This document shows, piece by piece, positions 1 to 64,000 of a DNA stretch of 64,000 nucleotides. The notes beneath the pieces are model-generated. The model saw only the letters and a program-made list of their open reading frames with translations, was not told the DNA's origin and searched no databases. The DNA lies in the IMG/VR virus record IMGVR_UViG_3300005077_000565, positions 96,001-160,000 of that record; one strand, 5' to 3'. This DNA comes from a virus. Made by a program: the position numbers and the translations under genes. How positions within the stretch are numbered: position 1 is the first letter of the stretch; each line of letters starts with the position of its first letter.

Positions 1-603
1 AGCAGTCAGTAAATTTGCCAGAATACTGTTGGAGGCCGATCCACCTCGATGCGTCCAGGCATTGATCAGGCCATATCCGTGAAATGCAAATACCATGGGC
101 ATAGCCATGCCAAACAGCAAAAACATTGGGTCAATAATCAACATGGCCAGTGCTACAGCTACCATTAATTTGAAATAGTTTCTATAGAAGAATACCAGTG
201 ATGGACGATTGCTGAGATTTTTAAGAAACTTACGATCTATCTCCACTGAATAACCCCAGAAATTGGTGTATACTGTAAAAAATCCCTTGAATTTTGGTGA
301 GTGTGGGTCTCTGTCTGTGTCGGAATATGCATGATGCATACGATGTGAACTAGCCCAGGTAATGGCTGGTCCAGCATTGGCAAAAATCCCCAGAAACTGT
401 GCGTAATACTCATACCAACGACCCGTGGAGAATGCATTATGTGAAAAATATCTGTGATAACCGCTGGATATAGAAGTGGTAGCAATCACCTGCCACCATA
501 AAAATGCCAGCACCCAGTGCCACCATTGACCGTAGATCACTGCTGGTATAATGGATATATGTGCAAGTGTGTTCACTGCAACTAGTTTTGTGGTGGCTTT
601 CAT
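1..603 (-). CDS. Delta-9-type fatty acid desaturase (partial, runs off window start; not in ORF track)
   Basis: Manual translation from ATG at 603: MKATTKLVAV...GYHRYFSH...WASSHRMHHAYSDTDRDPHSP; His boxes and hydrophobic segments of acyl-CoA desaturases. Confidence 0.9.
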   Translation of the reverse strand, partial: MKATTKLVAVNTLAHISIIPAVIYGQWWHWVLAFLWWQVIATTSISSGYHRYFSHNAFSTGRWYEYYAQFLGIFANAGPAITWASSHRMHHAYSDTDRDPHSPKFKGFFTVYTNFWGYSVEIDRKFLKNLSNRPSLVFFYRNYFKLMVAVALAMLIIDPMFLLFGMAMPMVFAFHGYGLINAWTHRGGSASNSILANLLTA

Positions 604-623
604 AGTTTTAACACTGTATAGAA

Positions 624-637
624 ATATTTATAAATAT
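624..637. promoter_or_regulatory. Bidirectional T4-late-like promoter
   Basis: Perfect palindrome ATATTTATAAATAT carrying TATAAATA on both strands, between divergent genes. Confidence 0.6.
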
Positions 638-710
638 CGCAGATATCAGTTATTTGACTTTTTGTAAAAGTAATATATATTATTGTATACTAAAACACCA
701 GAAATACAAC

Positions 711-1865
711 ATGAGCGATTTAAAATGGAGTGAATACGATTTCACGCAGATACCCTTCGACGATTTAGTCAGGGTAGGCCAGCGAAACATGCTGTACCGT
801 GATCTGTTCACTGTCAGTTGGCTACTGGGTAGATTCTGTAATTACCGTTGCAGTTATTGCTGGCCCTATGCTCGTAGCGACTCCAAGGACCATAGACCCA
901 CTGAACTATGCCTGCTCACTATCGATGAAATAAAACGACAGGCACGCGACAACGGCTTCAACAGTTTTCATTTTAGCCTCAGCGGCGGTGAGCCAACGTT
1001 TCATCCCGGCTATCTGGATATTATGAAACATCTAGCAGATGATGTCCCTACCACCAACTACACCAGCGTGCACATGACATCAAATTGTTCTAGAAGCATG
1101 CGGTGGTTTGAGACCTATGTGGATCACGCTAGTAAATTTCATCGTGCCAGCATAACAGCCAGTCTGCACACTGAACACGTCAACACTCCGGAAAAGATGC
1201 AGGTGTTCGCTGATAAGTTGATCTTCTGTCAGGAACATGATGTACAGGTAACCATTAATCAGGTCATGGTTCCCGAGTGGTTTGAACGTGACTGGTCTAA
1301 TGCCATGTTCTTCCATGAACAAGGTATCAACGTTACACTTAAACCACAGAGTGACCCCACTGCCAGTCGCGTAGTATCGGGTTATACACCGGAAATGTTG
1401 GAAAAATTACACAACGGCATGCCGCAACGATCATTCACCAGTGTAAAAAACAAGTATGTTACTAGACCACAGCCTACATTTGTCAAATCCAGTGACCCGC
1501 TCTACTGGGAAGATCATAGCAATGTACCGCAGGATTTTCAGATAGAGTTTGTCGACAAACAGGGGAAATACTGGTACATGGATCAGGCTGAACGTTTCAA
1601 TGCCTTTAACTTCAATCGTTTTACCGGCTGGGAATGTTCCAGTGGATACCGCAGTATTATCATACGCGAGCCTGATGGTAGTATTAAACGTAGTTATAGT
1701 TGTCACGATCAGCCCATCGGAAACATTGAAACTGGATTTAAGTTATTTGACAGTCCACGCCCCTGTGTAAGTCCCAGTTGTGTATCCAGTGCCGACAGTA
1801 AAATACCTAAACGTGCGCCGGGCACTAAACTGCCGCTGTGGCCCGGCGACACAACATTTTCATGA
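711..1865 (+). CDS. Radical SAM protein with C-terminal Cys cluster
   Basis: CNYRCSYC, GGEP, C-terminal C..C..CxxxxC; start taken at MSDLK. Confidence 0.85.
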   Translation: MSDLKWSEYDFTQIPFDDLVRVGQRNMLYRDLFTVSWLLGRFCNYRCSYCWPYARSDSKDHRPTELCLLTIDEIKRQARDNGFNSFHFSLSGGEPTFHPGYLDIMKHLADDVPTTNYTSVHMTSNCSRSMRWFETYVDHASKFHRASITASLHTEHVNTPEKMQVFADKLIFCQEHDVQVTINQVMVPEWFERDWSNAMFFHEQGINVTLKPQSDPTASRVVSGYTPEMLEKLHNGMPQRSFTSVKNKYVTRPQPTFVKSSDPLYWEDHSNVPQDFQIEFVDKQGKYWYMDQAERFNAFNFNRFTGWECSSGYRSIIIREPDGSIKRSYSCHDQPIGNIETGFKLFDSPRPCVSPSCVSSADSKIPKRAPGTKLPLWPGDTTFS

Positions 1866-2416
1866 AGATACTAATAGCAGGTAATCCCAGATATGGCCTA
1901 GCTCAGGCACTGTCTAAGAGTCTAGCAGAACATGAGCTGGAATTTGTAAGTAGAAGCACACACGGTCTGGATTTAACCAAGGCAGAAAATCAGCAACGGT
2001 TTGCTGAACTCAGTGAATCTTACGATATAGTTATTCTATGCAGTGCTCTCTGGAAGTTTAATCAAACCCTGTTGCTGGAAGCCACATACAAACGGCTCAG
2101 AACTCTCGACAAGCGCACGAAAATTATCTGCATAGGCAGTACTACTGATAGAGTTAAAAAAGCGACAGACTGGCTGTATAACGCTGAAAAGAAAGCACTG
2201 CGTGATTTTTGTAACAGTCTTACATTGACAGGCGTCTGGAATACGGGTCCACTGGTTACTCTGATTAGTTTCGGGACTCTGAGTAATATGCAACACAAGC
2301 ACCCCGATCGAAAAACTATGTCAATAGAAAAGGCTGCTGATTACGTTAACTGGGTAATACAACAGCCATGTGAACTACATGTCAATGAAATCAGCATTGA
2401 CCCTGTACAGATTTAA
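1862..2416 (+). CDS. Short-chain dehydrogenase/reductase-like protein
   Basis: N-terminal Rossmann-like ILIAGNPRYGLA, YxxxK (YNAEK); ATGA overlap with upstream gene. Confidence 0.7.
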   Translation: MKILIAGNPRYGLAQALSKSLAEHELEFVSRSTHGLDLTKAENQQRFAELSESYDIVILCSALWKFNQTLLLEATYKRLRTLDKRTKIICIGSTTDRVKKATDWLYNAEKKALRDFCNSLTLTGVWNTGPLVTLISFGTLSNMQHKHPDRKTMSIEKAADYVNWVIQQPCELHVNEISIDPVQI

Positions 2417-3330
2417 ACTGCCATGGGTGCGCTGATACTGGGCATGGGATGGTAGTCTACTAGAACATAATCATTGACTGTGGTATTCATGAGCTCGTTG
2501 AGAGTCGTAAACTTCGGCATCGTTAACACTGGAATGTTTCCTGGTTGACGAGCAATCTGTTCTGATACTTGTTCTAGATGATTCAGATAAATGTGACAGT
2601 CACCACCAGTCCAGACAAAATCTCCTACTTCTAGATTACAGATCTGTGCAATCATATGTGTAAGTAGGCTATAACTGGCAATGTTAAAGGGCACACCCAA
2701 AAACATATCACAGCTACGCTGATACAGTTGACAACTTAGTTTACCCTGTGACACGTAAAATTGTGCCATGACATGACAGGGTGGCAGCGCCATCTGATTC
2801 AGTTCGCCGGGATTCCAGGCTGATAAAATATGACGACGACTATGTGGGTCTTGTTTGACGCCGTCGATTAAACGCTGTAGTTGGTCAATCTCCTGGACAT
2901 GAAAAGATCCCTGACGATTATAGTAATTACCAAACTCATCCCTAAATGTATCCTGTGTGTGGAATACCGGTGTCTGCCAGTGTCGCCACTGTACACCATA
3001 GACGCGGCCCAGGTCCCCGTCAAATTTAGCTCGTGGTTTCCAGTAATCTGCTTCTGCATTGGCGGTCCAGATTGTTTTACGATCAGTGTCTCTAGATCCG
3101 TGTAGTATTTCTGCCAGCCTACGTTCGTCACCAGATCCTTCGATAAACCACAGTAATTCCGACACCACTGCACGCCAGGCCAGTCGTTTTGTGGTGACTG
3201 CTGGAAATCCTTCAGCAAGATTAAACCTCATCTGATGACCGAACACTGACTTTGTACCTACACCAGTTCGGTCAGGCACATCAGTTCCGTGTTCCAGTAT
3301 GTGTTTTAGCGCATTAATATATTGTTTCAT
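2413..3330 (-). CDS. thyA: Thymidylate synthase
   Basis: DRTGVGT, ELLWF, MALPPCH, YQRSCD, GVPFNIASY. Confidence 0.97.
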   Translation of the reverse strand: MKQYINALKHILEHGTDVPDRTGVGTKSVFGHQMRFNLAEGFPAVTTKRLAWRAVVSELLWFIEGSGDERRLAEILHGSRDTDRKTIWTANAEADYWKPRAKFDGDLGRVYGVQWRHWQTPVFHTQDTFRDEFGNYYNRQGSFHVQEIDQLQRLIDGVKQDPHSRRHILSAWNPGELNQMALPPCHVMAQFYVSQGKLSCQLYQRSCDMFLGVPFNIASYSLLTHMIAQICNLEVGDFVWTGGDCHIYLNHLEQVSEQIARQPGNIPVLTMPKFTTLNELMNTTVNDYVLVDYHPMPSISAPMAV

Positions 3331-3800
3331 TATCTTTTCTTCCAAATTTCAACATGTAGTCCAGACACATCAGTGTAAGAATCCGGATAAAACGAAGAAA
3401 ATATTTCGTCACGTGGTAGATGTACGTCACACTGATATGTTCCAGAAATTTTACTTAGATGAAACTCCTCAATAAAATCCAGAAGTTCTGATACTAGATG
3501 TGAACCGCCAATGATCCAGACGTCGCCACCACGTGACAGGGTCGGCAATGCTGTTTTTATTTCATCAATAGTGTACGCAGTGGCACCGTCTATCATGGCA
3601 GCAGTTGTAATAACGATGTTATCGCGTCCCGGGAGTGGCCGTTTCGGCAAGCTCTCCCAGGTATGCCGTCCCATGACAACCGTACTGCCCAGCGTCGATT
3701 GACGAAACCAGGCTAGGTCAGCCTGGTTTGATGGCCAGGGCAAATTGCCCTGATACCCGATACCCCAGTTGTCATCACATGCTAGAATCGCTCGAATCAT
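3330..3800 (-). CDS. folA: Dihydrofolate reductase
   Basis: GIG..GNLPW, DLAWF, VVMGRHTWESLP.RPLPGR.N, IIGG. Confidence 0.95.
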   Translation of the reverse strand: MIRAILACDDNWGIGYQGNLPWPSNQADLAWFRQSTLGSTVVMGRHTWESLPKRPLPGRDNIVITTAAMIDGATAYTIDEIKTALPTLSRGGDVWIIGGSHLVSELLDFIEEFHLSKISGTYQCDVHLPRDEIFSSFYPDSYTDVSGLHVEIWKKR

Positions 3801-4092
3801 TCTTTTCCTGATCCTTTGACAGCAGGCGGTTGACTTTATCTGTGACATTTTCTTCGATCAGATCAAAATCCAATTCGATGCTCATGTCAACAATGTTGTT
3901 TTCTTCGTTAAATTTACTGATCAAGAGTTCTTCAATAGTATCAATTTTTTTGAGATCCTGCTTGTTCAGCTCCATTAACGAGCCGTCTTCAAAATTAATA
4001 ATAATCGTTTTAATGTAGTGGACAGGAATAGCTTCCATGTCCACTTCATCGATAATTTTACTAAACGACCTATCTCGACGATGCACTGCCAT
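3775..4092 (-). CDS. Hypothetical protein
   Basis: 105-aa ORF packed in operon. Confidence 0.7.
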   Translation of the reverse strand: MAVHRRDRSFSKIIDEVDMEAIPVHYIKTIIINFEDGSLMELNKQDLKKIDTIEELLISKFNEENNIVDMSIELDFDLIEENVTDKVNRLLSKDQEKNDSSDSSM

Positions 4093-4094
4093 GA

Positions 4095-4715
4095 TTATGC
4101 TTTTACTCGGCGTTTAGCCTTGAGCTTGGGATTAAGAGCATAGGCTTCTTGCTTGAGGCGCTCAGCTTCAGCCAAGTAAAATTCTGCCTGCTTTAACCGC
4201 TGTTCGGCAATGGCATTGTCATCTAAAACGCCGGGTTCAGTTTCAGCTGATTGATTGCTGACCGGGGCAACTGTACGACTCGCCTCACGTGGTGGTTGGT
4301 CAGTATCGTCACGCATGGCATTTTCGATGTCAGCCTGACTGCGACCATCCTTCTGCATGCGGATAATAGTATTCAATTTATCCAGACGCAGGCTGGTGCC
4401 GCTGGTGGGCGTCATGACAATCTGTTTAGTGGGATACTTGCGCAGTCTACCACTCTGGTGCAACCAAGTCAGTGCAATATTACCGTCACTGAAGCGTTCT
4501 CGTGCCAGCACATTAAAAACGTCACCATCACGCTGTGCTGGTTCGCTTTCAATAATGCGCATTAGGTCCTGATGTTGCATGTCAGGCAATGAATCTGTCT
4601 CGACTACGAGGCAGTTATCACTCTCAAGAACTTCGCCTTTTTCGTTATAAATTTCGCGAAATACAACTACGCAACGGCGACCGGTATTAGTGACCTGTCC
4701 TACGTGTTTTAACAT
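4095..4715 (-). CDS. Hypothetical protein
   Basis: 206-aa ORF, AAGGAG RBS. Confidence 0.8.
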   Translation of the reverse strand: MLKHVGQVTNTGRRCVVVFREIYNEKGEVLESDNCLVVETDSLPDMQHQDLMRIIESEPAQRDGDVFNVLARERFSDGNIALTWLHQSGRLRKYPTKQIVMTPTSGTSLRLDKLNTIIRMQKDGRSQADIENAMRDDTDQPPREASRTVAPVSNQSAETEPGVLDDNAIAEQRLKQAEFYLAEAERLKQEAYALNPKLKAKRRVKA

Positions 4716-4744
4716 TTAAATCTCCTTAGCCTCTACTAGGCTGG

Positions 4745-4990
4745 TTATTGTGCTGATGTTTCAGCAGGTGCTTGGCCTTCAGCCTTGGCTTTAGCTTCGG
4801 CTTCGGCTTTTTGTTGATCGGCAACAAATTGTACGAACGCGGCGACCCTTTCAAAAGTCTCGCCGACTTGTTTAGCTTCAGTAGCACGGAACGCACCGCG
4901 TTGGACTGCTAGGTCAATGATGTTTGCCACGGCCGCCAAGTCGTTGACGCTCAGTGATGGTGCTGAATTCTGTTGTGCTGTTTCTGACAT
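4745..4990 (-). CDS. Hypothetical protein
   Basis: 81-aa ORF, AAGGAG RBS. Confidence 0.8.
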   Translation of the reverse strand: MSETAQQNSAPSLSVNDLAAVANIIDLAVQRGAFRATEAKQVGETFERVAAFVQFVADQQKAEAEAKAKAEGQAPAETSAQ

Positions 4991-5019
4991 TTAGTTTCTC
5001 CTTAAAAATAAACTATATT

Positions 5020-5307
5020 TTATTTAGCATCATTATCTGGTGCTTTAATTTTGTATTCGTGCAGTGCCTGCTCGAATTCTTCTAGATCCTGTTCGTGCTT
5101 AAACCAGAACTGTAAAATACTTTTACCTATTATTTTAATATGATAAAAGTCCCGGGTGTGCTCTAGGCCAAGGTCGTCAAAACTGGCGACTTTCTTCTCA
5201 TTAAAATCTACAGTAACACGATTGTGCATCATCTTCTCGATAGTAGAAGTGTGTGCTAGTAGTTCCATGTCGGATTCGGATAAATTTTTATTTAAATACC
5301 AATACAC
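5020..5307 (-). CDS. Hypothetical protein
   Basis: 95-aa ORF in operon; start uncertain. Confidence 0.6.
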   Translation of the reverse strand: MYWYLNKNLSESDMELLAHTSTIEKMMHNRVTVDFNEKKVASFDDLGLEHTRDFYHIKIIGKSILQFWFKHEQDLEEFEQALHEYKIKAPDNDAK

Positions 5308-5310
5308 TGG

Positions 5311-6507
5311 TCAAGTCCTTGCTCGTTCGTAGTATACTGTGGTACCAAATGGTGCCACTGGCGGTTTCCCCCGTCCCTGGCTGTGTACTAGAAAGACAGT
5401 ATCACAATAATCGGGATTACCCCAACTACCCCAGGGGTAGCCGTCGGTGAATACAATTAGTTGTTTTGGTTGTATATCCAGGTCCCCCATGTGTTTCCAG
5501 TTGACCATGAAGTCTGTGCCACCACCACCGGTGATTCGATAATCGTTGACGTTACGGCCATCATCATGTGTAAAGGTATCATACCCATAGACAGCAGTGT
5601 CAAACTGCCAGATCTGGATTCGATAGTTCCCAAATTGTTCCATGATTCCAGCCACTTCACTGACAAAGTCGGTGAGCATGACATTATCGATACTTCCTGA
5701 AGTGTCAATGGCTAGACAGATATCAATTTCCTCATCGCGATTCATGCCAGGCAACACTGCACCAGTGTGCCAGCCCTTGCGGCTAGGTCGCTGCCAGGTA
5801 AAATCGTTTTTAATAGTGCTTTCAATGCTGGCACGAATAAGCTCACGCCAATTCATTTTAGGTTCCACCAGCTGATTGATAATTTTTTGTATTTCGCCAG
5901 GAACATTACCAGCGCCGGCACTCTGTGCAGCCTGCAATAACGCTTCTTTGAGATCGTCCTGTAATTGTTTACGTTCAGCCGGTGTCATAGGACTAGGACG
6001 TCCCGAGCTCTGGTCTTTGCTGGATCCCGAACTCTGATCACTGTTTTCACTCATGTCCAGATGCATGTCCAGCGTCTGTATTTGTGAGACATTATTCTGA
6101 ATTAGATCGTCGTAGACTTGTTCAGTGGTCCAGTCGGCGTATTTGGGATCTAGACAGATCTGAACTTTGGTGATCACTTTGCCAATTCGCTCTCGCTTTA
6201 AAATCCAGTTGATCACATAGTCACCGGCCATGTTCCAGATACCAGCATCACGCTCGCCACGGCGCAGGAAGTGCTCAAACATACAATGGCCCAGTTCGTG
6301 ACCCACCAAAAACACCAGTTCTTCGGGATCGAGTTGTCTGACAAATTCTGAGTTGTAATAAAAATTACGCCCATCCACTGCGGCAGTGGGACACCAGTCA
6401 CTGGCTTCAACCAATTTCAATCGCAGGGCCAACTGTCCAAAAAACGGATGTTTGAACAGCATTTTAACACGAGCTTGAATAATCTTGTTTTCGATTTCGG
6501 TTGCCAC
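5311..6507 (-). CDS. Metallopeptidase-like + VWA domain protein (DUF2201-like)
   Basis: HELGH zinc motif; MIDAS DTSGS, GGGGTDF, FTDG. Confidence 0.88.
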   Translation of the reverse strand: MATEIENKIIQARVKMLFKHPFFGQLALRLKLVEASDWCPTAAVDGRNFYYNSEFVRQLDPEELVFLVGHELGHCMFEHFLRRGERDAGIWNMAGDYVINWILKRERIGKVITKVQICLDPKYADWTTEQVYDDLIQNNVSQIQTLDMHLDMSENSDQSSGSSKDQSSGRPSPMTPAERKQLQDDLKEALLQAAQSAGAGNVPGEIQKIINQLVEPKMNWRELIRASIESTIKNDFTWQRPSRKGWHTGAVLPGMNRDEEIDICLAIDTSGSIDNVMLTDFVSEVAGIMEQFGNYRIQIWQFDTAVYGYDTFTHDDGRNVNDYRITGGGGTDFMVNWKHMGDLDIQPKQLIVFTDGYPWGSWGNPDYCDTVFLVHSQGRGKPPVAPFGTTVYYERART

Positions 6508-6532
6508 AGCCAGATCCTTTACGATAGCTATT

Positions 6533-6561
6533 ATAATAACACAGCCGTGATTTTATGTCAA
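6533..6561 (-). promoter_or_regulatory. sigma70-like promoter
   Basis: TTGACA-N17-TATTAT. Confidence 0.7.
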
Positions 6562-6887
6562 ATCTTATTATACATCAGTTTAAAGAGTATAAGATCCTCA
6601 GTTCTGTAAAATCTAACTACCTTTTCCACTAATAGATTATCGGGATTATGATAATATCCGATCTTATATAATAGCTCGGGTATTTCCTGCTCTTTTAATA
6701 CTTGCCTGGCAGATCGACGGTCTGATATACTTACAACATTTTCACTAGGCCAGGTTTCAATCCAGGCCGCGATTTGCTGTGGCCGTGGGTTGGGTACGCC
6801 TAGATATTCAATGCATAATTTTGATGTATACAGACGCTCGTTTATATTTGCTCGAACATCTGTATACTGTTTTTCAAGACCCATCAT
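6558..6887 (-). CDS. Hypothetical protein
   Basis: 109-aa ORF between ATPase and VWA genes. Confidence 0.65.
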   Translation of the reverse strand: MMGLEKQYTDVRANINERLYTSKLCIEYLGVPNPRPQQIAAWIETWPSENVVSISDRRSARQVLKEQEIPELLYKIGYYHNPDNLLVEKVVRFYRTEDLILFKLMYNKI

Positions 6888-7990
6888 GCTTCTTTGATTA
6901 GGTGACCGTAATTTTTCATAAATTCTGGCCAGTGCTTCATTTTACGCAGGTTAGCGCTGACGCCATAGTTAATGAACACTAGACGAGTTGCCATGATGAT
7001 CATTTCTGGATCGAAATTGTTCATCCAGAATCCCAGGCAGTTGTCCAGCATGTCGTCAAACTCTTCTTTTTTCAGAGTCTTACCAATGTTGTCGTACTGC
7101 GCCTTGAGTTCGTAGGCCATGTTAGTGCTCAGTGAATACAAGGCACTGATTTCCTTGGTCTTGAGTTCAGTAATTTCACCGCGCAGGATCAGTGTGGGGT
7201 TGGGCAATTTGCTGGCAACCTTACGATGTGCCTTGAACTTGAGAGCAGTACCTTCACCCACTGCACCAGCCACCATGTCAGTGACTTCTTCATCACTAAA
7301 GTCTTCGGCATCACGCAGTGTCTCGCTAACAAAGCTCCAGCTACGTGGTGTAGCGAACGAACGATCGTTGCTCTGTGGATCAAAATTATAGAGGTCGCTT
7401 TTGCTGAATGTCAGATAGCCTACGACATCGGGATGAATATTTTTACCGGCTGCCCAGTTCAGCCAATCATCAAAGTCAACACGAATTTCATAGTGAACGA
7501 AACGATTGGCCAGTGGCTTGGGCATACGATAGGTGACGCCTTTGTCAGTTTCACGATTACCGGCCGCGACAATAACCACATTATCGGGCAGACGATATGT
7601 ACCAACACGACGATTCAGAATCAACTGGTAGGCAGCAGCCTGAACTGCCGGCGCCGCACCGTTGAGTTCGTCCAGAAATAAAACTACGATGTCGTACTTG
7701 TCAGCAGTTTCCTTGCTGGGGAGTTCGCTAGGTGGTGCCCACTCCATGGTATTGGATGTGGAATTATAGTAGGGAATACCTTTGATGTCAGTGGGCTCCC
7801 AGAGCGGAAGGCGAACGTCAATCAGTAGACTGTTACTGTATTCTTCGGCAATACCAGCAACCAAATCACTTTTACCGATGCCAGGAGCACCCCAGATCAT
7901 AACTGGGCGTTGATGTTTAAAATGGTGTTTGATGTATTTTTTGGCTTCGCTCAGTCGTACTGTGCGAGCATTGGTATCATTTGCTGACAT
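6884..7990 (-). CDS. MoxR-type AAA+ ATPase
   Basis: Walker A GAPGIGKS, Walker B LFLDE, AAGN, LANRF, TPRSW. Confidence 0.9.
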   Translation of the reverse strand: MSANDTNARTVRLSEAKKYIKHHFKHQRPVMIWGAPGIGKSDLVAGIAEEYSNSLLIDVRLPLWEPTDIKGIPYYNSTSNTMEWAPPSELPSKETADKYDIVVLFLDELNGAAPAVQAAAYQLILNRRVGTYRLPDNVVIVAAGNRETDKGVTYRMPKPLANRFVHYEIRVDFDDWLNWAAGKNIHPDVVGYLTFSKSDLYNFDPQSNDRSFATPRSWSFVSETLRDAEDFSDEEVTDMVAGAVGEGTALKFKAHRKVASKLPNPTLILRGEITELKTKEISALYSLSTNMAYELKAQYDNIGKTLKKEEFDDMLDNCLGFWMNNFDPEMIIMATRLVFINYGVSANLRKMKHWPEFMKNYGHLIKEA

Positions 7991-8019
7991 GCTGGTCCTT
8001 TGCGTATTGTCGTGGTTAA

Positions 8020-8112
8020 ATGATATAATGAATGCGATTTTTTGTCAACACAACAAAAAACTCTAACTTGTTGATTGATATAAATTATAGCAGATCTGCT
8101 ATTTTGTGTCAA
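8020..8112 (-). promoter_or_regulatory. Two tandem sigma70-like promoters
   Basis: TTGACA-N17-TATAAT (8084-8112) and TTGACA-N17-TATCAT (8020-8048). Confidence 0.8.
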
Positions 8113-8450
8113 TTTACACTACGAACCCAGTTTTGATAACCGCCCACTAATTTAATAATGGTGGCATCATCTTCACTGTACAGTACCAAAATATCACGAT
8201 GTATATAGTAGGGCCACTGCATGCCACGATCCAGACGTAACAGGTCGCCGGCGGTAATCTTTTGATCACGATCAATGACAAATTCGTAATGATCGAACTC
8301 CTGACGCATCAGCTGATGACCGAATTTAGTCAGGCGTAGACCCTGTCGTTGGTAATTGTAGAATATTTGTCGTGGATGCTTGACTACAGCATCGCTGTAA
8401 GTTTGCAGTAGGTAATTGTAAATCTGATCATGAATCGAAATCTGATTCAT
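8109..8450 (-). CDS. Hypothetical protein
   Basis: ORF overlapping upstream gene end. Confidence 0.7.
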
Positions 8451-8730
8451 TGATTTGTTCACCCTGGGTTAATTTTACCACAGTAAAGTCGGAAGTTTTA
8501 AACATCTTATTTAGACGTTCAGCCAGGTTGAATGCGTGCCCAGGATTGGAGAAACTTACTTTTTTATATTTTGGGCCAGGATAATTTACCAGGTTGTTTA
8601 GGCTTCGTAAGTTTATTGGCTGATTCTGATAAAAAACTGCGTAGATGGCTTCGGCATTTAACACCTGCTCACTACGATAAGTTTTACTGTTTGTTTGTTC
8701 GAGAATTATTGTTGGTTTAGGTCTCGCCAT
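8428..8730 (-). CDS. Hypothetical protein (late promoter)
   Basis: AGGAG RBS; ATAAATA just upstream. Confidence 0.8.
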
Positions 8731-8780
8731 CCTGACTCCTGCTTGTTCTTAATATTTATTAAGAATGCAGTTTTTTAATG

Positions 8781-9113
8781 TCAGGAACTTGGGCCGCGCC
8801 GGCCTTGAATTATCAGGTCACTACCGGTAACCAGGACACAGGTTCTACCGCTGGTTTTTCCTGATACAGTTATAGTGTAGGTTTGACGCTTACTGTTGAC
8901 CCACATCAGCATAGTGCCGGTAAATGTTTTTTTCTCCGAAGTCAACATCTCAGCTTCACCCATCATCATGGGTTCCTCGTCGTATTCCTGCTGAATTACA
9001 TTAAATACTGCTTCGGTATCCCCACAGATCACGGTCTGTGAGTAATAGTCAGCTGCCTGTGACGACACTGTTAGCATTGCCAATGCCACCAGTGTTGCTA
9101 TCTTGAGTGTCAT
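8781..9113 (-). CDS. Exported hypothetical protein
   Basis: Signal peptide MTLKIATLVALAMLTVSSQA; two Cys. Confidence 0.7.
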   Translation of the reverse strand: MTLKIATLVALAMLTVSSQAADYYSQTVICGDTEAVFNVIQQEYDEEPMMMGEAEMLTSEKKTFTGTMLMWVNSKRQTYTITVSGKTSGRTCVLVTGSDLIIQGRRGPSS

Positions 9114-9567
9114 TACGTTTCCTTTTTATTGCCAGATTAACATCTGATTCAGTTTTGTATGGACCAATAAATGGATACGTTTTTAATGTACGTACTCGTG
9201 GGCAGAATGCCGAGCTCCATTTAATACCGGGAAAAAATATAGCATAATGTCCCGCGGCATAATACATTGAACTAGCTTCTGACTTGGTGTATACTGGTAT
9301 ATTATCATCAGTCCCGACATTGAACACCGATTCAGAATTTGCCGGATACCCTAGTACATTGGCAAACACTGCTGGTGCTCTATTGGTATTTACAACAGTG
9401 AATGTTTTTTCAAAGGCCGCCTGATCGAGAATCTCTGAGGTTCCCTGAATTCTGTTAAAAAATTCAAACTCTCCGGAATCGTTGGATTTAATTGTACCGA
9501 TTTTTTGACTGCCGGACTCTACTATCCAGAATTTACCGTTGATAATGGGACTGGCGGAATATTTCAC
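9049..9567 (-). CDS. Hypothetical protein
   Basis: 172-aa ORF, GTGA overlap. Confidence 0.7.
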   Translation of the reverse strand: MKYSASPIINGKFWIVESGSQKIGTIKSNDSGEFEFFNRIQGTSEILDQAAFEKTFTVVNTNRAPAVFANVLGYPANSESVFNVGTDDNIPVYTKSEASSMYYAAGHYAIFFPGIKWSSAFCPRVRTLKTYPFIGPYKTESDVNLAIKRKRNDTQDSNTGGIGNANSVVTGS

Positions 9568-10559
9568 GATTTCACTGAGCTATATGCGGCATTCAGATAG
9601 GTGGCATGGTCATTGGATTGCTCACTGACTTTGATGAGGTTATGCTTACCACAGAACTTCATGAATTTAATTCCAACCTGCGCCACCGGTGGTCGTTGTA
9701 CTTGTTCCAGGATAGCCTGGTCCAGAATACCCTTGATGTCGTCGGGCTGACACTTGAGATCAATCAGCATGCGATTACGGTGATAGTCATCCAACACCCG
9801 ATGTTCAACACCTTCGTGATCAGTCCAGCGTTGCAACATGAAGTTATTCCAGTTAAATCCGCGTGTATCACGATCAGCAAAGGCCTCTCTCATACCTACA
9901 CGATTTTTAGTGCCACGCTCACGTGCCCCAGGGAAGGCTGAGAATACATTATCCCCGCCGTCGCCACGAACACACTTTTCAAACAGCAGCCATTCAGGAT
10001 CTTCAATCATCTTCTGTCCCCCAGTCTTTTTGTCCTTCACTGGGCGACCACGATCATCAAAAATGCCGGAAATTGTGATATGCTGATTCTGAATCCCATT
10101 ATACTGCGATACATTCTCGTTAATCAGCTGATAGAAGTCACTGTCACTGCTGACAATTACATGCTTGCTGTCAGGATGATTTTGAATCCATCGAGCAATA
10201 AAGTCATCGGCCTCGCATCGCGGATGTTGTAATACTGTGCAGTTAGTGCGCTCTTGTATGAATTCCTTGAACTCATCAAATGCCGCCCAGAACGCACGAT
10301 CCTCCTCGGCCTCGGATTCAGTCAGCGCCGCACGTGCCACAGCACGATTAGCTTTATAGGGCTCATAGACATCCTTGCGCCAACTACGACCTTCAAGGCA
10401 GACCACAACATGACTACCATTAAAATCACGCCAGGCCTTATTGATACTGCTGAACATAATGTGTAGCGCCATGCCAATTTTAGTATCAATGTCGTCTCCA
10501 CGCACTACATAGCGTGCACGAAAAAACATGTTGGCGGCATCAACTAGAATGTAACTCAT
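9564..10559 (-). CDS. rnh: T4 RNase H-like 5'-3' exonuclease (FEN family)
   Basis: ILVD, YKANR, EADD, SSDSDF, GDGGDNV. Confidence 0.9.
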   Translation of the reverse strand: MSYILVDAANMFFRARYVVRGDDIDTKIGMALHIMFSSINKAWRDFNGSHVVVCLEGRSWRKDVYEPYKANRAVARAALTESEAEEDRAFWAAFDEFKEFIQERTNCTVLQHPRCEADDFIARWIQNHPDSKHVIVSSDSDFYQLINENVSQYNGIQNQHITISGIFDDRGRPVKDKKTGGQKMIEDPEWLLFEKCVRGDGGDNVFSAFPGARERGTKNRVGMREAFADRDTRGFNWNNFMLQRWTDHEGVEHRVLDDYHRNRMLIDLKCQPDDIKGILDQAILEQVQRPPVAQVGIKFMKFCGKHNLIKVSEQSNDHATYLNAAYSSVKS

Positions 10560-10568
10560 CGGGATATA

Positions 10569-10862
10569 TTATTCAATGTTATTGTTGCCATATTCGTCAG
10601 TGACGATACCACGGCACAAATCGTTAAACCATTGGTCGACAACATCTTCGGGGTTTCGACCGCTATAACCGGCATTATACAACATTTCGACAAATTTGTC
10701 ATTCCAGTCAAGTTCAAAGAATCCTGAGCTAGGATCACGTGGGTCTGCCATGTGCACATTGATAACCTTAACCCAGGGCTGCTCTTCAATGGTAGCCAGT
10801 TCTTTTTCCAGCGCCGCGTCCTTGAGCCGTGCTCTTGCAAAAAGCTTCTTGATAAATTTCAT
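10569..10862 (-). CDS. Hypothetical protein
   Basis: 97-aa ORF in operon. Confidence 0.7.
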   Translation of the reverse strand: MKFIKKLFARARLKDAALEKELATIEEQPWVKVINVHMADPRDPSSGFFELDWNDKFVEMLYNAGYSGRNPEDVVDQWFNDLCRGIVTDEYGNNNIE

Positions 10863-10864
10863 TT

Positions 10865-11104
10865 TTAAGGTTCAATCCACAGTTCTTCGTCATATTTGAC
10901 TGTCTGTGTTAGATATTTAATTTTAAACGGGGAACTACTAGTAGTACCGCCTTCACCGCGCTCGAGAGAAAATCTAACTCCCTCAGACTGCAATTGTGCA
11001 TCCAGGGAATTTAATTCTTTAACTAAATTACCTAGATTGGTCACCAACTCAACTACTTTTGGATCTTTCATTTTATACTCCTTGATTATTTCTTCAGTTG
11101 CCAT
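10865..11104 (-). CDS. Hypothetical protein
   Basis: 79-aa ORF in operon. Confidence 0.6.
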   Translation of the reverse strand: MATEEIIKEYKMKDPKVVELVTNLGNLVKELNSLDAQLQSEGVRFSLERGEGGTTSSSPFKIKYLTQTVKYDEELWIEP

Positions 11105-11349
11105 ATTACAAACTCATCTCGATCAATCCAGTAATGCTTTACTACAGGTTCTCCGGGACCAGTAATCCAACACTCACCGTGATAGGCCAGTCGGCCCCAC
11201 AGTGTTTTTCCTGTTAAGTAACACTGTTTAGGAAGCCAGCAGAATTTTAACCTCCACCATTTTGCTCGATTCAGTCCCCAATCTTCTGACGGTGGACTAC
11301 ATTGTACATCACTTTCGAATGAGTTATCTAGTGGCATCATGTGCCCCAT
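11086..11349 (-). CDS. Hypothetical Trp-rich protein
   Basis: 87-aa ORF in operon. Confidence 0.6.
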   Translation of the reverse strand: MGHMMPLDNSFESDVQCSPPSEDWGLNRAKWWRLKFCWLPKQCYLTGKTLWGRLAYHGECWITGPGEPVVKHYWIDRDEFVIWQLKK

Positions 11350-12218
11350 GCATTCTTATACAAAGGTACCTGAAGTCTATCGCTGTAGCGTAGTCCGTAC
11401 TTAGTGGCAAGTTCGGCCACCTGACGATTGTTCATTGAGTAAACACTTTCAACACCGCCCACGGGCATAAGATATACAGGACCAGTAAAACCATTGGCGC
11501 GATAGACATCCACCGCCGCCAGTGCTTCTTCGGCATCCTGTGCTGTGGCAATTACAAACTTCAAATATGTATAACCATATTCTTCATATTCACAGACTAC
11601 ATCGGGTTGAATTGCTTCGTGTTGTGCTTCACCACTGCAACTGAGCTTGGCACTGACACTGAAAGTAATACTGTTCACGCCACGTCCCAGGTCAATACCG
11701 CCATTATGGTGCCACTCACGATGAATCCAAGTTTTGAAATCATCTGTGAGCTGTTGCGTGCCATTGGTTTCAAATGTTAGTTCTTTTAGACTACGCATTT
11801 TAGGATGCTCGAGTAATTCAGGATACGCACGTTGCCAACCTAACAGTGGTTCACCACCAGTGATAACCAAGTGCTCGTCTCGCCATTCTTTGTAGGGCAA
11901 TGTTTCGACAATCTGCTCGGCTAGATCAGCAGTGTCAATCATTGGGCTCAGGTCCTTAAATTCAGGATAGACTGCCGCATAACTGTCACAACCAGTGGTG
12001 ACCAGAGGTAATTCATTGTAGTTGTTGTATTTTTCGATATTATTAATAACCGCCAGCACTTCGGGATTATGCGACTCGCCAGCAGGAACATCGCTACGCC
12101 CAAATCCACGACATCTAAAGTTACAACCAAAAGTGCGCAGGAATACGCTGGGAACACCCATGTAGCGTCCCTCACCCTGGATTGAATAAAATAATTCTGA
12201 AACTTTAATTTTGCTCAT
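11337..12218 (-). CDS. queE: 7-carboxy-7-deazaguanine synthase
   Basis: ELFYSIQGEG, VFLRTFGCNFRC...GCDS, ITGGEPLL, ETNG, YLMP, RLQV.L. Confidence 0.92.
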   Translation of the reverse strand: MSKIKVSELFYSIQGEGRYMGVPSVFLRTFGCNFRCRGFGRSDVPAGESHNPEVLAVINNIEKYNNYNELPLVTTGCDSYAAVYPEFKDLSPMIDTADLAEQIVETLPYKEWRDEHLVITGGEPLLGWQRAYPELLEHPKMRSLKELTFETNGTQQLTDDFKTWIHREWHHNGGIDLGRGVNSITFSVSAKLSCSGEAQHEAIQPDVVCEYEEYGYTYLKFVIATAQDAEEALAAVDVYRANGFTGPVYLMPVGGVESVYSMNNRQVAELATKYGLRYSDRLQVPLYKNAWGT

Positions 12219-12258
12219 GATAAATTGTTGTGTTGCAAATCTTGACAATAATAGATTT

Positions 12259-12287
12259 ATTGTACTACAGGTGATATTTTATGTCAA
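12259..12287 (-). promoter_or_regulatory. sigma70-like promoter
   Basis: TTGACA-N17-TACAAT. Confidence 0.7.
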
Positions 12288-12289
12288 AA

Positions 12290-12475
12290 TTATTTTTTCT
12301 TGATCAGAGACCAAGTACCGTCCTGATTGTCATTCCACTCAATGACATCACCGACATCCCAGCCGGCAATTTGTAGTGCTTCGTCAGGGATCTGTAAAAA
12401 TAACTCACCAGACTCTGGATCTTCTTGTACATCAATAGTCCAGTGTTTTGAGTCCTGTGATTTTAAATTACTCAT
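12290..12475 (-). CDS. Small AbrB/MazE-like protein
   Basis: LQIPDEALQIAGWDVGDVIEW pattern. Confidence 0.6.
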   Translation of the reverse strand: MSNLKSQDSKHWTIDVQEDPESGELFLQIPDEALQIAGWDVGDVIEWNDNQDGTWSLIKKK

Positions 12476-12890
12476 TATTTTTCCTTCGATCTGCAACACG
12501 GTTGCGCAGATCACCGGAACTAAAACGATGATCACGCTTGTTGAAATATAAATCAATGTCGCGTTTACGGCAGATATCTTTGCCAGTAAAATCCTTGTCA
12601 CGATATTCTTCACCTAGAATCCTGACATCTATATGATACATACTGAGAATGTCCTCTAGGTCCTGCTCGGTGACATAGGGGATAATTTCGTCAACGTACC
12701 CCACGGCCTTGAGTTGTGTGTAGCGCTCGACTATAGTTTGTATAGGAGAATTTTTAGACGGGCGATCTATACTGGGGTCTACTTGTAGCCCGCAAATTAA
12801 ATAATCGCATTGACTCTTGGCATCGCGCAACATTTGTACGTGCCCGGCATGCAAGAGGTCAAAAGCAGAGCAGGTAAAACCAACCTTCAT
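12468..12890 (-). CDS. Cytidylyltransferase (TagD-like)
   Basis: FDLLHAGH, C-terminal RFSS. Confidence 0.88.
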   Translation of the reverse strand: MKVGFTCSAFDLLHAGHVQMLRDAKSQCDYLICGLQVDPSIDRPSKNSPIQTIVERYTQLKAVGYVDEIIPYVTEQDLEDILSMYHIDVRILGEEYRDKDFTGKDICRKRDIDLYFNKRDHRFSSGDLRNRVADRRKNNE

Positions 12891-13126
12891 TTATTTCCCT
12901 CGATGATTTTTAATAATTTTAAATTTAGAACAAAGTTTTCCACCAACAGATGTGTAATTACTGCTTTGAGTACAGTGATATCTTCGTCCATTTCAATTAC
13001 GTGCCCGGCCATCAATTGGTATGCAGTGTGTTCGTCGACTGCAAGATCAGCCCAGTCTATAGGGTCAGCACGTTCAGACTCTAGAGCTAGTTCTACGATG
13101 TCATTGACTGTGGGTTTACCATTCAT
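12887..13126 (-). CDS. Hypothetical protein
   Basis: ORF with GGAG RBS, ATGA overlap. Confidence 0.65.
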   Translation of the reverse strand: MNGKPTVNDIVELALESERADPIDWADLAVDEHTAYQLMAGHVIEMDEDITVLKAVITHLLVENFVLNLKLLKIIEGNK

Positions 13127-14462
13127 ACCAAAACTCCTTAAATTCCGGGCATGCTTCAAGTATACTGGTTTTCCTTACAGCGTCAAGAGCACCAACATGT
13201 CGCCGCGCCAGTTTTCTAAGTTCAACTACATTGTCGGGCTCGGGCTCCTGTAGTGTACGTTCAATGATCGACCATTGACTGGGCCAGCCAGCCCGCCCGG
13301 ATCGATCTCCACCCTGTGTATATTTTTCATGATTTGGCAACGAGAAAATATAAGAACGCAAAGATTCCAGCAGTGCTAGGCGATATTCCATTGGCAGTAC
13401 CTTGACTTGGAAATGCTCGGGCATTCTTAATATGCTTGACATTGTAATATGACCGGGTATCCCTGTAGATTCAAACCACTCAATTAGTTCAGCAAGTCCT
13501 GCCACCGTATACATACTGACTGTGGCATTTATGTTTAGGCCAATGTTTGGCTTCACTGTGCTGATGTAATGTTTTATTTGTTCTATATTTGCGTGAATGT
13601 TCGCCCAACGTGTGCCGTTTCTGGCCCATTCGGCCCGAGCACCAGTGCAGTCTATACTGGCACCAATGCCGATATAATTAAATTTAGACCAGTATTGATT
13701 CAATATATCAATGTTTTGATAATTTAATTTCAGCAAATTAGTATTGTAGGACAACATACAATCAAATCTCTGATGCTCTGCTAGCAGATCCAAAATTTCG
13801 TAATGCAGGCGACTGATCATTGGTTCGCCGCCGGCAAAATATATTTCCTGAATAGTTTCTATATTATCTAACACTGACTGTCTGATATTCACTAACCCCT
13901 GATCTGAAACATTTAACACAGCACCGTCAGTATTTGCCGCCTTTATCGGTGCCACTGGATAATCCCGCTTAAACCCAAAATTATCAAGAGCTTCCTGTTG
14001 TATCATGCTACTATATCCCGGAGAGCACATCACACATTTCATATTGCATAGATTCGTGTTGCGTACATCCCAGTATATCAGCGGTGTGTCTATAGAGACT
14101 GCACCAGTCTCATCATAGTCCAGTGATACTAGACTGCTGGAGAATTTTTCATTGGTCTGCATTCGATAACTACTGCCAATTTGTCGCTCCATGTCCCAGC
14201 ATGTTTTACAGATTGAATTTTCAACACCGGAAATCATGTCGCGTCTTAGTGACTTCCAGACGCCACTGTTCCTGGCTGATATAATATTGTTTTTGTTGAT
14301 GTTTATAGATTCTAAATCATCACTGTCTAGTTTATACCGATTATCGAATACTACACCTGCAGTATGGCAACAGGGTAAAAATTCACCGCCAGGCAGAACA
14401 TGCGCACCCTGCCAGGCACGCACACATATTTTATTATTTCCAGGTAGCTTGTCGTACTGCAT
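13116..14462 (-). CDS. Radical SAM protein with N-terminal SPASM/twitch-like domain
   Basis: C..PCC..CKTC, then CNMKCVMC, FAGGEP. Confidence 0.88.
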   Translation of the reverse strand: MQYDKLPGNNKICVRAWQGAHVLPGGEFLPCCHTAGVVFDNRYKLDSDDLESININKNNIISARNSGVWKSLRRDMISGVENSICKTCWDMERQIGSSYRMQTNEKFSSSLVSLDYDETGAVSIDTPLIYWDVRNTNLCNMKCVMCSPGYSSMIQQEALDNFGFKRDYPVAPIKAANTDGAVLNVSDQGLVNIRQSVLDNIETIQEIYFAGGEPMISRLHYEILDLLAEHQRFDCMLSYNTNLLKLNYQNIDILNQYWSKFNYIGIGASIDCTGARAEWARNGTRWANIHANIEQIKHYISTVKPNIGLNINATVSMYTVAGLAELIEWFESTGIPGHITMSSILRMPEHFQVKVLPMEYRLALLESLRSYIFSLPNHEKYTQGGDRSGRAGWPSQWSIIERTLQEPEPDNVVELRKLARRHVGALDAVRKTSILEACPEFKEFWYEW

Positions 14463-15826
14463 CACCAAGTATCCCAGAACTCATTGAATTCCGGACATGC
14501 TTTGAGAATACTAGTGTTTCTCATGGAATCCAGTGATGTTATGTACATTTTAGCACGTGCACGCAATTCTGAAACATTATCAGGTTCTGGTGATTCCATT
14601 ATCTTACGTAACAAATCCCACTGATCCGGCCATTTAGTTGCAGTATTAGTCTTGCCACTACTGGTATATCTGCGTTTGCGTTCTGGTTCCAGTGTTACAA
14701 TAAAGCTATCTAACTCGTGCATTAGTCGACGTCGATATTCCAGTGGTAATACAGTGATCTGATAAAAATTAGGAAACTGCAAGAAGTTGGTAATTGTTAC
14801 ATTACCATTAAACTGATGAGTTTCGCACCATTCGATGAGTTGTCGTAGTCCCGCAACAGTGTACATACTTAGCGTTACGTTTAACCCCATGTCAATACCG
14901 TTGTTTCCTGAATTCACTGCCTGCATAATTCTAGTAACATTTCGATCAATAACATCCCACTTGGTGCCGGCTCTGGCCCACTCAGCACGAGCTCCAACTG
15001 CATCTAGACTACCACGTAGTATAATTTTATCGAATTTGTTCCAATATTCAGTGATCACATCCTTGCCAAATTGATTTAGCTTTAATAAGTTGCTAGTATA
15101 AGTAAGTCTACAATCAGTTCTATTGGCGGCCAGCAATATATCCAATATGTCGTAGTGTGTCTGATTGATCAATGGCTCACCACCGGCGAAATATATTTCT
15201 TTAGTGATATCGACATTTTTCTTTAAATGTGTGATAATTTCGTTTTTTCCGAAATCACCAATATCGATTACTGCAGATATATTACCCCTAGTATCTGGAT
15301 ACGGGGGTTTGAAGTAATTAATTTTGTTTTCTTTATGTGCTTCTATAGTTTCTTGACAAAGCAAACTACTATAACCAGGTGAACACATAATACACTTCAT
15401 ATTACATAGGTTAGTGTCTCGTATATCCCAGTAGGAAATTTCATCAGTGTCTAGGGTACCGTCTGCATGATAATCAATTTCGTGCACAGTTTCTGAATGT
15501 TCAAAATTCGCCTGAATTCGATGACTGCCACCATGGGAATTTTCTAGATCCCAGCAGGACTTACAAATTGGATTTTGAACTCCATTAATTAAATCTTTTC
15601 TAAGTTGTTGCCAGACGTTGTGGTTTCTAATAGATGTAAGGTTGTTCTTGGATATGTTTATTTCATCCTGAACTTGTCTAGTAGTCAGTTCCTGACTCAT
15701 TGATTTTACATGTATTGCTGAACTAGTAAAGCAACAGGGTAGTACATGCCCGTCGGGTACTATATGCGCACCTCGCCAGGCCCGGACGCAGATTTTATTA
15801 TTTTTCGGTAATTCTGAATATTTCAT
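14462..15826 (-). CDS. Radical SAM protein, tandem paralogue of 13116-14462
   Basis: Shared NNKICVRAW, CNMKCIMC, FAGGEP, RAEWAR, ACPEF.EFW..W. Confidence 0.88.
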   Translation of the reverse strand: MKYSELPKNNKICVRAWRGAHIVPDGHVLPCCFTSSAIHVKSMSQELTTRQVQDEINISKNNLTSIRNHNVWQQLRKDLINGVQNPICKSCWDLENSHGGSHRIQANFEHSETVHEIDYHADGTLDTDEISYWDIRDTNLCNMKCIMCSPGYSSLLCQETIEAHKENKINYFKPPYPDTRGNISAVIDIGDFGKNEIITHLKKNVDITKEIYFAGGEPLINQTHYDILDILLAANRTDCRLTYTSNLLKLNQFGKDVITEYWNKFDKIILRGSLDAVGARAEWARAGTKWDVIDRNVTRIMQAVNSGNNGIDMGLNVTLSMYTVAGLRQLIEWCETHQFNGNVTITNFLQFPNFYQITVLPLEYRRRLMHELDSFIVTLEPERKRRYTSSGKTNTATKWPDQWDLLRKIMESPEPDNVSELRARAKMYITSLDSMRNTSILKACPEFNEFWDTW

Positions 15827-16401
15827 TTTGGGCTCCAATGTACATTGCATCTGGGTTCGTATACGCCAGTACTACCCACAAGCAGCCGATCCCCGACTTC
15901 GGAAACTCGATAAGTTTTTGTGGCATCTCGGCCGCATACTGTACAAACTGCTTTAATTTTTTCAACAGTGTCGGCCAGGCCCATGAGTAGTGATGTCGTT
16001 TCAAAAGGTTCGCCTCGACTATCCTGATCTAAGCCGCCGACAACTACGTTTACGCCGGAGTTTAGCCATTGTGTTATGTGCCTGACAGTCTCATGAGTAT
16101 CTAAAAATTGAACCTCATCAAGAAACACCGTGTGATAGTTATAGGGCATGATCTTGTATTTCTCATCGATCTCTTTAAAAGAAGTAAAGCTCACTGATGG
16201 ATAACTTAGTTTATTGTGGGTTACAATGTGATCTTCACTGTATCGATCGTCACGTGCTGGTTTTAATACCAGCACACGCTGACGCTGGTGATCCAACCAG
16301 AGTACACGTTTCAGCAGGCTACTAGTTTTACCGGCGTACATGGGTCCACAGTATACTTCTAGTGTTCCGCGAACGACTTCGTATTTTTTATTTTCTGCCA
16401 T
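15823..16401 (-). CDS. tdk: Thymidine kinase
   Basis: GPMYAGKT, LDEVQF, GLD, CTVC...YEPRC. Confidence 0.95.
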   Translation of the reverse strand: MAENKKYEVVRGTLEVYCGPMYAGKTSSLLKRVLWLDHQRQRVLVLKPARDDRYSEDHIVTHNKLSYPSVSFTSFKEIDEKYKIMPYNYHTVFLDEVQFLDTHETVRHITQWLNSGVNVVVGGLDQDSRGEPFETTSLLMGLADTVEKIKAVCTVCGRDATKTYRVSEVGDRLLVGSTGVYEPRCNVHWSPK

Positions 16402-16406
16402 ATATT

Positions 16407-16429
16407 AAAAAGGCCAGACGAATCTGGCC
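16407..16429 (-). terminator. Rho-independent terminator
   Basis: GGCCAGA-TTCG-TCTGGCC-TTTTT. Confidence 0.8.
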
Positions 16430-16454
16430 CTGCGTGTTTACGATTTAACTAATA

Positions 16455-17063
16455 TTAATCGTTAAGTTTGCCATGTATGTATTTAAGCAAAACACCGTAG
16501 GCTGGCAGGAAGAATACTAGACCAACTACGATCTTAAGCACAGTCTGTGAACCTGCGATCTCCATCCAGTGTTCAGCCATGTAAGGATCTGCAGAATTCT
16601 GGAATGCCACAGCAAAGAATGTATAGCTGTCAATGACGTTGGCTACAATAGTGCTCAGTGCAGGAGCAGCCCACCATTGTTGCGTCCAGCGTTCACGAAT
16701 GTACTGGAATACGTATACGTCCAACAGTGTACCAATCAGGTAGGCAGTTGCTGAAGCAAAGCCAATGCGCAGTGCTACACTAGAGGGAGCGCCTTCCAGC
16801 AATACCACTAAAATACTTGTTAGGATGGCAAAGGGATAGGCGGCCGCAATAGTGGCACGAGCAATGCTCTTGCCAATTAAACGCACAGTGAGGTCAGTGG
16901 CCAGGATCACCAATGGGAATGTAAAAGCAGCCCAGGTTAACTTAACGCCCATGATTTCTACAGGGATACTAACAAGTGCGTTGGAAATTGTGATGATCAC
17001 AACATGCAACAATGCTAGTTTGAGCATCATTGCTCGATCGATATCTTTAAATAATGAAAACAT
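16455..17063 (-). CDS. yhhQ: preQ0/preQ1 transporter (VUT family)
   Basis: 6-TM; ISN, TWAAFTFP..ILATDLTVR, RIGFAS..AY, LDVYVF, LPAYG. Confidence 0.92.
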   Translation of the reverse strand: MFSLFKDIDRAMMLKLALLHVVIITISNALVSIPVEIMGVKLTWAAFTFPLVILATDLTVRLIGKSIARATIAAAYPFAILTSILVVLLEGAPSSVALRIGFASATAYLIGTLLDVYVFQYIRERWTQQWWAAPALSTIVANVIDSYTFFAVAFQNSADPYMAEHWMEIAGSQTVLKIVVGLVFFLPAYGVLLKYIHGKLND

Positions 17064-17078
17064 TTTTTTCTCCTTGAA

Positions 17079-17309
17079 TTATTTTTTCTTTTTACTGACA
17101 GTGGATTTAGTTTTGGGTTTGACTGGTGTCACATACACTGCGTTTTGCATGGCCAGCTGTACATCTTTTAATAGCTGCGCATCATCCCAGACTAGCTCAG
17201 TACGTCCGTTTTCGTAAGTCTTCACTGTTAGGTGAGAGCCCTGAACTACTTTGGGCCAGTCACCACTGTCGGCAGTTATTGTCACAGATTTCTTTTTACT
17301 AGTTGCCAT
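17079..17309 (-). CDS. Hypothetical basic protein
   Basis: 76-aa ORF in operon. Confidence 0.65.
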   Translation of the reverse strand: MATSKKKSVTITADSGDWPKVVQGSHLTVKTYENGRTELVWDDAQLLKDVQLAMQNAVYVTPVKPKTKSTVSKKKK

Positions 17310-17314
17310 TGTTA

Positions 17315-18019
17315 TTACCTCGGAGCAAATTCTTGTTGCATTTTAATATTGTCGAAGAATTCTTTCTTCGTACCGGCATCGGAATAAAAGCTACCCTTGA
17401 GCACAGTGGTCTGAGTCAAACTACTATGTGCCATGATACCACGATTCTCGCAACACCCATGGGTGGCCTGAATATAGACACCTAGGTTTTTTGCCCCGGT
17501 CGCACGCTCAATTTCTCGAGCAATATCGTTGGCTAATTCTTCCTGCAGAGTTCCTCGACGTGCACACCACTGTGCGATACGTGTATACTTGCTCAGTCCA
17601 ATAAGTTTATCAGCGGCAATAATACCAATATAGGCAACACCATTAACGGGCTGGTGATGATGGCTACACATACTGCGAATTTCACTGCGAACAACTAACA
17701 TACCCTCGTACCGATCAGTGGAATCGTTTGGAAATGCCGTTGCACTGGGAGCAGGATCATAGCGTCCACTCATGATCTCGTTAAAATACATCTTGGCCAA
17801 ACGGCGTGCTGTACCGTGACTGTTGGGATCATTTTCTCGATCAATCAGGAGATGATCCAGTACTAGTTCGAACGCACCAGTGGCTTCATCAATGAGTTTG
17901 TGTTTGATGTCCGGTGTGATGTATTCGCTGATGTTATCACCGGCCCAGAATCGTTTGTTATCCTGCTTCATGCGCTCACGAATCGCCTGAGCTAGGTTTT
18001 TTTCGGAAGTATTTCCCAT
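17315..18019 (-). CDS. folE: GTP cyclohydrolase I
   Basis: SMCSHH, GLSK..R, LQE, HGC...RG. Confidence 0.96.
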   Translation of the reverse strand: MGNTSEKNLAQAIRERMKQDNKRFWAGDNISEYITPDIKHKLIDEATGAFELVLDHLLIDRENDPNSHGTARRLAKMYFNEIMSGRYDPAPSATAFPNDSTDRYEGMLVVRSEIRSMCSHHHQPVNGVAYIGIIAADKLIGLSKYTRIAQWCARRGTLQEELANDIAREIERATGAKNLGVYIQATHGCCENRGIMAHSSLTQTTVLKGSFYSDAGTKKEFFDNIKMQQEFAPR

Positions 18020-18040
18020 GCACTAAGTTCCTTTTTAGTT

Positions 18041-19105
18041 TTATTTCAAAATGTTATTAATCATAACAGTACTATTTAGATAATTGTCAATCAAAATCTG
18101 CTGTTGTCGGCGGATACTGTCCTGATATTTTTCTATATTATTAATGCGTTCACTGATAAAGTCAACGATATTTTGCCTATTAGTACGATAGGCGTCCAAA
18201 CTGGAGGTCCACTCTGCGGGGTATTTAAACTCCGGCAGATACATTTCATGATAACTGGCGCGATCTGGTACGATTGGTACTGCCCCGGTCAAGACTGCTT
18301 CCATGACACTGATGCCTAGATTTTCATGTAGTGCACAACTAAAAATAGCGGCACTCTCGCCCATGACACGATAGTAATCGGCCTTGTTCAGTGACATCTT
18401 CTGTGTGATGACCATGTCGAAAGATTTAGCTAAATCTTCTGCAATCTCTGGTTGTTTGTCGGCGTTGTATCGATGAGGCCACATGACACGACGCTTCTTT
18501 TCAGTATTCTGATAGGGCGTCAACTGATCCACAATTAGTTCATGTGGCTGACCACTACGAACTGCACGGCCATGGAATTCTGGCAGAATATTCAAATTCT
18601 TTAGGAACATGTCCTTGTGGAAATCTGTGGCGTAATAGTTATAGTCACTGGCATAAAACCAACTACGTTCAGCCTCCCAGGGCCAGGGCTTCTTCATTTT
18701 GTATCCCAGGATGTCTGTGGGATCATAGGCGCCAGCATGCCAGATACTGTGAATTTCCACTGGGATATCCAGCAGATCACTCATGTATTTGATGGGTGTA
18801 ATTACAAAGTTCCAGGCGTCAGTCACTAAAAATTTATCACCAGGGCGAATTCGCCCCTGGCTGAACCATTTGGAAATTTCCAGGGCCTGTGACGCTTTAT
18901 AGACGTTGGTGGCACCGAAGTCCAGGAATGCGCCACTGGATGTTTTATCCTCGATGCCGGCACCGTAGACTGTTACTACATCATAGCTCAGTCCGCGACG
19001 CTGAATCTCACATTCTAAAATTTTAGGAATATTATCGTACCACTGACGTGTGTAACGCTGATCAATTGGTTCAATGGGTACAATATAAATTGTGTTATTT
19101 GCCAT
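18041..19105 (-). CDS. GT-B fold glycosyltransferase
   Basis: HR...DKQP, ENLGISVMEA (EX7E), VPDR..Y.E. Confidence 0.8.
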   Translation of the reverse strand: MANNTIYIVPIEPIDQRYTRQWYDNIPKILECEIQRRGLSYDVVTVYGAGIEDKTSSGAFLDFGATNVYKASQALEISKWFSQGRIRPGDKFLVTDAWNFVITPIKYMSDLLDIPVEIHSIWHAGAYDPTDILGYKMKKPWPWEAERSWFYASDYNYYATDFHKDMFLKNLNILPEFHGRAVRSGQPHELIVDQLTPYQNTEKKRRVMWPHRYNADKQPEIAEDLAKSFDMVITQKMSLNKADYYRVMGESAAIFSCALHENLGISVMEAVLTGAVPIVPDRASYHEMYLPEFKYPAEWTSSLDAYRTNRQNIVDFISERINNIEKYQDSIRRQQQILIDNYLNSTVMINNILK

Positions 19106-19880
19106 AGTTTTCATCTACACCTTGTCGTTCAATATCTGATTCAATGCAATCATCACCATATTGTATTTCAACAACCCTGCAGGGCACGTCGAAGGGATTG
19201 GTGAGTTGATGCCATTCACCAACAAGTATAACATGAGAACGGTGTTTATTTAACTCTATTGCTGGTAAAAGATAGCCATTGGCAGTCTGTGAATTTAGAA
19301 TACTAGCACCCTCACTGACAATCCAGTATTCGTTTCGCTTATTGTGCCGTTGCATGCTTAACTTCTGGCCGGGATCTACAGTAATTTCCTTGACTTTCAT
19401 TCCTGGTACTTCGTGCAATACACGGTAGTAGCCCCAGGGGCGATGTGTTTTTGGTGCCTTCCATTCCTGAAGAATCCAGCTGGAACTGTTCTTTTTGTCT
19501 TCGCCACCGACTCCAAACACAAACTCCAGATTGTCATCTTGAATATCCATTTCTGGAATATTAGTCTTGGTTCGATCACCACCATTGGCAAAGATGATTC
19601 GGTCCTGTGGATAGCTCTGCCGAACCATACGAATTGCATCCTTGGCAGACCCGTCATCATCATTAAATGTAATGACAAAGTCTACTCCGGTGATGTTCTT
19701 GACAATTTCACATCGCTCGGAAGACGGCATAAACGGAGCACCCTTTTTACGAGTCAACCAAGGGTCGCTGTTAACACCCACAACTAGAATATCTCCTAGT
19801 TTTTTTGCTGCCTTGAAGTACGCAATATGCCCACTATGCAGTGGGTCAAATCCTCCAGTAATTAATACCACTTTTTTCAT
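19095..19880 (-). CDS. Cytidylyltransferase fused to ManC-type cupin
   Basis: GGFDPLHSGH, NGGDR, NSSS; then RPWG.Y, LSMQRH..R.EYW, EIQYG..ESDIER. Confidence 0.88.
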   Translation of the reverse strand: MKKVVLITGGFDPLHSGHIAYFKAAKKLGDILVVGVNSDPWLTRKKGAPFMPSSERCEIVKNITGVDFVITFNDDDGSAKDAIRMVRQSYPQDRIIFANGGDRTKTNIPEMDIQDDNLEFVFGVGGEDKKNSSSWILQEWKAPKTHRPWGYYRVLHEVPGMKVKEITVDPGQKLSMQRHNKRNEYWIVSEGASILNSQTANGYLLPAIELNKHRSHVILVGEWHQLTNPFDVPCRVVEIQYGDDCIESDIERQGVDENYGK

Positions 19881-19882
19881 TG

Positions 19883-21391
19883 TTATTCTCCGAGATTTTC
19901 TAAGAATTCTTCAGCCGCGTCTTCCTGTTCCGGGGACATTTCGTCAGCCTCACCAATATATTGATCTTCAACTTCAAACAGGCAGTTAAAACTGTCAGTG
20001 GAACTGGTCAAAGACTTAGAGCCGTTGAAGTTAGCCAACATTGGTGCGGCCTCGTCCAGCATCTGCATGGGTGTCTCGCTACGGAATAGCTCGTCAATAA
20101 ACTGTGTCATGTAGATGATATTTCTGGGAACATAAGGACTGAACTGCTCTTCTTTACTGCCAGATTTAAGTTTACGCCAGTGACGATGATTGGTGGTCAC
20201 AGTGGACGATACTACGTCAGTCAGTGCATTCGCACGTTGAACACTTTCAATGTGCTGATATACATTGTGTGCCATGAGCAAGAAATAACTGAAACTATCC
20301 CAGCTGGTTTTGCCTTCTTTACCGACCTTGTTGAGCATGCCGGGTTTGTAGTGGCAGATATCGCCCAGTGTCAGACGCTCTGCGATGGGCCCACCGTAGG
20401 GGAAGGGAATAGTACTACCCGACAGCGCCTTGTTATCAAACGCACGATCCATGACATAACCAAATCTATCAGACTTGTGCACGTGCTGTGTATACATGGT
20501 GCCGTTGGCAGTGGCCAGGAATGGACTAGCACAGTCAAACATAACTTCAATGTCAGAGTTTACATGCTCACGTAACGCACGTTTGATGGCAGTATAGGCC
20601 ACGGCCCACTCTAGGCGACTGATACCTAGATAGTGTAGTAGATCTCGTTTACCACGCTCCAGCTGATGATCATCACGCATTTTGATCAGTGTGCGTAACA
20701 CGATATTAATGTCGTTCTTGGCACTACCTCCGAAGGCAAAACCGTCTAGATCATGATGCTTCATGTGCTCGTACCAGTATTCGGCTTCAGCCCAGTTACG
20801 GCCCTGCATGACGTTTAGGTACTTGGTCTGCCACTTGCGATTACGTTTAAACCACTCTACGTTGAAATCAGTGAATTCCAGACATTGATTAAAACTAGTG
20901 ATACCGGTACGTTTACTGAATGTAGGGTCGGCAGCCAGAGTGGGGATATCCAGAATCATTGAGTAATCACTGGTGTGCTCCAGCCAGTTCAAGATTGTAT
21001 GACGTAGGCTGTCATCAGTTTTAAAGTTGGGCCAGTCGCACTGAATAACGCCCTTGATGATCTGGAACCCACCGCTGTCACCCAGCATGAACGTATTTTT
21101 GCGATCGCGTTGCTGGACCATGGCGTCGTCAACATCAGCCTTGTTTAAATTAAGCTGAGCGTGGCCAGCTGAATACAACCCCCATTTGTAGGTAAAGTAC
21201 CCGGCATCCTGATTCAGAAAGTTGCAACCTTCAATGCCGTTTTCAAATCCCTGTGGGATTCTTTCCTGCGGCACAGCCACAGGATTGGCACGTTGCCGCG
21301 CAATGTAGTTATTGTAAAACGTACTGATACTAGGCAGAAAGACTGCATAGTCGCGGTTACGTTCAGTTAGATTAATACGTGTGGCAGACAT
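19883..21391 (-). CDS. dpdA: TGT-fold guanine transglycosylase, probable DNA 7-deazaguanine insertion enzyme
   Basis: DSGGFQ, LDIP, VMQG, AFGG, HYLG, FDCAS; clustered with folE/queE/yhhQ. Confidence 0.78.
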   Translation of the reverse strand: MSATRINLTERNRDYAVFLPSISTFYNNYIARQRANPVAVPQERIPQGFENGIEGCNFLNQDAGYFTYKWGLYSAGHAQLNLNKADVDDAMVQQRDRKNTFMLGDSGGFQIIKGVIQCDWPNFKTDDSLRHTILNWLEHTSDYSMILDIPTLAADPTFSKRTGITSFNQCLEFTDFNVEWFKRNRKWQTKYLNVMQGRNWAEAEYWYEHMKHHDLDGFAFGGSAKNDINIVLRTLIKMRDDHQLERGKRDLLHYLGISRLEWAVAYTAIKRALREHVNSDIEVMFDCASPFLATANGTMYTQHVHKSDRFGYVMDRAFDNKALSGSTIPFPYGGPIAERLTLGDICHYKPGMLNKVGKEGKTSWDSFSYFLLMAHNVYQHIESVQRANALTDVVSSTVTTNHRHWRKLKSGSKEEQFSPYVPRNIIYMTQFIDELFRSETPMQMLDEAAPMLANFNGSKSLTSSTDSFNCLFEVEDQYIGEADEMSPEQEDAAEEFLENLGE

Positions 21392-21400
21392 TTACATTCC

Positions 21401-22147
21401 TTAGACAGTCAAAGCTGGTAGAATGTAGTCGTATTTCCCAATCCCACTGTCAACGCTGATCTGAAGAGCACCACGACGGCTGATCTGCATCACGCAAGTA
21501 CCGCTCATGCCCAGTTTAAGAATAGCCAGAACCTGTGTCAGTGGCCAAGAGTAGCCTTCATTCAAGTCACCGTCTACGTTGGTGGCAAACGTTCTACGAC
21601 CAGTATAAGATCCATCAGCTGCACCCACTGTGATGATTAAATTACCGCCTTCAGTTTTAACTGTAAAGTTGGGTTCAATGCCACCATAGATACCAGCAAC
21701 CTGTGTCAATTCGCTGACCTTGGCTTTGGTGGGCTGGAATGTAACGTCCCACTCAACACCCTTGAACTTGACAGTCTGTAGTGTCTGATCGATGATTTCC
21801 TTGCTCATGAAGCGATAGCGGTCAGTGTTGCCGGCGGAATCCTTAAACAGCAGATGATCAGGAGATTCAACTCCGTTGCGTTCACGCTTTACCACGGTGA
21901 CACTGGAATCCTCTCCACTGTAGTTGGGTAGTTTGCTCACGCCACTCAGGAAGGGTAGATTCCCTAGGCCAAATTCCCCAACAAAGTCGGGTTCAGCGTT
22001 GTGTAGCTTTGCTTTAAGAATAACCGTGCGCTCACTGTCCATGGCATCCAGTAAAGTTTCGTCGTCAGTACCAGTGACCTTGACATTTTCAATAAAGCCT
22101 AGACCAGCAGTATGTTTCACGATATCAGCAATAACGTCTTTCATCAA
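21401..22147 (-). CDS. Probable DNA sliding clamp (gp45/PCNA-like)
   Basis: 248 aa, AMD..RTVIL, C-terminal YILP; near PolB. Confidence 0.6.
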   Translation of the reverse strand: MMKDVIADIVKHTAGLGFIENVKVTGTDDETLLDAMDSERTVILKAKLHNAEPDFVGEFGLGNLPFLSGVSKLPNYSGEDSSVTVVKRERNGVESPDHLLFKDSAGNTDRYRFMSKEIIDQTLQTVKFKGVEWDVTFQPTKAKVSELTQVAGIYGGIEPNFTVKTEGGNLIITVGAADGSYTGRRTFATNVDGDLNEGYSWPLTQVLAILKLGMSGTCVMQISRRGALQISVDSGIGKYDYILPALTV

Positions 22148-22226
22148 GACTCTCCTTTAATATTAATAAGTTAAGTATATGTTATATTTAGATCAAGTCA
22201 AGATCTACCTAGAGTTATCCTGACAG

Positions 22227-22249
22227 ATTTCGGGGCTGGGCCCCGAAAT
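22227..22249. terminator. Hairpin, probable terminator
   Basis: ATTTCGGGGC-TGG-GCCCCGAAAT just after a stop. Confidence 0.6.
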
Positions 22250-22252
22250 TGA

Positions 22253-22561
22253 TCACTTGTTTCTGTAATAGCCGCCGTTGGTCCAGGGAAACTGGAATGT
22301 ACCCACGTGAATTTTTAATTTCTTAGGGCTACGGTCAGCACTAAATTTAATATTCACATCGTAGGTGATGGCAGTTTCGCGATCAAAACTGTAGATGCTG
22401 AATTCACGAATCTTACCCTCGGCTCTGAGGTCGCTGAGGTAAGCGGCAAAAAGTTTATAAACTGGGCCACTCTGGCGTTGTTCCAGTACGCCGTCCCAGG
22501 GCTCGATGATCTTTAGAAGATCGTATTTTACATCATTAATGTTCATGTAATGACTTGACAT
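22253..22561 (-). CDS. Hypothetical protein
   Basis: ORF directly downstream of QueD-paralogue. Confidence 0.7.
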   Translation of the reverse strand: MSSHYMNINDVKYDLLKIIEPWDGVLEQRQSGPVYKLFAAYLSDLRAEGKIREFSIYSFDRETAITYDVNIKFSADRSPKKLKIHVGTFQFPWTNGGYYRNK

Positions 22562-22562
22562 A

Positions 22563-22943
22563 TTATGCCTCAAACTTAACAATTGCACCATTTTCATTAT
22601 CTTCGCTGACAGAAATAGTCATACGTCGGCCAGGATAACGATCGTTGATCGAAGTTGCTAGATCTTCTGCGATCATTTCACAAGATTTGTGGTTCAGCAC
22701 CAGCGTACCTTGATCGTACAGTCGCTCCATCCAGCGTTTGAATTGAATGAATTCCACATCGCGGTCGTCATGAAATACTTCAAGTTCAACACGAAAGTGA
22801 AAAATATGACGATGTGGATATGCTAGAAAGCTAACATCATCCCAATCACCAGTGGCCAATTTAGGATCAGTCTCGGCTGCGGGATATCGGTGGATACCTT
22901 CTTTCTGAAACGTAACCCAAATTTTTGTCTTGGTTTTTTTCAT
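22563..22943 (-). CDS. QueD/PTPS-paralogue T-fold protein (DpdL-like candidate)
   Basis: H.YP, LAYPHRHIF (not CxxxHGH), EFIQFK, SCEMIA, VSED. Confidence 0.75.
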   Translation of the reverse strand: MKKTKTKIWVTFQKEGIHRYPAAETDPKLATGDWDDVSFLAYPHRHIFHFRVELEVFHDDRDVEFIQFKRWMERLYDQGTLVLNHKSCEMIAEDLATSINDRYPGRRMTISVSEDNENGAIVKFEA

Positions 22944-22947
22944 ATTA

Positions 22948-23112
22948 TTATTCAACTGCTAGTTTTTTTTCTAGACGCTGCATGATCTGTAGAATTTCCC
23001 ACAGTTTCCAGTCAATTGACTTTGCAAGCTCCATGAGCTGCTCAGCGGCGTCGCGTTTATCTTGTTCTTCATCAGGTACCTGATCCTCTACAAGACGAAT
23101 TTTTTTAACCAT
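22948..23112 (-). CDS. Small hypothetical protein (54 aa; not in ORF track)
   Basis: MVKKIRLVEDQ...KSIDWKLWEIL; GGAG RBS. Confidence 0.65.
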   Translation of the reverse strand: MVKKIRLVEDQVPDEEQDKRDAAEQLMELAKSIDWKLWEILQIMQRLEKKLAVE

Positions 23113-23133
23113 TATTTTCTCCGAAATAATATA

Positions 23134-23334
23134 TTATACACATTGATTAAGTCGTTGCTTAATCAGCTTAATTTCATCGTTAATTTTAACTTTTTCCATT
23201 TTAAGTTCGTTAACGATTTCATCTTTGACATGACTAGAATACAACAATTCCATTCGTTTGTCAAGATCTTTTTTCTTCAACAACAAGTGGTCCAGGTGGT
23301 GTTGAAGTTTGTCTGGATGTAGATTTTTCGACAT
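23134..23334 (-). CDS. Small coiled-coil protein (DUF465-like)
   Basis: L..KK.DLD...LK.EK..I.DEI pattern. Confidence 0.55.
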   Translation of the reverse strand: MSKNLHPDKLQHHLDHLLLKKKDLDKRMELLYSSHVKDEIVNELKMEKVKINDEIKLIKQRLNQCV

Positions 23335-23346
23335 AAATTTTTCCTA

Positions 23347-25989
23347 TCAACCAAAATCAAATAAATCACTGAAGGTATTCTTTTCACTGGCACTCATTAG
23401 GTCCCAGTTCATAACGCCCAGGAGGTTGTCAATTTTCTGTGTAATGATGGCATCCTCCATGGCCTCGTCGTCAAAGGGCAAGTCCTTGAACCATTGCGGT
23501 ATTCGTTTTTCGTCGGTGGGTATACCGATACTGGTCATTCCCAGTGGGTTTGATTTGAGTTTGCACACAATAGTTTTCATACCATCAGTGATCTCCATGC
23601 TATAGGAATCACTGTTCATCTTGCGTAGACGGTTATAGTTGATGGCAGCCAGAGCGTGTCCAACACCACACTTACCGGTCTTTTCGTAGATTTTGGTGTG
23701 ATTGGTTAGATTGTTCACACGCTTGGGTGTGCCCTTTTCCCAGCTGGGCATCTGACGGAATGGTTTACGGAACTCTTTGATGCGTTCAATAACACTGCGT
23801 TCGCCCTGCCCGGTCAGTGTCATAACCAGCAATTCATTTAGGAAATCCTGTATGTATTTGGGTGTGTCACTGCGTTTAAGGTCCAGACCCATGGCTTTGA
23901 TCTTTCCAGGTTTACCTTCCTGATCTTCACGATAGCCTTCGTTATCATATACTAGGATAGCATAACGTTTTTTAGTAATGAAGATACCGGCTAGACCTAC
24001 AATTTCTCGACCAGCGGCAATAATTTTACCTAGCTCAGCGGGGCAATTGTGACCCTGATTCATATATTGACTAAATGTATCGTTGGCAGCTTCACAGACT
24101 GCGTCGTAATATTTTACAACACTGTCACGAGTCCATTCTAGTTCACCGCGTTGAATTTGGTCCTTGAGTACTGGGTATGCGCTGAAATAACAAGAGTCAG
24201 TGTCGCCGTAGATAATACTGCGTCCCGTGTGATTATATTCACCATCAATGATGCGATTGACTTCAGCCGCCATGTGTCGAGCAATACAACGGCCAGTCAG
24301 TGTAGTACTCTGCCCTAGACGTTGATCAAAAAAGCGACAACCGGCATTAAGTAGAGCACCGTATAGACTGTTTAGGTTAATCTTTTTAACCAGCTGACGC
24401 TTGTCCCAGAATGCATATTGTTTATCATCAACACCCTTGAAGCTCTTGGCTTTTTTCTGTAGTTCTTTACGTTCAGCGTACCAGCGTTCTAGTAGACCAG
24501 GAATCACACCCTGTACATCATGACGGAAGATTGTGGCATTGGCACTCAAGATCCAGGGCTGGCCGCTTAAAAACACTAGATCATATATTTCAGCCCCGGT
24601 GGCCTGAATACTAGAGCCATCTTCAAAATCAACTACAAGAATAGTCGAACGATCCTTGTCCATGATTAGCTCATACTCTGGACAGGCAAAACGACCTTCC
24701 CAGGCTTCAGACACCGTTTTATGGCTGGCCAAAAGTTCTTCAGTCAGCGTTTGTCGCACCTGGCCCACAATGGTTTCAGTGCTCATGTTGCCACTTCTGA
24801 GAATCGACGGGTACAAGCTGTTCAAGTCCATGCTGCCAATCCACTCGTGCATGCCTTTGACTGGTGTAGCCACGTATGCACCAGCTGCCTGCGTGCTGCC
24901 TTCATGACTGCGCTTGTCTGGAACTTGCATGCCTCGACGATGTGCTTCGTTGATAATAGCCTGTTCAGTCTGAGCCACGGCACCCATGGTGGTCTGCAAC
25001 AGCACGGTGTTGGCGTGCGCCAGGACGTTGGCTAGATCAATGAACTGAAGTTTTTTGTCTAGTTTAACCAGCAAGTCCACGTCCTGACGGTTATAGCCGA
25101 TAAACTTTTCAAAGTCATTGTTATATAACTGGTCCAGTGTACCTTCGTATTCTACTTTATGTTCTTTGAGTTCGTATTCGGCAATGGCATCTAGACTGTA
25201 GCTATGCATTTCATGGTAAGTATACTTGCGATACAGTTCCAGATAGTCCAGGTGTACACGCCCTACAGTTTCATAGGTTTCCTGAATCTTACCAAATTTT
25301 TCATATTCTTTGCGCTTGGGGTACTGATCCCAGAGGCAGAATTTTCTAGTATATTCTTTGCCTAGAACACGAGCAACTCGATTGACCAGATAGGGCACGT
25401 CGAACCCCTCACTGTTCCATCCGCTGATGACGTCAGCATCATCAATCAGCTCCAGGAATGTGGTCAGTAGATCTTCTTCGGACTCCATGAGCAGAGTGTC
25501 AGGGAATTTGTCTACAATGGCTTGCGCCTGATCGGCAGTTAATGTTTTTGGCGCTCGTACCAGACAGATAGTGCGCTCCAGCCAATTCAAATGAACTGCT
25601 ACTGCAGTCACTGGGTTAAAGGGGTCGCTGGGATCAGCAAACCCTAGTTCTTTGTTGAAGTCAACCTCAATGTCGAAAAATACAATGTGTAGGTCTGGTG
25701 CGTCGGCATTTAGATAATTTTCCTCAATACAACGGAATACTGGATTAATATCGCTCTCGTAGAGTTGCTTGTGGCTATATATTTTCTTCTCACGCTGAAA
25801 AATCTTGCCATTAGTAGTAACCACACGTGTCAGTGGCTCACCCCAGATACTTTTAAATTTTCCCTTGGGGTCGGGATAGTAGAATACATAGCGTGCTGGG
25901 AATTGCACATATTTTCTAACACCATCGCGGCGTTCCACAATATTGATCACATCACGATTGCGATCAATAATACCATCTACATAGCTCAT
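23347..25989 (-). CDS. Family B DNA polymerase
   Basis: Exo DIE, WN..FD, YN..D; pol DLNSLYPS, KxxxNSLYG, YGDTDS, KKRY. Confidence 0.97.
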   Translation of the reverse strand: MSYVDGIIDRNRDVINIVERRDGVRKYVQFPARYVFYYPDPKGKFKSIWGEPLTRVVTTNGKIFQREKKIYSHKQLYESDINPVFRCIEENYLNADAPDLHIVFFDIEVDFNKELGFADPSDPFNPVTAVAVHLNWLERTICLVRAPKTLTADQAQAIVDKFPDTLLMESEEDLLTTFLELIDDADVISGWNSEGFDVPYLVNRVARVLGKEYTRKFCLWDQYPKRKEYEKFGKIQETYETVGRVHLDYLELYRKYTYHEMHSYSLDAIAEYELKEHKVEYEGTLDQLYNNDFEKFIGYNRQDVDLLVKLDKKLQFIDLANVLAHANTVLLQTTMGAVAQTEQAIINEAHRRGMQVPDKRSHEGSTQAAGAYVATPVKGMHEWIGSMDLNSLYPSILRSGNMSTETIVGQVRQTLTEELLASHKTVSEAWEGRFACPEYELIMDKDRSTILVVDFEDGSSIQATGAEIYDLVFLSGQPWILSANATIFRHDVQGVIPGLLERWYAERKELQKKAKSFKGVDDKQYAFWDKRQLVKKINLNSLYGALLNAGCRFFDQRLGQSTTLTGRCIARHMAAEVNRIIDGEYNHTGRSIIYGDTDSCYFSAYPVLKDQIQRGELEWTRDSVVKYYDAVCEAANDTFSQYMNQGHNCPAELGKIIAAGREIVGLAGIFITKKRYAILVYDNEGYREDQEGKPGKIKAMGLDLKRSDTPKYIQDFLNELLVMTLTGQGERSVIERIKEFRKPFRQMPSWEKGTPKRVNNLTNHTKIYEKTGKCGVGHALAAINYNRLRKMNSDSYSMEITDGMKTIVCKLKSNPLGMTSIGIPTDEKRIPQWFKDLPFDDEAMEDAIITQKIDNLLGVMNWDLMSASEKNTFSDLFDFG

Positions 25990-26210
25990 GCGTACAAAAG
26001 ACCTAGAATATAAATTACAGTTAATCCAATGTTAAACCATAACAGGCTGTTCTCATGCCAGAGATAGCCCACTAAAATCCACAAAGAGTTTCCGATAATA
26101 AAGAAGTAGTGATGAATGTATAATTCTGGTTTAAAACTGGCAAAAGCTGCCGCGGCGATTACCACTGCAGTACTGAGCCAGGCCAACCATTGATAGGGTT
26201 TTACAACCAT
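25986..26210 (-). CDS. Small 3-TM membrane protein
   Basis: Three hydrophobic segments. Confidence 0.7.
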   Translation of the reverse strand: MVVKPYQWLAWLSTAVVIAAAAFASFKPELYIHHYFFIIGNSLWILVGYLWHENSLLWFNIGLTVIYILGLLYA

Positions 26211-26485
26211 GTCATAGCCCTCGCGAATCCAAATATATTAACAAATGCGAAGTAACCTGTCAACAACAGCGGCCAGACTAGTTTTCTACGATAGTAGGCA
26301 ACGACTGCTGTAACACTACCGACAAAAAATCCCGGATACACCAGTGTAAGATCAGGATCACGTGCGGTGATAGCCAGTGTCAGACTTGCCGACACAGTGA
26401 ATACAAAACTTACTACCTCTAACCAGAAGCTAGTGGTGTCAGTTTCGTAGCTGTGTCGCCAAAAATTAATTATACGCTGAATCAA
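26201..26485 (-). CDS. Small 3-TM membrane protein
   Basis: Three hydrophobic segments; resembles 35205-35495. Confidence 0.7.
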   Translation of the reverse strand: MIQRIINFWRHSYETDTTSFWLEVVSFVFTVSASLTLAITARDPDLTLVYPGFFVGSVTAVVAYYRRKLVWPLLLTGYFAFVNIFGFARAMTWL

Positions 26486-26736
26486 AGTGTACGTCCGACT
26501 TTTTCTAGAATAACTTCTAGTTCGTCAAATTCTTCACGTTTCTTGCCGAATTCGGCTTTGTAGGCAATATTGATTGCCTTGTTAAGTACTGCTGGTTTGA
26601 TTTCCAGTTCCTCGGCCACGGCAGTGACAGCATCCTTGAGACCGTCACGCAGAGCCTCCATTTCACTTTTTACCTGAATGCCTTCATTGATAATCTGCTT
26701 TAGTTTAGTTACGTCTGCTTCACCAAAGGTTTTCAT
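26482..26736 (-). CDS. T4 DsbA/GapR-like dsDNA-binding protein
   Basis: 84-aa helical, LKD....AEEL.IKP..LNK.I.IAYK pattern. Confidence 0.6.
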   Translation of the reverse strand: MKTFGEADVTKLKQIINEGIQVKSEMEALRDGLKDAVTAVAEELEIKPAVLNKAINIAYKAEFGKKREEFDELEVILEKVGRTL

Positions 26737-26834
26737 GTGTGTAAATCTCCGTTTAATTAAATTGAACAATACAAAATACCAGGACAGTATCTTGCATGTT
26801 CAGATTATACAACGGAAATTTGAAAAAGCAACTG

Positions 26835-27110
26835 TTATTTTTTTCTAGATTCCAGTGCCGCAATTCTAGACTCTAGATCGTCTATTTTTTCAGCTAGATT
26901 GGGTTCTTGCTGGCGCCAGGCATCCACTGGTTGATCCAACCAGCGCCAGCCGTATCTTTCTCTGAAAAAGTCCAGTAGTTGATCAAATTTTCGATAACCC
27001 CAGATGCCCAATTTAGTATCTTTGAGGTAGGCCAACGCGGTTGCGCCGACAATCGAACCTAGAATAGCAGTGTAAATCCAGAGGGTGTCGTCAAAAAGTC
27101 TTGATAGCAT
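26835..27110 (-). CDS. Membrane-anchored hypothetical protein
   Basis: N-terminal TM, C-terminal coiled coil. Confidence 0.7.
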   Translation of the reverse strand: MLSRLFDDTLWIYTAILGSIVGATALAYLKDTKLGIWGYRKFDQLLDFFRERYGWRWLDQPVDAWRQQEPNLAEKIDDLESRIAALESRKK

Positions 27111-27122
27111 ATTAATATATTG

Positions 27123-27218
27123 TTAGTGCTCACTTTTAACATATACTCGGTAGCGAATCTTTCCATGTTAGCCCAGCAGCCGGGCGCCCTCGCAACTAAG
27201 TGCGGTCCTAAGGGTGTT
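27123..27218 (-). ncRNA. Candidate structured RNA, family unrecognised
   Basis: Three stem regions whose imperfect pairs are G-U only on the minus strand; fills an unusually long, GC-rich intergenic gap. Confidence 0.55.
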
Positions 27219-27220
27219 CT

Positions 27221-27859
27221 TTACTTCCAGGCAACTAATTTAAACCGTTCTTCAACGATTCCGAAATAGTTACACTTCCAGGCACTCTGCCCAAAAAAAT
27301 CTAGGTTAATCCACTGATCTTTATGTGCTATAAGGTATTTAGCGCCGTCAATCCAGTCAATATTACGTAAAATTTTCTCGGCTGTGAATTTATTATCCAC
27401 TGCCTCCTGGTAATCAAAACAATCGTATTCCCAGTGTAATAATTCAAAGCAATTACCACTGCGATCCACGTAGTCCAGACTAAAATCCAGACCCCACTTG
27501 GGTTTTAAATTTATTAATTTGTAACATAATGGTACTACCCCGGCCCAACGAGATAATTCCTCCAGTGCCGGCCCAGTGTAGCCCTTACGCTCAAAAAGTA
27601 AACTATGATTCAATACCGGGCCCGACACTGACTCATCTTGTAAGAACCAGGGTTTTTTAATTGCCAGCTGATGTTCGCGATGATTGCTGTATGCGGTCTG
27701 ATTTGCATCAGCATATAGTTGTTCGATGGGTGTTAGTTCATAGCCGTTCTGATCAAATAAATGAAAGTCCTTGGCAATGGGTGGAAAAGACTTGCCAATG
27801 GGAACATCCCAGAACCCATTGGCATCGAATAAATTGTCAGAACTATATATGGAATTCAT
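27221..27859 (-). CDS. Hypothetical protein
   Basis: 212-aa ORF. Confidence 0.8.
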   Translation of the reverse strand: MNSIYSSDNLFDANGFWDVPIGKSFPPIAKDFHLFDQNGYELTPIEQLYADANQTAYSNHREHQLAIKKPWFLQDESVSGPVLNHSLLFERKGYTGPALEELSRWAGVVPLCYKLINLKPKWGLDFSLDYVDRSGNCFELLHWEYDCFDYQEAVDNKFTAEKILRNIDWIDGAKYLIAHKDQWINLDFFGQSAWKCNYFGIVEERFKLVAWK

Positions 27860-27883
27860 TGTGTCTGTGTGTAGTATAGTAAT

Positions 27884-28723
27884 TTAAACGATTCCCAGTG
27901 CACGCAACGATGCAGGACCAACAATACCGTCAGGGACTAATCCTTGGCTGCGCTGCCAGGCCATGACTGCTTTTTCTGTACCAGGACCAAAATTACCATC
28001 AGCAGCCAAGCCTAGTGCCTGTTGCACTGCTACTACCGTTGGACCATTGCTTCCACGCTTGACAGTTTCATGTGAAACCTCTGCTGGTTGCCAATCACCA
28101 CCTAAAATGTGCAGAGCATGTTCGTAATGCTTCTTACGATCTTCCAGCCCAATGGTCCCGCCGTTGATTCTTTTGGTCATACCGAGAATATCGCCGGCAT
28201 CGGCCCACTTATTCAGTTTATTGACATCCCAGAACCAGCATGCGCTCTCGAGTGCACCTTTTTTAGTGCCCAGATACTTTATAGCATCATCAATGCTGAT
28301 ACTTAAACTTTCGGCAAATTTTGAATAATTATCATGACCAGTGAGCTGTATTACACCACGTCCACGATACTTCCATCCATCACCACTGGCAGTGTCGCCG
28401 TTGCCCATGCGATTTGCGTATACAATATTGGCAATTCTTTCTGGTTGGCGATGGTATTGCTGTGCATCACGTCCAGCCTTGACAAAGTATTTGGGGAATA
28501 CTGCGTTCAGTGAAGTTGCACTGTAATTTAAGTTCTCTTCGAGAACTCTGAAATTTCCACTTTCATGAGCACACTGCGCGATAAACCCAGCGACACGTGG
28601 AACGGTGTTGATATCATAGTGTGGGAAAATTTCATACATGGCCTCAAACCATTGATCAGCATCATTATTGCCATGAAGAATTTCTCTAACTTGCTCCACA
28701 GTAAAATCAAACTCAAAACTCAT
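27884..28723 (-). CDS. Endolysin: GH19 domain + peptidoglycan-binding domain
   Basis: FIAQCAHESG, ENLNYS, YRGRG.IQLTG..NY, TKRINGG; C-terminal DG.FG..T..AV..WQ...GL..DGIVG. Confidence 0.93.
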   Translation of the reverse strand: MSFEFDFTVEQVREILHGNNDADQWFEAMYEIFPHYDINTVPRVAGFIAQCAHESGNFRVLEENLNYSATSLNAVFPKYFVKAGRDAQQYHRQPERIANIVYANRMGNGDTASGDGWKYRGRGVIQLTGHDNYSKFAESLSISIDDAIKYLGTKKGALESACWFWDVNKLNKWADAGDILGMTKRINGGTIGLEDRKKHYEHALHILGGDWQPAEVSHETVKRGSNGPTVVAVQQALGLAADGNFGPGTEKAVMAWQRSQGLVPDGIVGPASLRALGIV

Positions 28724-28769
28724 GTTATCTCCTTGCGTACATTTTGTACGTATATATTTATTTTCCATC

Positions 28770-28796
28770 AAAGAAAAGCCAGATTAATCTGGCTTT
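28770..28796 (-). terminator. Rho-independent terminator
   Basis: AAAGCCAGATTAATCTGGCTTT palindrome plus T tract. Confidence 0.7.
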
Positions 28797-28812
28797 GTAG
28801 AATATTTAACGA

Positions 28813-30387
28813 TTATTTTTCGTTAATTTTACTCTTGATGCTAGTATAAAAGTCATTGGCCTGTTGCTCTAGTTGCTCAGTGGTCGATTCACTTTTGGCA
28901 ACTTTGTCGGCAATTTTGTGTGCCTTTTTAATGGTGGACTTTTTCAACGGTGGACGATCTCCAGTGGTTTTCATCGCCTGTGACATACCCACAGCGTAGG
29001 GGTTTTTTGCACGCTCTTCAATTTGGGATTCTTTGACACCGGGTCGACGACCAGTTACTGGGACACCGGATTTTTTCTGAAGATCTCTGATAAGTTCCTC
29101 ATCATCGGGTGCAATCATATTGGCAACACGACGTGCTCCGGATTTGATTCGATCAACAACACCAGGACGGTCACCGGCTCTGCGCATACTGGGATTTAGG
29201 TCCAGCGCAGTCTGTGTGTGGCCTCCTTCAGACATGGCATCAGCAGCCGCGGGCACTGTGGTGTGGTGGTGATGTGGATTCAGTGCCATATATTCAAGAT
29301 AATGTTTGACCGCACTTAAATCTTCACTGGCACGTGTAATTTTTGCTTGAATCCAGGGCTCTAGATTATCAGTGTCCTGAATCATACCATGTAAACCAAT
29401 GGCATACTTGGCAGTTTTATATAATTGGCTCTTGGCCATCCAGCCGTCTTCATCAGTGTCGTCTAGCACACCTTCGGAAATATTTTTTTTGTTTGACATA
29501 GTTGTTTCACCTATTTTGTTTTGTTGTTCTGGGACCCAGTTACGACGATCAGCGTCATGATCATAATTGTCAGCGTCTTCCTGATCACTGTCTGCATAAT
29601 CATTGTAACTTACATCGCTGCTATGAAATGCCCGTTTACCATGGTTATATAAGTTTACTATTACAAATAATTTATCTTTTCCAAATTCTGCAATTTCACC
29701 AGTGGCACCACTGAAACGGACACCGCGCCCGGTGATTACTACAGGATCTCCGATGTTCAATGTCTCGGCATTTTCGTGCATCATGTCAACGTCGGGTTCA
29801 CCAAAAACACTGACATAGTCGGACATGTCAAGAGTATCACCGTCAACTGCTGCCTGGATCATACGATCTACCACCACATGTAGATCAACATCAGTCTTGG
29901 CGTCTTCGCGTGCATATTCCAGAGCACGCAACAAGAACGGAACATCCATTTTTACAATATCCTGGACATTCTTCTCTACTGCTTCGGCGGACATTTGTGG
30001 GCGATTGTAGGATTCTAGATCTTGTTCCACTTGTCGAACCCAGTTACTCACATCGCTGGTGCCAATTTCATCGACGTCGCCGACCCAGTCAGCAACGTTG
30101 TCCACTGCTTGCATAACAACCTCGGGCCCGTATTTGGCTAATAGATCTGTACGTTGCATTAGGATACGACGAATAATAGATTGTGCCACTGGACCATCGT
30201 CTTCGCCGGCATTGTCTAGATAACCTTCTTTTATTAGGCCCTGTCTGATGTATTCCTGACGCTGATGCTCAAGTTCTTGTAGTTTGGCATCCCAGTGACG
30301 GGCACGCTCATCCATGTCATAACCAGATTTTTTTAATTGCTTGCTTAGTTTGTCTGCAAATTTGTTTTTTATTTGTTTGTTTGACAT
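28813..30387 (-). CDS. Modular polyprotein, probable head-internal protein
   Basis: Unrelated 40-80 aa segments separated by IKE/G, ISE/G, MSE/G, VKE/S type sites; one KOW-like module. Confidence 0.65.
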   Translation of the reverse strand: MSNKQIKNKFADKLSKQLKKSGYDMDERARHWDAKLQELEHQRQEYIRQGLIKEGYLDNAGEDDGPVAQSIIRRILMQRTDLLAKYGPEVVMQAVDNVADWVGDVDEIGTSDVSNWVRQVEQDLESYNRPQMSAEAVEKNVQDIVKMDVPFLLRALEYAREDAKTDVDLHVVVDRMIQAAVDGDTLDMSDYVSVFGEPDVDMMHENAETLNIGDPVVITGRGVRFSGATGEIAEFGKDKLFVIVNLYNHGKRAFHSSDVSYNDYADSDQEDADNYDHDADRRNWVPEQQNKIGETTMSNKKNISEGVLDDTDEDGWMAKSQLYKTAKYAIGLHGMIQDTDNLEPWIQAKITRASEDLSAVKHYLEYMALNPHHHHTTVPAAADAMSEGGHTQTALDLNPSMRRAGDRPGVVDRIKSGARRVANMIAPDDEELIRDLQKKSGVPVTGRRPGVKESQIEERAKNPYAVGMSQAMKTTGDRPPLKKSTIKKAHKIADKVAKSESTTEQLEQQANDFYTSIKSKINEK

Positions 30388-30388
30388 T

Positions 30389-32112
30389 TTATCTTCCGGT
30401 ATTGAATTTGTTTTTTAGAGCATTTATAGCAACTGTTTTATGCTCGGGCGATGCATCACTTGACGCGATGTCGCGGATCATTTTATTTAATCTTTGCTCG
30501 AATTCCCATTCAGGATCAGTGTCTGCTACGGGCATATCACGCACGGGTTCATCTTTAGGGCGTATATTGGATAGATCATGTCTCACAGCACCGGCTCCGA
30601 ATGTATGACCATGTGGGTTAATTGGATTGACAAATTTTAAAGATTCGCCAGTTACCTCTTCGACACTGACAATCTTAGCCCGGCTGTAGTGGCGTGCAAA
30701 ACGTTCGCGTGCTGTGCGTTCTGATTGTGCGTGAACACGGAATCGTTTACGTCCGCCTTCGGCTAGGTCAGCGGTAATGATGAAACTGCGATTCATAGTA
30801 CGAGCAGCGTGTAGCAGTCCGCTGGGATCACTTTCCTGTACGCCTTGCTCATCTAATGCATCGCCGACGTTCATAGGTTCATCGCCCACAGACGGTTTAT
30901 ACTCTGCTGGCTCTAGTCCACGGATAGCACGATAGGCAGCATCTAGAATTTCCATCTTTGTAGGATGATCCAAACCTGCGTACCAGGATTCTCGTTGCAG
31001 TTGATCAAACACTTCTCGGCGTTCTGCGTTCTCAAAATCTTCGTCATAGTCCCAGTAAGTGAACTGCTTTCTCTGGCCTTCGATGTCAAAAGTCAGCACC
31101 ATCTGATCTAAATCGTAGTCTGATTTAACAACACTGATGCCTTCCGACGATCGTCCTGGCCCACCATGTGCTTGGGAGTACGATACAACCAGTAGCGTGG
31201 CTCACCTTTACCAGCACTCTGTGTGCGTGTCCACAGCGTGTATCCACTCTGATAACTAGTGACATCATCGCTGCCCCAGCCTTCCGCCACACCTTGCTGA
31301 CCATATTCGTCTTCAAGACGATCCATCATGTGATCCTGTATTTTTTCAAAGTCGTCATCAGGGTGCAATCCATGGGTCCTAGAAATTTCATCATACATGT
31401 CTTGAAGTGTGCGTTGCACGCCGTGACCCAGTGAACCGCTGAGGCCAGCATAAATCATTTCGTAACCGTCGGCACCGGCGGCCGCAATTTGGGCCAGTGC
31501 CGCATCAATTTCTAACCCGACTTCTTCGTTTACATTCTTACTGGCATTAGGTACGCAGTTGGGGACTGTTTTCCCATTTTTTTTCTTGGTTCCTACTGGA
31601 TGGTATCCCCGCCAGCAAGGGTTGTCTTCGGGATCCTTCAATCCTTCAGTTGTTGAGGCGTTGTCTACTGGAACATTTTTATAGACACGCTTCGCAGGAT
31701 CATAGACAGTTTTCATAGGTCCTTGGCTAGCTAATTTTTTAACCTTGGCTATTTTTTCGTCCCATTCTGGACCGTATTCTGTTTCTTTCGCTTCTTCAAC
31801 ACTTAGTTGCTTTTTAATATAAGCGATACGTTTTGCAATAGCATCTTGCTTGGACCAAAAACTATAGTCGTCGCTGTATTGATACTGTGGATCAAACTCG
31901 GCCTGCAGTTGTTTTAGCTCTGCTGCAAGTGCTGCACGATCCACTGGAGCCGCTGGTTGTGGTGCGGCAGGTGCAGCGGCAGGTTTTCGTGTCTGCGGTC
32001 CGTGACGTACGGTGCCACCGTGTTGTTTAGCAAAAGCTGCCAACTGATCAGCCAGACTACTTTCTGTTAGATCCTGGTACTTTGTTGTTTGTTTGACTAT
32101 TTTTTTAGACAT
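30389..32112 (-). CDS. Modular polyprotein split by a frameshift near 31140 (ORFs 31108-32112 and 30389-31102)
   Basis: Downstream frame is open upstream of its ATG as EGISVVKSDYDLDQM; upstream ORF ends in a rare TAG. Confidence 0.6.
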
Positions 32113-32130
32113 GCTGATTCTCAGTAATTA

Positions 32131-32355
32131 TTAATAAATCCGTTTTATCATGATTGGATATCCGACAACACCCTGCTTTTTGCGATCAAATTTCTTAGCA
32201 AATTTACTATTAGGCCCATAACCATGTGGGTCTACTGCGCGGCGTGCATCGCCGGACTTGGTTCCCGGTGTCATGGGCATCACCACACTGGACATGAGGG
32301 CACTACCAGTACCACCGGCCGTGGCATCTTCGGAAATAATATCATGTATTTTCAT
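32131..32355 (-). CDS. Small protein with capsid-targeting-like N-terminus
   Basis: MKIHDIISE; TAAATA 5 nt upstream. Confidence 0.65.
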   Translation of the reverse strand: MKIHDIISEDATAGGTGSALMSSVVMPMTPGTKSGDARRAVDPHGYGPNSKFAKKFDRKKQGVVGYPIMIKRIY

Positions 32356-32376
32356 AATATTATTTATCGTATCAGG

Positions 32377-32619
32377 TTAGTAAAGTTTGGTGATGTTGCG
32401 TGCCAGTGAACGATCCTGTTTAACGGTACTGCGAACCATTTTTTTCTTTTTGGCTCTGACTTCTCTGGAATGATGCGGATCTAGTAGATCTAGATCAGTG
32501 TTGTCTGGTAACCCTGAATATGAAAGAGCATCGAATTTCGCGACACTGTTCATAGGGCCAATGGTGACATCCAACTCATCGATGTTTATTTTTTTGCAAG
32601 GCATGGCCCGATTCCCCAA
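32377..32619 (-). CDS. Hypothetical protein
   Basis: 80-aa ORF; start uncertain. Confidence 0.5.
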   Translation of the reverse strand: MGNRAMPCKKINIDELDVTIGPMNSVAKFDALSYSGLPDNTDLDLLDPHHSREVRAKKKKMVRSTVKQDRSLARNITKLY

Positions 32620-32622
32620 GTA

Positions 32623-33309
32623 TTAACGTTTACACGACTTTTTTCTAACTTCAGTGATATAGTTGATTAATTCAGTTTTTGCAAATTCAAAATCTTCACG
32701 ACGCATCAGTGGCAGACTAAACCAATGTTTGAACCAAGCGTCGGTGCCAGGTACTAGATTTTTCTTTCTAGCCTGCTGAGCTAGCTCGGTACCAGTGACA
32801 CTGATGTTTTCTGACATGTCCTGACAACCGAAGTCTTCGGCGACACGAGCACCAGCACGCCACTGGTAACAACTCCAATAGCGTGGTGTGGTACGATCGC
32901 GTGCATCATCACAGTTATGTCTAGCACGGAAATTTCGGCGACGATCTGGATCATCTCTTTTGATCTCCATGTTGGGGTCACCGAAACGTACAATAACAAC
33001 ATTCCCTGCATCGTTCTTAACATAGACTGCAAATTTTCTCGGACCCCCGGGAGTTCTGAATGGTTTGTTTAAAGTCACCTTTCTACCCTTGTATTCGGCT
33101 TCGGGTAGTAACTCTGTGGAAGGTATCAGATCATCATCTTCGAACGAATGTACTCGTCTTTCTACTCGATTAACCCAGTCCTTGCTGGGTTTCTGATCAC
33201 GATCACCGCGATAGTACTGCAATACTTTATCGGGATTGGATTTACTGACCAGTGCCCAACGTCCGTCAACACGGCGTAAATCTTCGTTGATAATGTCTGA
33301 TAATTTCAT
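32623..33309 (-). CDS. Modular protein with capsid-targeting-like N-terminus
   Basis: MKLSDIINE; modules bounded by LPE/A, VAE/D, MSE/N. Confidence 0.7.
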   Translation of the reverse strand: MKLSDIINEDLRRVDGRWALVSKSNPDKVLQYYRGDRDQKPSKDWVNRVERRVHSFEDDDLIPSTELLPEAEYKGRKVTLNKPFRTPGGPRKFAVYVKNDAGNVVIVRFGDPNMEIKRDDPDRRRNFRARHNCDDARDRTTPRYWSCYQWRAGARVAEDFGCQDMSENISVTGTELAQQARKKNLVPGTDAWFKHWFSLPLMRREDFEFAKTELINYITEVRKKSCKR

Positions 33310-33321
33310 ATTTCACCTATA

Positions 33322-33756
33322 TTAGAGTTTGACACGACCCTCATTTAATAGTCGTTGTCGGTTAACCTGATGCTCGTCTTGTACGTCCTGTTTATTCTGA
33401 CCCCAGTAAGCCACAGCATAACCATCTTCGCACATCTTCTTATTAATATTTACACCATCTGCAAACACATGTCCTAGAATTCGACCAAACTTCTCCTGTT
33501 CATTGTCAATTTCTGTCTTAACAATAACTATTGTGGCATGTGATAGATGTTCTTTCAAATATTCCTTGCTGGCAAGACCGAATACTTTTTCAGTGTCATC
33601 AGCAGTTCTTGATTCTGGAGTATCAATACCGGCCATGCGTACTCGACCTTCTAGTAAAACATTGAATCCCAGATCAATTATACAATCAAATGTATCCCCA
33701 TCAACCACTCGTGTAATTGTTTTCACGCGGTATGCGTATAGTGTAGGCTCGCTCAT
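33322..33756 (-). CDS. Thermonuclease (SNase-like)
   Basis: VVDGDT, VRMAGIDTPE, KFGRIL, GYA. Confidence 0.92.
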   Translation of the reverse strand: MSEPTLYAYRVKTITRVVDGDTFDCIIDLGFNVLLEGRVRMAGIDTPESRTADDTEKVFGLASKEYLKEHLSHATIVIVKTEIDNEQEKFGRILGHVFADGVNINKKMCEDGYAVAYWGQNKQDVQDEHQVNRQRLLNEGRVKL

Positions 33757-33814
33757 ATGTTCCTCTGTATAAGATTAATCCAGGGTTCTCACTCCTAGCT
33801 GGATTACAGGCGAT

Positions 33815-33850
33815 AAAAAACCCCTGCAGGATATTTATCCGTACAGGGGT
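33815..33850 (-). terminator. Terminator with TAAATA late-promoter motif as its loop
   Basis: ACCCCTGTACGGA-TAAATA-TCCTGCAGGGGT-TTTTT. Confidence 0.75.
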
Positions 33851-33871
33851 GTTTTTAAATAAGAAAGAATC

Positions 33872-34279
33872 TTATTCAGTGTCGCCTTCGAGGTTAGTTG
33901 CACCAGTCATGCTGGCATCTGTACCTGCTTCTTCTACTTCAGCGGCACCGTCAGTAGTTGATGTTGAGAAGTTCCAGGGGTATGTATTGCCGTTGTCAGC
34001 AGTCATCTTACGACCTGAAATTTTAACAACCTGAACAACCGTTGTGTCGTCCAGTTTCATAGTGATACTCATTTCTCCGGCTGCCAGCGATCCAGCTGCC
34101 TTGTCAACTAGTACACAAGTAGCAGTGGTGCCACTGGCGTCCTTACAGACAAATCGCTTGCTGCCTTTTTGTTTTACGATATAACCAGGAACACTGGCAG
34201 TGCCGTTGTGAAATTGTACTTTGATTTCGTTGCCACTGTCGGGTGTACCGAAGTTACGTTTATTTAATGGGCGTCCCAT
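33872..34279 (-). CDS. Probable virion structural protein
   Basis: Late promoter, AAGGAGA RBS, own terminator, Thr/Gly/Ala-rich. Confidence 0.65.
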   Translation of the reverse strand: MGRPLNKRNFGTPDSGNEIKVQFHNGTASVPGYIVKQKGSKRFVCKDASGTTATCVLVDKAAGSLAAGEMSITMKLDDTTVVQVVKISGRKMTADNGNTYPWNFSTSTTDGAAEVEEAGTDASMTGATNLEGDTE

Positions 34280-34347
34280 TGTTTTCTCCTTGACGTTCTA
34301 GGTCTACGGGGTGGCGACCCCATAAGTTCGTTATCGAACAGTAGTAT

Positions 34348-34755
34348 TTATTGCCGCCGCACCAGTTGTGCTATGAATTTGTATTGTTCCCAGGCTTCAC
34401 GTAACTGTGGTATATCATCTAGACGATCGTCGGGTATTGTTAATTCCAGCCAGGGTGTCCAGCTCAGTGGCTGATTTCGGATGTTGCTGTGTCGATATGT
34501 GTGTATTTTGTTGTCGAACATTAGGTCGTCAATCACAGCAAAGACGTTGTCGCGATCCAGTCCAGACCAAGCCGGCGCTGATATCAGCGTCGGACTATTG
34601 TATTCAATCCAGCAATGATCTCGATCCCGACTGTTTTCAAAATCGTACCCAATTACATCTATTACTATGAGTACATCTTCAATGTCAACAGAACCCTGAA
34701 CTAGGTCTCTGATACATTGACTAAAAACAGTTCCTACAAGCATTAAATAATCCAA
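34348..34755 (-). CDS. Hypothetical protein, paralogue of 34792-35202
   Basis: VG..FS.C.RD...G.VDI.DVL.. and AWEQY shared. Confidence 0.75.
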   Translation of the reverse strand: MDYLMLVGTVFSQCIRDLVQGSVDIEDVLIVIDVIGYDFENSRDRDHCWIEYNSPTLISAPAWSGLDRDNVFAVIDDLMFDNKIHTYRHSNIRNQPLSWTPWLELTIPDDRLDDIPQLREAWEQYKFIAQLVRRQ

Positions 34756-34791
34756 ATATAATATCAGTAGTATAAACTGGTATTTATTTTG

Positions 34792-35202
34792 TTATTGTAT
34801 CAATGACGCGATAGTCTGATATTGTTCCCAGGCTTCTTTGGCAGCTGGTATGTTATTCAAATCTTCCGGAGTTATTATTAAATCATACCAGTGGTATTTT
34901 AGCCTTGGTGGATTGATACCAAATTTTCTCGGCTGATGCAGCTTACCAGAATCCCAGAGTTCCTGCGCGATGTTGCGAATTTTTGCCTCATCATCGTCAG
35001 TAAAATCGCTCCATTCGTGTTGAACCCAGGGCGATCGGTGTCTGATATTGGTGCCACGATATCCATGCCAGATTGCACCCCATTGTTCATCATCACGCGG
35101 ATCAAAATCTGTCCTTGCAATAATGACCAGTACATCATCAATATCTACCACCCCAGTGGCAATGTCTCGCAGACATCTACTAAAACTTAATCCTACTCTC
35201 AT
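34792..35202 (-). CDS. Hypothetical protein, paralogue of 34348-34755
   Basis: Same shared motifs. Confidence 0.8.
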   Translation of the reverse strand: MRVGLSFSRCLRDIATGVVDIDDVLVIIARTDFDPRDDEQWGAIWHGYRGTNIRHRSPWVQHEWSDFTDDDEAKIRNIAQELWDSGKLHQPRKFGINPPRLKYHWYDLIITPEDLNNIPAAKEAWEQYQTIASLIQ

Positions 35203-35204
35203 AA

Positions 35205-35495
35205 TCAAATAATCAAAAGACGCACCAGTGCTACACTATCAATACTAACCAACAGTGCGTAGTTGGCAATCATCCCTGTAGAACGTCGGGTCCAGGCAGC
35301 CCAGGCGAAAATAGCACACTGTGTGATAAACAATGGATACAGAATCAGGAAGGGCGGCTCGGGCACAGTCAACATCATAGTGACGCTACAGCCGATGCTG
35401 AGAAACCAAGCAACAATTTCCAAGACGCAACGTAGTGGATTACTACGCCAATCTTCACGAATCCAATCGACGATTCCAGAAATAAATTTACGCAT
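35205..35495 (-). CDS. Small 3-TM membrane protein
   Basis: LE..W, P....LYP, RR pattern as in 26201-26485. Confidence 0.7.
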   Translation of the reverse strand: MRKFISGIVDWIREDWRSNPLRCVLEIVAWFLSIGCSVTMMLTVPEPPFLILYPLFITQCAIFAWAAWTRRSTGMIANYALLVSIDSVALVRLLII

Positions 35496-35501
35496 TTGTG
35501 T

Positions 35502-35530
35502 ATTATACATTTTCAATACTAAGATGTCAA
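35502..35530 (-). promoter_or_regulatory. Consensus sigma70 promoter
   Basis: TTGACA-N17-TATAAT, 6 nt before ATG. Confidence 0.8.
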
Positions 35531-35558
35531 TTCTCTTGCTAGAACACTAAATAGTTTT

Positions 35559-36248
35559 ATGAATATTTACTATGTTTATCAACTAGTTGATCCTCGCAAT
35601 AATAAACCTTTTTATATCGGAGAAGGAAAGGGTAATAGAGCCTGGAGTCATTTATCTTTTAACAGTGGTTGTAATAATCCGCACAAAGATAGAATAATAC
35701 GTAAAATACAGTCTCAGGGGTTAGAAGTTGAAGTTCAAATTATTAAAGAAAATTTGTCAAAAGAAGAGTCACGAGAGTACGAAAAACAAATAATCAATTC
35801 TATAGGGCTAGAAAATTTATCTAACATTTGTCAGGATGCCAATCCGCCTATACTATCAGGAACTAGTAATGGATTTTATGGTAAAACTCACACAAACAAA
35901 ACAAAACATATATTAGGATTAGTTAATAAGGGCAGAGATATAAAAACTAAAGAAGGAAAAGAGGCCATTAGCCGATCCTTAAAGAAACGCTGGCAAGATC
36001 CTGTACTAAGAGAAAGACAACTCGATGCTCTTAGGGCCAGAAAAGGTGAAAAAAGAAGTCAGCAAGCAAAAGAATCATATAAAAAATCAGCCGCTCAACG
36101 AGATGCTAACATGACTTCCGAAGATAGATCGTTGCGATCTAAAAAAGGTGCTGATACTAAAAAATTAAAGTATGCCGGGATGAAACGGCAAGCGTATGTC
36201 GATCAAGACGGCAATAAGAGATTTAGATACGTCCCTCTAGTTGATTAA
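35559..36248 (+). mobile_element. Free-standing GIY-YIG homing endonuclease
   Basis: YVYQLVDP...FYIG.G...R, NUMOD3-like NGFYGKTH; AT-rich, opposite strand, TAAATA upstream. Confidence 0.85.
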
Positions 36249-37242
36249 ACAATTCCAATGATGCTAAGTTTTTACCTTTTGCCTCGGCCATAATATCGGC
36301 CCAGTTTAAGTGAGACAACGCCCATTCATTTATTTTTTTATTGGTGTAAAAATCACTATGAGCACGTAATTTAGCTTTTTTTGTGTCGACTAACATTTCT
36401 TCCATTAATGGAATTTTGTTGCTGAATTTTGAGATGTATTCGTCTCTTGATTGACTATAGTGAATAACTGGTCGAACGCCGCACCAACTATCAATCACTT
36501 GTTGAATACGGCTGTCAAAATACTCAATGTATTCTTCATCTTTAATAAGATGATGATGAATATCTAACACAATTGCTGCTTTATCTTTAAGTGCTAATAG
36601 ATCATCGAGCCCTTGTTGGTATTCGTCATTTTCGAGAGTCAAACAATTTCGTGATTCGGGACTCATCAGACTCCAGGCGTCATTGAATCCTCTAACTCCT
36701 CGACTGCCACTTAAATGAATGTTAAGTTTGAAATCTAACTTGGATTTACCATACCCCATCCACCGAATCATATCTGCATGATATTCTAATTCTTCTATAG
36801 ATCTCTTAACCACATCAGGATTATCACTAACAATACAACAAAACTGACCGGGATGAAAACTAAGGCGAACTCCGCGTTGCCGTGCTGCCTCCCCCACTCG
36901 CGCAAAATGTGTTTCGCAATAATTCCTAACGTCTAAACGGCGCCAGAAGTAATTCCAGCTGGGCTCGGTATAGACTGGCAATATGTCACTGCCCAGTCTT
37001 ACCATACGTAGGTTTTCCTCCAGTGATCCTACACGCTCTACCAGCAACTGAATGGAATTAATGTTGCTTGACATTAGATCCCAGAGCTTTTGTTCAGCGA
37101 CTTCACGTGTTTGCCGATTCAACCAGGCCACTGTAGTGGTTCCTGTATTATATCGTTTAGCATCGTCACGTGGACGAATACCATTGACCTGATCCGGGCG
37201 ATCAATCCATTTACAGGCGAATCCCAGACGTTTTGTTACCAT
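36223..37242 (-). CDS. uvsE: UV-damage endonuclease
   Basis: RLGFAC, RLGSD, RLSFHPGQF, LEYH, LENDE, LDIHHH, HSD, EAK. Confidence 0.93.
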   Translation of the reverse strand: MVTKRLGFACKWIDRPDQVNGIRPRDDAKRYNTGTTTVAWLNRQTREVAEQKLWDLMSSNINSIQLLVERVGSLEENLRMVRLGSDILPVYTEPSWNYFWRRLDVRNYCETHFARVGEAARQRGVRLSFHPGQFCCIVSDNPDVVKRSIEELEYHADMIRWMGYGKSKLDFKLNIHLSGSRGVRGFNDAWSLMSPESRNCLTLENDEYQQGLDDLLALKDKAAIVLDIHHHLIKDEEYIEYFDSRIQQVIDSWCGVRPVIHYSQSRDEYISKFSNKIPLMEEMLVDTKKAKLRAHSDFYTNKKINEWALSHLNWADIMAEAKGKNLASLELFNQLEGRI

Positions 37243-37305
37243 ATTTTATCCATTTACAAGCAAACACATAAATATATTATACAACATTATTTAATAAAAG
37301 TCAAC

Positions 37306-38079
37306 ATGGCAAATACCAATCATCAAAATAAAAGAAAATTTCATACTGTTTATCAAACCACTAACCTGATAAACAATAAAATTTATGTCGGTGCTCATTC
37401 TACAGATGATTTAACCGACGATTATTGTGGATCTGGAACTAACATAACTCGTGCATTAGAGAGATACGGGAGAACTTCTTTTAAGAAGGACATATTATAT
37501 GTGTTTGAGACACCAGAAGAAATGTTTTCTAAAGAAAAAGAAATTGTAAATGCCGACTTTGTAAGACGTGCCGATGTTTATAATATTGTAGAAGGCGGGT
37601 ATGGCGGATATAATAAAGGAACTACAGGTCTAAAACACCTTCACCATTTAATTACTAACGAAAGATGTGCAGTTCATCCTAACGCGGTTGATAAAATGTT
37701 ACAGGAAGGTTGGTCATTGGGCAGGAATATGTCTCCTACAACCGATACTGTTTGGATTTATAAAAATACTGAGAAGAGGATGATACATCCTATTGACTTA
37801 TCTGTATATCTTAAAGAAGGATGGAAAAAGGGACTCCCTAAATCCCCCACACACGGAAAAGTTTGGATTTATCATCCTAAATTAGACGAGTATAGTTTGT
37901 GCGAAGAATCTGAACTTTCAATAAAGTTATCCGCTGGTTGGATTAAAAAGAAATGGGCTCCTGTTAAAAAGGGAGCCGTTTGGATAAACAACAGTATTGA
38001 TAATCTCCGAATTCCTAACGATGAAATAGATACTTATATTTCTAAAGGTTGGAAAAAAGGGATGATAACAAAATTTTGA
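37306..38079 (+). mobile_element. Free-standing Seg-like GIY-YIG homing endonuclease
   Basis: TVYQTTNLIN.KIYVG.H, Y.GSG, YN...GG; C-terminal WI...GWKKG repeats; AT-rich. Confidence 0.88.
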
Positions 38080-38090
38080 TTTTATGTCAA
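38062..38090 (-). promoter_or_regulatory. sigma70-like promoter pointing antisense into the endonuclease gene
   Basis: TTGACATAAAAT family, N17, TATCAT. Confidence 0.6.
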
Positions 38091-38650
38091 ATAAACAGAT
38101 GTTGGTATTTCGAGTAGAAATTCAGCGCTTCACGCTGTGTCATTGTGGGGATCTTGCGATATTCAGGCTCTAGGCTGTCCCAGTTACGGAGTGCTGGGTG
38201 TGTGCGATTTTTTTCACTTAACCGCAGGCCGTATCTCCACCCAGATTGTGTCTGTTGTTCTACCCAGCGATTATGCATGAATTTGGCAGCAGTGGCCCTG
38301 ATATTTTCGTAAACTTCTGAATCCATGTTTAATTCTAAAGGATTTTGTAGATCAGCATCAGCACGATATAAGTTGCTGGTTTCAATTTCAAAATCTCCAG
38401 AATATCTAACGTCCCAGGCACTGACTATAAATTCAGCCTCACTGGGTTGTAGGTCACGAGTCAAATATACTAGATATACATAGGGCAATGACTCGTCCCC
38501 TACCACTTCATCTTCTTCGACTTCAAACTCGTCGTCTTGATCATAAATTGGTACTCCCGGGGGAGAAAATTTGATCACTGAATTAAACCAGATGTCCATT
38601 TCGTCATCAGTTAATTCACGATCAGTCAAAAGTCGAATATAGTGTTTCAT
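38087..38650 (-). CDS. RyR-domain protein
   Basis: HNRW......GWRYG......RTHP.L..WD.L. Confidence 0.75.
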   Translation of the reverse strand: MKHYIRLLTDRELTDDEMDIWFNSVIKFSPPGVPIYDQDDEFEVEEDEVVGDESLPYVYLVYLTRDLQPSEAEFIVSAWDVRYSGDFEIETSNLYRADADLQNPLELNMDSEVYENIRATAAKFMHNRWVEQQTQSGWRYGLRLSEKNRTHPALRNWDSLEPEYRKIPTMTQREALNFYSKYQHLFI

Positions 38651-38652
38651 AA

Positions 38653-39153
38653 TTAACTACGTTTACGTACTATTTTAGCAGAAATATCATCGTCGCCGGC
38701 CGGTGCACTAGCAACAGCGGCAGCCTCCTTGGGTTCTTCTGCTTCAGGTTTAGTAGGAGCTGGTCCAGACTCAACGGCTGCGGCCGCTGGTTTCTCTACT
38801 ACTACACGAGTGATTGTGGGTGTGGGTGCAGGCACTTTTGATGATGTATATGCTTCCTTGCCATAAAATGCGGCGACAATGGCAGCCACTGATACAAAAT
38901 AGGTCGGAGCCATATCACCCAAAACCCCCGCGGCATTATCTAATTTCAACAAACTAGCCACGACCACTGCAAAGGGATACAATAACATCCCACCTAGTGC
39001 AAACCAAGCCATGCCGCGTTGTGCATCTTGTTTCTTGTCTTCGTTCTCTAGCATCATCATGCGTTCTGATTGATTGATCTCGTCGTCACTGACAATCCCA
39101 TCACCATCAACGTCATATTGATTGTATACTGAATTTGCTTGTAGCTTTTTCAT
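38653..39153 (-). CDS. 2-TM membrane protein with EF-hand-like loop (holin candidate)
   Basis: DVDGDGIVSDDE, two TM segments, late promoter upstream. Confidence 0.55.
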   Translation of the reverse strand: MKKLQANSVYNQYDVDGDGIVSDDEINQSERMMMLENEDKKQDAQRGMAWFALGGMLLYPFAVVVASLLKLDNAAGVLGDMAPTYFVSVAAIVAAFYGKEAYTSSKVPAPTPTITRVVVEKPAAAAVESGPAPTKPEAEEPKEAAAVASAPAGDDDISAKIVRKRS

Positions 39154-39217
39154 AGTAAATCACTCCTTAAAAATCTGACTACGTCTGTTATTTATTAAAA
39201 ACAGTATTATCAGATAT

Positions 39218-39907
39218 TTAAACCTGTGTAGTATAGGTTAGTGAAACGAAAGCAGTCCATTTAACTGCCGCGGCCGCAGATCCAGTCACTAACACCGACA
39301 ATGCGTCATTGACGTCGTCGGCTTCGATAGCCGCAATCCAATCTGTGTTAGTTTCAGCAACAATTTCTTCTATAGGATCAGCAATAAGAATAGTGCTACC
39401 ACTGTCATTAACGATGACACCAGTTAGCCTATAGCCACTATGTTCGTTGTTAGCCGAATCCCTACCGACAATTTTAACTTCAGCCATGGCCACTGTATTA
39501 GCTGGTATTGCTATTCTGTAATTGTAATAAGTAGTGCCACCTGAACTAAAACTACTCTGCATCTGTAAAAGCGTGCTACTGAGAATGTCTGGTGATTTTA
39601 AAAACAATTCTGATTCAGTGTCATCGCTAGTTTCCCCGGTCAGTATAAATTGAATTTGTTTAGCGTTGCTGTCATATGAGCTTGTTATCACTAATAGATC
39701 CGCAGTTGAACCTCCACCGACGCCCAGTTCAACCCAACCGATATTTTTATATATCCAGAGTTTCGAATCAGCAGTGTGCTGTATGTAGATATCCCCCAGC
39801 TGTGCACTAGTGGATGGTGATGCAGTCCCCTGAAAAAAAGTCGGACCGCTTTTATGAATTTTAAAGCTAGGATAACTTGTACCCTTAGCATTATAAGTTG
39901 TAGCCAT
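39218..39907 (-). CDS. Probable virion structural protein
   Basis: Beta-rich composition, GDIYI...LWIY...W motif, late promoter. Confidence 0.65.
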   Translation of the reverse strand: MATTYNAKGTSYPSFKIHKSGPTFFQGTASPSTSAQLGDIYIQHTADSKLWIYKNIGWVELGVGGGSTADLLVITSSYDSNAKQIQFILTGETSDDTESELFLKSPDILSSTLLQMQSSFSSGGTTYYNYRIAIPANTVAMAEVKIVGRDSANNEHSGYRLTGVIVNDSGSTILIADPIEEIVAETNTDWIAAIEADDVNDALSVLVTGSAAAAVKWTAFVSLTYTTQV

Positions 39908-39998
39908 TTAATACTCCGTTCAGTGTATTACACTGATCAGACAACTGTGTTGTCTGTCGTTAAGCATGTGTGCTTACTGATATTTAGTATACTCAAAG

Positions 39999-40023
39999 AA
40001 ATAGGCACCCTGGGTGCCTATTT
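39999..40023 (-). terminator. Terminator hairpin
   Basis: AAATAGGCACCC-T-GGGTGCCTATTT. Confidence 0.75.
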
Positions 40024-40044
40024 GTATTTTGATTAATTTAAAAA

Positions 40045-40308
40045 TTATTCAAAAGTAGCAACAACAGCGGCTGTTACACCAGTTGCGCCGTAGTTAGAAC
40101 CAGCAGTTACGCCAGCGCCCTGAACTACTAGAGTTAGAACGTTAGTTGCTACGATAGTGCCAGCAACAGTGTTACCTTCAGCTTCAGCAGCAGCGATAGC
40201 AGCCTTCATTTCAGCTTGGGTGATGCTTGATTTGCTCATAGTTACAACTTGAGACTTGGGACCTAGACCGTTACTTGAGCGTACGGCAGCAGTACTTGTT
40301 AATGCCAT
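40045..40308 (-). CDS. Small Ala/Thr-rich structural protein
   Basis: Own late promoter, AGGAG RBS and terminator. Confidence 0.7.
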   Translation of the reverse strand: MALTSTAAVRSSNGLGPKSQVVTMSKSSITQAEMKAAIAAAEAEGNTVAGTIVATNVLTLVVQGAGVTAGSNYGATGVTAAVVATFE

Positions 40309-40382
40309 TTTAAAATCTCCTAAAAATGTCTGCAATATTAATATTGCTTAAATTTATTTATCCTTTTTGGATAATTTACCTG

Positions 40383-42134
40383 TTATTCAGCAACATAAGT
40401 TACTATAACATAACCTGCACCAGCACTTGCACCAGTTATAGTGGCCAATAGTTGTGTGGCACTACCATAAAGATGCATGGTATCAATCTGATATATTCCT
40501 GTGGACTGTGCATCAATTTCATCAGCACTGGCCAGTTCGCTAGTAGCGCTGGTACGACCAATAACGATTTCAGCACCGGAAGTATATGCACTAGTAACCA
40601 CCACTTTCACAGCAGTGATGCGACTGTTTGCTGGTAAAATTGCACCAATGTTGACATCACTAGTTCCCAGTGTTACTTGTCGTGTGCTTTCAACACCCTT
40701 AAGGCTAGTAGCAGTAGTCCAAGCTGGGAGGCCACTGTCAGTTGTCAGTACCTGCGTATTAGTGCCTGTACCAATGGCCAACTTGGCTAATGTACCGTCA
40801 GAACCAGTACTGCCAGCATAAATCAAATCACCAGCAGTGTAGGAATCTTGACCAGTACCACCGTGGCTTTCTGGCAGAACACCAGTCACCGCATTAGCGG
40901 CAGCTAAATCAACTGCACCATATTCTAATACTCCAGCGCCGCTGACACGTAAAACCTGGTTGTTTAATCCAACACTTAGTTTAGCTAATTTGCTGCCACC
41001 ATCACCGTACAATAGGTCGTATTGGCTATATGAACTTTCTCCAGTACCACCGTTGGTTTCATCTAAAACACCACTGACACTGACGCCAGTCTGACCTAGA
41101 TCAACTGCGCCATAACCCAGTGTTCCAGAACCATTTACTCGTAATACCTGATAGTTGGAACCTACGGTAAGCTCAGTCGTGCTGTTATTAGTCAAGTCAC
41201 TTAGATACAGGCTCTGATTGGCAAAGGCGCTGACATCAGCACCCATGCCGCCGCGGCTACGTAGCAATGTACCAGTAGTGGCGGCCGCTTGATTTAAACT
41301 CAGTGCGCTCCAGTTGGCAGTGCCACCAGAACCATCAGATACCAATACCTGATACTGTGTATTGCTGGATTTAACAGCTAGATCATCATCGTCTAAATGC
41401 AGTGTAGTACCATCAACACGTACATATATACGGTTACCGTCCTGTGCTAGACCGTCGTTGGCGTAGATGCCAGTTACACGACTAAACTGAGCCCATACAA
41501 TTGGGTCAGTGCCGATCACAGCAGCCGATGTTGGTGAGCTTACTACCCAACCACTGTCCTGCCAGACTGTGCCTTCGAGTACGAATACAAACACCCCACC
41601 GCCGAATTCGGTCTGTGTACTTGGTGATGCTGTACCTCCGGGTGGTGGTAAATTGTCGCAATCCTCTGCACGGGTCAGTGTACCAGATGCAAATACGAAC
41701 ACACCGTTACCAATTTGATCGCCACCAGTGGCATCTTTGATAAGAACACGATCGTCGTCATTCAATGTAACGCCGTCGATGACACCACCAGTCAATGTCC
41801 AGGTATCAGTACCTGAATTATAAGACAAGTTTGTCATGTCATTAGTGGCTGTACCACCACTGACATTACTGTCAATGGTTGTTAACCCGTTTGTGGCAAC
41901 ACGACACGCTTGTTTGGGCTTTAAGCCCTGTGCCATACTGTCTACGTAGTATTTTGTGGCTGCATCACTGTTAATTACAGGTTCAGCAACACGTAAATTT
42001 ACATAACTTGAATCAGCGAGGTTTCGTACTGTGAAAACATTATCACCAGAGTCAAACTTAATACGTCCGTTGCCCTTGCCAAATTGAACGTCCTCGTTTA
42101 CACCTGCTAAACCATATTGTTTAATGAGTGCCAT
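40383..42134 (-). CDS. Fibre-like virion protein
   Basis: DAATKYYVD, DRVLIK..NG, three G.L....GG.G repeats. Confidence 0.75.
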   Translation of the reverse strand: MALIKQYGLAGVNEDVQFGKGNGRIKFDSGDNVFTVRNLADSSYVNLRVAEPVINSDAATKYYVDSMAQGLKPKQACRVATNGLTTIDSNVSGGTATNDMTNLSYNSGTDTWTLTGGVIDGVTLNDDDRVLIKDATGGDQIGNGVFVFASGTLTRAEDCDNLPPPGGTASPSTQTEFGGGVFVFVLEGTVWQDSGWVVSSPTSAAVIGTDPIVWAQFSRVTGIYANDGLAQDGNRIYVRVDGTTLHLDDDDLAVKSSNTQYQVLVSDGSGGTANWSALSLNQAAATTGTLLRSRGGMGADVSAFANQSLYLSDLTNNSTTELTVGSNYQVLRVNGSGTLGYGAVDLGQTGVSVSGVLDETNGGTGESSYSQYDLLYGDGGSKLAKLSVGLNNQVLRVSGAGVLEYGAVDLAAANAVTGVLPESHGGTGQDSYTAGDLIYAGSTGSDGTLAKLAIGTGTNTQVLTTDSGLPAWTTATSLKGVESTRQVTLGTSDVNIGAILPANSRITAVKVVVTSAYTSGAEIVIGRTSATSELASADEIDAQSTGIYQIDTMHLYGSATQLLATITGASAGAGYVIVTYVAE

Positions 42135-42166
42135 TTCTTACTCCTAAATTCTTTCGATACTCTTAT

Positions 42167-43543
42167 TTATACATAAGTTATTAAAATCTCTGCTTCACCA
42201 ACCGAGGCTGCGTGATTGATACCAGCTAATATAATAATATCAGTGCCACTGACATCATATATGAAATTTGGAAAGCTGTAATAACTTCCGGAAATCGTTA
42301 AATCATTTTCTACAGAACTCATAAATTTATCAGCAGTGCTGGAATCACCAACCACTAGGGTAGCTGCTGGGTCATTGAAAGGGGTGTTGACTTTAACACT
42401 GACGTTGACAATTCTAATACCGGGCTTGACTGTAAACAGCGGTGTGTTTGCTAGGCTGTTGACACCAATAGTTCGTTTAATACTGCGTGCATTGGCTGAC
42501 GTTGCTGATTTATTGATGACAACAGACCAGCCATCAACAGAGTACATGTAGTATCCCCAGTCATCGACTGCTGTTACATTCTTGACATATGCTGTGTCAC
42601 CTAGCTTGACTTCAGTTAATGTGTTAAGTTCTGATAGATCATTGACGACAAATGTGTTGGGCAGTGTTTCAGTGTTGTTGAGTCCGGAATTTACAAATAC
42701 TGCTCGGCGGTTGTCAATTTTAATATACAGCGGTTGTCCGGAACGTCGGCTGCTTACTGTATTGGGGTCGATATTGATCAATGATCCGGAACTTGACGAG
42801 TAGTCAATAAAATATAACTGACCTGGGCCGCCAGAGCTCAGTACAATGTCTAGTACTGGTCCAGCGGTGCGTATTCTGAAATAATCGTTGGTGGGGTAAT
42901 TTACTTCTTCAACTACACCAATAGCGAATCTGGCCTGAGTACTTGAAGATGATGTATGGTCCACGGCCGAATATGTACCATTATTGTTAAGTACTACTGC
43001 AGTACCAATAGAGAATGTGTGCCCAGGCTGAAATACCTGCAGTGTATCGTGCTTACCACGTTGAAAAAATCTACTTAAAATTTCAGCTGCAAATCCAATG
43101 GAGAAGTTTGCTGGCAGTACGTCGGGTAATGGAAACAATACTGGTAATTGGTTCTTAGTTTTAAATATAAAACCCACACCATCTAGTATAGCACCGTCAG
43201 CACCCTGTGATGGATCCATTAGCGCATTTAATTTATCTTCGTCACTGACAATCAATTCCACATTATTGATTGTGTTCTGACTAATGATCTGCGTTATCTT
43301 ATAAATTTTGCCACCGGACTCGGTTATGATATAATCCCCGACTTCGATGTCACGAACATCGTATTGTTGTGGTCTTAGACTACCGTAGCTGCTGTGTAAC
43401 TGTGTGTTAACGTCCATGAGTAGTCTCCACTCACTGGGCTGGCCAGCGGCATCATCGACTCCCGGAGTCCCGGGCCAGGTACCTTCAATGTTGAGTGTAC
43501 GCACACTGCAACTTAAAATCATAGGTGGAGCTATATTAGTCAT
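42167..43543 (-). CDS. Probable virion structural protein
   Basis: C-terminal domain resembles that of 40383-42134 (both end I.TYV-like). Confidence 0.7.
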   Translation of the reverse strand: MTNIAPPMILSCSVRTLNIEGTWPGTPGVDDAAGQPSEWRLLMDVNTQLHSSYGSLRPQQYDVRDIEVGDYIITESGGKIYKITQIISQNTINNVELIVSDEDKLNALMDPSQGADGAILDGVGFIFKTKNQLPVLFPLPDVLPANFSIGFAAEILSRFFQRGKHDTLQVFQPGHTFSIGTAVVLNNNGTYSAVDHTSSSSTQARFAIGVVEEVNYPTNDYFRIRTAGPVLDIVLSSGGPGQLYFIDYSSSSGSLINIDPNTVSSRRSGQPLYIKIDNRRAVFVNSGLNNTETLPNTFVVNDLSELNTLTEVKLGDTAYVKNVTAVDDWGYYMYSVDGWSVVINKSATSANARSIKRTIGVNSLANTPLFTVKPGIRIVNVSVKVNTPFNDPAATLVVGDSSTADKFMSSVENDLTISGSYYSFPNFIYDVSGTDIIILAGINHAASVGEAEILITYV

Positions 43544-43546
43544 CTA

Positions 43547-44614
43547 TTAGAAAATAATGTTAATATATCCATGTCCGTTGGCGTCAGCACCCATTACTGA
43601 AGCTACAACATTGATTTCAAAGGTGGTAGTGGGGTTATTTGCATCCAACAACACCTGATAGTTACCAGTGGGCTGACGATATTTGTATTTGTTGGTAACA
43701 CTGTCATAGCCGTAATAGGTCACTAATTTAGGCCAGCTACCAAACGCATGTGTAATTGATAATTGGTTACCAATTCTTGAAACTTGAAGGTCTGCAGGTA
43801 CTTCTGAAAATCCCTCTAGGTTACCGTCTTGTTCAAAGGTCACTCTGAAAGTTCGGTTTACAGTATATGTGTCAGTGGTCCAGGCTGGACCATTGGCAGT
43901 TTGCTTGAGGAAAGATCCAGTGGCACCAGTGGGTATGTTTCCAATATCACCGTCTTCAACAATTAGTACAGTTTTTTCATCTGAAGGTGCAAATCCATAA
44001 TCAGGGAAATCTACATGGACTTCATCACCTACCACTGTGGCAGTGATTTTTCCAGTTCCTTTAATTGAACGAAGCTGAATGTCCTCACCGTCTTTTACTT
44101 TGTATATACCAGCACCGGTACCAATGTTGCTGGCTGTATTAACTTCAGCTTGACAGTTGAATAAAATTTCATTAGGATCTTGTTGTATCTGAAAATTGCG
44201 GTTACCGGCGTGCAGTGCGAGACGTCGGAAACGTAACACATTGCTGACAGTGCCGGCGTACACTTCAGCCACACCAGCACCGATATTAGTTCCAGTGTTT
44301 AGTAGACTACCACCATTGGCAATGTCTATTAAAACAGTACTGCCATCGTCAGTGATGGACATGTTCGCGCCGACCTGTATACTTTTGAGATTGAGTGTAT
44401 TCCCAGTAACACCGTTTTCAATACTAGTTCCTGAACCCAGTGTACTGACCCCAGTTACAACAGCATCACCATCCAGACTCAGTGATGTATTTACAAAAGC
44501 ACCAGCAGACGGGCTCCACTGCAGAACGTCATCAGCAGCAATATCTGAAAGATCTATTTTAATTAACGGGATTGTCTGGGTAGTAATTGTTGAATTACTC
44601 GCATATATAGCCAT
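43547..44614 (-). CDS. Fibre-like virion protein
   Basis: Three NT..NIG.G...L.LRSI-type repeats; late promoter. Confidence 0.7.
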   Translation of the reverse strand: MAIYASNSTITTQTIPLIKIDLSDIAADDVLQWSPSAGAFVNTSLSLDGDAVVTGVSTLGSGTSIENGVTGNTLNLKSIQVGANMSITDDGSTVLIDIANGGSLLNTGTNIGAGVAEVYAGTVSNVLRFRRLALHAGNRNFQIQQDPNEILFNCQAEVNTASNIGTGAGIYKVKDGEDIQLRSIKGTGKITATVVGDEVHVDFPDYGFAPSDEKTVLIVEDGDIGNIPTGATGSFLKQTANGPAWTTDTYTVNRTFRVTFEQDGNLEGFSEVPADLQVSRIGNQLSITHAFGSWPKLVTYYGYDSVTNKYKYRQPTGNYQVLLDANNPTTTFEINVVASVMGADANGHGYINIIF

Positions 44615-44653
44615 ACTACTAACACCTTTAAATTATGTTAGTAGTATTTATGC

Positions 44654-45061
44654 TCAGACGTTCAAAAGGATTTTATTGATACTACCGTGATTGACACTAT
44701 CGTATTCAGTGTCGGGTAGGTGTGATCGATCAACACGAGCACGTATGTACATCAGGTTACCACGGAAAGTAAAACCTTCGGATCCAGTATCTCCTCCGTT
44801 AGTTCCAGTGGGACTTGCGCTGTTCACTGGGTATTGGCGATAGCTGGTACCACTGGTTAGATAGATTGGGAACCAGTCGGCTTCGGTGGGCTCGGTTACA
44901 ATAGTACCTTCAATGTGCACACGCCCAACAAAATTAGTAAAATGTACACTAACTGTATGCAGTCCGTCAGTGTTACCATAGAATGCATCAGCACGAACAG
45001 CACTGCCAGTAAAATTCAATTCTTCTTGGTTGGTTAAAAGTGTATAGCTAACAGTGCTCAT
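44654..45061 (-). CDS. Probable structural protein
   Basis: Beta-rich 135 aa in late cluster. Confidence 0.65.
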   Translation of the reverse strand: MSTVSYTLLTNQEELNFTGSAVRADAFYGNTDGLHTVSVHFTNFVGRVHIEGTIVTEPTEADWFPIYLTSGTSYRQYPVNSASPTGTNGGDTGSEGFTFRGNLMYIRARVDRSHLPDTEYDSVNHGSINKILLNV

Positions 45062-45070
45062 TGTTATTCC

Positions 45071-45238
45071 TTATGCTCGTTCAATTTCAACCAGTGTGCG
45101 ATTTCCACCAGCCATTTGTTCAATAACCGCCTGCAGTGCAGCCATGTTATCCTGATCCATGACAGCAGTCATGTCTGCTGTGTCTGGCAGCAGAGTACTA
45201 ATTTTAATTACAATAACTTCTTCGTTGATTTTAGCCAT
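45071..45238 (-). CDS. Small hypothetical protein (55 aa; not in ORF track)
   Basis: MAKINEEVIVIKISTLL...LVEIERA; GAGG RBS, ATAAATA upstream. Confidence 0.7.
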   Translation of the reverse strand: MAKINEEVIVIKISTLLPDTADMTAVMDQDNMAALQAVIEQMAGGNRTLVEIERA

Positions 45239-45248
45239 TTAATGTACC

Positions 45249-45986
45249 TCAATGAATATTTATCTTTTCAACTTCTGATATCAGCATTGCTTGCTGGTCA
45301 GTAACTGGGCTAGTACCACACATAAGTTTTATCTGTAGATAATCTACCTCGTCTGTTAGATATACAGTGCAACGATCCCAGGCGCTGACTCGGTAGTTTC
45401 GATTATTGGTCCCGTATCGTCGTCCATGCAAACCAAGCACCCTCTCGAAATTACGACTTAATTTGTAATCAGACTCTCCAGATTCTAAAATGTCTGCAAT
45501 TTGTAGAGCACCAGTTCCTACAAAGTCAGCATTGGCCAGGTAGGTGAGTTTATATCGATATTTTTTGTGGAAGAGATCCTTCCTCACTGATATTTTGGTA
45601 TTATTTTTAATCTGCTCGGCATGATGTTCATTAACTGGCCCTGCCACGTAGGTCAATATGTGTCGATATCGATCTAGTAGATATTTGATAACATCAATGT
45701 CATTGATGAATACGCTGAAATTTACTTCGCGCCGCAGACGATAGTCAATTTTATTCTCCAGAAGATAGTCGGTTATTTCTGTGTGTAGTTTTTTCAAACG
45801 ATAATATTGCTGCCAGCCCACGGTGTCTTCATGATGTTTATAAAGTCCGGAACTCCAGACATTTATGAATTCAAACGCTAGGCAGAAAGAATATCGACGA
45901 TAGAACAACCTTTCACTGACGTTATAGGTTGTTCCCGGCTCAGTCAGACGTTTGATGTCATTTATACACAATGCTGACTTGGTCAT
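45249..45986 (-). CDS. Hypothetical protein
   Basis: 245-aa ORF; start uncertain. Confidence 0.65.
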   Translation of the reverse strand: MTKSALCINDIKRLTEPGTTYNVSERLFYRRYSFCLAFEFINVWSSGLYKHHEDTVGWQQYYRLKKLHTEITDYLLENKIDYRLRREVNFSVFINDIDVIKYLLDRYRHILTYVAGPVNEHHAEQIKNNTKISVRKDLFHKKYRYKLTYLANADFVGTGALQIADILESGESDYKLSRNFERVLGLHGRRYGTNNRNYRVSAWDRCTVYLTDEVDYLQIKLMCGTSPVTDQQAMLISEVEKINIH

Positions 45987-48186
45987 CTAGTACATCCAGT
46001 TCAATTACGCTGTGCTCAGCTGAATCGAACAGCATTTTTCTAGCCAGCGGCTTCTTGATGTTTTCATTGATTTCGCGTGCCATGGGTCTGGCACCCATTG
46101 TGGTACTGAATCCTCGCTCACTCAACCAATCCGTAAGTGCCGGAGTCCAGGTTAGTGTAATACCACGATCCTTGACCATGTATTTGAGCTCTGATAGGAA
46201 TTTGTCAGTGACACTATTAATGTTTTCACGTGTTAGACGATTAAACTTAACGATGGCATCCAGACGATTGCGGAATTCTGGAGCGAAGAAGCTATTTACT
46301 GCTTTATCCTGTGCCCGCTCACGCAATCCTGCACCAAAACCAATGGTTTGACGTTCACTATCAGCCGCACCCAAGTTGCTGGTCAAAATAACCACAGCGT
46401 TCCTAGCACTTACTGTTTTACCATCACTGCTGGTGACCATGCCGTTGTCCATGACCTGAAGTAATACGTTCAAAACATCTGGGTGCGCTTTTTCAACTTC
46501 GTCCAGCAGCAATACACAGTTGGGGGTCTTTTCTAGTTCGTTAATCAGTTGTCCACTGCCAGTCTTGCCGTCACCGTGGCCAACATAGCCCGGGGGAGCA
46601 CCAATCAATTTGGCAACAGTATGGCGCTCCTGATATTCGCTCATGTCAAATCTCACCAATGTCATGTTCAGCAGTTCGCTCAGTGCCTTGGCGGTTTCAG
46701 TTTTACCAACACCCGTGGGTCCAGTAAACAAGTATGAACCAATGGGCTTGTCTTTGGATTTAAGGCCGGCTTTGGTGATATAGATGGCATCAGCCAGACG
46801 GTGAATCGCCTCGTCCTGCCCAAACACACGTTCTTTTAGTTTTGATTCAATGTCAACCATCGCTGATTCACGACGTTTGGGGTTAACGATCGTGTCCAGT
46901 GGAATTCTAGCAATCTTGCTGACTTCAAACTTAATGTCGTCTTCAGTGATCACTGACTTACGAGTCTCACGATCTGTGATTTTCTGACGTGCAAATGCAC
47001 TGTCAATTACATCAAACGCCTTGTCGGGTAGCTTCTTGTCATGCAGATATAGCACACTGAGGTCAACTGCGGCACCAACTGCTTCTGCGGTGATTTCCAG
47101 ACCATGATAGGATTCGTAGGTTGCAATACTTTGTTTGACAATTTCCTTGGCTTCGGCTGGACTGGGTTCGGGAACATCAATTTTGTAGAAGCGTCGTGCT
47201 AGTGCGCGATCCTTTTCAAACTTTTCTCGATATTCTTCGTAGGTTGTTGACCCAATGCAACGTAGACGTCCTTTTTGCAGGGCGGGTTTCAGCAAGTTTG
47301 CCACATCCATGCTACCACTGCCGGCAGATCCAGCGCCCATGATCATGTGAATTTCGTCGATGAACAGGATAGCATCATCTCGTTTCTCCAGAACATCTAG
47401 AATTTCTTTCATGCGTTCTTCAAAGTCGCCACGATATTTTGTACCTGCCAGCAGTGCACCAATGTCTAGACTGTAGACCGTGTGTCCTTGAATTGTTTCC
47501 GGCACCTCGGCACGAACGATCCTATCAGCCAGGCCTTCAGCGATGGCAGTTTTACCAACACCAGAATCGCCAACTAGAATAATATTATTTTTCTTACGAC
47601 GAGCCAGAGTCTGAACCAATACTTCAATTTCATGATCGCGGCCGATCAGCGGATCCAGACGATTGTGTTCTGCTTCTTTGTTTAGATTAATGGTATATTT
47701 GTTTAATACTTTGTCTGGGCTACTGCGCTTGCTCTGTTGTTCAGTGCCAGGCTCAATGATAGATCCGTTGTCAGTCAGATATTCAATGATGACTTCACGT
47801 GTAAGTCCATACTCATTACAGATATGCGCCGCGGTGCTGTTTCGTTCAGCCAAAATACTTAGCAATAAATCCACTGAAGTGATATGTTGCCGTCCAGCAA
47901 ACAATGCCTGTGTGAATGCTCGGTTAAATGTTCGCTCTAGTGTAATTGTCTTCTTGGGAGAACGAGCTTCCGTGGTTTTAATTTCGTCCAGCTGTGTTGA
48001 AATATAATCGAAAGCATGATCACAAATTGATTGAGAATCGCCGCCCATGCCGGTGATTAGATCAATAACATCCTGGTCTTCGCACACTACACACAGAATG
48101 TGTTCCAGTGTTACATATTCGTGCTCTAAATCTTCGGCAATTTTAAATGCTCGTTTCACCAGCACTTCAATTCGTTCATTGGACAT
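45958..48186 (-). CDS. clpA: ATP-dependent Clp protease ATPase subunit
   Basis: Clp-[33 protein letters not shown] loop, no M domain. Confidence 0.95.
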
Positions 48187-48197
48187 CTATATACCTT

Positions 48198-48986
48198 TTA
48201 TAAGTTGTTGATAGTTGTATTTACATCGGAGATTGATGGAATCAAGATATTAATAATAATAATCAGGTCTCCGTTGCGTTTAGTATTGTAAATTGGAAAA
48301 CCCGACTCGGGTATTCTTAATTTAGTTCCAGGTTGTGTGCCTGCCTTTATTTTAATGGTAAATTGACGGCCGTCAATACCAGTCACTGTGGTTTCACCAC
48401 CTATCATGGCTGTTTTTACACCAATAGTGTGCGTGGTATAACAGTTATCTCCATTCCGAGAAAACACTGGATCAGCCTGTTCGACCACATTGACATATAA
48501 ATCACCGGGTGGTAGAGCAGCTATGCTGTCGTCCCCGCACCCGCCAAATTTGATTCTAGCACCATTGGGGATTCCCGGAGGTATAACTATGTGTACAGTT
48601 TTACTGCGTCCCTGTCCTAGTTGCACGCTGATGTCTTTGTCGACACCTGTGACGATTTCTCGTAGTGTAACGTGATAACTTATTTGTGCGTCTCGATTTT
48701 TTCTTGGACGTGCCTGCTGATTGAAAAACGAAGAAAATATATCGTTAAAATCGTGAAATCCGGACTGTCCGAAACCCCCGGTAAATTTTGGACGACTTGA
48801 TTCCTGTGACCAGGCCTGACGACTTTCAGCATCCTTGATTAGGTTGTAGGCATCAGATATTTTTTTAAATTGTTCTTCATCACCACCGCGATCTGGATGG
48901 TGTTTCATGGCCAATTTACGGTAAGCCTGTTTGATTTCAGCATCTGTGGCGCTCGGCTGAACACCCAGAATTTCGTAGGGATTCAT
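48198..48986 (-). CDS. dnaJ: DnaJ/CbpA-type co-chaperone
   Basis: J domain HPD, G/F linker, GDLYV, no Zn finger. Confidence 0.92.
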   Translation of the reverse strand: MNPYEILGVQPSATDAEIKQAYRKLAMKHHPDRGGDEEQFKKISDAYNLIKDAESRQAWSQESSRPKFTGGFGQSGFHDFNDIFSSFFNQQARPRKNRDAQISYHVTLREIVTGVDKDISVQLGQGRSKTVHIVIPPGIPNGARIKFGGCGDDSIAALPPGDLYVNVVEQADPVFSRNGDNCYTTHTIGVKTAMIGGETTVTGIDGRQFTIKIKAGTQPGTKLRIPESGFPIYNTKRNGDLIIIINILIPSISDVNTTINNL

Positions 48987-49465
48987 TAATCAAATAAGCG
49001 TTCAAAAAATCCCGGCTCGGGTTTATTAAGCTCTTCGGCAGCTTTTCGATCCTGCAATATTTTTCCGTTGACTGCGTCGATTGCCTGTGTGGATTTTTCG
49101 TAGTAGTTTTTGTAGGCGGCAATAATGGCATTTTTTTGTTCCAGAACACGCATTAAGTCGCTGTTGTTCAAACTCAATGCCTCATAACCGTCATCACTAA
49201 GTCCAAACAATACTATATCTTTTTTGTTCTTTGCTAGTTCTTCAAACACCTGTTGATAATTTTCACGAGTTATCAGTATCCATTTTACTTCGCGCAACTT
49301 AATCTTGTCAGTGTTAGGCAGAGTCAGAGCTGGACGCTCGATGGGTTCAGCGCTGACTTCGATACGTTTAACTGGTGTACTTGAACAACCACTAGTTAGC
49401 AGGGATGTAGTTAGGATTAGCGATGTTAGGACAACTTGAGTTGATTTTGTCTTTAGTTGTAGCAT
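48986..49465 (-). CDS. o-spanin-like lipoprotein
   Basis: Lipobox LTSGC, Pro-rich stretch, overlaps upstream gene. Confidence 0.7.
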   Translation of the reverse strand: MLQLKTKSTQVVLTSLILTTSLLTSGCSSTPVKRIEVSAEPIERPALTLPNTDKIKLREVKWILITRENYQQVFEELAKNKKDIVLFGLSDDGYEALSLNNSDLMRVLEQKNAIIAAYKNYYEKSTQAIDAVNGKILQDRKAAEELNKPEPGFFERLFD

Positions 49466-49871
49466 TTCGTTCTTCTTCAGTTAATGGACTTCCACTTAAT
49501 ATTTCAAAGCATCGTTGTGAGTCACGAGTCCCTTTGTTCACTATATTGGCAACAAGACCAGGTTTAGCTTCGCCTAGAACACCAATATCGTGTTTACTTA
49601 ACCTAGACTCTAGGTCTCGTGCACGCTGACGACTTTCTTCGAATTTCTGATTGATCTGATCGTTTACAACCTGGGCAGCACGAAGATCACTCTTGATACT
49701 TTTTACTGTGGCCTCGTTGGTCTTGACGGCAGTCTCCAAATTGGCATTGTTTTCAGTCAATACAGCAATTCGTTCTTGTGTGTCTGTGTAATACCGGTAG
49801 GCACCGTAACCAGCGCCAAAAAGTACGCCGACAACAATAAAAAATCCATAAATTTTAAGACCCATGATCAT
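49392..49871 (-). CDS. i-spanin-like protein
   Basis: N-terminal TM, coiled coil, C-terminal Cys. Confidence 0.7.
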
Positions 49872-50089
49872 TTATGCCTGTAAATAATTCTTCCCCGTGA
49901 TAGATCGTAGGGAGTTACTTCAACATCAACACGGTCGCCCAGTAAAATGTTGATGTTAAACATTCTTATCTTACCACTTATTGTGCCAATTATAACATGT
50001 TTTGGCTGATCCAGCAATATCTTGAACATGGCATTTGGCAGACATTCTACTACTTTACCTGATACTGTTATTGATTGTTCTTTGGCCAT
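49868..50089 (-). CDS. infA: Translation initiation factor IF-1
   Basis: G.V.E.LPNAMF, ISGKIR, GD.V.VE.TPYDL.RGRI.YR. Confidence 0.95.
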
Positions 50090-50589
50090 CAGTAATTAAG
50101 TAAAAATTCAATACGCTCACGCACAGCCTGCTCGGAAGTTTTCTCAAATTTTGAACGATAAGCTGCAGGATCGGAAATGACATCTCGGTTGAATCGTTCC
50201 TGGTCAAAGGGTCTTGGCTCGTCTAATTTATAGGCAGTAAATTTCCAGTTTTCTTCTTCGCTGGTAATTTTGTTGATGTGGTCCAGCAGGCTCTTTATGT
50301 TTTTAAACAGATCACGATCGCGTGAGAATTCTACAAATACTTTATAGACACCCTGTTCATTAGGAGCAGGACTGACTTCGACATCTAGATGATCCACTGG
50401 ACTAGTCTCAATAAAATTACTGAGATCATGTGCGGGTTTTTCGTAGGTAACGCTGAGTGCGACCACTACAGTTTCAGCGTCGGCACCGATTTTGGGTTGA
50501 TATTGATCAATACTGACCACACTGGAAACTAGACCCTGCATTTCGCCATACTCAAGGCCTTCACTGATATTTTTAGATTGTGTTGTCAT
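50089..50589 (-). CDS. Hypothetical protein
   Basis: ORF from [11 protein letters not shown]. Confidence 0.75.
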
Positions 50590-51103
50590 CTTCTTCACCT
50601 TTGACTTCTTTGGCACTGTCCAGGCCCTGCTCGTAGGCATCGCTTACGTCAGTCATGTCAATTTCAGTACCATTGATATTGATCTTCTCGCTCTTGAACT
50701 CGTCGACGAAATGTCTGGGCATGGCGATCTTGACCAACCATACCTTCTGTTTTACTTTTTTAGGTTTGTGCTCTCCGTCGGGTCTGGCTTCAAGATCATC
50801 TGGAGACTTGATGTCCACACTTACGATATAGTCTTCTTTCTGGAAAAATACATAGCATCCATGCTTGGTCAGTCGCAGTGCCCCATCGGGGTCCGGCATC
50901 TTACGTTCGGGATACATCAACGTAACTTCAATCCAGTAACGGCTAATATCCGGACCTTGAACCACTTCACCGGAGCTCCAGTTTTGGTATGCGTATACAT
51001 GCAGACTATCGAGAACACTTTCAAATTCCAATAGCATGTCCAGAGCGCTGTTGCCGTCGTAAATGTTGGAGATAGTATCTCGAATAGATTTTGAATCAAT
51101 CAT
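50573..51103 (-). CDS. Hypothetical protein
   Basis: Late promoter TATAAATA upstream. Confidence 0.75.
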   Translation of the reverse strand: MIDSKSIRDTISNIYDGNSALDMLLEFESVLDSLHVYAYQNWSSGEVVQGPDISRYWIEVTLMYPERKMPDPDGALRLTKHGCYVFFQKEDYIVSVDIKSPDDLEARPDGEHKPKKVKQKVWLVKIAMPRHFVDEFKSEKININGTEIDMTDVSDAYEQGLDSAKEVKGEEDDNTI

Positions 51104-51265
51104 CTTAAACACCTAAAAAATTGTTATCTACTATTTATACTCAGCCTTCAGAATAACATTTTTAGTATAGTATCAGTTAATAAAACCGTCAATCTGTTAA
51201 ATATTATAGAACGAACTGGGCTCATGATCTAGCATTTAAAAAACTATACTGAAGGAGAGCATATA

Positions 51266-51997
51266 GTGAGCAGAAGAGCTAGAAAAACCAAACCGTTCGA
51301 AACACAAGAGCAAGTGATAGACTTTGGGAAATATAAAAGACGTCATTCTCAGGTAAACATATTACCTAAGAATCTGGCACAGGAGGAATACTTGGCGTTA
51401 TTAGACGACAGTACTAAAAATATTGTTTTTGCCACCGGCCCAGCTGGTACAGGTAAAACTATGTTAGCGGTTCTGGCCGCCGTACGTGCGCTAAGATCCG
51501 GTGAATGTGAGAAAATTGTAATCACACGACCAGCGGTCAGTGTAGATGAACAACACGGCTTTTTACCCGGTACATTACTAGAAAAAATGGCTCCGTGGAC
51601 TAGACCAATCTTCGATGTCATCGAAGAATATTACTCTCCAAAAGACATCACGACGATGATCGAGGACGGTGTACTCGAAGTTGCACCGCTTGCATACATG
51701 CGTGGACGGACATTTAAAAATGCCTGGATAATCGCAGATGAAATGCAAAATGCCACACCAAACCAGATGAAGATGTTACTGACCCGAATCGGGCAGGGCA
51801 GTCGAATTGTGGTTACTGGAGACTTAGCTCAACACGATAGGGGGTATGACGATAACGGACTCAAAGAGTTCATGAGTCTGCTAAAGCTGTCCGATACACG
51901 TAGGATCGGATATGTAGAGTTTGAACAACGTGATGTTGAAAGACATCCAGCTGTTCAAGAAGTATTAACTATCTACGGTGACGAAACTATTAATTAA
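51266..51997 (+). CDS. phoH: PhoH-like ATPase
   Basis: GPAGTGKT, GFLPG, YMRGRT, DEMQN, GD..Q.D, RH. Confidence 0.96.
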   Translation: MSRRARKTKPFETQEQVIDFGKYKRRHSQVNILPKNLAQEEYLALLDDSTKNIVFATGPAGTGKTMLAVLAAVRALRSGECEKIVITRPAVSVDEQHGFLPGTLLEKMAPWTRPIFDVIEEYYSPKDITTMIEDGVLEVAPLAYMRGRTFKNAWIIADEMQNATPNQMKMLLTRIGQGSRIVVTGDLAQHDRGYDDNGLKEFMSLLKLSDTRRIGYVEFEQRDVERHPAVQEVLTIYGDETIN

Positions 51998-52608
51998 GCG
52001 ACGATAACTTCACGGATCTGAGCCCAGTTTTTCGCTTTAATAATTCGATCATCGTCACAATCTTGGTTGTGGTTATGCTGAATCAGCACACTTCTAAGTC
52101 CTAGGTCGGCGCCCAGTATGGCGTTTTCGGTCTTGTCTTCAATCCAAAAAACGTTGGTACCAGCATAAATTTCCAGTGCCTGATTCTTGTCTGCACCGGT
52201 GTCCAGACACACTACATCCAGGAACGCACGTTTACCAAAAACACGTTCTAGATTTTCTACACGCAGACGTTTGGCGTAGGGGTCTAAACTTAGACTGGTG
52301 ATACAGACGAATTGATATCCTTCAGCAACCAGTTGCTTGACTACACTTTGTGCGTCACGGAAAGGATCCAGACAGCACATCCAGGCACTGTTGTTAAACT
52401 CACAAATCAGACGCTTGGCTTCTTTTTTAGCCATGCCGTAGATGCGTTCCACTTCATAAAACTGATTGCCAGTGACTCGGTCATAGCCTTTGGATTCCAT
52501 CCAGGCATGATATGCAGTTTCCCAGTCTAGCAATACACCATCACAATCAGTTAAAATTAGACGATTTTCTGCTAGTGCTTTCTGAATACGTTTTGATTTA
52601 ATTTTCAT
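51994..52608 (-). CDS. HAD-family phosphatase/nucleotidase (T4 30.2-like)
   Basis: DCDGVLLDW, ITSL, K, WIEDK. Confidence 0.85.
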   Translation of the reverse strand: MKIKSKRIQKALAENRLILTDCDGVLLDWETAYHAWMESKGYDRVTGNQFYEVERIYGMAKKEAKRLICEFNNSAWMCCLDPFRDAQSVVKQLVAEGYQFVCITSLSLDPYAKRLRVENLERVFGKRAFLDVVCLDTGADKNQALEIYAGTNVFWIEDKTENAILGADLGLRSVLIQHNHNQDCDDDRIIKAKNWAQIREVIVA

Positions 52609-52614
52609 ATTACC

Positions 52615-52643
52615 AGTATAAAGTAAAATGCTTTACTTGTCAA
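52615..52643 (-). promoter_or_regulatory. sigma70-like promoter with palindromic spacer
   Basis: TTGACA-N17-TATACT; AAGTAAA-ATGC-TTTACTT fills the spacer. Confidence 0.75.
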
Positions 52644-53082
52644 ATTGATTACTGGGGGTCAGGTGGTCGCCATTTTCAATAGTCTTGATGGCATGGCAAT
52701 TATGACACAATGTACGCAGATTGTCGGGATCGTTGTTGGCATGGTTGCCGTCAATATGATCCACAGTCAGTGCACTGCGAATCAGTGTGTTGTACATTTT
52801 AGGGTCACTGTCTTTATATTTGGCGATACGTGGTTGTTCGGCTGGGTTGTATCCGCACTCCTGGCAGCACTCTACTCGAGCGTGACTATAAATTTTTCCA
52901 GTGGTGGCCAGGCCACCAAACTCGCTGAAGTTACGCTGATGAGCATCACAGTAGTCGCTCTCGCCGGGCCCTTTCCAGAGCGTCAGGTGTTGTCCACAGC
53001 CAGGTACTTTGCAAATACTGCGCATGGCTATGCGCATTTCGTTGGTATTTTTACGTTGGCGTTCTGCGGCATTCCTGATCAT
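52633..53082 (-). CDS. HNH endonuclease
   Basis: CQEC, DHIDGNHANN..NL..LCHNCH. Confidence 0.85.
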   Translation of the reverse strand: MIRNAAERQRKNTNEMRIAMRSICKVPGCGQHLTLWKGPGESDYCDAHQRNFSEFGGLATTGKIYSHARVECCQECGYNPAEQPRIAKYKDSDPKMYNTLIRSALTVDHIDGNHANNDPDNLRTLCHNCHAIKTIENGDHLTPSNQFDK

Positions 53083-54242
53083 TGCAGAGTCTCCTGATCA
53101 AATTCATAGTGTTCAGGGAAGGACGGAAGCGTAAATTTAAATCCGTGTTTGGCCAAGACCTGTTTGATCCAGTCTGGTGCTACCTTGGTCTGATTACAAC
53201 GATAAGTCTGGCCAGGGTTGAGACGCCCGGCAGCCTTTTCACGATCAACGTAACTCTGGTAGGCATCCTGAACTTTACGATGTTTGATACTTCCCACTGC
53301 CCAGGTATTCTGTGTAACCCTGGACATAATACGTGCTATTTCCTGCAGGTATTCATCGGTGACTTTGATGCCATCGTTCATACACTGCCGGACAAACACG
53401 CTCATGTTATCAATTTCCAGAGCAATAAACGGCTGGTCATTGTTGGTGATACTGTGATAGTACATCACACGTTCAAACACTTCCACGGGGAAATTTCGAT
53501 TAAACACTTCAGTCATACGTGACCAAGCACCAGCACGTTTTTCATCACCAAACTTTTCATCAGTGGCAAAGAAGTGATATTTTTCAAAATACGTCTGCAT
53601 GGTGTAGCATCGCTGATTCCAGAAATCCTGTACATTATCGTGACGCATGCCGGCGACATACTGTTTGTAGAGGTCAATGTTGTCCAGTTTTTTGCTGGTT
53701 TTACCGCTGTTAAATTCAATGAAACGTTTACGAATTGCCGAGCGATCGTCTCCAGGGTATTCGTCAATGGGCAGTGTTACATCCTTGGCGTCTAGGCCAA
53801 AACCATATACTCCGATGACATAGATAGCCAGAGCAGTGTGTTGTCCGTCCCAGGCAACCTGCATGTCAAAGCGTCCATCTTTGCGGTGACTATCGCGATA
53901 AGTGCGTACACGGTTAACATAGGTAGGATCAAATCCACCTACAATGTTCAGCAGGTTTTCATGATCGGGCCAGCGTTGCATGGTGTCGTTGATTTCAACG
54001 TCCAGGATTTTGTAAAACTCCTTGATACCCATGCCCACCATGTCCCGAGTCATGGCCTCATAGGTGTCGTAACCCAGAGCAGCCACCATTCCCTGGGCCA
54101 GTGATTTTAGCATTGGCAAGAGTTCAGGATCTCGCTGACACATTTCATCCAGACGTTCGGGGATTGAAATGAATTTATCCTCGTCGCTGTGATACAAGTC
54201 GTTGATGCGATCCTGATATGAAGTGATGTCTTTGGCGGTCAC
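53079..54242 (-). CDS. ParB/Srx-like (DGQH) domain protein
   Basis: MQR...WDGQHT...F..FN pattern; AGGAG RBS before GTG. Confidence 0.6.
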   Translation of the reverse strand: MTAKDITSYQDRINDLYHSDEDKFISIPERLDEMCQRDPELLPMLKSLAQGMVAALGYDTYEAMTRDMVGMGIKEFYKILDVEINDTMQRWPDHENLLNIVGGFDPTYVNRVRTYRDSHRKDGRFDMQVAWDGQHTALAIYVIGVYGFGLDAKDVTLPIDEYPGDDRSAIRKRFIEFNSGKTSKKLDNIDLYKQYVAGMRHDNVQDFWNQRCYTMQTYFEKYHFFATDEKFGDEKRAGAWSRMTEVFNRNFPVEVFERVMYYHSITNNDQPFIALEIDNMSVFVRQCMNDGIKVTDEYLQEIARIMSRVTQNTWAVGSIKHRKVQDAYQSYVDREKAAGRLNPGQTYRCNQTKVAPDWIKQVLAKHGFKFTLPSFPEHYEFDQETLQ

Positions 54243-54275
54243 TGGCAACTCCTGTTGTTTACTTACTATACCTTT

Positions 54276-54365
54276 ATTGTAGCAAACCCCTGATTTATTG
54301 TCAAATTGGTAGATTCAAGGTAAAATGCCTTAGGCATTTTACTTGTAAAGTAAAGCATATTACCT
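54276..54365 (-). promoter_or_regulatory. sigma70-like promoter with upstream palindromes
   Basis: TTGACA-N17-TACAAT; GTAAAATGCCT-T-AGGCATTTTAC at 54320-54342. Confidence 0.7.
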
Positions 54366-54379
54366 TAAAGGTAAAACGT

Positions 54380-54586
54380 TTAGGAAAACAATGCTGGTTT
54401 TTTGTATTCAGAAATTTTTGTTTTAGTTTCTGAACTTTCAAAAGCTCGATCCAGTTTTGTTAGATACTGGTTAACTTCTTTTATGGTAAGATCAGATAGT
54501 TTAACTGGTAATACAAATTCCAGATATTCCCGTGTCCTGCGATCTATGTCGTCTAGACTTTTATACTGATATTTTACTGCTGACAT
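54380..54586 (-). CDS. Hypothetical protein
   Basis: Short ORF in operon. Confidence 0.6.
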   Translation of the reverse strand: MSAVKYQYKSLDDIDRRTREYLEFVLPVKLSDLTIKEVNQYLTKLDRAFESSETKTKISEYKKPALFS

Positions 54587-54587
54587 A

Positions 54588-55178
54588 TTACGCACTGTAT
54601 GATTTCAAATCATTTACTACACGTGACCAGACGTCTGAATTCGGTGCCTGCTCATGAATGTCCTCGAAAATACGATCATTGATTTGTTCAGACAATACTC
54701 TCTCCACCATCTGATTTAGTGTAATGTCATGCTCATGTGCTAGTGTCATCAATTTAAACAGAGATTCGCGATCCAAGTCCAGTGGTACTTCAACACGAGT
54801 GTCATATTCTTGACCTAGAAAGATAGCACGAGCTTTGGCATAGTAATCTTCGGCAGTTTCTAGGTCAATGTATCGTACATGGTCGTAGGCCACATCAACA
54901 TCCACTTTGCGACGGGTCGCTTCTTCGCGATATGCCTTCGCATAGTCGGGATTGATCCAGCGATAACTGCGTTCACGTTGGTTGTCATGTGCGGACATTT
55001 CAAACACTTCCTGAGTCACCGTGTCAAAGACAATGCTGAAACTACGTCCAGTTTCGTGTTCGCCGTTCCAGCTTTCAATACTGTAGGCATTGGGACCGAA
55101 TGAATTCCAGTAATATTCTGATCCTTCAGTAATTCGACAAACGATGATGTCTAAAAATTCTTTAAGTGTTGCTGACAT
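54588..55178 (-). CDS. Hypothetical protein, possible C-terminal ribbon-helix-helix
   Basis: L...AHE.DITLNQ.VE..L. Confidence 0.7.
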   Translation of the reverse strand: MSATLKEFLDIIVCRITEGSEYYWNSFGPNAYSIESWNGEHETGRSFSIVFDTVTQEVFEMSAHDNQRERSYRWINPDYAKAYREEATRRKVDVDVAYDHVRYIDLETAEDYYAKARAIFLGQEYDTRVEVPLDLDRESLFKLMTLAHEHDITLNQMVERVLSEQINDRIFEDIHEQAPNSDVWSRVVNDLKSYSA

Positions 55179-55190
55179 GATAGTGATACC

Positions 55191-55448
55191 TTAATCTTTG
55201 ATAAATTCTGGAAAAACTTCGGGATGTTCTTTAATGATTTTAAAAATAAACGACATTTCCTCAATAGTAAATTCAGAAACTGGCTTCCCTTCGGGCGCAC
55301 CGGCCGCGGTTAACTCACTGCCAATACTACAGATTTTATTGCCCAGTTCGCAATCAGTTTCGGCGGTTCCAATGTCCATGATGCGTCGTCCAATACTGCA
55401 AAGTACACGCTCGCGTTCGGTAATTTCTGAGTTTCTAATAGTAGTCAT
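55191..55448 (-). CDS. Hypothetical protein
   Basis: 85-aa ORF with RBS. Confidence 0.65.
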   Translation of the reverse strand: MTTIRNSEITERERVLCSIGRRIMDIGTAETDCELGNKICSIGSELTAAGAPEGKPVSEFTIEEMSFIFKIIKEHPEVFPEFIKD

Positions 55449-55507
55449 TTAAGTTCCTTGGATTGAATATTTTCTACAATGTTGATTTTATGCGCACAAA
55501 CGCCGCA

Positions 55508-56017
55508 TTATTCTTCCTCGAATTCTGAGACATTACCATCTTCGTCGGCAATAATGATTCGACGGAAACCACCTTCACCTTCGATTACAATAGGTCCCCA
55601 GATGTAGGTTGCACCATCACCTTGATACCAACCTTCTTCTTCGATGGCATAAAAGCCTTCTTCATCAATTAGTGCTTCGAGACGCTCACGTTCTTCTTCA
55701 TCTAGATCTTCGGGCCACTCAATATCTTCCCAGCAGCCATCCCAGGTTTCGTTGAGTTCAACTTCTTCAATGTTGTTGCCGTAGGCATCGTAGATACTGA
55801 TGCTGTCAGTTTTACCATCTCCGGGATTGCCATCGTTAGTGTAGACAGTCCATGATCCGCCACGCCAGCCAGTTTTGCGAACAACGGTCATACCGTCATT
55901 GGTATATTCTTCGTGTTCCTCGATAGACTTTTTGTAGTAGGTACTTACAGTCCAGGCAGTGAGTTCTTTTTTCTCTTCTGGTTTGTCAGTTGCTTCGGGT
56001 CCGTTGGGCCATGCCAT
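55508..56017 (-). CDS. Highly acidic hypothetical protein
   Basis: Asp/Glu/Trp-rich 169 aa. Confidence 0.75.
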   Translation of the reverse strand: MAWPNGPEATDKPEEKKELTAWTVSTYYKKSIEEHEEYTNDGMTVVRKTGWRGGSWTVYTNDGNPGDGKTDSISIYDAYGNNIEEVELNETWDGCWEDIEWPEDLDEEERERLEALIDEEGFYAIEEEGWYQGDGATYIWGPIVIEGEGGFRRIIIADEDGNVSEFEEE

Positions 56018-56018
56018 G

Positions 56019-56945
56019 TTAGTTCTCCAATATGATATTAGTTAGTTCTTCACGCAAAAAATGTTCGTCGGGGTCATAGGCAATGCCCTGCCATTCTTTG
56101 ACTTTGATCTTTTCATCGTTCCAGTCATTGTGCCAGTATTCGCCATTCCACAGGGCTTGATATTCATAACCGTCTTTGGTTTTAACATTATACTTGCCCT
56201 CACGCACTGGCGTAACCTTAGCAGGGAACCATTCTGTAAGACCGTATTCAATATCGTCCATGTTACGATAACGTTCCCAACGTCCGCCTTTTTGTGATCC
56301 AGCGATATAGAATCCAAAGTCTGTGCTCTTACCGCTGGTGTCGCCACCGTCGTTGATCAGTTCTTCTCCGTCGTAGCTCACAGATGTAATAATTTCGTTA
56401 CCGTCGATTTCGTCGTAGTTGATGCAGAGTTTACCGGCATCAAACGGCATCTTCAGTTCAATGTCTGCTTCAAAAAATGTGCCCTTCTCTGAACTAACAC
56501 CAACGAATACTACTGTGCCTTTTTCTTGCGAATCAATCCAGATCTCATCACCACAGGAGATTTCAGGAGTGGGTTCATCATCTTCGTCCCAGCCAACACA
56601 GTCCTCCAACTGTTTTTCCCAGACGACGTCGCCATTTTCGTCGTCAACTTGGATAGTGCCGGAGTTACGATCTACACCCCAACAATGACCCATGTTGTCG
56701 CAGTTGTACCAGTCGCCTGGGTAAAATGGTTGCATATCTTCTGGAATGTTATTTGCTTTGGTGTAATCGCTGTCCCAGGCAAACTCTGCAACATCAAGTC
56801 TGCGTTGGCGGAAGTAATCGTAGACTCGACGATCTACAGTGCCCATGACATATTCGCCACCGTAGCCCCAGAGTCTGACCTTGTAGGTACAAGGGGTGAA
56901 TTTTAATACTTCAATAAGTTCTTGCTGTTCTCGTTCGGTGGCCAT
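56019..56945 (-). CDS. Acidic hypothetical protein
   Basis: 308 aa, Asp/Glu-rich. Confidence 0.8.
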   Translation of the reverse strand: MATEREQQELIEVLKFTPCTYKVRLWGYGGEYVMGTVDRRVYDYFRQRRLDVAEFAWDSDYTKANNIPEDMQPFYPGDWYNCDNMGHCWGVDRNSGTIQVDDENGDVVWEKQLEDCVGWDEDDEPTPEISCGDEIWIDSQEKGTVVFVGVSSEKGTFFEADIELKMPFDAGKLCINYDEIDGNEIITSVSYDGEELINDGGDTSGKSTDFGFYIAGSQKGGRWERYRNMDDIEYGLTEWFPAKVTPVREGKYNVKTKDGYEYQALWNGEYWHNDWNDEKIKVKEWQGIAYDPDEHFLREELTNIILEN

Positions 56946-56974
56946 GATAGATCCCTTATTAAATTAATAGTTAA

Positions 56975-57316
56975 TTATACACTGATCTGGGAATTATCTG
57001 CAACTGCTTTGGATTCAAGTACTCCAATAACGATCCAGACGACAAATCCCACATAGGGCACAAACACAGCCGCAGTCCACCAAGTGTTAATGCCAGCATC
57101 ACGACATCGTCGAATAGATGTTGAAATCCAGAGCCAACAATATGCCACAGCTACAGCCACTGAGGTGATGATACCAAACACCAAACCCGCACTATCTGCC
57201 ATCACAAATGCTACTGCAATGGCGTAGCCAACCAGCGCCAGAAGCATACCAACGATGTTTGCACCCCAGTATTCACTGCGGCCTGCACGGCCGCTAAATT
57301 TAAAATATTTGTTCAT
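56975..57316 (-). CDS. DUF805-family membrane protein
   Basis: F.FSGR..RSEYW, RR.RD.G...W. Confidence 0.85.
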   Translation of the reverse strand: MNKYFKFSGRAGRSEYWGANIVGMLLALVGYAIAVAFVMADSAGLVFGIITSVAVAVAYCWLWISTSIRRCRDAGINTWWTAAVFVPYVGFVVWIVIGVLESKAVADNSQISV

Positions 57317-57318
57317 TA

Positions 57319-57744
57319 TTACACCAATTCGTAAGGTTTATTCCAGCTGCCAATGTTTACGTCGATGTAATGACTGCAATGAAAATAGTCTGTTTGAATG
57401 TCTGACTCGTCGAAGTAGTCAGGACCGTACATAGCGGGAATCACTTCAGCCAGAAACTGTCGTGCACGGCCCGAAAAGTGTTCTTTGTACCAATAGACGT
57501 TCACGTCAAGTGAGCCGTTCTTGCGAAGGTAAGCGATTTGCTCTGGTGACATGCGTTTTGCATGGGGAGCATCATCTTCGGTTTTGATGTAATTCTCAAT
57601 GAAGTCGATGTTGCCCTGCTTTACGTTCAGTACCAGAGTGCTGTGATTACGAACTGCGATTGATGCTTTGACACCATACTTTTTGCAGATTGATTTAATG
57701 GTGGGCGCCAGCTTTGCTTTGTGTTCTTGACTCATGTATGCCAT
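57319..57744 (-). CDS. Hypothetical early protein
   Basis: AGGAG RBS; promoter at 57780-57809. Confidence 0.8.
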   Translation of the reverse strand: MAYMSQEHKAKLAPTIKSICKKYGVKASIAVRNHSTLVLNVKQGNIDFIENYIKTEDDAPHAKRMSPEQIAYLRKNGSLDVNVYWYKEHFSGRARQFLAEVIPAMYGPDYFDESDIQTDYFHCSHYIDVNIGSWNKPYELV

Positions 57745-57800
57745 CTTCAACTCCTGTTTTGTTAACAACCGATAATGCTATTGTAGCAAAAACGCCTATT

Positions 57801-58025
57801 TTATGTCAAATCTGCAGTCGCCGCCAATTTTTCAGAAATATAACGGTTAATGATCAGACTGTTAATGGTGTCAGGTACTGACACAAAAGGCCACATGGGT
57901 TCAAAAGGACACACTGATTCCCAGCGCCCAGTTTCCAGGAATTTTTTATAAAGGGACAGATCCCGTGCTGAGTTGGGGTCAAACACACGGGTAGAACGCG
58001 ATCGGAGAACACTTTTAACCATCAC
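57801..58025 (-). CDS. Hypothetical early protein
   Basis: AAGGAG RBS; promoter at 58059-58088. Confidence 0.7.
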   Translation of the reverse strand: MMVKSVLRSRSTRVFDPNSARDLSLYKKFLETGRWESVCPFEPMWPFVSVPDTINSLIINRYISEKLAATADLT

Positions 58026-58091
58026 ACAAACTCCTTGGGTTGCTGTTAATATGTGTGTATTATAGGTTAAATTGGTATTTTATGTCAAATT

Positions 58092-58802
58092 TCAGCGTAG
58101 CATGCCTTTGATGATTTTTGCCGTTTCAGTCCAGTCGGCAACCTGATAGACAATGCCACCACGTTCACGAACAGCCTGCGCCAGCGGAAAGTCATTGCCC
58201 TGGGGGTCGGTGCGGTCTCCAAAAAACACCAGATTGTCGTAGCGTGTTAGGTGTTCGACAATCTGACCTTTGTCTTTGCCCACTGGGGAAATATCCAGAC
58301 CGGTTTCACCACCGGCTCGTGCTTCCACAGTGCGACCGAAAAGATTGTTGAATTCAGAAACCAGTCGATCACGCTCGCCAGTGGTACAATCCCAGTCTAC
58401 ATATTGTGCACGTTGCTCCTGATTGGCGTTGCGTCCCACAATACTAAAATTAACTGTGCCGGGGCGATGTTCAAAATGTAGCCCGGCTCTGACTGGGAAT
58501 TCACTGGTGGTCAATTGAATGGATAACCATTCGTGAATAATTTCCGGTAATTTCCACTTAGTGGTATAGGTATTGATGCCACGTTCCCAGATATCATTGC
58601 CACTGCAGTTGAATACTCGTTTTACGTTTTCAGTGATGGTAGTTCCGATCTGCTCGACTGTTTTAGCGTAGTCGCTGCCGGTGGCCAGGAACACATGGTG
58701 TCGTGCTATAAATTCGCAAAAATCAATTCTAAAAGAACCGTTCATGCTTTGTCGGCTGGGAGTCAGAGTACCGTCGACATCAAAAAGATAGGCAGTGGTC
58801 AT
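58092..58802 (-). CDS. HAD-IIB phosphomannomutase (eukaryotic PMM-like)
   Basis: FDVDGTL, GSD, E.R...NFS..GR, GG...DI.P.G.DK, FFGD....GND. Confidence 0.88.
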   Translation of the reverse strand: MTTAYLFDVDGTLTPSRQSMNGSFRIDFCEFIARHHVFLATGSDYAKTVEQIGTTITENVKRVFNCSGNDIWERGINTYTTKWKLPEIIHEWLSIQLTTSEFPVRAGLHFEHRPGTVNFSIVGRNANQEQRAQYVDWDCTTGERDRLVSEFNNLFGRTVEARAGGETGLDISPVGKDKGQIVEHLTRYDNLVFFGDRTDPQGNDFPLAQAVRERGGIVYQVADWTETAKIIKGMLR

Positions 58803-58975
58803 TGTTGTGAGTTATCTCTGGGTTGGTTAATGACGATATCAATGCGTTCGTTCACGGCAACAAAGCCGCCACAGCGTGGGCATATGACGTCGGGTTGTCC
58901 ATGATTTTCATATGAGTGTCCACATTGTGGATTGGTGCAACGCAGTGACCAGGTTGATTTATATTGAGTGTCCAT
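58799..58975 (-). CDS. Small zinc-ribbon protein
   Basis: CTNPQC...CPRC. Confidence 0.6.
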   Translation of the reverse strand: MDTQYKSTWSLRCTNPQCGHSYENHGQPDVICPRCGGFVAVNERIDIVINQPRDNSQQ

Positions 58976-58983
58976 ATTTTTAT

Positions 58984-59235
58984 TTATGAACACTGTTCGA
59001 TAGCAGTAACTCGATCATATCTGAAACTACGCCAGGCCTGAGCATTAACATCCCAGACCACACATACATCGGGATTCGCTGAACGTGTTTTACCTGAAGT
59101 CACAGGCCGGGCAGGTAACAATGATTCCTGCAGTGTACAAGTCATGATTCGTTGTTCACCAGTGGATTTGTTGAAGGTTACAATTACCTGCCCAGCAGTC
59201 AGCTGACTGCGCAGTTCTTCTCGATTAATTTCCAT
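58984..59235 (-). CDS. WYL-like SH3-fold protein
   Basis: F.K..GE.R.M.CT, WD....WRSFR. Confidence 0.75.
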   Translation of the reverse strand: MEINREELRSQLTAGQVIVTFNKSTGEQRIMTCTLQESLLPARPVTSGKTRSANPDVCVVWDVNAQAWRSFRYDRVTAIEQCS

Positions 59236-59237
59236 GA

Positions 59238-59432
59238 TTATTCTTGATTGTTTTCGGAGTATTCAACTACTTCATGCAGGCGCCAGATTCGTGCGGCCTT
59301 CTGCGCAGATTCAAGTGAGTTGTAGATTTTTACCTGAACATCGTCGAAGTTTTCACTATGTGCATCAGTGACATAGATCCAGCTATTACGATCTTCGGGA
59401 TTTCCAAAAGGAATTTTAATTGCATATTTCAT
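59238..59432 (-). CDS. Hypothetical protein
   Basis: 64-aa ORF in operon. Confidence 0.6.
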   Translation of the reverse strand: MKYAIKIPFGNPEDRNSWIYVTDAHSENFDDVQVKIYNSLESAQKAARIWRLHEVVEYSENNQE

Positions 59433-59434
59433 GT

Positions 59435-59848
59435 TTATGTCTGCTCCCGATTAAATTTACCATCCTTTATTTTAAAGAATACCACCGGTCCCGAACTTCT
59501 GATATACTGGCGGCCGCCATCAATCATGGATTCATCAATAAAAAGACAATTGTGGTGAGTCTGTGAATACCAGAAATTGCCCTGACGATCCTGTATCATA
59601 CCGAAGATAAATTTCTCCACTAGATCGGCATTTCTGATATAGACTGTACCAGATACCGTATCTTTGGTTAAACCAAAGTATCGGTTGTTGAATTTTGGAT
59701 GTGGCTTATCACGATAGAATACATCGTAGGGTTGATCACTGGCATCTATGTCAGTAGTGCACACATAACGAACAGGCGCCCCGTCGCGAGCGGAATATAG
59801 ATCCACTACTTTTGCGACATCAAAAATTGGTGCATGTTTGATTTCCAT
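59435..59848 (-). CDS. Hypothetical protein
   Basis: 137 aa, IDGGR.Y.R motif. Confidence 0.7.
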   Translation of the reverse strand: MEIKHAPIFDVAKVVDLYSARDGAPVRYVCTTDIDASDQPYDVFYRDKPHPKFNNRYFGLTKDTVSGTVYIRNADLVEKFIFGMIQDRQGNFWYSQTHHNCLFIDESMIDGGRQYIRSSGPVVFFKIKDGKFNREQT

Positions 59849-59849
59849 G

Positions 59850-60341
59850 TTATAGTTCTACTCCACAAATTTCGACAATGTCAGGGTACTGTAAACACAG
59901 TCGAGTAAACAGTCCACGCTCACGCCCATGAGCTTCAATCTCCCAGGGTAAATCCCAGTAATCCACCATGGCAGTATTAATGCGGCTACCGTTCCAGTTT
60001 AAACTATCTACTACAGATGTCAACTCTCGCATTTCACCACGAGCAAACTGCTTTACATGCACCATTTCATGTGCCAGTGTTTCTAGAACTTCCTTCATAC
60101 AGACATCCGGGTTGTAGGCTACACGAATTTCAAATTCTTTACCTCGATGCGCAGCGTCTACCCAGACACAGTCACCACGCACATCTTCAGTTTCTAGTAG
60201 ATTGTCCACTAGATGAATATACACTGTCAATGAACTATGCAGGCGAGCAGTCATTAATTTGTCAGCATAAAACTTCGCAGATCTGCGAATAATTTCACGC
60301 CGCACCGGCGTCACTGACTTAGATATAACACGTGTGTACAT
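59850..60341 (-). CDS. Zinc metallopeptidase
   Basis: TLAHEMVHVKQ, Y...PWEIEA. Confidence 0.8.
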   Translation of the reverse strand: MYTRVISKSVTPVRREIIRRSAKFYADKLMTARLHSSLTVYIHLVDNLLETEDVRGDCVWVDAAHRGKEFEIRVAYNPDVCMKEVLETLAHEMVHVKQFARGEMRELTSVVDSLNWNGSRINTAMVDYWDLPWEIEAHGRERGLFTRLCLQYPDIVEICGVEL

Positions 60342-60436
60342 AATATGATCAAGTCAAAATTAGTTAAGAATCACTTACAATAAACACAGTCTAGCATGAA
60401 GCCGATTTATTGTCAAACTTAACGAAATCTTACAAT

Positions 60437-60967
60437 TTAAGCAGGTTGTAATAATTTTAAGAATTGTTCTGATCCGCTGGTTACGTTGTCAGACCATTCT
60501 TCAGGATCACCGCCGTCGCTGACATATTTGTAGCTTTCGAAGCGAATTCCCATACGCTGAGCAGCCTTGGCCAGCGCATATCCTTCCATGTCTACTAGTT
60601 GATAGTCATCAGTAGGGACACTAAAACAATCACCGGTGCCGCAGAAAATTTGATCCACTGCGGATGCATTGGCAGTGTGTATTACACGTTCAGTTTCACC
60701 ATAGGTGACGTAATTTTCAGAACCAATTAGACTGCAGTTCATGTCTCGTTGAATAAAGCCGTCGACACGAACTAATTTGCGTCTAAGTGAAATAACTCCG
60801 CCGGCAGTGCCGTAATTGATGACTTCTGTGGTGTCGGGATGTAATAGTAGAAATTTAGTCAACGATACTGAAGCATTGACTTTGCCGACACCGGTGACCA
60901 ACTTACGGTATCCAGCTGGTAAATCTTGTGGCAATTCGGCATTCAGCGCAATTACTACTACCTTCAT
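60437..60967 (-). CDS. MTA/SAH nucleosidase-like protein
   Basis: GVGKVNA, N.GTAGG, TGD.F, DME, K.VSD. Confidence 0.85.
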   Translation of the reverse strand: MKVVVIALNAELPQDLPAGYRKLVTGVGKVNASVSLTKFLLLHPDTTEVINYGTAGGVISLRRKLVRVDGFIQRDMNCSLIGSENYVTYGETERVIHTANASAVDQIFCGTGDCFSVPTDDYQLVDMEGYALAKAAQRMGIRFESYKYVSDGGDPEEWSDNVTSGSEQFLKLLQPA

Positions 60968-61884
60968 CGAGACAATCTTCCCAGTTCGATCATAGTGGCA
61001 CTGAAGTTGATTTCGGGATCTGCAACCTGTGTATGCTTGATCATGCCATTGCGAATAACAATCGCCGCCTCGTCTTGCTGATCCAGAGTTGTGCCAAAGA
61101 AATCTAGATTGCGATACAAGAATGTATAGAGATCGTTATATTCGTCAGCACGTGCGGATTGACAAATCAGTTTACGTGCTTCACGTAGTTTGTTTTCCTT
61201 GAACAACGCCACCATGTTGATACGCCAATCACCCCCGGTGGCCTCGTCCTGCGGACGGCGCAACTGCCCGTCGACCACATTCATCTGTACAGTGTTGATG
61301 GTTTTTCTTAGATCCGGATACGTTGCCTTAACATATAGATCTAGATCTTCAATATCAAACTCTACTGATTCAGTGATCAGGATTTCAGCGATCCTGGCTG
61401 TAAAGTCTACCTGATCCTGACTGGTGATATGGAATCCCTGACATCTGCTGTGGATAGCTGGGATGATCATGTTAGGGTAGTTGCATGTAAGAATAAATCG
61501 AACTACGCTGGCATATTGTTCCATGACACCACGCAGAGCGGCCTGACCTTCGGGACTGATGTGATCAGCTTCGTCCAGTAGGATAACTTTGAATTTACCC
61601 CAGGGCATGGTTTCACTAAATGCTGTGATTTTTTTACGAATCATTTCGACACCATTGTCGCGACTGGCGTTGATGGTCAGAACGTCAGCCTTCTCTACGC
61701 CCAGGTCATTAATTAGTACGCGGGCCAGTGTGGTTTTACCAGTTCCCGGCGCACCACTGAACAACAGGTGCGGGATACCACCGTCGGCAATCCAGCCCGA
61801 CACTTGTCGTTTCTGATTCTCGTCTTTGAACACATATTCACTGACAGTCTTGGGACGATATTTTTCGGTCCAGATTTCTTTCAT
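60964..61884 (-). CDS. Clamp-loader ATPase (RFC/gp44-like)
   Basis: WTEKYRP, GAPGTGKT, INAS, LDEAD, SRC, DLR. Confidence 0.93.
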   Translation of the reverse strand: MKEIWTEKYRPKTVSEYVFKDENQKRQVSGWIADGGIPHLLFSGAPGTGKTTLARVLINDLGVEKADVLTINASRDNGVEMIRKKITAFSETMPWGKFKVILLDEADHISPEGQAALRGVMEQYASVVRFILTCNYPNMIIPAIHSRCQGFHITSQDQVDFTARIAEILITESVEFDIEDLDLYVKATYPDLRKTINTVQMNVVDGQLRRPQDEATGGDWRINMVALFKENKLREARKLICQSARADEYNDLYTFLYRNLDFFGTTLDQQDEAAIVIRNGMIKHTQVADPEINFSATMIELGRLSR

Positions 61885-61887
61885 AGC

Positions 61888-62196
61888 TTACTCGATTGGG
61901 TTTTCTTGACTTTTGATTAAAATTTCGTTGTTGTCCAGTAAGTATAACTTACGGTCACTGGCGGAGTCAACTGTGACACCGCGACTCCAGCGGCCGTGTG
62001 CCACTAGCACGTAGTCGCCCACTGAGACTTCGTCCTGATCAGGACCCACGTGTGTTACCATGAACCATCGCGGCCGGATGCTGTCGGAACTACCATCGCG
62101 CTCCTGAACAACGATACCACCAGAAGTGACTTTTTCGCCAAAGCCATCCACCATATAACCTAAAACTTTATCACCGATTGCTCTAATTGTTGTCAT
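61888..62196 (-). CDS. groES: GroES-like co-chaperonin
   Basis: D.VL, TSGGIV, VG.....V.VGD.VL. Confidence 0.8.
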   Translation of the reverse strand: MTTIRAIGDKVLGYMVDGFGEKVTSGGIVVQERDGSSDSIRPRWFMVTHVGPDQDEVSVGDYVLVAHGRWSRGVTVDSASDRKLYLLDNNEILIKSQENPIE

Positions 62197-62198
62197 AA

Positions 62199-62561
62199 TT
62201 ACTTTCTAAGATCCTTTTCACCAAAACTTCCGTCGCTGTATTCGACTTCTATGTAAGCTGAACCGTCGGGCCGAGTTTTAAATGTCTCGGACACCACCGT
62301 CGGCCCATCAAAATCTTCGGGTGGAGCTACAGCCTCAACTCTAGGTTTAGCATCACTCACCGGGGCAACTTCGGGAGCAAATACATTCTGATGCTGTGCT
62401 CGTGCCACAGCCTGTACTGTTGCTCGTACATTGCCCTGTGCATCCAGACGATCACCACGTGCGTTCATGGGGACATTACTGACCGCGCGAACACTTTCAT
62501 TTTGTTTTGCTAGACCGGCCATGTCAATGTATTTTCCACGTGCCGTGCGTATTCTTTTCAT
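62199..62561 (-). CDS. Hypothetical protein
   Basis: 120-aa ORF in operon. Confidence 0.75.
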   Translation of the reverse strand: MKRIRTARGKYIDMAGLAKQNESVRAVSNVPMNARGDRLDAQGNVRATVQAVARAQHQNVFAPEVAPVSDAKPRVEAVAPPEDFDGPTVVSETFKTRPDGSAYIEVEYSDGSFGEKDLRK

Positions 62562-63076
62562 TTAAGGAACTCCTTGATGTCTAGGTTGTATTTCAGTGCG
62601 TCAATTTTATGAACTCCTAGAAGGAACAGTACATAACTAGCTACACTACTACCACGTCCAACTCCCCAGACTATTTTATTTTCTCTGAGAGTATTTACAA
62701 AATAAAGTAAAAATTTTAAAACTGGATACATGTTACGTTTTTGAAATTCCACCAATTCTGTTGCTACTCGTTCTTGTTGGCTGCCTGTTTTGCACATTTC
62801 CAGCAGATATTGTTCTATATCCAATTGGTGATAATATTCTGGAAGATTCCAGCCATCGACTCCGACACATGCACTGATAAAGTCCGCAGTGGATAATTCA
62901 CTAGCCAGTTCGTATTCGATGCGATCTGGCATGTCAAATAACTCGGAAAACTTGTTAAATCTATCAATCCAGTCATGACTGGAAACCGTGATTTTGGTCA
63001 GAGGGATTCCGTTATACAGATATTGAACTAGGTCAGATTCCTCGACCACCATCTGATAATTGTTGTTCATTTTCAT
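62558..63076 (-). CDS. Stand-alone fragment of DNA polymerase III alpha (DnaE)
   Basis: R...EL, GVGRGSSVASYV.FLLG...ID..KY.L; ends before PDIDxD. Confidence 0.8.
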   Translation of the reverse strand: MKMNNNYQMVVEESDLVQYLYNGIPLTKITVSSHDWIDRFNKFSELFDMPDRIEYELASELSTADFISACVGVDGWNLPEYYHQLDIEQYLLEMCKTGSQQERVATELVEFQKRNMYPVLKFLLYFVNTLRENKIVWGVGRGSSVASYVLFLLGVHKIDALKYNLDIKEFLK

Positions 63077-63300
63077 CCGATTATGAGGTCGTCAAAATCA
63101 TTGCCCTTGTCAGACTGCCGGTTCTGATCCATGGCCATTTTGTCCGTCAGTGTAAATTCCACTTCGGCGATTAGAAACTGAATCTGATTGATGACGCCCT
63201 GACTCATACCGGCACGGTGTGCCTGTACTAGTTTACGTTTCAATTCCTGCTGACGTTTTAATAGTTCAGCGATGCTGTTGTCTTGAATATCATCATCCAT
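63073..63300 (-). CDS. Hypothetical protein
   Basis: 75-aa coiled-coil ORF; promoter at 63307-63334. Confidence 0.7.
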   Translation of the reverse strand: MDDDIQDNSIAELLKRQQELKRKLVQAHRAGMSQGVINQIQFLIAEVEFTLTDKMAMDQNRQSDKGNDFDDLIIG

Positions 63301-63330
63301 GATTCTATTATGAACTAAAATAGTTAATTG

Positions 63331-64000
63331 TCAAGATTTTATTCTTCGGTTATAATCAATGGCCGAACGAATCAGACCAAGATCAACATCGAACAGTTCA
63401 GCAGTCCTGACTATAGCCTGTGTGTCCTTGGGGAAACAATGCCCACCGAACCCACGCTCCGCAGTAACCTTGGTGTGACTGTCACCAATGCGTGTGTCTG
63501 AAGCTACACCTGCAGCCACGTGCTGAAAATCCAAATCCAGAGACTGGCACAAATCATAGATCTGATTAAAGAACGCTACTTTGGTTGCTAAAAAACTATT
63601 TCTGAAATATTTGATCAGTATTAATTCTTCAGGTTCGTATACTTCCACCGTAACATCCTTTTTAAGAGCAGTGGTCAATATATTAGTCCAGAATTTAACA
63701 TTGTCACCACCAATCAGCAGTGTTGATGTATTTTTAAAATCTTCAGTGGCAGTGGCCGCTCTTAGAAATTCCGGGCAGAAGGTAAATCGACGATCAGGAA
63801 ATCTAGTGCGCAGTGTGCGCCAGCCTTCGATACTAATAGTACTCTTAATTAAAATAGGTACGTCGGCGCATTGTTCAACTACAGCATAGACATTGTCCAT
63901 GTAACATTCGCCAGTTTCGCTCTCAGGTGTGCTGACAGCGATGATCACCGCATGCGCCTGACTTAGATCAGCAGTATGGCCCAGACGTGGGTCATGTACG
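63331..64000 (-). CDS. UDP-glucose/GDP-mannose dehydrogenase family protein (5' end outside window)
   Basis: IKST, PEFL, K...N.FLA.K..F.N, D.RIG, GFGGHCFPKD. Confidence 0.9.
   Translation of the reverse strand, partial: VHDPRLGHTADLSQAHAVIIAVSTPESETGECYMDNVYAVVEQCADVPILIKSTISIEGWRTLRTRFPDRRFTFCPEFLRAATATEDFKNTSTLLIGGDNVKFWTNILTTALKKDVTVEVYEPEELILIKYFRNSFLATKVAFFNQIYDLCQSLDLDFQHVAAGVASDTRIGDSHTKVTAERGFGGHCFPKDTQAIVRTAELFDVDLGLIRSAIDYNRRIKS

Follow-up and report, generated by a model that had tools for sequence, protein, structure and literature searches.

What is encoded in a 110-nt gap between two protein genes of a giant phage whose minus-strand transcript appears to fold into several consecutive stems? 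The gap lies in a 168-kb IMG/VR virus record, judged to be approximately 47% complete, between a 212-aa ORF and a 91-aa membrane-protein ORF (Table 1). The 64-kb stretch of DNA analyzed here, which we call the window, corresponds to bases 96,001-160,000 of that record, and its genes are almost all on the minus strand. The DNA polymerase places the phage as a distant relative of the Rak2, GAP32, PA5oct and Atu_ph07 giant myoviruses (43-49% identity). An initial reading made from the letters and open reading frames of the window (hereafter, the sequence-only reading) had proposed an unnamed, multi-stem RNA on the minus strand, resembling a riboswitch, ribozyme or small RNA (sRNA). A replication origin was considered and rejected, as there is no GC-skew switch.

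Every helix proposed in the initial reading (P1, P1a, P2 and the outer part of P3) is indeed present on the minus strand where it had been placed. ARAGORN finds no tRNA or tmRNA gene in the window, in agreement with the assertion that the element is not a tRNA. The lack of a U-tail is borne out as well, with no terminator-like site on the minus strand between 26400 and 27900, so that the element does not have the form of an intrinsic terminator, and the ATG at 27110 has no Shine-Dalgarno (SD) sequence in front of it, as had been observed. Folding energy, which had been suggested as a check, spoke against the element: the minimum free energy is -24.5 kcal/mol versus -27.1 +/- 3.4 for shuffled sequences (z = +0.76), a fold no better than chance, and single-sequence folding beats shuffles on neither strand. 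Given that the single sequence folds no better than its shuffles, support for a real fold was drawn from relatives of the element.

Existing catalogs and databases did not supply these relatives. Comparison with Rfam, also suggested earlier, leaves the element without a match to any Rfam 15 family: no family reaches its gathering score in the 64-kb window, a permissive search of 551 nt around the gap (E <= 10) returned one chance miRNA match (E 4.7) outside the element, and the loci of 12 relatives gave nothing at E <= 1. With no Rfam family matching the element even at E <= 10, the link to preQ1 or SAM that had been raised is unsupported. Megablast and blastn searches of the 1.6-kb region against GenBank phages found no match, a canonical member used as blastn query returned chance matches only, and searching the literature, whether for the motif letters or for the topic, turned up no relevant work.

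When the loci retrieved via the 212-aa protein were searched with the gap in nhmmer, the matches were weak yet collinear, their distance from that protein's gene varied, and four conserved blocks emerged: CCUUAGGAC, GGCUGCUG, GAUUCGCUACC and AAGUGAGC. An exact pattern made from three of the blocks matches at least 120 IMG/VR stretches, and a looser pattern added more. In total, 193 distinct instances were collected, approximately 190 of them distinct IMG/VR phage stretches; because the family members are related, these counts are not independent events. The block 1 core, CCUUAGGA, is present in every instance, but it also served as the search anchor. Covariance model R2 scores the window's element at 61.4 bits (E 6e-13), its sole match in the 168-kb record, which thus holds a single copy. 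Single copies are also found in four of five other large records. One 352-kb genome, which is complete, has a further, divergent copy (L376:1533-1620, corresponding to G064:C1:76932-77019) that keeps P2, the tail and UCGCUACCUU, part of the P3-apex block, and has a different P1 loop without block 1.

To place the family among cellular genomes, a single genome from each of 185,579 bacterial and archaeal species was searched, and the survey yielded two real instances, both on phage-like contigs (L365, CAZHPL010000057.1; L367, NZ_JBBAKG010000001.1) filed under Bacteroidota metagenome-assembled genomes (Lishizhenia and Haliscomenobacter). The second of these contigs, 183 kb in length, also encodes phage dsbA-like and DNA polymerase genes, and both look like giant-phage contigs that were binned with bacteria. 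A third match, in Salinimicrobium (L366), lies inside an ORF and was rejected as chance. The element is thus essentially phage-only. Among cultured phages, Pseudomonas phage PA5oct has a member at MK797984.1 115,466-115,561 (L362:1501-1596; model R2, 35.7 bits, E 2e-6), where it occupies an unannotated gap between gene EST35_0189 and an intrinsic terminator. The four published ncRNAs of PA5oct lie at other positions (PMC7318152). The element was not found in nine other cultured giant phages, nor in four large marine or freshwater relatives picked by protein homology.

Anchored folding of the members gives one order of parts: an A-rich lead, P1 (with block 1 in its loop and often P1a), P2, P3 and a tail, with P1, P2 and P3 abutting without linkers. 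P1a is found in most members and is missing from the minimal forms, which at 68 nt are the shortest in the family. RNAalifold on a plain MAFFT alignment missed P1 and P3, whose register shifts between members, and recovered P2 alone, a problem cured by seeding a covariance model with nine members of equal length and then using it to align 85 diverse members. In this 85-member alignment, 92.4% of the cells in paired positions are paired (63% in shuffles), double-sided changes number 450 (134 in shuffles) and affect 16 of the 19 pairs, and the covariation score is 0.627 versus 0.155 in shuffles (0 of 500 reach 0.627) and 0.04-0.12 with slid partners, all of these covariation figures being somewhat inflated because the alignment was fitted to the model. 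P2, with 99.4% of its cells paired and three pairs that change on both sides, covaries in the unfitted MAFFT alignment as well. Across the family, G-U or U-G pairs number 151 versus 24 for A-C or C-A, and this excess of wobble pairs identifies the gene-sense strand, minus in the window, as the folded strand, which the sequence-only reading had inferred from the window's own imperfect pairs.

Table 1. Parts of the RNA element and neighboring features in the window, in the order of minus-strand transcription
Feature	Position	Strand	Remarks
212-aa ORF upstream of the element	27221-27859	-	Stop codon 27223-27221 directly adjoins the element; function not assigned
Whole RNA element, ~95 nt	27124-27220	-	Covariance models R1 and R2 match end to end
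P1 5' strand, CCCU	27211-27214	-	Pairs with 27187-27190; all 5 P1 model pairs change on both sides in the family
Conserved block 1, CCUUAGGACCG (P1 loop)	27203-27213	-	Exact complement of E. coli 23S rRNA 1920-1930
P1a, optional hairpin within the P1 loop (CGCA / UGCG)	27191-27204	-	
P1 3' strand, AGGG	27187-27190	-	Partner of 27211-27214
P2 hairpin; loop GCUGC supplies the 5' strand of the pseudoknot	27171-27185	-	Covariation of loop and tail
P3 hairpin; outer stem UAACAU / AUGUUA (27170-27165 with 27142-27137)	27137-27170	-	Double-sided changes in all 8 model pairs
Conserved block 2, UUCGCUACC, at the P3 apex	27149-27157	-	Exact complement of E. coli 23S rRNA 1929-1937
Conserved 3' tail, AAGUGAGC	27128-27135	-	AGC 27130-27128 is the partner of GCU 27180-27178 in the P2 loop
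91-aa membrane-protein ORF downstream of the element	26835-27110	-	Variable 'cargo' gene before the dsbA-like gene
Promoter-like TTGCTT-N16-TATAAT before the dsbA-like gene	26804-26831	-	Directly follows the stop codon of the 91-aa ORF
T4 DsbA-like DNA-binding protein gene	26482-26736	-	PF11126 and phrog_639; likely start ATG 26736
Family B DNA polymerase gene (T4 gp43-like)	23347-25989	-	phrog_262, E 1e-197

Beyond the three hairpins, base pairing joins the P2 loop to the 3' tail and encloses P3 in an H-type pseudoknot. The canonical form joins loop GCU with tail AGC, and two further pairs are possible across a bulged G. Compensatory loop and tail variants occur in several members: GCCAC with GUGGC in five (L076, L077, L080, L298 and L351), GCCCC with GGGGC in three (L329, L330 and L344), CCCAC with GUGGG in L278 and GACU with GAGU in L287. 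A different pseudoknot had been proposed from the window, between UUAGU in the P1a loop and ACUAA in the bases after the tail (here CUAACAAUAU), and across the family it performs no better than permuted partners. The inner pairing drawn within P3 (AUUCG with CGAGU) has a mixed standing, being present in the window as a local alternative that is peculiar to it: the P3 loop AUUCGCUAC stays open in 120 of 127 relatives, where it is closed by a stem of 2-4 bp, and the window has a single consensus closing pair. The fold is therefore a scaffold of three hairpins and a pseudoknot that presents two invariant, single-stranded blocks, one in the P1 loop and the other in the P3 apical loop. With homologs found and covariation clearly present among them, the check that had been set for a real, unnamed structured RNA comes out in its favor, and the window's element is confirmed as a member of a genuine new RNA family that is not in Rfam 15, a widespread, strongly covarying and uncataloged class of pseudoknotted RNAs of approximately 70-100 nt. 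The loop-tail pseudoknot was missed in the sequence-only reading, as were two further properties of the family: a fixed site upstream of dsbA-polB and the 23S complementarity of the loops.

Several ribozyme classes consist of small, pseudoknotted, highly conserved intergenic phage RNAs, a description that also applies to this element, and a new self-cleaving class that processes the polycistronic transcript is one conceivable function. No Rfam ribozyme model matches, including those of the hammerhead, twister, pistol, hatchet and HDV-like classes, and three serial hairpins with a loop-tail pseudoknot and an optional P1a do not fit the nested double pseudoknot of HDV. Moreover, the members share no cleavage-site context upstream, where there is an A-rich run only, and nothing else in the data favors catalysis, which makes a ribozyme very improbable.

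The genomic context of the family combines variable immediate neighbors with one fixed landmark. In approximately 70 of the 105 instances with a scorable upstream frame, the upstream ORF ends 3-13 nt before the core. Neighboring proteins fall into 45 clusters upstream and 58 downstream, with ferritin-like, desaturase, radical-SAM, GATase-like and GIY-YIG proteins among the examples. The T4 DsbA-like gene is located downstream on the same strand, 27-4831 nt away, in 135 of 193 instances, and a DNA polymerase gene likewise in 129 of 193; neither ever lies upstream of the element or on the other strand. In PA5oct, 100 kb separate the element from polB. In the 40 instances with the dsbA-like gene as the immediate neighbor, a -35/-10 promoter, AGGAG and ATG stand between it and the element. 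No conserved promoter was found upstream of the element, only the A-rich run.

In the window, the 91-aa ORF is an insertion ahead of the promoter of the dsbA-like gene, and all 70 loci found to carry relatives of this ORF lack the element. The promoter-like sequence was missing from a consensus promoter scan because of its weak -35 box. The DsbA-like protein matches PF11126 with E 0.0017 and 19 bits, below the family cut-off of 25. On the minus strand, GGAG at 26750-26747 precedes ATG 26736, so the protein is probably approximately 84 aa in length, versus 95 aa in the mechanical ORF call. A 295-aa endolysin-like protein (27884-28771, minus strand; phrog_181, E 2e-78) is encoded two genes upstream of the replication block.

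This arrangement bears most directly on the possibility that the RNA acts in cis on a read-through transcript, either as the aptamer of a riboswitch or as a nut/put-like site that a phage protein recognizes, and controls the passage of polymerase or ribosomes into the cargo genes and dsbA-polB. The stems covary as expected of an aptamer, the H-type pseudoknot with its invariant loop and junction bases is aptamer-like, and the element keeps its site upstream of dsbA-polB (135 of 193), never downstream of the block or on the opposite strand. Also consistent with regulation in cis are an intrinsic terminator within approximately 15 nt after the element in L002, L228, L229, L244, L288 and PA5oct, of which L288 alone has a tail that overlaps the terminator stem, and the scarcity of SD-like sequences in front of ORFs whose start lies no more than 40 nt beyond the tail (13 of 75). 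However, a sigma-70-type promoter and AGGAG precede the dsbA-like gene in the 40 instances noted above, leaving the main conserved neighbor independent of read-through, and the immediate neighbors form 58 unrelated clusters. No expression platform was recognized in most members, including the one in the window, the PA5oct element is 100 kb from polB, and the complementarity to rRNA described below would be left unexplained. The element does not occupy the 5' UTR of functionally related genes (58 downstream clusters, and an intervening promoter in at least 40 instances), and because the block's own promoter often lies between the element and dsbA-polB, it is no classical 5'-UTR riboswitch. The context is thus not that of a classical riboswitch serving the next gene, nor that of a terminator, and we consider a cis-acting regulator of this kind unlikely.

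Two minor features of the sequence after the tail were also recorded. SD-like sequences precede 40 of 46 ORFs located behind an intervening promoter, compared with the 13 of 75 that start within 40 nt after the tail; the idea that the element substitutes for an SD sequence was dropped, as the contrast with a crude window-wide figure of 29 of 71 is too weak. TAAATA directly follows the tail in approximately 14 relatives; with a late promoter in mind, it was sought in the window, where just five ORF starts have it in the preceding 25 nt and none of the 71 larger ORFs does.

Exact matches to the annotated rrsH-rrlH operon of E. coli K-12 (NC_000913.3) give the two exposed blocks a common denominator. 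At the level of sequence, both are complementary to segments of 23S rRNA domain IV: in the window, 11 nt of block 1 match 1920-1930 and 9 nt of block 2 match 1929-1937, all by exact Watson-Crick pairing. The two targets adjoin, running from the 3' strand of helix 69 through the junction to the helix 70 loop, and by a rough estimate the chance of a second conserved 9-mer falling within approximately 20 nt of the first is of the order of 1e-4. Family-wide, block 1 matches 10-17 nt and the P3-apex block 8-11 nt, the latter inside 1927-1937, with the block 2 loop type carried by approximately two thirds of members. At least 11 contiguous complementary bases are present in block 1 of 187 of the 193 instances, though only 8-9 bases are invariant, and a short 3' extension of the match is offset by a 3-nt 5' extension in 36 of 47 members versus 12 of 146 others. 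This trade of 5' for 3' extension fits selection on pairing length, not on a fixed motif. A minority of P3 loops instead complement 23S 1966-1976 (9-11 nt), the 3' strand of P1a in some members is the complement of 23S 1908-1916, and some members resemble the antisense of helix 69-helix 70 over approximately 24 nt.

The longest match in whole-element shuffles is mostly 8-10 nt, reaching at least 11 in approximately 5% and at least 13 in 0.3%; the adjoining targets of two separate loops and the replacement loops directed at the same domain are more telling than match length. An energy-based duplex search against rRNA was not discriminating (P1 loop, -21.3 kcal/mol versus -19.0 +/- 2.0 for shuffles), and the case for 23S pairing rests on exact contiguous matches and adjacency, not on duplex energies. 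The 17-mer target is identical in E. coli, a Salinimicrobium isolate and 29 Bacteroidota genomes, these being all of those in which it was found among 61 sampled. The 168-kb record contains no sense copy of the 23S target, making a phage mRNA target unlikely.

The family therefore has a conserved seed that is complementary to a conserved target, as an sRNA would, and of the three functions first suggested for the element, the sRNA-like one fits best, the riboswitch being weakened by the context and the ribozyme lacking any pointer. The explanation that we favor, tentatively and at somewhat short of even confidence, is that this phage RNA may base-pair with host 23S rRNA at helix 69-70. Helices 69-71 lie at the subunit interface, near the decoding center. 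The RNA would be co-transcribed with the upstream genes and would pair with 23S rRNA of the host, either nascent or in free 50S subunits, with a loop-loop contact to the helix 70 loop as the likely first step and a subsequent spread into helix 69. With lower confidence, we suggest that pairing at the subunit interface might disturb 50S maturation or subunit joining, and, again less confidently, that a disturbed 50S might give the phage a handle on host translation. Put more broadly, and held somewhat more loosely than the pairing itself, a large clade of giant phages may encode a natural antisense RNA against the universally conserved 23S helix 69-71, carried on a pseudoknot scaffold, that would block, mark or capture host large subunits. 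We know of no described precedent for an RNA-based takeover of the ribosome in bacteria or phages.

Several observations argue against 23S pairing. Approximately 20% of members have P3 loops (types b and c, AGUCGUG and CCGGGAAU) for which no good rRNA complement was found, and the divergent second copy in the 352-kb genome is without block 1. A closed 9-nt hairpin loop cannot pair over its full length unless P1 opens, and the P3 apex in the window is closed by a single base pair, such that the alternative local pairing could hide block 2. The target is itself largely base-paired or buried in the mature 50S subunit. Finally, one gene without a promoter of its own would need a high copy number to titrate ribosomes.

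This last point would be eased if the RNA were a guide whose loops place a nuclease, methyltransferase or pseudouridine synthase, of phage or host origin, on 23S rRNA at approximately G1929-U1931, in the manner of bipartite H/ACA guides: a catalytic guide works at low copy, which fits a single gene without a strong promoter of its own, and the two complementary blocks do cover one uninterrupted target and come together at a single point. Box motifs are absent, however, and no conserved partner gene adjoins the element among the 45 upstream and 58 downstream clusters. We also know of no modification at the junction position in bacteria, and a guide function appears improbable.

A further alternative would have the rRNA match as a relic of antisense rDNA captured long ago, or as chance, within a structural 3'-end element of the upstream operon that acts as an exonuclease block, processing site or insulator. 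The likeness of some members to antisense helix 69-70 over approximately 24 nt could reflect such an origin, and the element does begin right after the upstream stop, often with a promoter or terminator directly after it. But a relic would not keep its loops exact while the stems drift, nor would it gain a new loop complementary to the same rRNA domain. In addition, ordinary hairpins do the job of a 3'-end element elsewhere, and some members carry a separate terminator too. We give this explanation little credence.

A second possible contact lies in the small subunit. Within the P2 hairpin, CGGCUGCUGG (27172-27181, minus strand) is an exact 10-nt complement of E. coli 16S rRNA 518-527, the 530 loop, and the match reaches 10-11 nt in relatives; an invariant 9-mer would match 16S by chance in roughly 2% of cases. 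The 530 loop lies near helix 69 in the 70S ribosome, and an RNA paired at both places could be docked in the intersubunit space, touching both subunits. Since variants of the P2 loop lose the 16S match yet keep the pseudoknot, we count the 16S pairing as unproven.

Among known systems, the putative 23S-pairing RNA most closely recalls CopA/CopT of plasmid R1 and RNA I/RNA II of ColE1, which are likewise folded RNAs that show complementary bases in their loops and start to pair with a structured target by contacts between loops. In these systems the RNA is encoded in cis and acts on an mRNA or primer of the same locus, whereas the putative target here is host rRNA, the guide sequence is split over two loops on a pseudoknot scaffold, and pairing is putative. 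The preQ1-II, SAM-II/V and fluoride aptamers are of similar size and share the pseudoknot topology, with invariant bases in loops and junctions; the element differs in having no Rfam match, no consistent 5'-UTR position, no recurring expression platform and unrelated neighbors. Box H/ACA and C/D guides of archaea and eukaryotes carry rRNA-complementary segments on a conserved fold, bipartite in H/ACA as in the element, which by comparison has neither box elements nor partner proteins; to our knowledge, bacteria and their phages do not use guide RNAs for rRNA. In the T-shaped 3' translation enhancer of turnip crinkle virus and in the T7 epsilon sequence, a viral pseudoknot or a short complementary tract contacts the ribosome, acting in cis on viral mRNA through shape or through pairing with small-subunit rRNA. 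Unlike these, the element is complementary to large-subunit rRNA and has variable flanking genes.

Should the pairing with 23S rRNA prove real, this would be the first known case of a bacterial virus whose natural RNA is directed at rRNA itself, and it would add an RNA-based mechanism to the proteins by which phages seize host translation. With a target that is invariant across bacteria, the principle would be independent of the host, and it could inspire antisense tools against helix 69-70. Even if the 23S reading is wrong, the family is an uncataloged RNA class that marks a fixed landmark in giant-phage genomes. The cultured member in PA5oct, a phage of Pseudomonas aeruginosa PAO1, makes the question directly testable. 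What this window contributes is a loop-tail covariation table, the dsbA-polB synteny, a compensation test, the replacement loops, the negative cases and the PA5oct member itself.

A separate feature of P1 sets apart a small subset of the family. In PA5oct and six further members (L164, L234, L270, L278, L280 and L332), CCUUAGG in the P1 region pairs in cis with a downstream CCUAAGG. The latter has the same letters as the 23S target, so that P1 of this subset reproduces the proposed RNA-rRNA duplex within the RNA itself.

Follow-up and report, generated by a model that had tools for sequence, protein, structure and literature searches.

The capsid targeting sequence of bacteriophage T4 comprises about 10 residues, in which P7 and P4 serve for targeting, and P3 (L or I) and P1 (E) for processing (PMC9026906). 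In phiKZ, 201phi2-1 and SPN3US, the inner-body/ejection proteins are cut by a gp21-like protease (PMC9026906, PMC5694885, PMC10052503). Here we describe a cluster of six genes that quite likely forms, in an uncultured jumbo phage, the locus of the internal proteins (head cargo), and from whose products small modules would be released by the head protease. The original prediction had seen in it a payload system, in which mini-proteins are packaged as polyproteins, released during head maturation and delivered to the host, with a variable set of modules that might include anti-defence factors. By inference, this idea is largely supported, and the prediction as a whole is supported in part. Searches of the literature for capsid targeting in jumbo phages, prohead-protease polyproteins, the DUF names and the linker peptide returned no description of such a system.

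The locus and its genomic setting

The window, that is, the whole stretch of 64,000 nt that was analysed, has at 28813-33309 six minus-strand genes, p1 to p6. All six open reading frames are real and mosaic, and they were confirmed together with the 12 hydrophobic-x-Glu motifs that had been listed for them. The first five are as follows; p6 is given below by its parts.

28813..30387, minus strand: p1, 524 aa, multi-module, without a canonical leader
30389..31102, minus strand: p2, 237 aa, with a reading frame that stays open upstream of the ATG
31108..32112, minus strand: p3, 334 aa, multi-module
32131..32355, minus strand: p4, a 74-aa basic protein and the conserved member of the cluster
32377..32619, minus strand: p5, a small basic protein

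The phage polymerase clusters with those of Rak2, GAP32 and PA5oct-type phages, and the source is an uncultured jumbo phage of the Rak2/PA5oct/T4 lineage, a giant relative of T4. The genes lie among replication and lysis genes and not among head genes, between a nuclease, an endolysin and the DNA polymerase. Pfam and PHROGs assigned a function to none of the six proteins, none of which had a Pfam hit above cut-off, and for p2 no relative was detected in phage records or among the cluster proteins.

The genes had also been called late genes. The motif GATAAATA is present, ending 5 nt upstream of the p4 ATG, and lends this weak support; for the T4 late promoter TATAAATA, the window shows no enrichment. 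Upstream of leader genes there is an excess of the heptamer ATAAATA (13/69 vs 8/429), and seven of these 13 copies stand at the identical 5-nt distance, perhaps as members of one orthologous family.

N-terminal leaders and the head protease

Three of the proteins begin with the following leaders.

33283..33309, minus strand: p6 leader, residues 1-9, MKLSDIINE/D, capsid-targeting-like
start of p4 (32131..32355), minus strand: p4 leader, MKIHDIISE/D, T4-like capsid-targeting
32062..32112, minus strand: p3 leader, divergent, 17 residues, ending LTE/S

We observed that the leaders of p4, p6 and probably p5 (9-10 residues) match the T4 targeting (P7, P4) and processing (P3, P1) positions, and p1 and p2 have no such sequence. 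For p5 the DNA reading places the start probably at ATG 32604, which gives a 10-residue leader ending IDE; in the p5 homologues from L006 and L021, I-x-E stands at residues 12-15. The p1 homologue in L006, unlike p1 itself, begins with a canonical leader. The 168-kb record has 945 ORFs, of which p4 and p6 are the only two with the capsid-targeting-like leader. In related contigs the same type was found in 81/649 ORFs upstream of the polymerase vs 2/560 downstream, with L or I at P3 in 58 of 68 leaders. T4-like leaders, such as MKSYKEFVIE, also begin 30 of 120 homologues of the RFGD unit of p6. Internal relics of whole leaders numbered four in cluster proteins vs none in controls, which is too few to count; one of them, in P0091, is clear.

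The genome encodes, at G000:C1:16358-16993, a prohead protease of the gp21 family (Peptidase_S77/PF03420, 85.5 bits vs a cut-off of 27; phrog_207 at 7e-59). It aligned to the T4 gp21 structure 5JBL with an E of 3e-13, and two positions that are Ala in the crystallised chain are His and Ser here; we take these two residues to be the catalytic pair. The phage capsid protein has only two [LI]xE, both within residues 1-40 (propeptide). With this protease in the genome, the leaders on p4 and p6, and modules that stand directly behind leaders in other phages, the evidence tying the cluster to a T4-type prohead protease is stronger than had been claimed. The junctions described below fit this head-maturation protease, and therefore the precursors probably enter the capsid and are cleaved to give individual small proteins, as far as their sequences tell.

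The replication and lysis setting, together with an RFGD protein of CRP-901 that adjoins a nuclease gene, would suit cytoplasmic, non-virion proteins, whose N-terminus is a translation-start or regulatory signal and whose junctions are cut, if at all, by another Glu-specific protease. However, the leader substitutions are conservative at the protein level (K/R, I/L, D/E), the leader fits the targeting as well as the processing positions of T4, and the leader-bearing proteins gp380 and gp381 of PA5oct are both annotated as virion proteins from mass spectrometry. We regard this reading as the least probable of those considered here.

Modules and their borders

The proteins are built from separable units. 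The best single match covered 60% of p3 and 50% of p1, and a full-length colinear homologue was absent, so the payload idea is not refuted on this point. In p3 the starts and ends of the matches pile up at 20, 116, 149-156, 188-196 and 271. Thousands of metagenomic proteins contain the modules in a different order or next to different partners, and stand-alone genes for them exist as well. For instance, P0015 agrees with p6 in modules A and C, but has the CW..VPNC unit in place of RFGD; L052 holds CW and RFGD within one protein; and in P0020 RFGD precedes A. Cultured phages that carry such proteins include PA5oct (gp380, gp381 and gp382), Pelagibacter phage HTVC008M, with a 133-aa RFGD protein, and Synechococcus phage S-RIM8, in which a 523-aa string of modules is encoded between the small terminase gene and the structural genes that come next. 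In the AlphaFold models, regions of confident structure alternate with disordered linkers, and the proposed sites fall in these linkers. With a pTM of 0.44 and 0.29 and low-pLDDT linkers at the sites, the models do not fold as single units, and on this point, too, the payload idea is not refuted; each protein is, according to these models, a chain of modules that fold independently. The principal ones are listed here.

33100..33282, minus strand: p6 module A, residues 10-70, ending LPE/A
32836..33099, minus strand: p6 RFGD module, residues 71-158, net charge +10
32626..32835, minus strand: p6 linker and module C, residues 159-228, with the border MSE/N at 167
31525..31644, minus strand: p3 CW..VPNC module, residues 157-196, entry TTE/G, exit VNE/E
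29539..29772, minus strand: p1 KOW-like beta-barrel module, residues 206-283, entered at MHE/N
29227..29472, minus strand: p1 helical module, residues 306-387, entered at ISE/G

The three modules that had been named in advance proved real: the KOW-like one by a fold match, CW..VPNC by matches to six PHROGs (at differing positions), and RFGD by 6715 homologues of 125-399 aa. The module size, predicted as 40-80 aa, had to be revised to about 25 to 250 aa.

In p6, module A (pLDDT 87-89) is a stand-alone protein of 64-67 aa in PA5oct and Stenotrophomonas phage RAS14. The RFGD module (pLDDT 92-95) is in homologues fused to ART-PolyVal (in one homologue), GNAT, kinase and nucleotidase domains. Stand-alone versions of it are present in podoviruses and archaeal spindle viruses, neither of which has a gp21-type protease; the unit thus serves some purpose by itself, not necessarily one in a capsid. 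Module C makes up proteins of 71-105 aa by itself and is part of a 663-aa protein in L006; in P0015 it comes directly after the CW..VPNC unit. Residues 58-66 and 156-171 are linkers with pLDDT < 50. With the whole-p6 model, Foldseek found no PDB hit at an E of 0.001 or better, and VIA-align gave Z < 5 and aligned the helical tail only. BFVD returned uncharacterised phage proteins only.

The model of p1 (the one with pTM 0.29) has five confident islands, and linkers with pLDDT < 50 at 191-204, 287-306, 373-409 and 443-463. Its KOW-like module (pLDDT 94-97) matched the KOW domains of NusG/Spt5 in Foldseek with probability 1.0, E-values of 4e-3 to 2e-2 and rmsd of 1.2-1.7 A over 52-56 columns (2e70: 1.2 A, 52 columns; 1m1g: 1.7 A, 56 columns). 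By this superposition, residues 206-283 form a KOW/SH3-like five-stranded barrel; there was no Pfam KOW hit for them, and therefore the likeness is one of fold only.

We then consider the borders. In the six proteins, [ILVMF]xE occurs 29 times in 1477 aa, which is about the level of control proteins, and the raw motif count was rejected as evidence ([LIVM]xE observed/expected 1.03 in leader-bearing proteins). A match-border test on p1 (4/10 borders at most 3 residues from a site vs about 2 expected) was weak, and a per-junction test was used instead. In distinct homologues, [ILVMF]-x-E precedes the same module in 50-92% of junctions vs a background of 9-12%, with p-values of 1e-5 to 2e-40 when related junctions are treated as independent; the modules often stand directly behind an N-terminal leader. 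The motif was found at the KOW-like entry in 23/25 homologous junctions, before the helical module of p1 as h-x-E/G in 21/26 (five of them directly behind N-terminal leaders), and at the CW..VPNC entry as [ILVMF]xE in 54 of 64 distinct junctions (20 directly behind a leader). For the module after the p3 leader it was present at 6/8 junctions; this module is N-terminal in P0155, behind a 10-residue leader, and internal elsewhere, with GVAE/G before it in four cases. Upstream of the RFGD unit, h-x-E/[AS]EY was seen in 34/61 junctions.

Positions p6:9, p6:70, p1:54, p1:305, p3:17 and p3:107 are thus module borders with a conserved h-x-E in homologues; p3:196 is a weakly supported one, and p6:158 has indirect support as a junction. 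QGVAE/G recurs at borders in relatives, and the window's own copy, p3:277, is without a homologue. As a conserved junction p1:453 (VKE/S) was rejected (0/5 homologues), IEE/R at 458 fitting better. Three further borders, p3:156 (TTE/G), p1:205 (MHE/N) and p6:167 (MSE/N), had been missed. A hydrophobic P3 is not present at every junction. Several junctions have V, M or T there, in contrast to the L or I that the leaders and the capsid protein indicate.

One linker is fixed in its DNA.

31279..31296, minus strand: linker CAAGGTGTGGCGGAAGGC, coding QGVAEG, p3 residues 273-278

It has a single exact copy in the window. A second CGGAAGGC, 140 nt below the linker, was rejected as a meaningful copy, being within chance (3 on the strand vs 2.6 expected). 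Among the GVAEG peptides of polymerase-anchored relatives, 10/12 have the identical 15-mer (p=7e-28), and we found at least 158 linker sites with unrelated flanks in at least 123 IMG/VR stretches. The QGVAEG junction, kept letter for letter in DNA, is probably also a recombination joint.

These properties bear on another explanation, that the six genes encode multi-domain proteins of the ordinary kind, whose flexible linkers always stay uncut, the motif being kept as the DNA of a recombination joint and its likeness to a protease site being incidental. It would account for the conservation of QGVAEG at silent positions, which a protease has no means of selecting, for flanks that are unrelated in 140 contexts, and for the V at P3, which is rare in leaders (4/68). 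Most junctions, however, are not fixed in DNA, yet keep h-x-E with varied codons and residues, and the same modules stand elsewhere directly behind leaders of the cleavable type. Moreover, the first residue of the stand-alone RFGD proteins of podoviruses and an archaeal virus lies at the place of the expected cut, two residues past it, and V-x-E follows the RFGD unit in 18/34 proteins that continue vs 0/35 that end there. We consider uncut linkers unlikely.

In T4, each of the core proteins gp22, gp67 and gp68 has many cleavage sites. By analogy, the six proteins might be scaffold-like core fillers, which are loaded, degraded by the protease and expelled before DNA packaging rather than delivered. 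The scaffold of this phage is itself packed with [LI]xE (6.85 per 100 aa), and some fragments are strongly acidic (net charge -28 and -14 in p1 and p3, -13 in p2), as such fillers could be. We nevertheless hold this to be very improbable: the modules are conserved folded domains (pLDDT > 90) that exist as separate genes in other viruses, with enzymes included in relatives, and the interior of leader-bearing proteins avoids the motif instead of accumulating it ([LI]xE 0.50 vs 1.05 per 100 aa in controls).

In the head-cargo reading, the leader would bring the precursors into the scaffolding core of the prohead, where the protease would remove it and then cut the internal junctions. The small, often basic proteins thus released would remain with the DNA and exit with it at infection. 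Whole cassettes would be exchanged at the junctions, and the module set would vary between phages for this reason. As a more tentative extension, which we put at somewhat less than even, the joints in hundreds of uncultured giant T4-related phages may serve at once as a protease site, in the peptide, and as a crossover point, in the DNA (for QGVAEG the fixed 18-mer), through which in-frame cassettes move from gene to gene and from phage to phage. Insertion at such a joint would then be enough for any module to be packaged, released and injected.

Comparison with known systems

If cleavage and packaging are true, T4-type internal proteins, rather than being a curiosity of T-even coliphages, would form a combinatorial cargo system that is widespread in aquatic giant phages. 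The abundant DUF5824, DUF5872, DUF6321, DUF3008, RFGD and CW..VPNC units would be placed inside the capsid and given a role, open to testing, within minutes of the start of infection. The joint that is fixed in DNA would represent a rare natural domain exchange in a virus, akin to exon shuffling, and a design rule for loading foreign proteins into phage heads.

The phiKZ-type phages likewise have many head proteins cut after Glu by a diverged gp21 homologue, with several sites per precursor and a cargo ejected with the DNA. Unlike here, their sites have S, A or G at P3 and serve mostly for propeptide removal, and the proteins form large paralogue families, not shuffled strings of mini-modules, in a different phage lineage. 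The six proteins are not of this type: P3 is L, I or V at the leaders and junctions, and the phage polymerase falls with those of Rak2, GAP32 and PA5oct-type phages.

Polyvalent proteins, known from phages and from conjugative elements, are also multi-domain and have been predicted to move along with the DNA (Iyer et al. 2017, PMC5512222). They have large enzymatic conflict domains and their own peptidase, whereas the proteins of the window have neither and carry leader-type sites for the head protease. No set of conflict or enzyme domains with an embedded peptidase was found in the six proteins, and the ART-PolyVal fusion occurs only in distant homologues of one module.

In RNA viruses, polyproteins are single translation products that are cut at short conserved sites into separate functional proteins. 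Here, by contrast, the modules vary in order, a gene elsewhere codes for the protease, and cleavage would occur inside the procapsid.

The likeness to T4 IPI, IPII, IPIII and Alt lies in a leader of about 10 residues with hydrophobic P7/P4, L/I at P3 and Glu at P1 (PMC9026906, PMC3012670). Both also have a gp21-family protease, products that are small and basic, and a gene set that varies strongly and has only the leader in common. The locus differs from them in that a series of unrelated modules stands behind a single leader, or has none, with internal copies of the cut site between the modules, and in that it adjoins the polymerase, has one DNA-fixed linker and is known from sequence alone. 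Repoila et al. reportedly described in 1994, for the polymorphic IP loci of T-even phages, a cassette-like exchange of whole cargo genes that share a conserved leader region. In the locus described here, unlike in those, it is in-frame modules within genes that are exchanged, at joints of 15-18 nt.

Organization of the locus and its surroundings

The locus consists of six closely spaced genes:

32623-33309, minus strand: p6, 228 aa
32377-32619, minus strand: p5, 80 aa
32131-32355, minus strand: p4, 74 aa
31108-32112, minus strand: p3, 334 aa
30389-31102, minus strand: p2, 237 aa
28813-30387, minus strand: p1, 524 aa

They are flanked by a staphylococcal-type nuclease gene on the upstream side and by genes for an endolysin and a family B DNA polymerase on the downstream side. 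The window comes from a 168 kb IMG/VR record with a completeness rating of 47%. Its polymerase shares 43–49% identity with the enzymes of Rak2, GAP32, PA5oct and Atu_ph07-type jumbo phages, and 58–70% with those of >599 uncultured contigs. Elsewhere the record carries a T4-type head module (portal, acidic core protein, gp21-family protease, coiled-coil scaffold and major capsid protein), and the protease gene is also present in the two largest related contigs.

The probable true start of the endolysin (ORF 27884-28771) is an internal ATG at 28723 (MSFEFDF), as in the homologue of the related contig L006; the listed TTG start makes it 16 residues longer. Two adjoining paralogues, 34348-34755 (135 aa) and 34792-35208 (138 aa), are alike in their N- and C-terminal motifs and have a relative in contig L021. 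The sole plus-strand ORF amid these minus-strand genes, 35559-36248, has an N-terminus that by eye resembles a GIY-YIG homing endonuclease.

A motif, GATAAATA/ATAAATA, that may be a T4-late-like promoter was located at these sites:

32361-32368: upstream of p4, 5 nt from the ATG
28755-28761: upstream of the endolysin, 31 nt
33832-33838: upstream of the nuclease operon, 75 nt
G000:C1:19819-19826 and 14018-14025, in the source record outside the window: portal gene (28 nt) and the gene after the terminator (22 nt)

The copies upstream of p4, portal, endolysin and the post-terminator gene weakly suggest late transcription. Overall the motif is not rare: the strand has 27, with 23 expected.

Mosaic proteins and conserved junctions

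The motifs on which the original prediction of module chains was built are all present in the six proteins, but their number means nothing alone: control proteins contain [ILVMF]xE about as often as these do (29 in 1477 residues). The mosaic structure itself is solid. The best homologue covered at most 60% of p3 and 50% of p1, and the starts and ends of matches to both were clustered in pile-ups. The three units of p6 also occur separately: residues 1-62 as a protein of 64–67 aa, in PA5oct and in a jumbo phage of Stenotrophomonas; residues 71-157 (the RFGD unit; 6715 homologues of 125–399 aa) by themselves in podoviruses and one archaeal spindle virus; and residues 167-228 alone, or downstream of a nucleotidase domain within a 663-aa protein. 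In the cleanest case, the homologous protein P0015 matches the leader and modules A and C of p6, and has a CW..VPNC unit exactly in the place of RFGD.

AlphaFold models bore out that these are not single folding units: islands of high confidence are separated by site-bearing linkers at pLDDT <50. For p6 (pTM 0.44) the linkers are at 58-66 and 156-171; for p1 (pTM 0.29) 9 of 14 sites fall in the low-confidence 32% of residues, and its KOW-like unit was confirmed at the fold level.

We then scored, for homologues whose match begins at a module border, [ILVMF]xE within two residues, retaining distinct contexts.

Motif at homologous junctions, with background (p1:54, junction after residue 54 of p1; p-values assume independence, which holds only in part)
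p1:54: 21/42, background 12%
p1:205: 23/25, background 11%
p1:305: 21/26, background 11%
p3:17: 6/8, background 9%
p3:107: 9/17, background 10%
p3:156: 54/64, background 12%
p3:196: 3/6, background 10%
p6:70: 34/61, background 9%

The proposed site p1:453 was not supported (0/5, background 15%). Sequences upstream of the motif were unrelated between cases, and the module directly followed an N-terminal leader in 20 of 54 motif cases at p3:156 and 5 of 21 at p1:305.

The last 57 residues of p3, which follow the QGVAEG linker, are almost without homologues. Upstream of the p2 ATG its frame stays open for another ~33 codons (31100-31300), reading SSE/G (slash, proposed cut) across a second CGGAAGGC; p3 and p2 may formerly have been one frame. 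With 3 copies on the strand and 2.6 expected, the 8-mer repeat itself does not exceed chance. The cultured T4-like cyanophage S-RIM8 (L004:1883-3454) has, after its small terminase gene, a 523-aa protein that likewise strings together mini-modules of this set: DUF6321, a DUF5872-like unit, a CW unit and p1's AKNPY unit.

A linker fixed at the DNA level

The p3 junction QGVAEG is encoded by GGTGTGGCGGAAGGC, present once in the window. Among relatives recruited by their polymerase and not by the motif, 10 of 12 GVAEG peptides were encoded by the identical 15-mer (chance from codon usage 0.0013 each, p=7e-28; GCG is 8% of Ala codons). The 18-mer including the Gln codon has no fewer than 158 perfect matches, spread over at least 123 stretches of IMG/VR; all those examined were in frame, with 1–3 per protein, 50–267 residues apart. 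Its flanks hold 0–0.3 bits of information, and the following sequences form 67 families out of 82. Because a protease exerts no selection on silent positions, the joint also acts at the DNA or RNA level, and on the simplest reading of these sequences recombination is its candidate role.

Multi-domain proteins that are never cut, with recombination joints of this kind, are an unlikely explanation. Stand-alone RFGD proteins, from viruses without such a protease, start two residues past the proposed cut, and V-x-E follows the unit in 18 of 34 continuing proteins, many of the 18 closely related, vs 0 of 35 ending there.

Leaders, head protease and comparison with T4

The N-termini of p6 (MKLSDIINE) and p4 (MKIHDIISE) are short leaders ending in Glu; an N-terminal motif scan of the record's 945 ORFs picked out only these two with such a leader, besides two unrelated ORFs, and p1–p3 have no canonical leader. 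Upstream of the polymerase, 81 of 649 plus-strand ORFs of the polymerase-anchored relatives start with a leader of this kind, compared with 2 of 560 ORFs situated downstream and none of 155 on the opposite strand. When the leaders are aligned on Glu, P3 is L or I in 58 of 68, and P7 and P4 are hydrophobic. By mutagenesis, these positions are the ones that control the T4 IPIII leader, where residues 4 and 7 govern targeting, and 8 and 10 processing (PMC9026906). T4-like leaders (for example MKSYKEFVIE and MKKFIEFIAE), even nearer to that of T4, also begin 30 of 120 RFGD homologues.

After the leader, the p4 family reads (D/S/T)ATAG(G/A/S)T (32329-32300), nearly as LSE/SATAGAT at the capsid protein's putative maturation site (G000:C1 about 15120-15130, outside the window).

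A 50-kb stretch of PA5oct contains three ORFs that fit the leader pattern; two, gp380 and gp381, are annotated as virion proteins (ESI-MS/MS), an annotation given to 7 of the ~105 genes there in all, and the third has 64 residues. It is very doubtful that the proteins of the locus are cytoplasmic and have an unrelated N-terminal signal. The paralogues gp381 and gp380 (L002:4202-5624) have HExxH (HELQHALD, HELRHALD) with faint metallopeptidase Pfam matches, and may be packaged metalloproteases.

Only two [LI]xE occur in the capsid protein, within its first 40 residues; the other 344 contain none. Per 100 residues, the motif is found 6.85 times in the scaffold, 0.50 times in the interior of leader-bearing proteins (observed/expected 0.79) and 1.05 times in control proteins (1.17). 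Such a distribution would be expected of proteins meeting an [LI]xE-specific protease. At P3 several of the module junctions have V, M or T. Scaffold-like fillers, degraded and then expelled, are an improbable reading of the locus. We favour, as probable, precursors that would be targeted to the capsid and that the head protease would cleave into individual internal proteins. The anti-defence role suggested for the modules is a guess by analogy with IPI* (PMC3012670).

The logic would be that of T4 internal proteins, with leader and gp21-family protease both found here in the genes. T4 internal proteins are basic, and so are several fragments here (net charge +10 for RFGD, +7 for p4), whereas others are strongly acidic. 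Our literature search found no description of shuffled mini-module polyproteins or of a DNA-fixed joint; this polyprotein layout and this joint are what is new relative to the T4 internal proteins.
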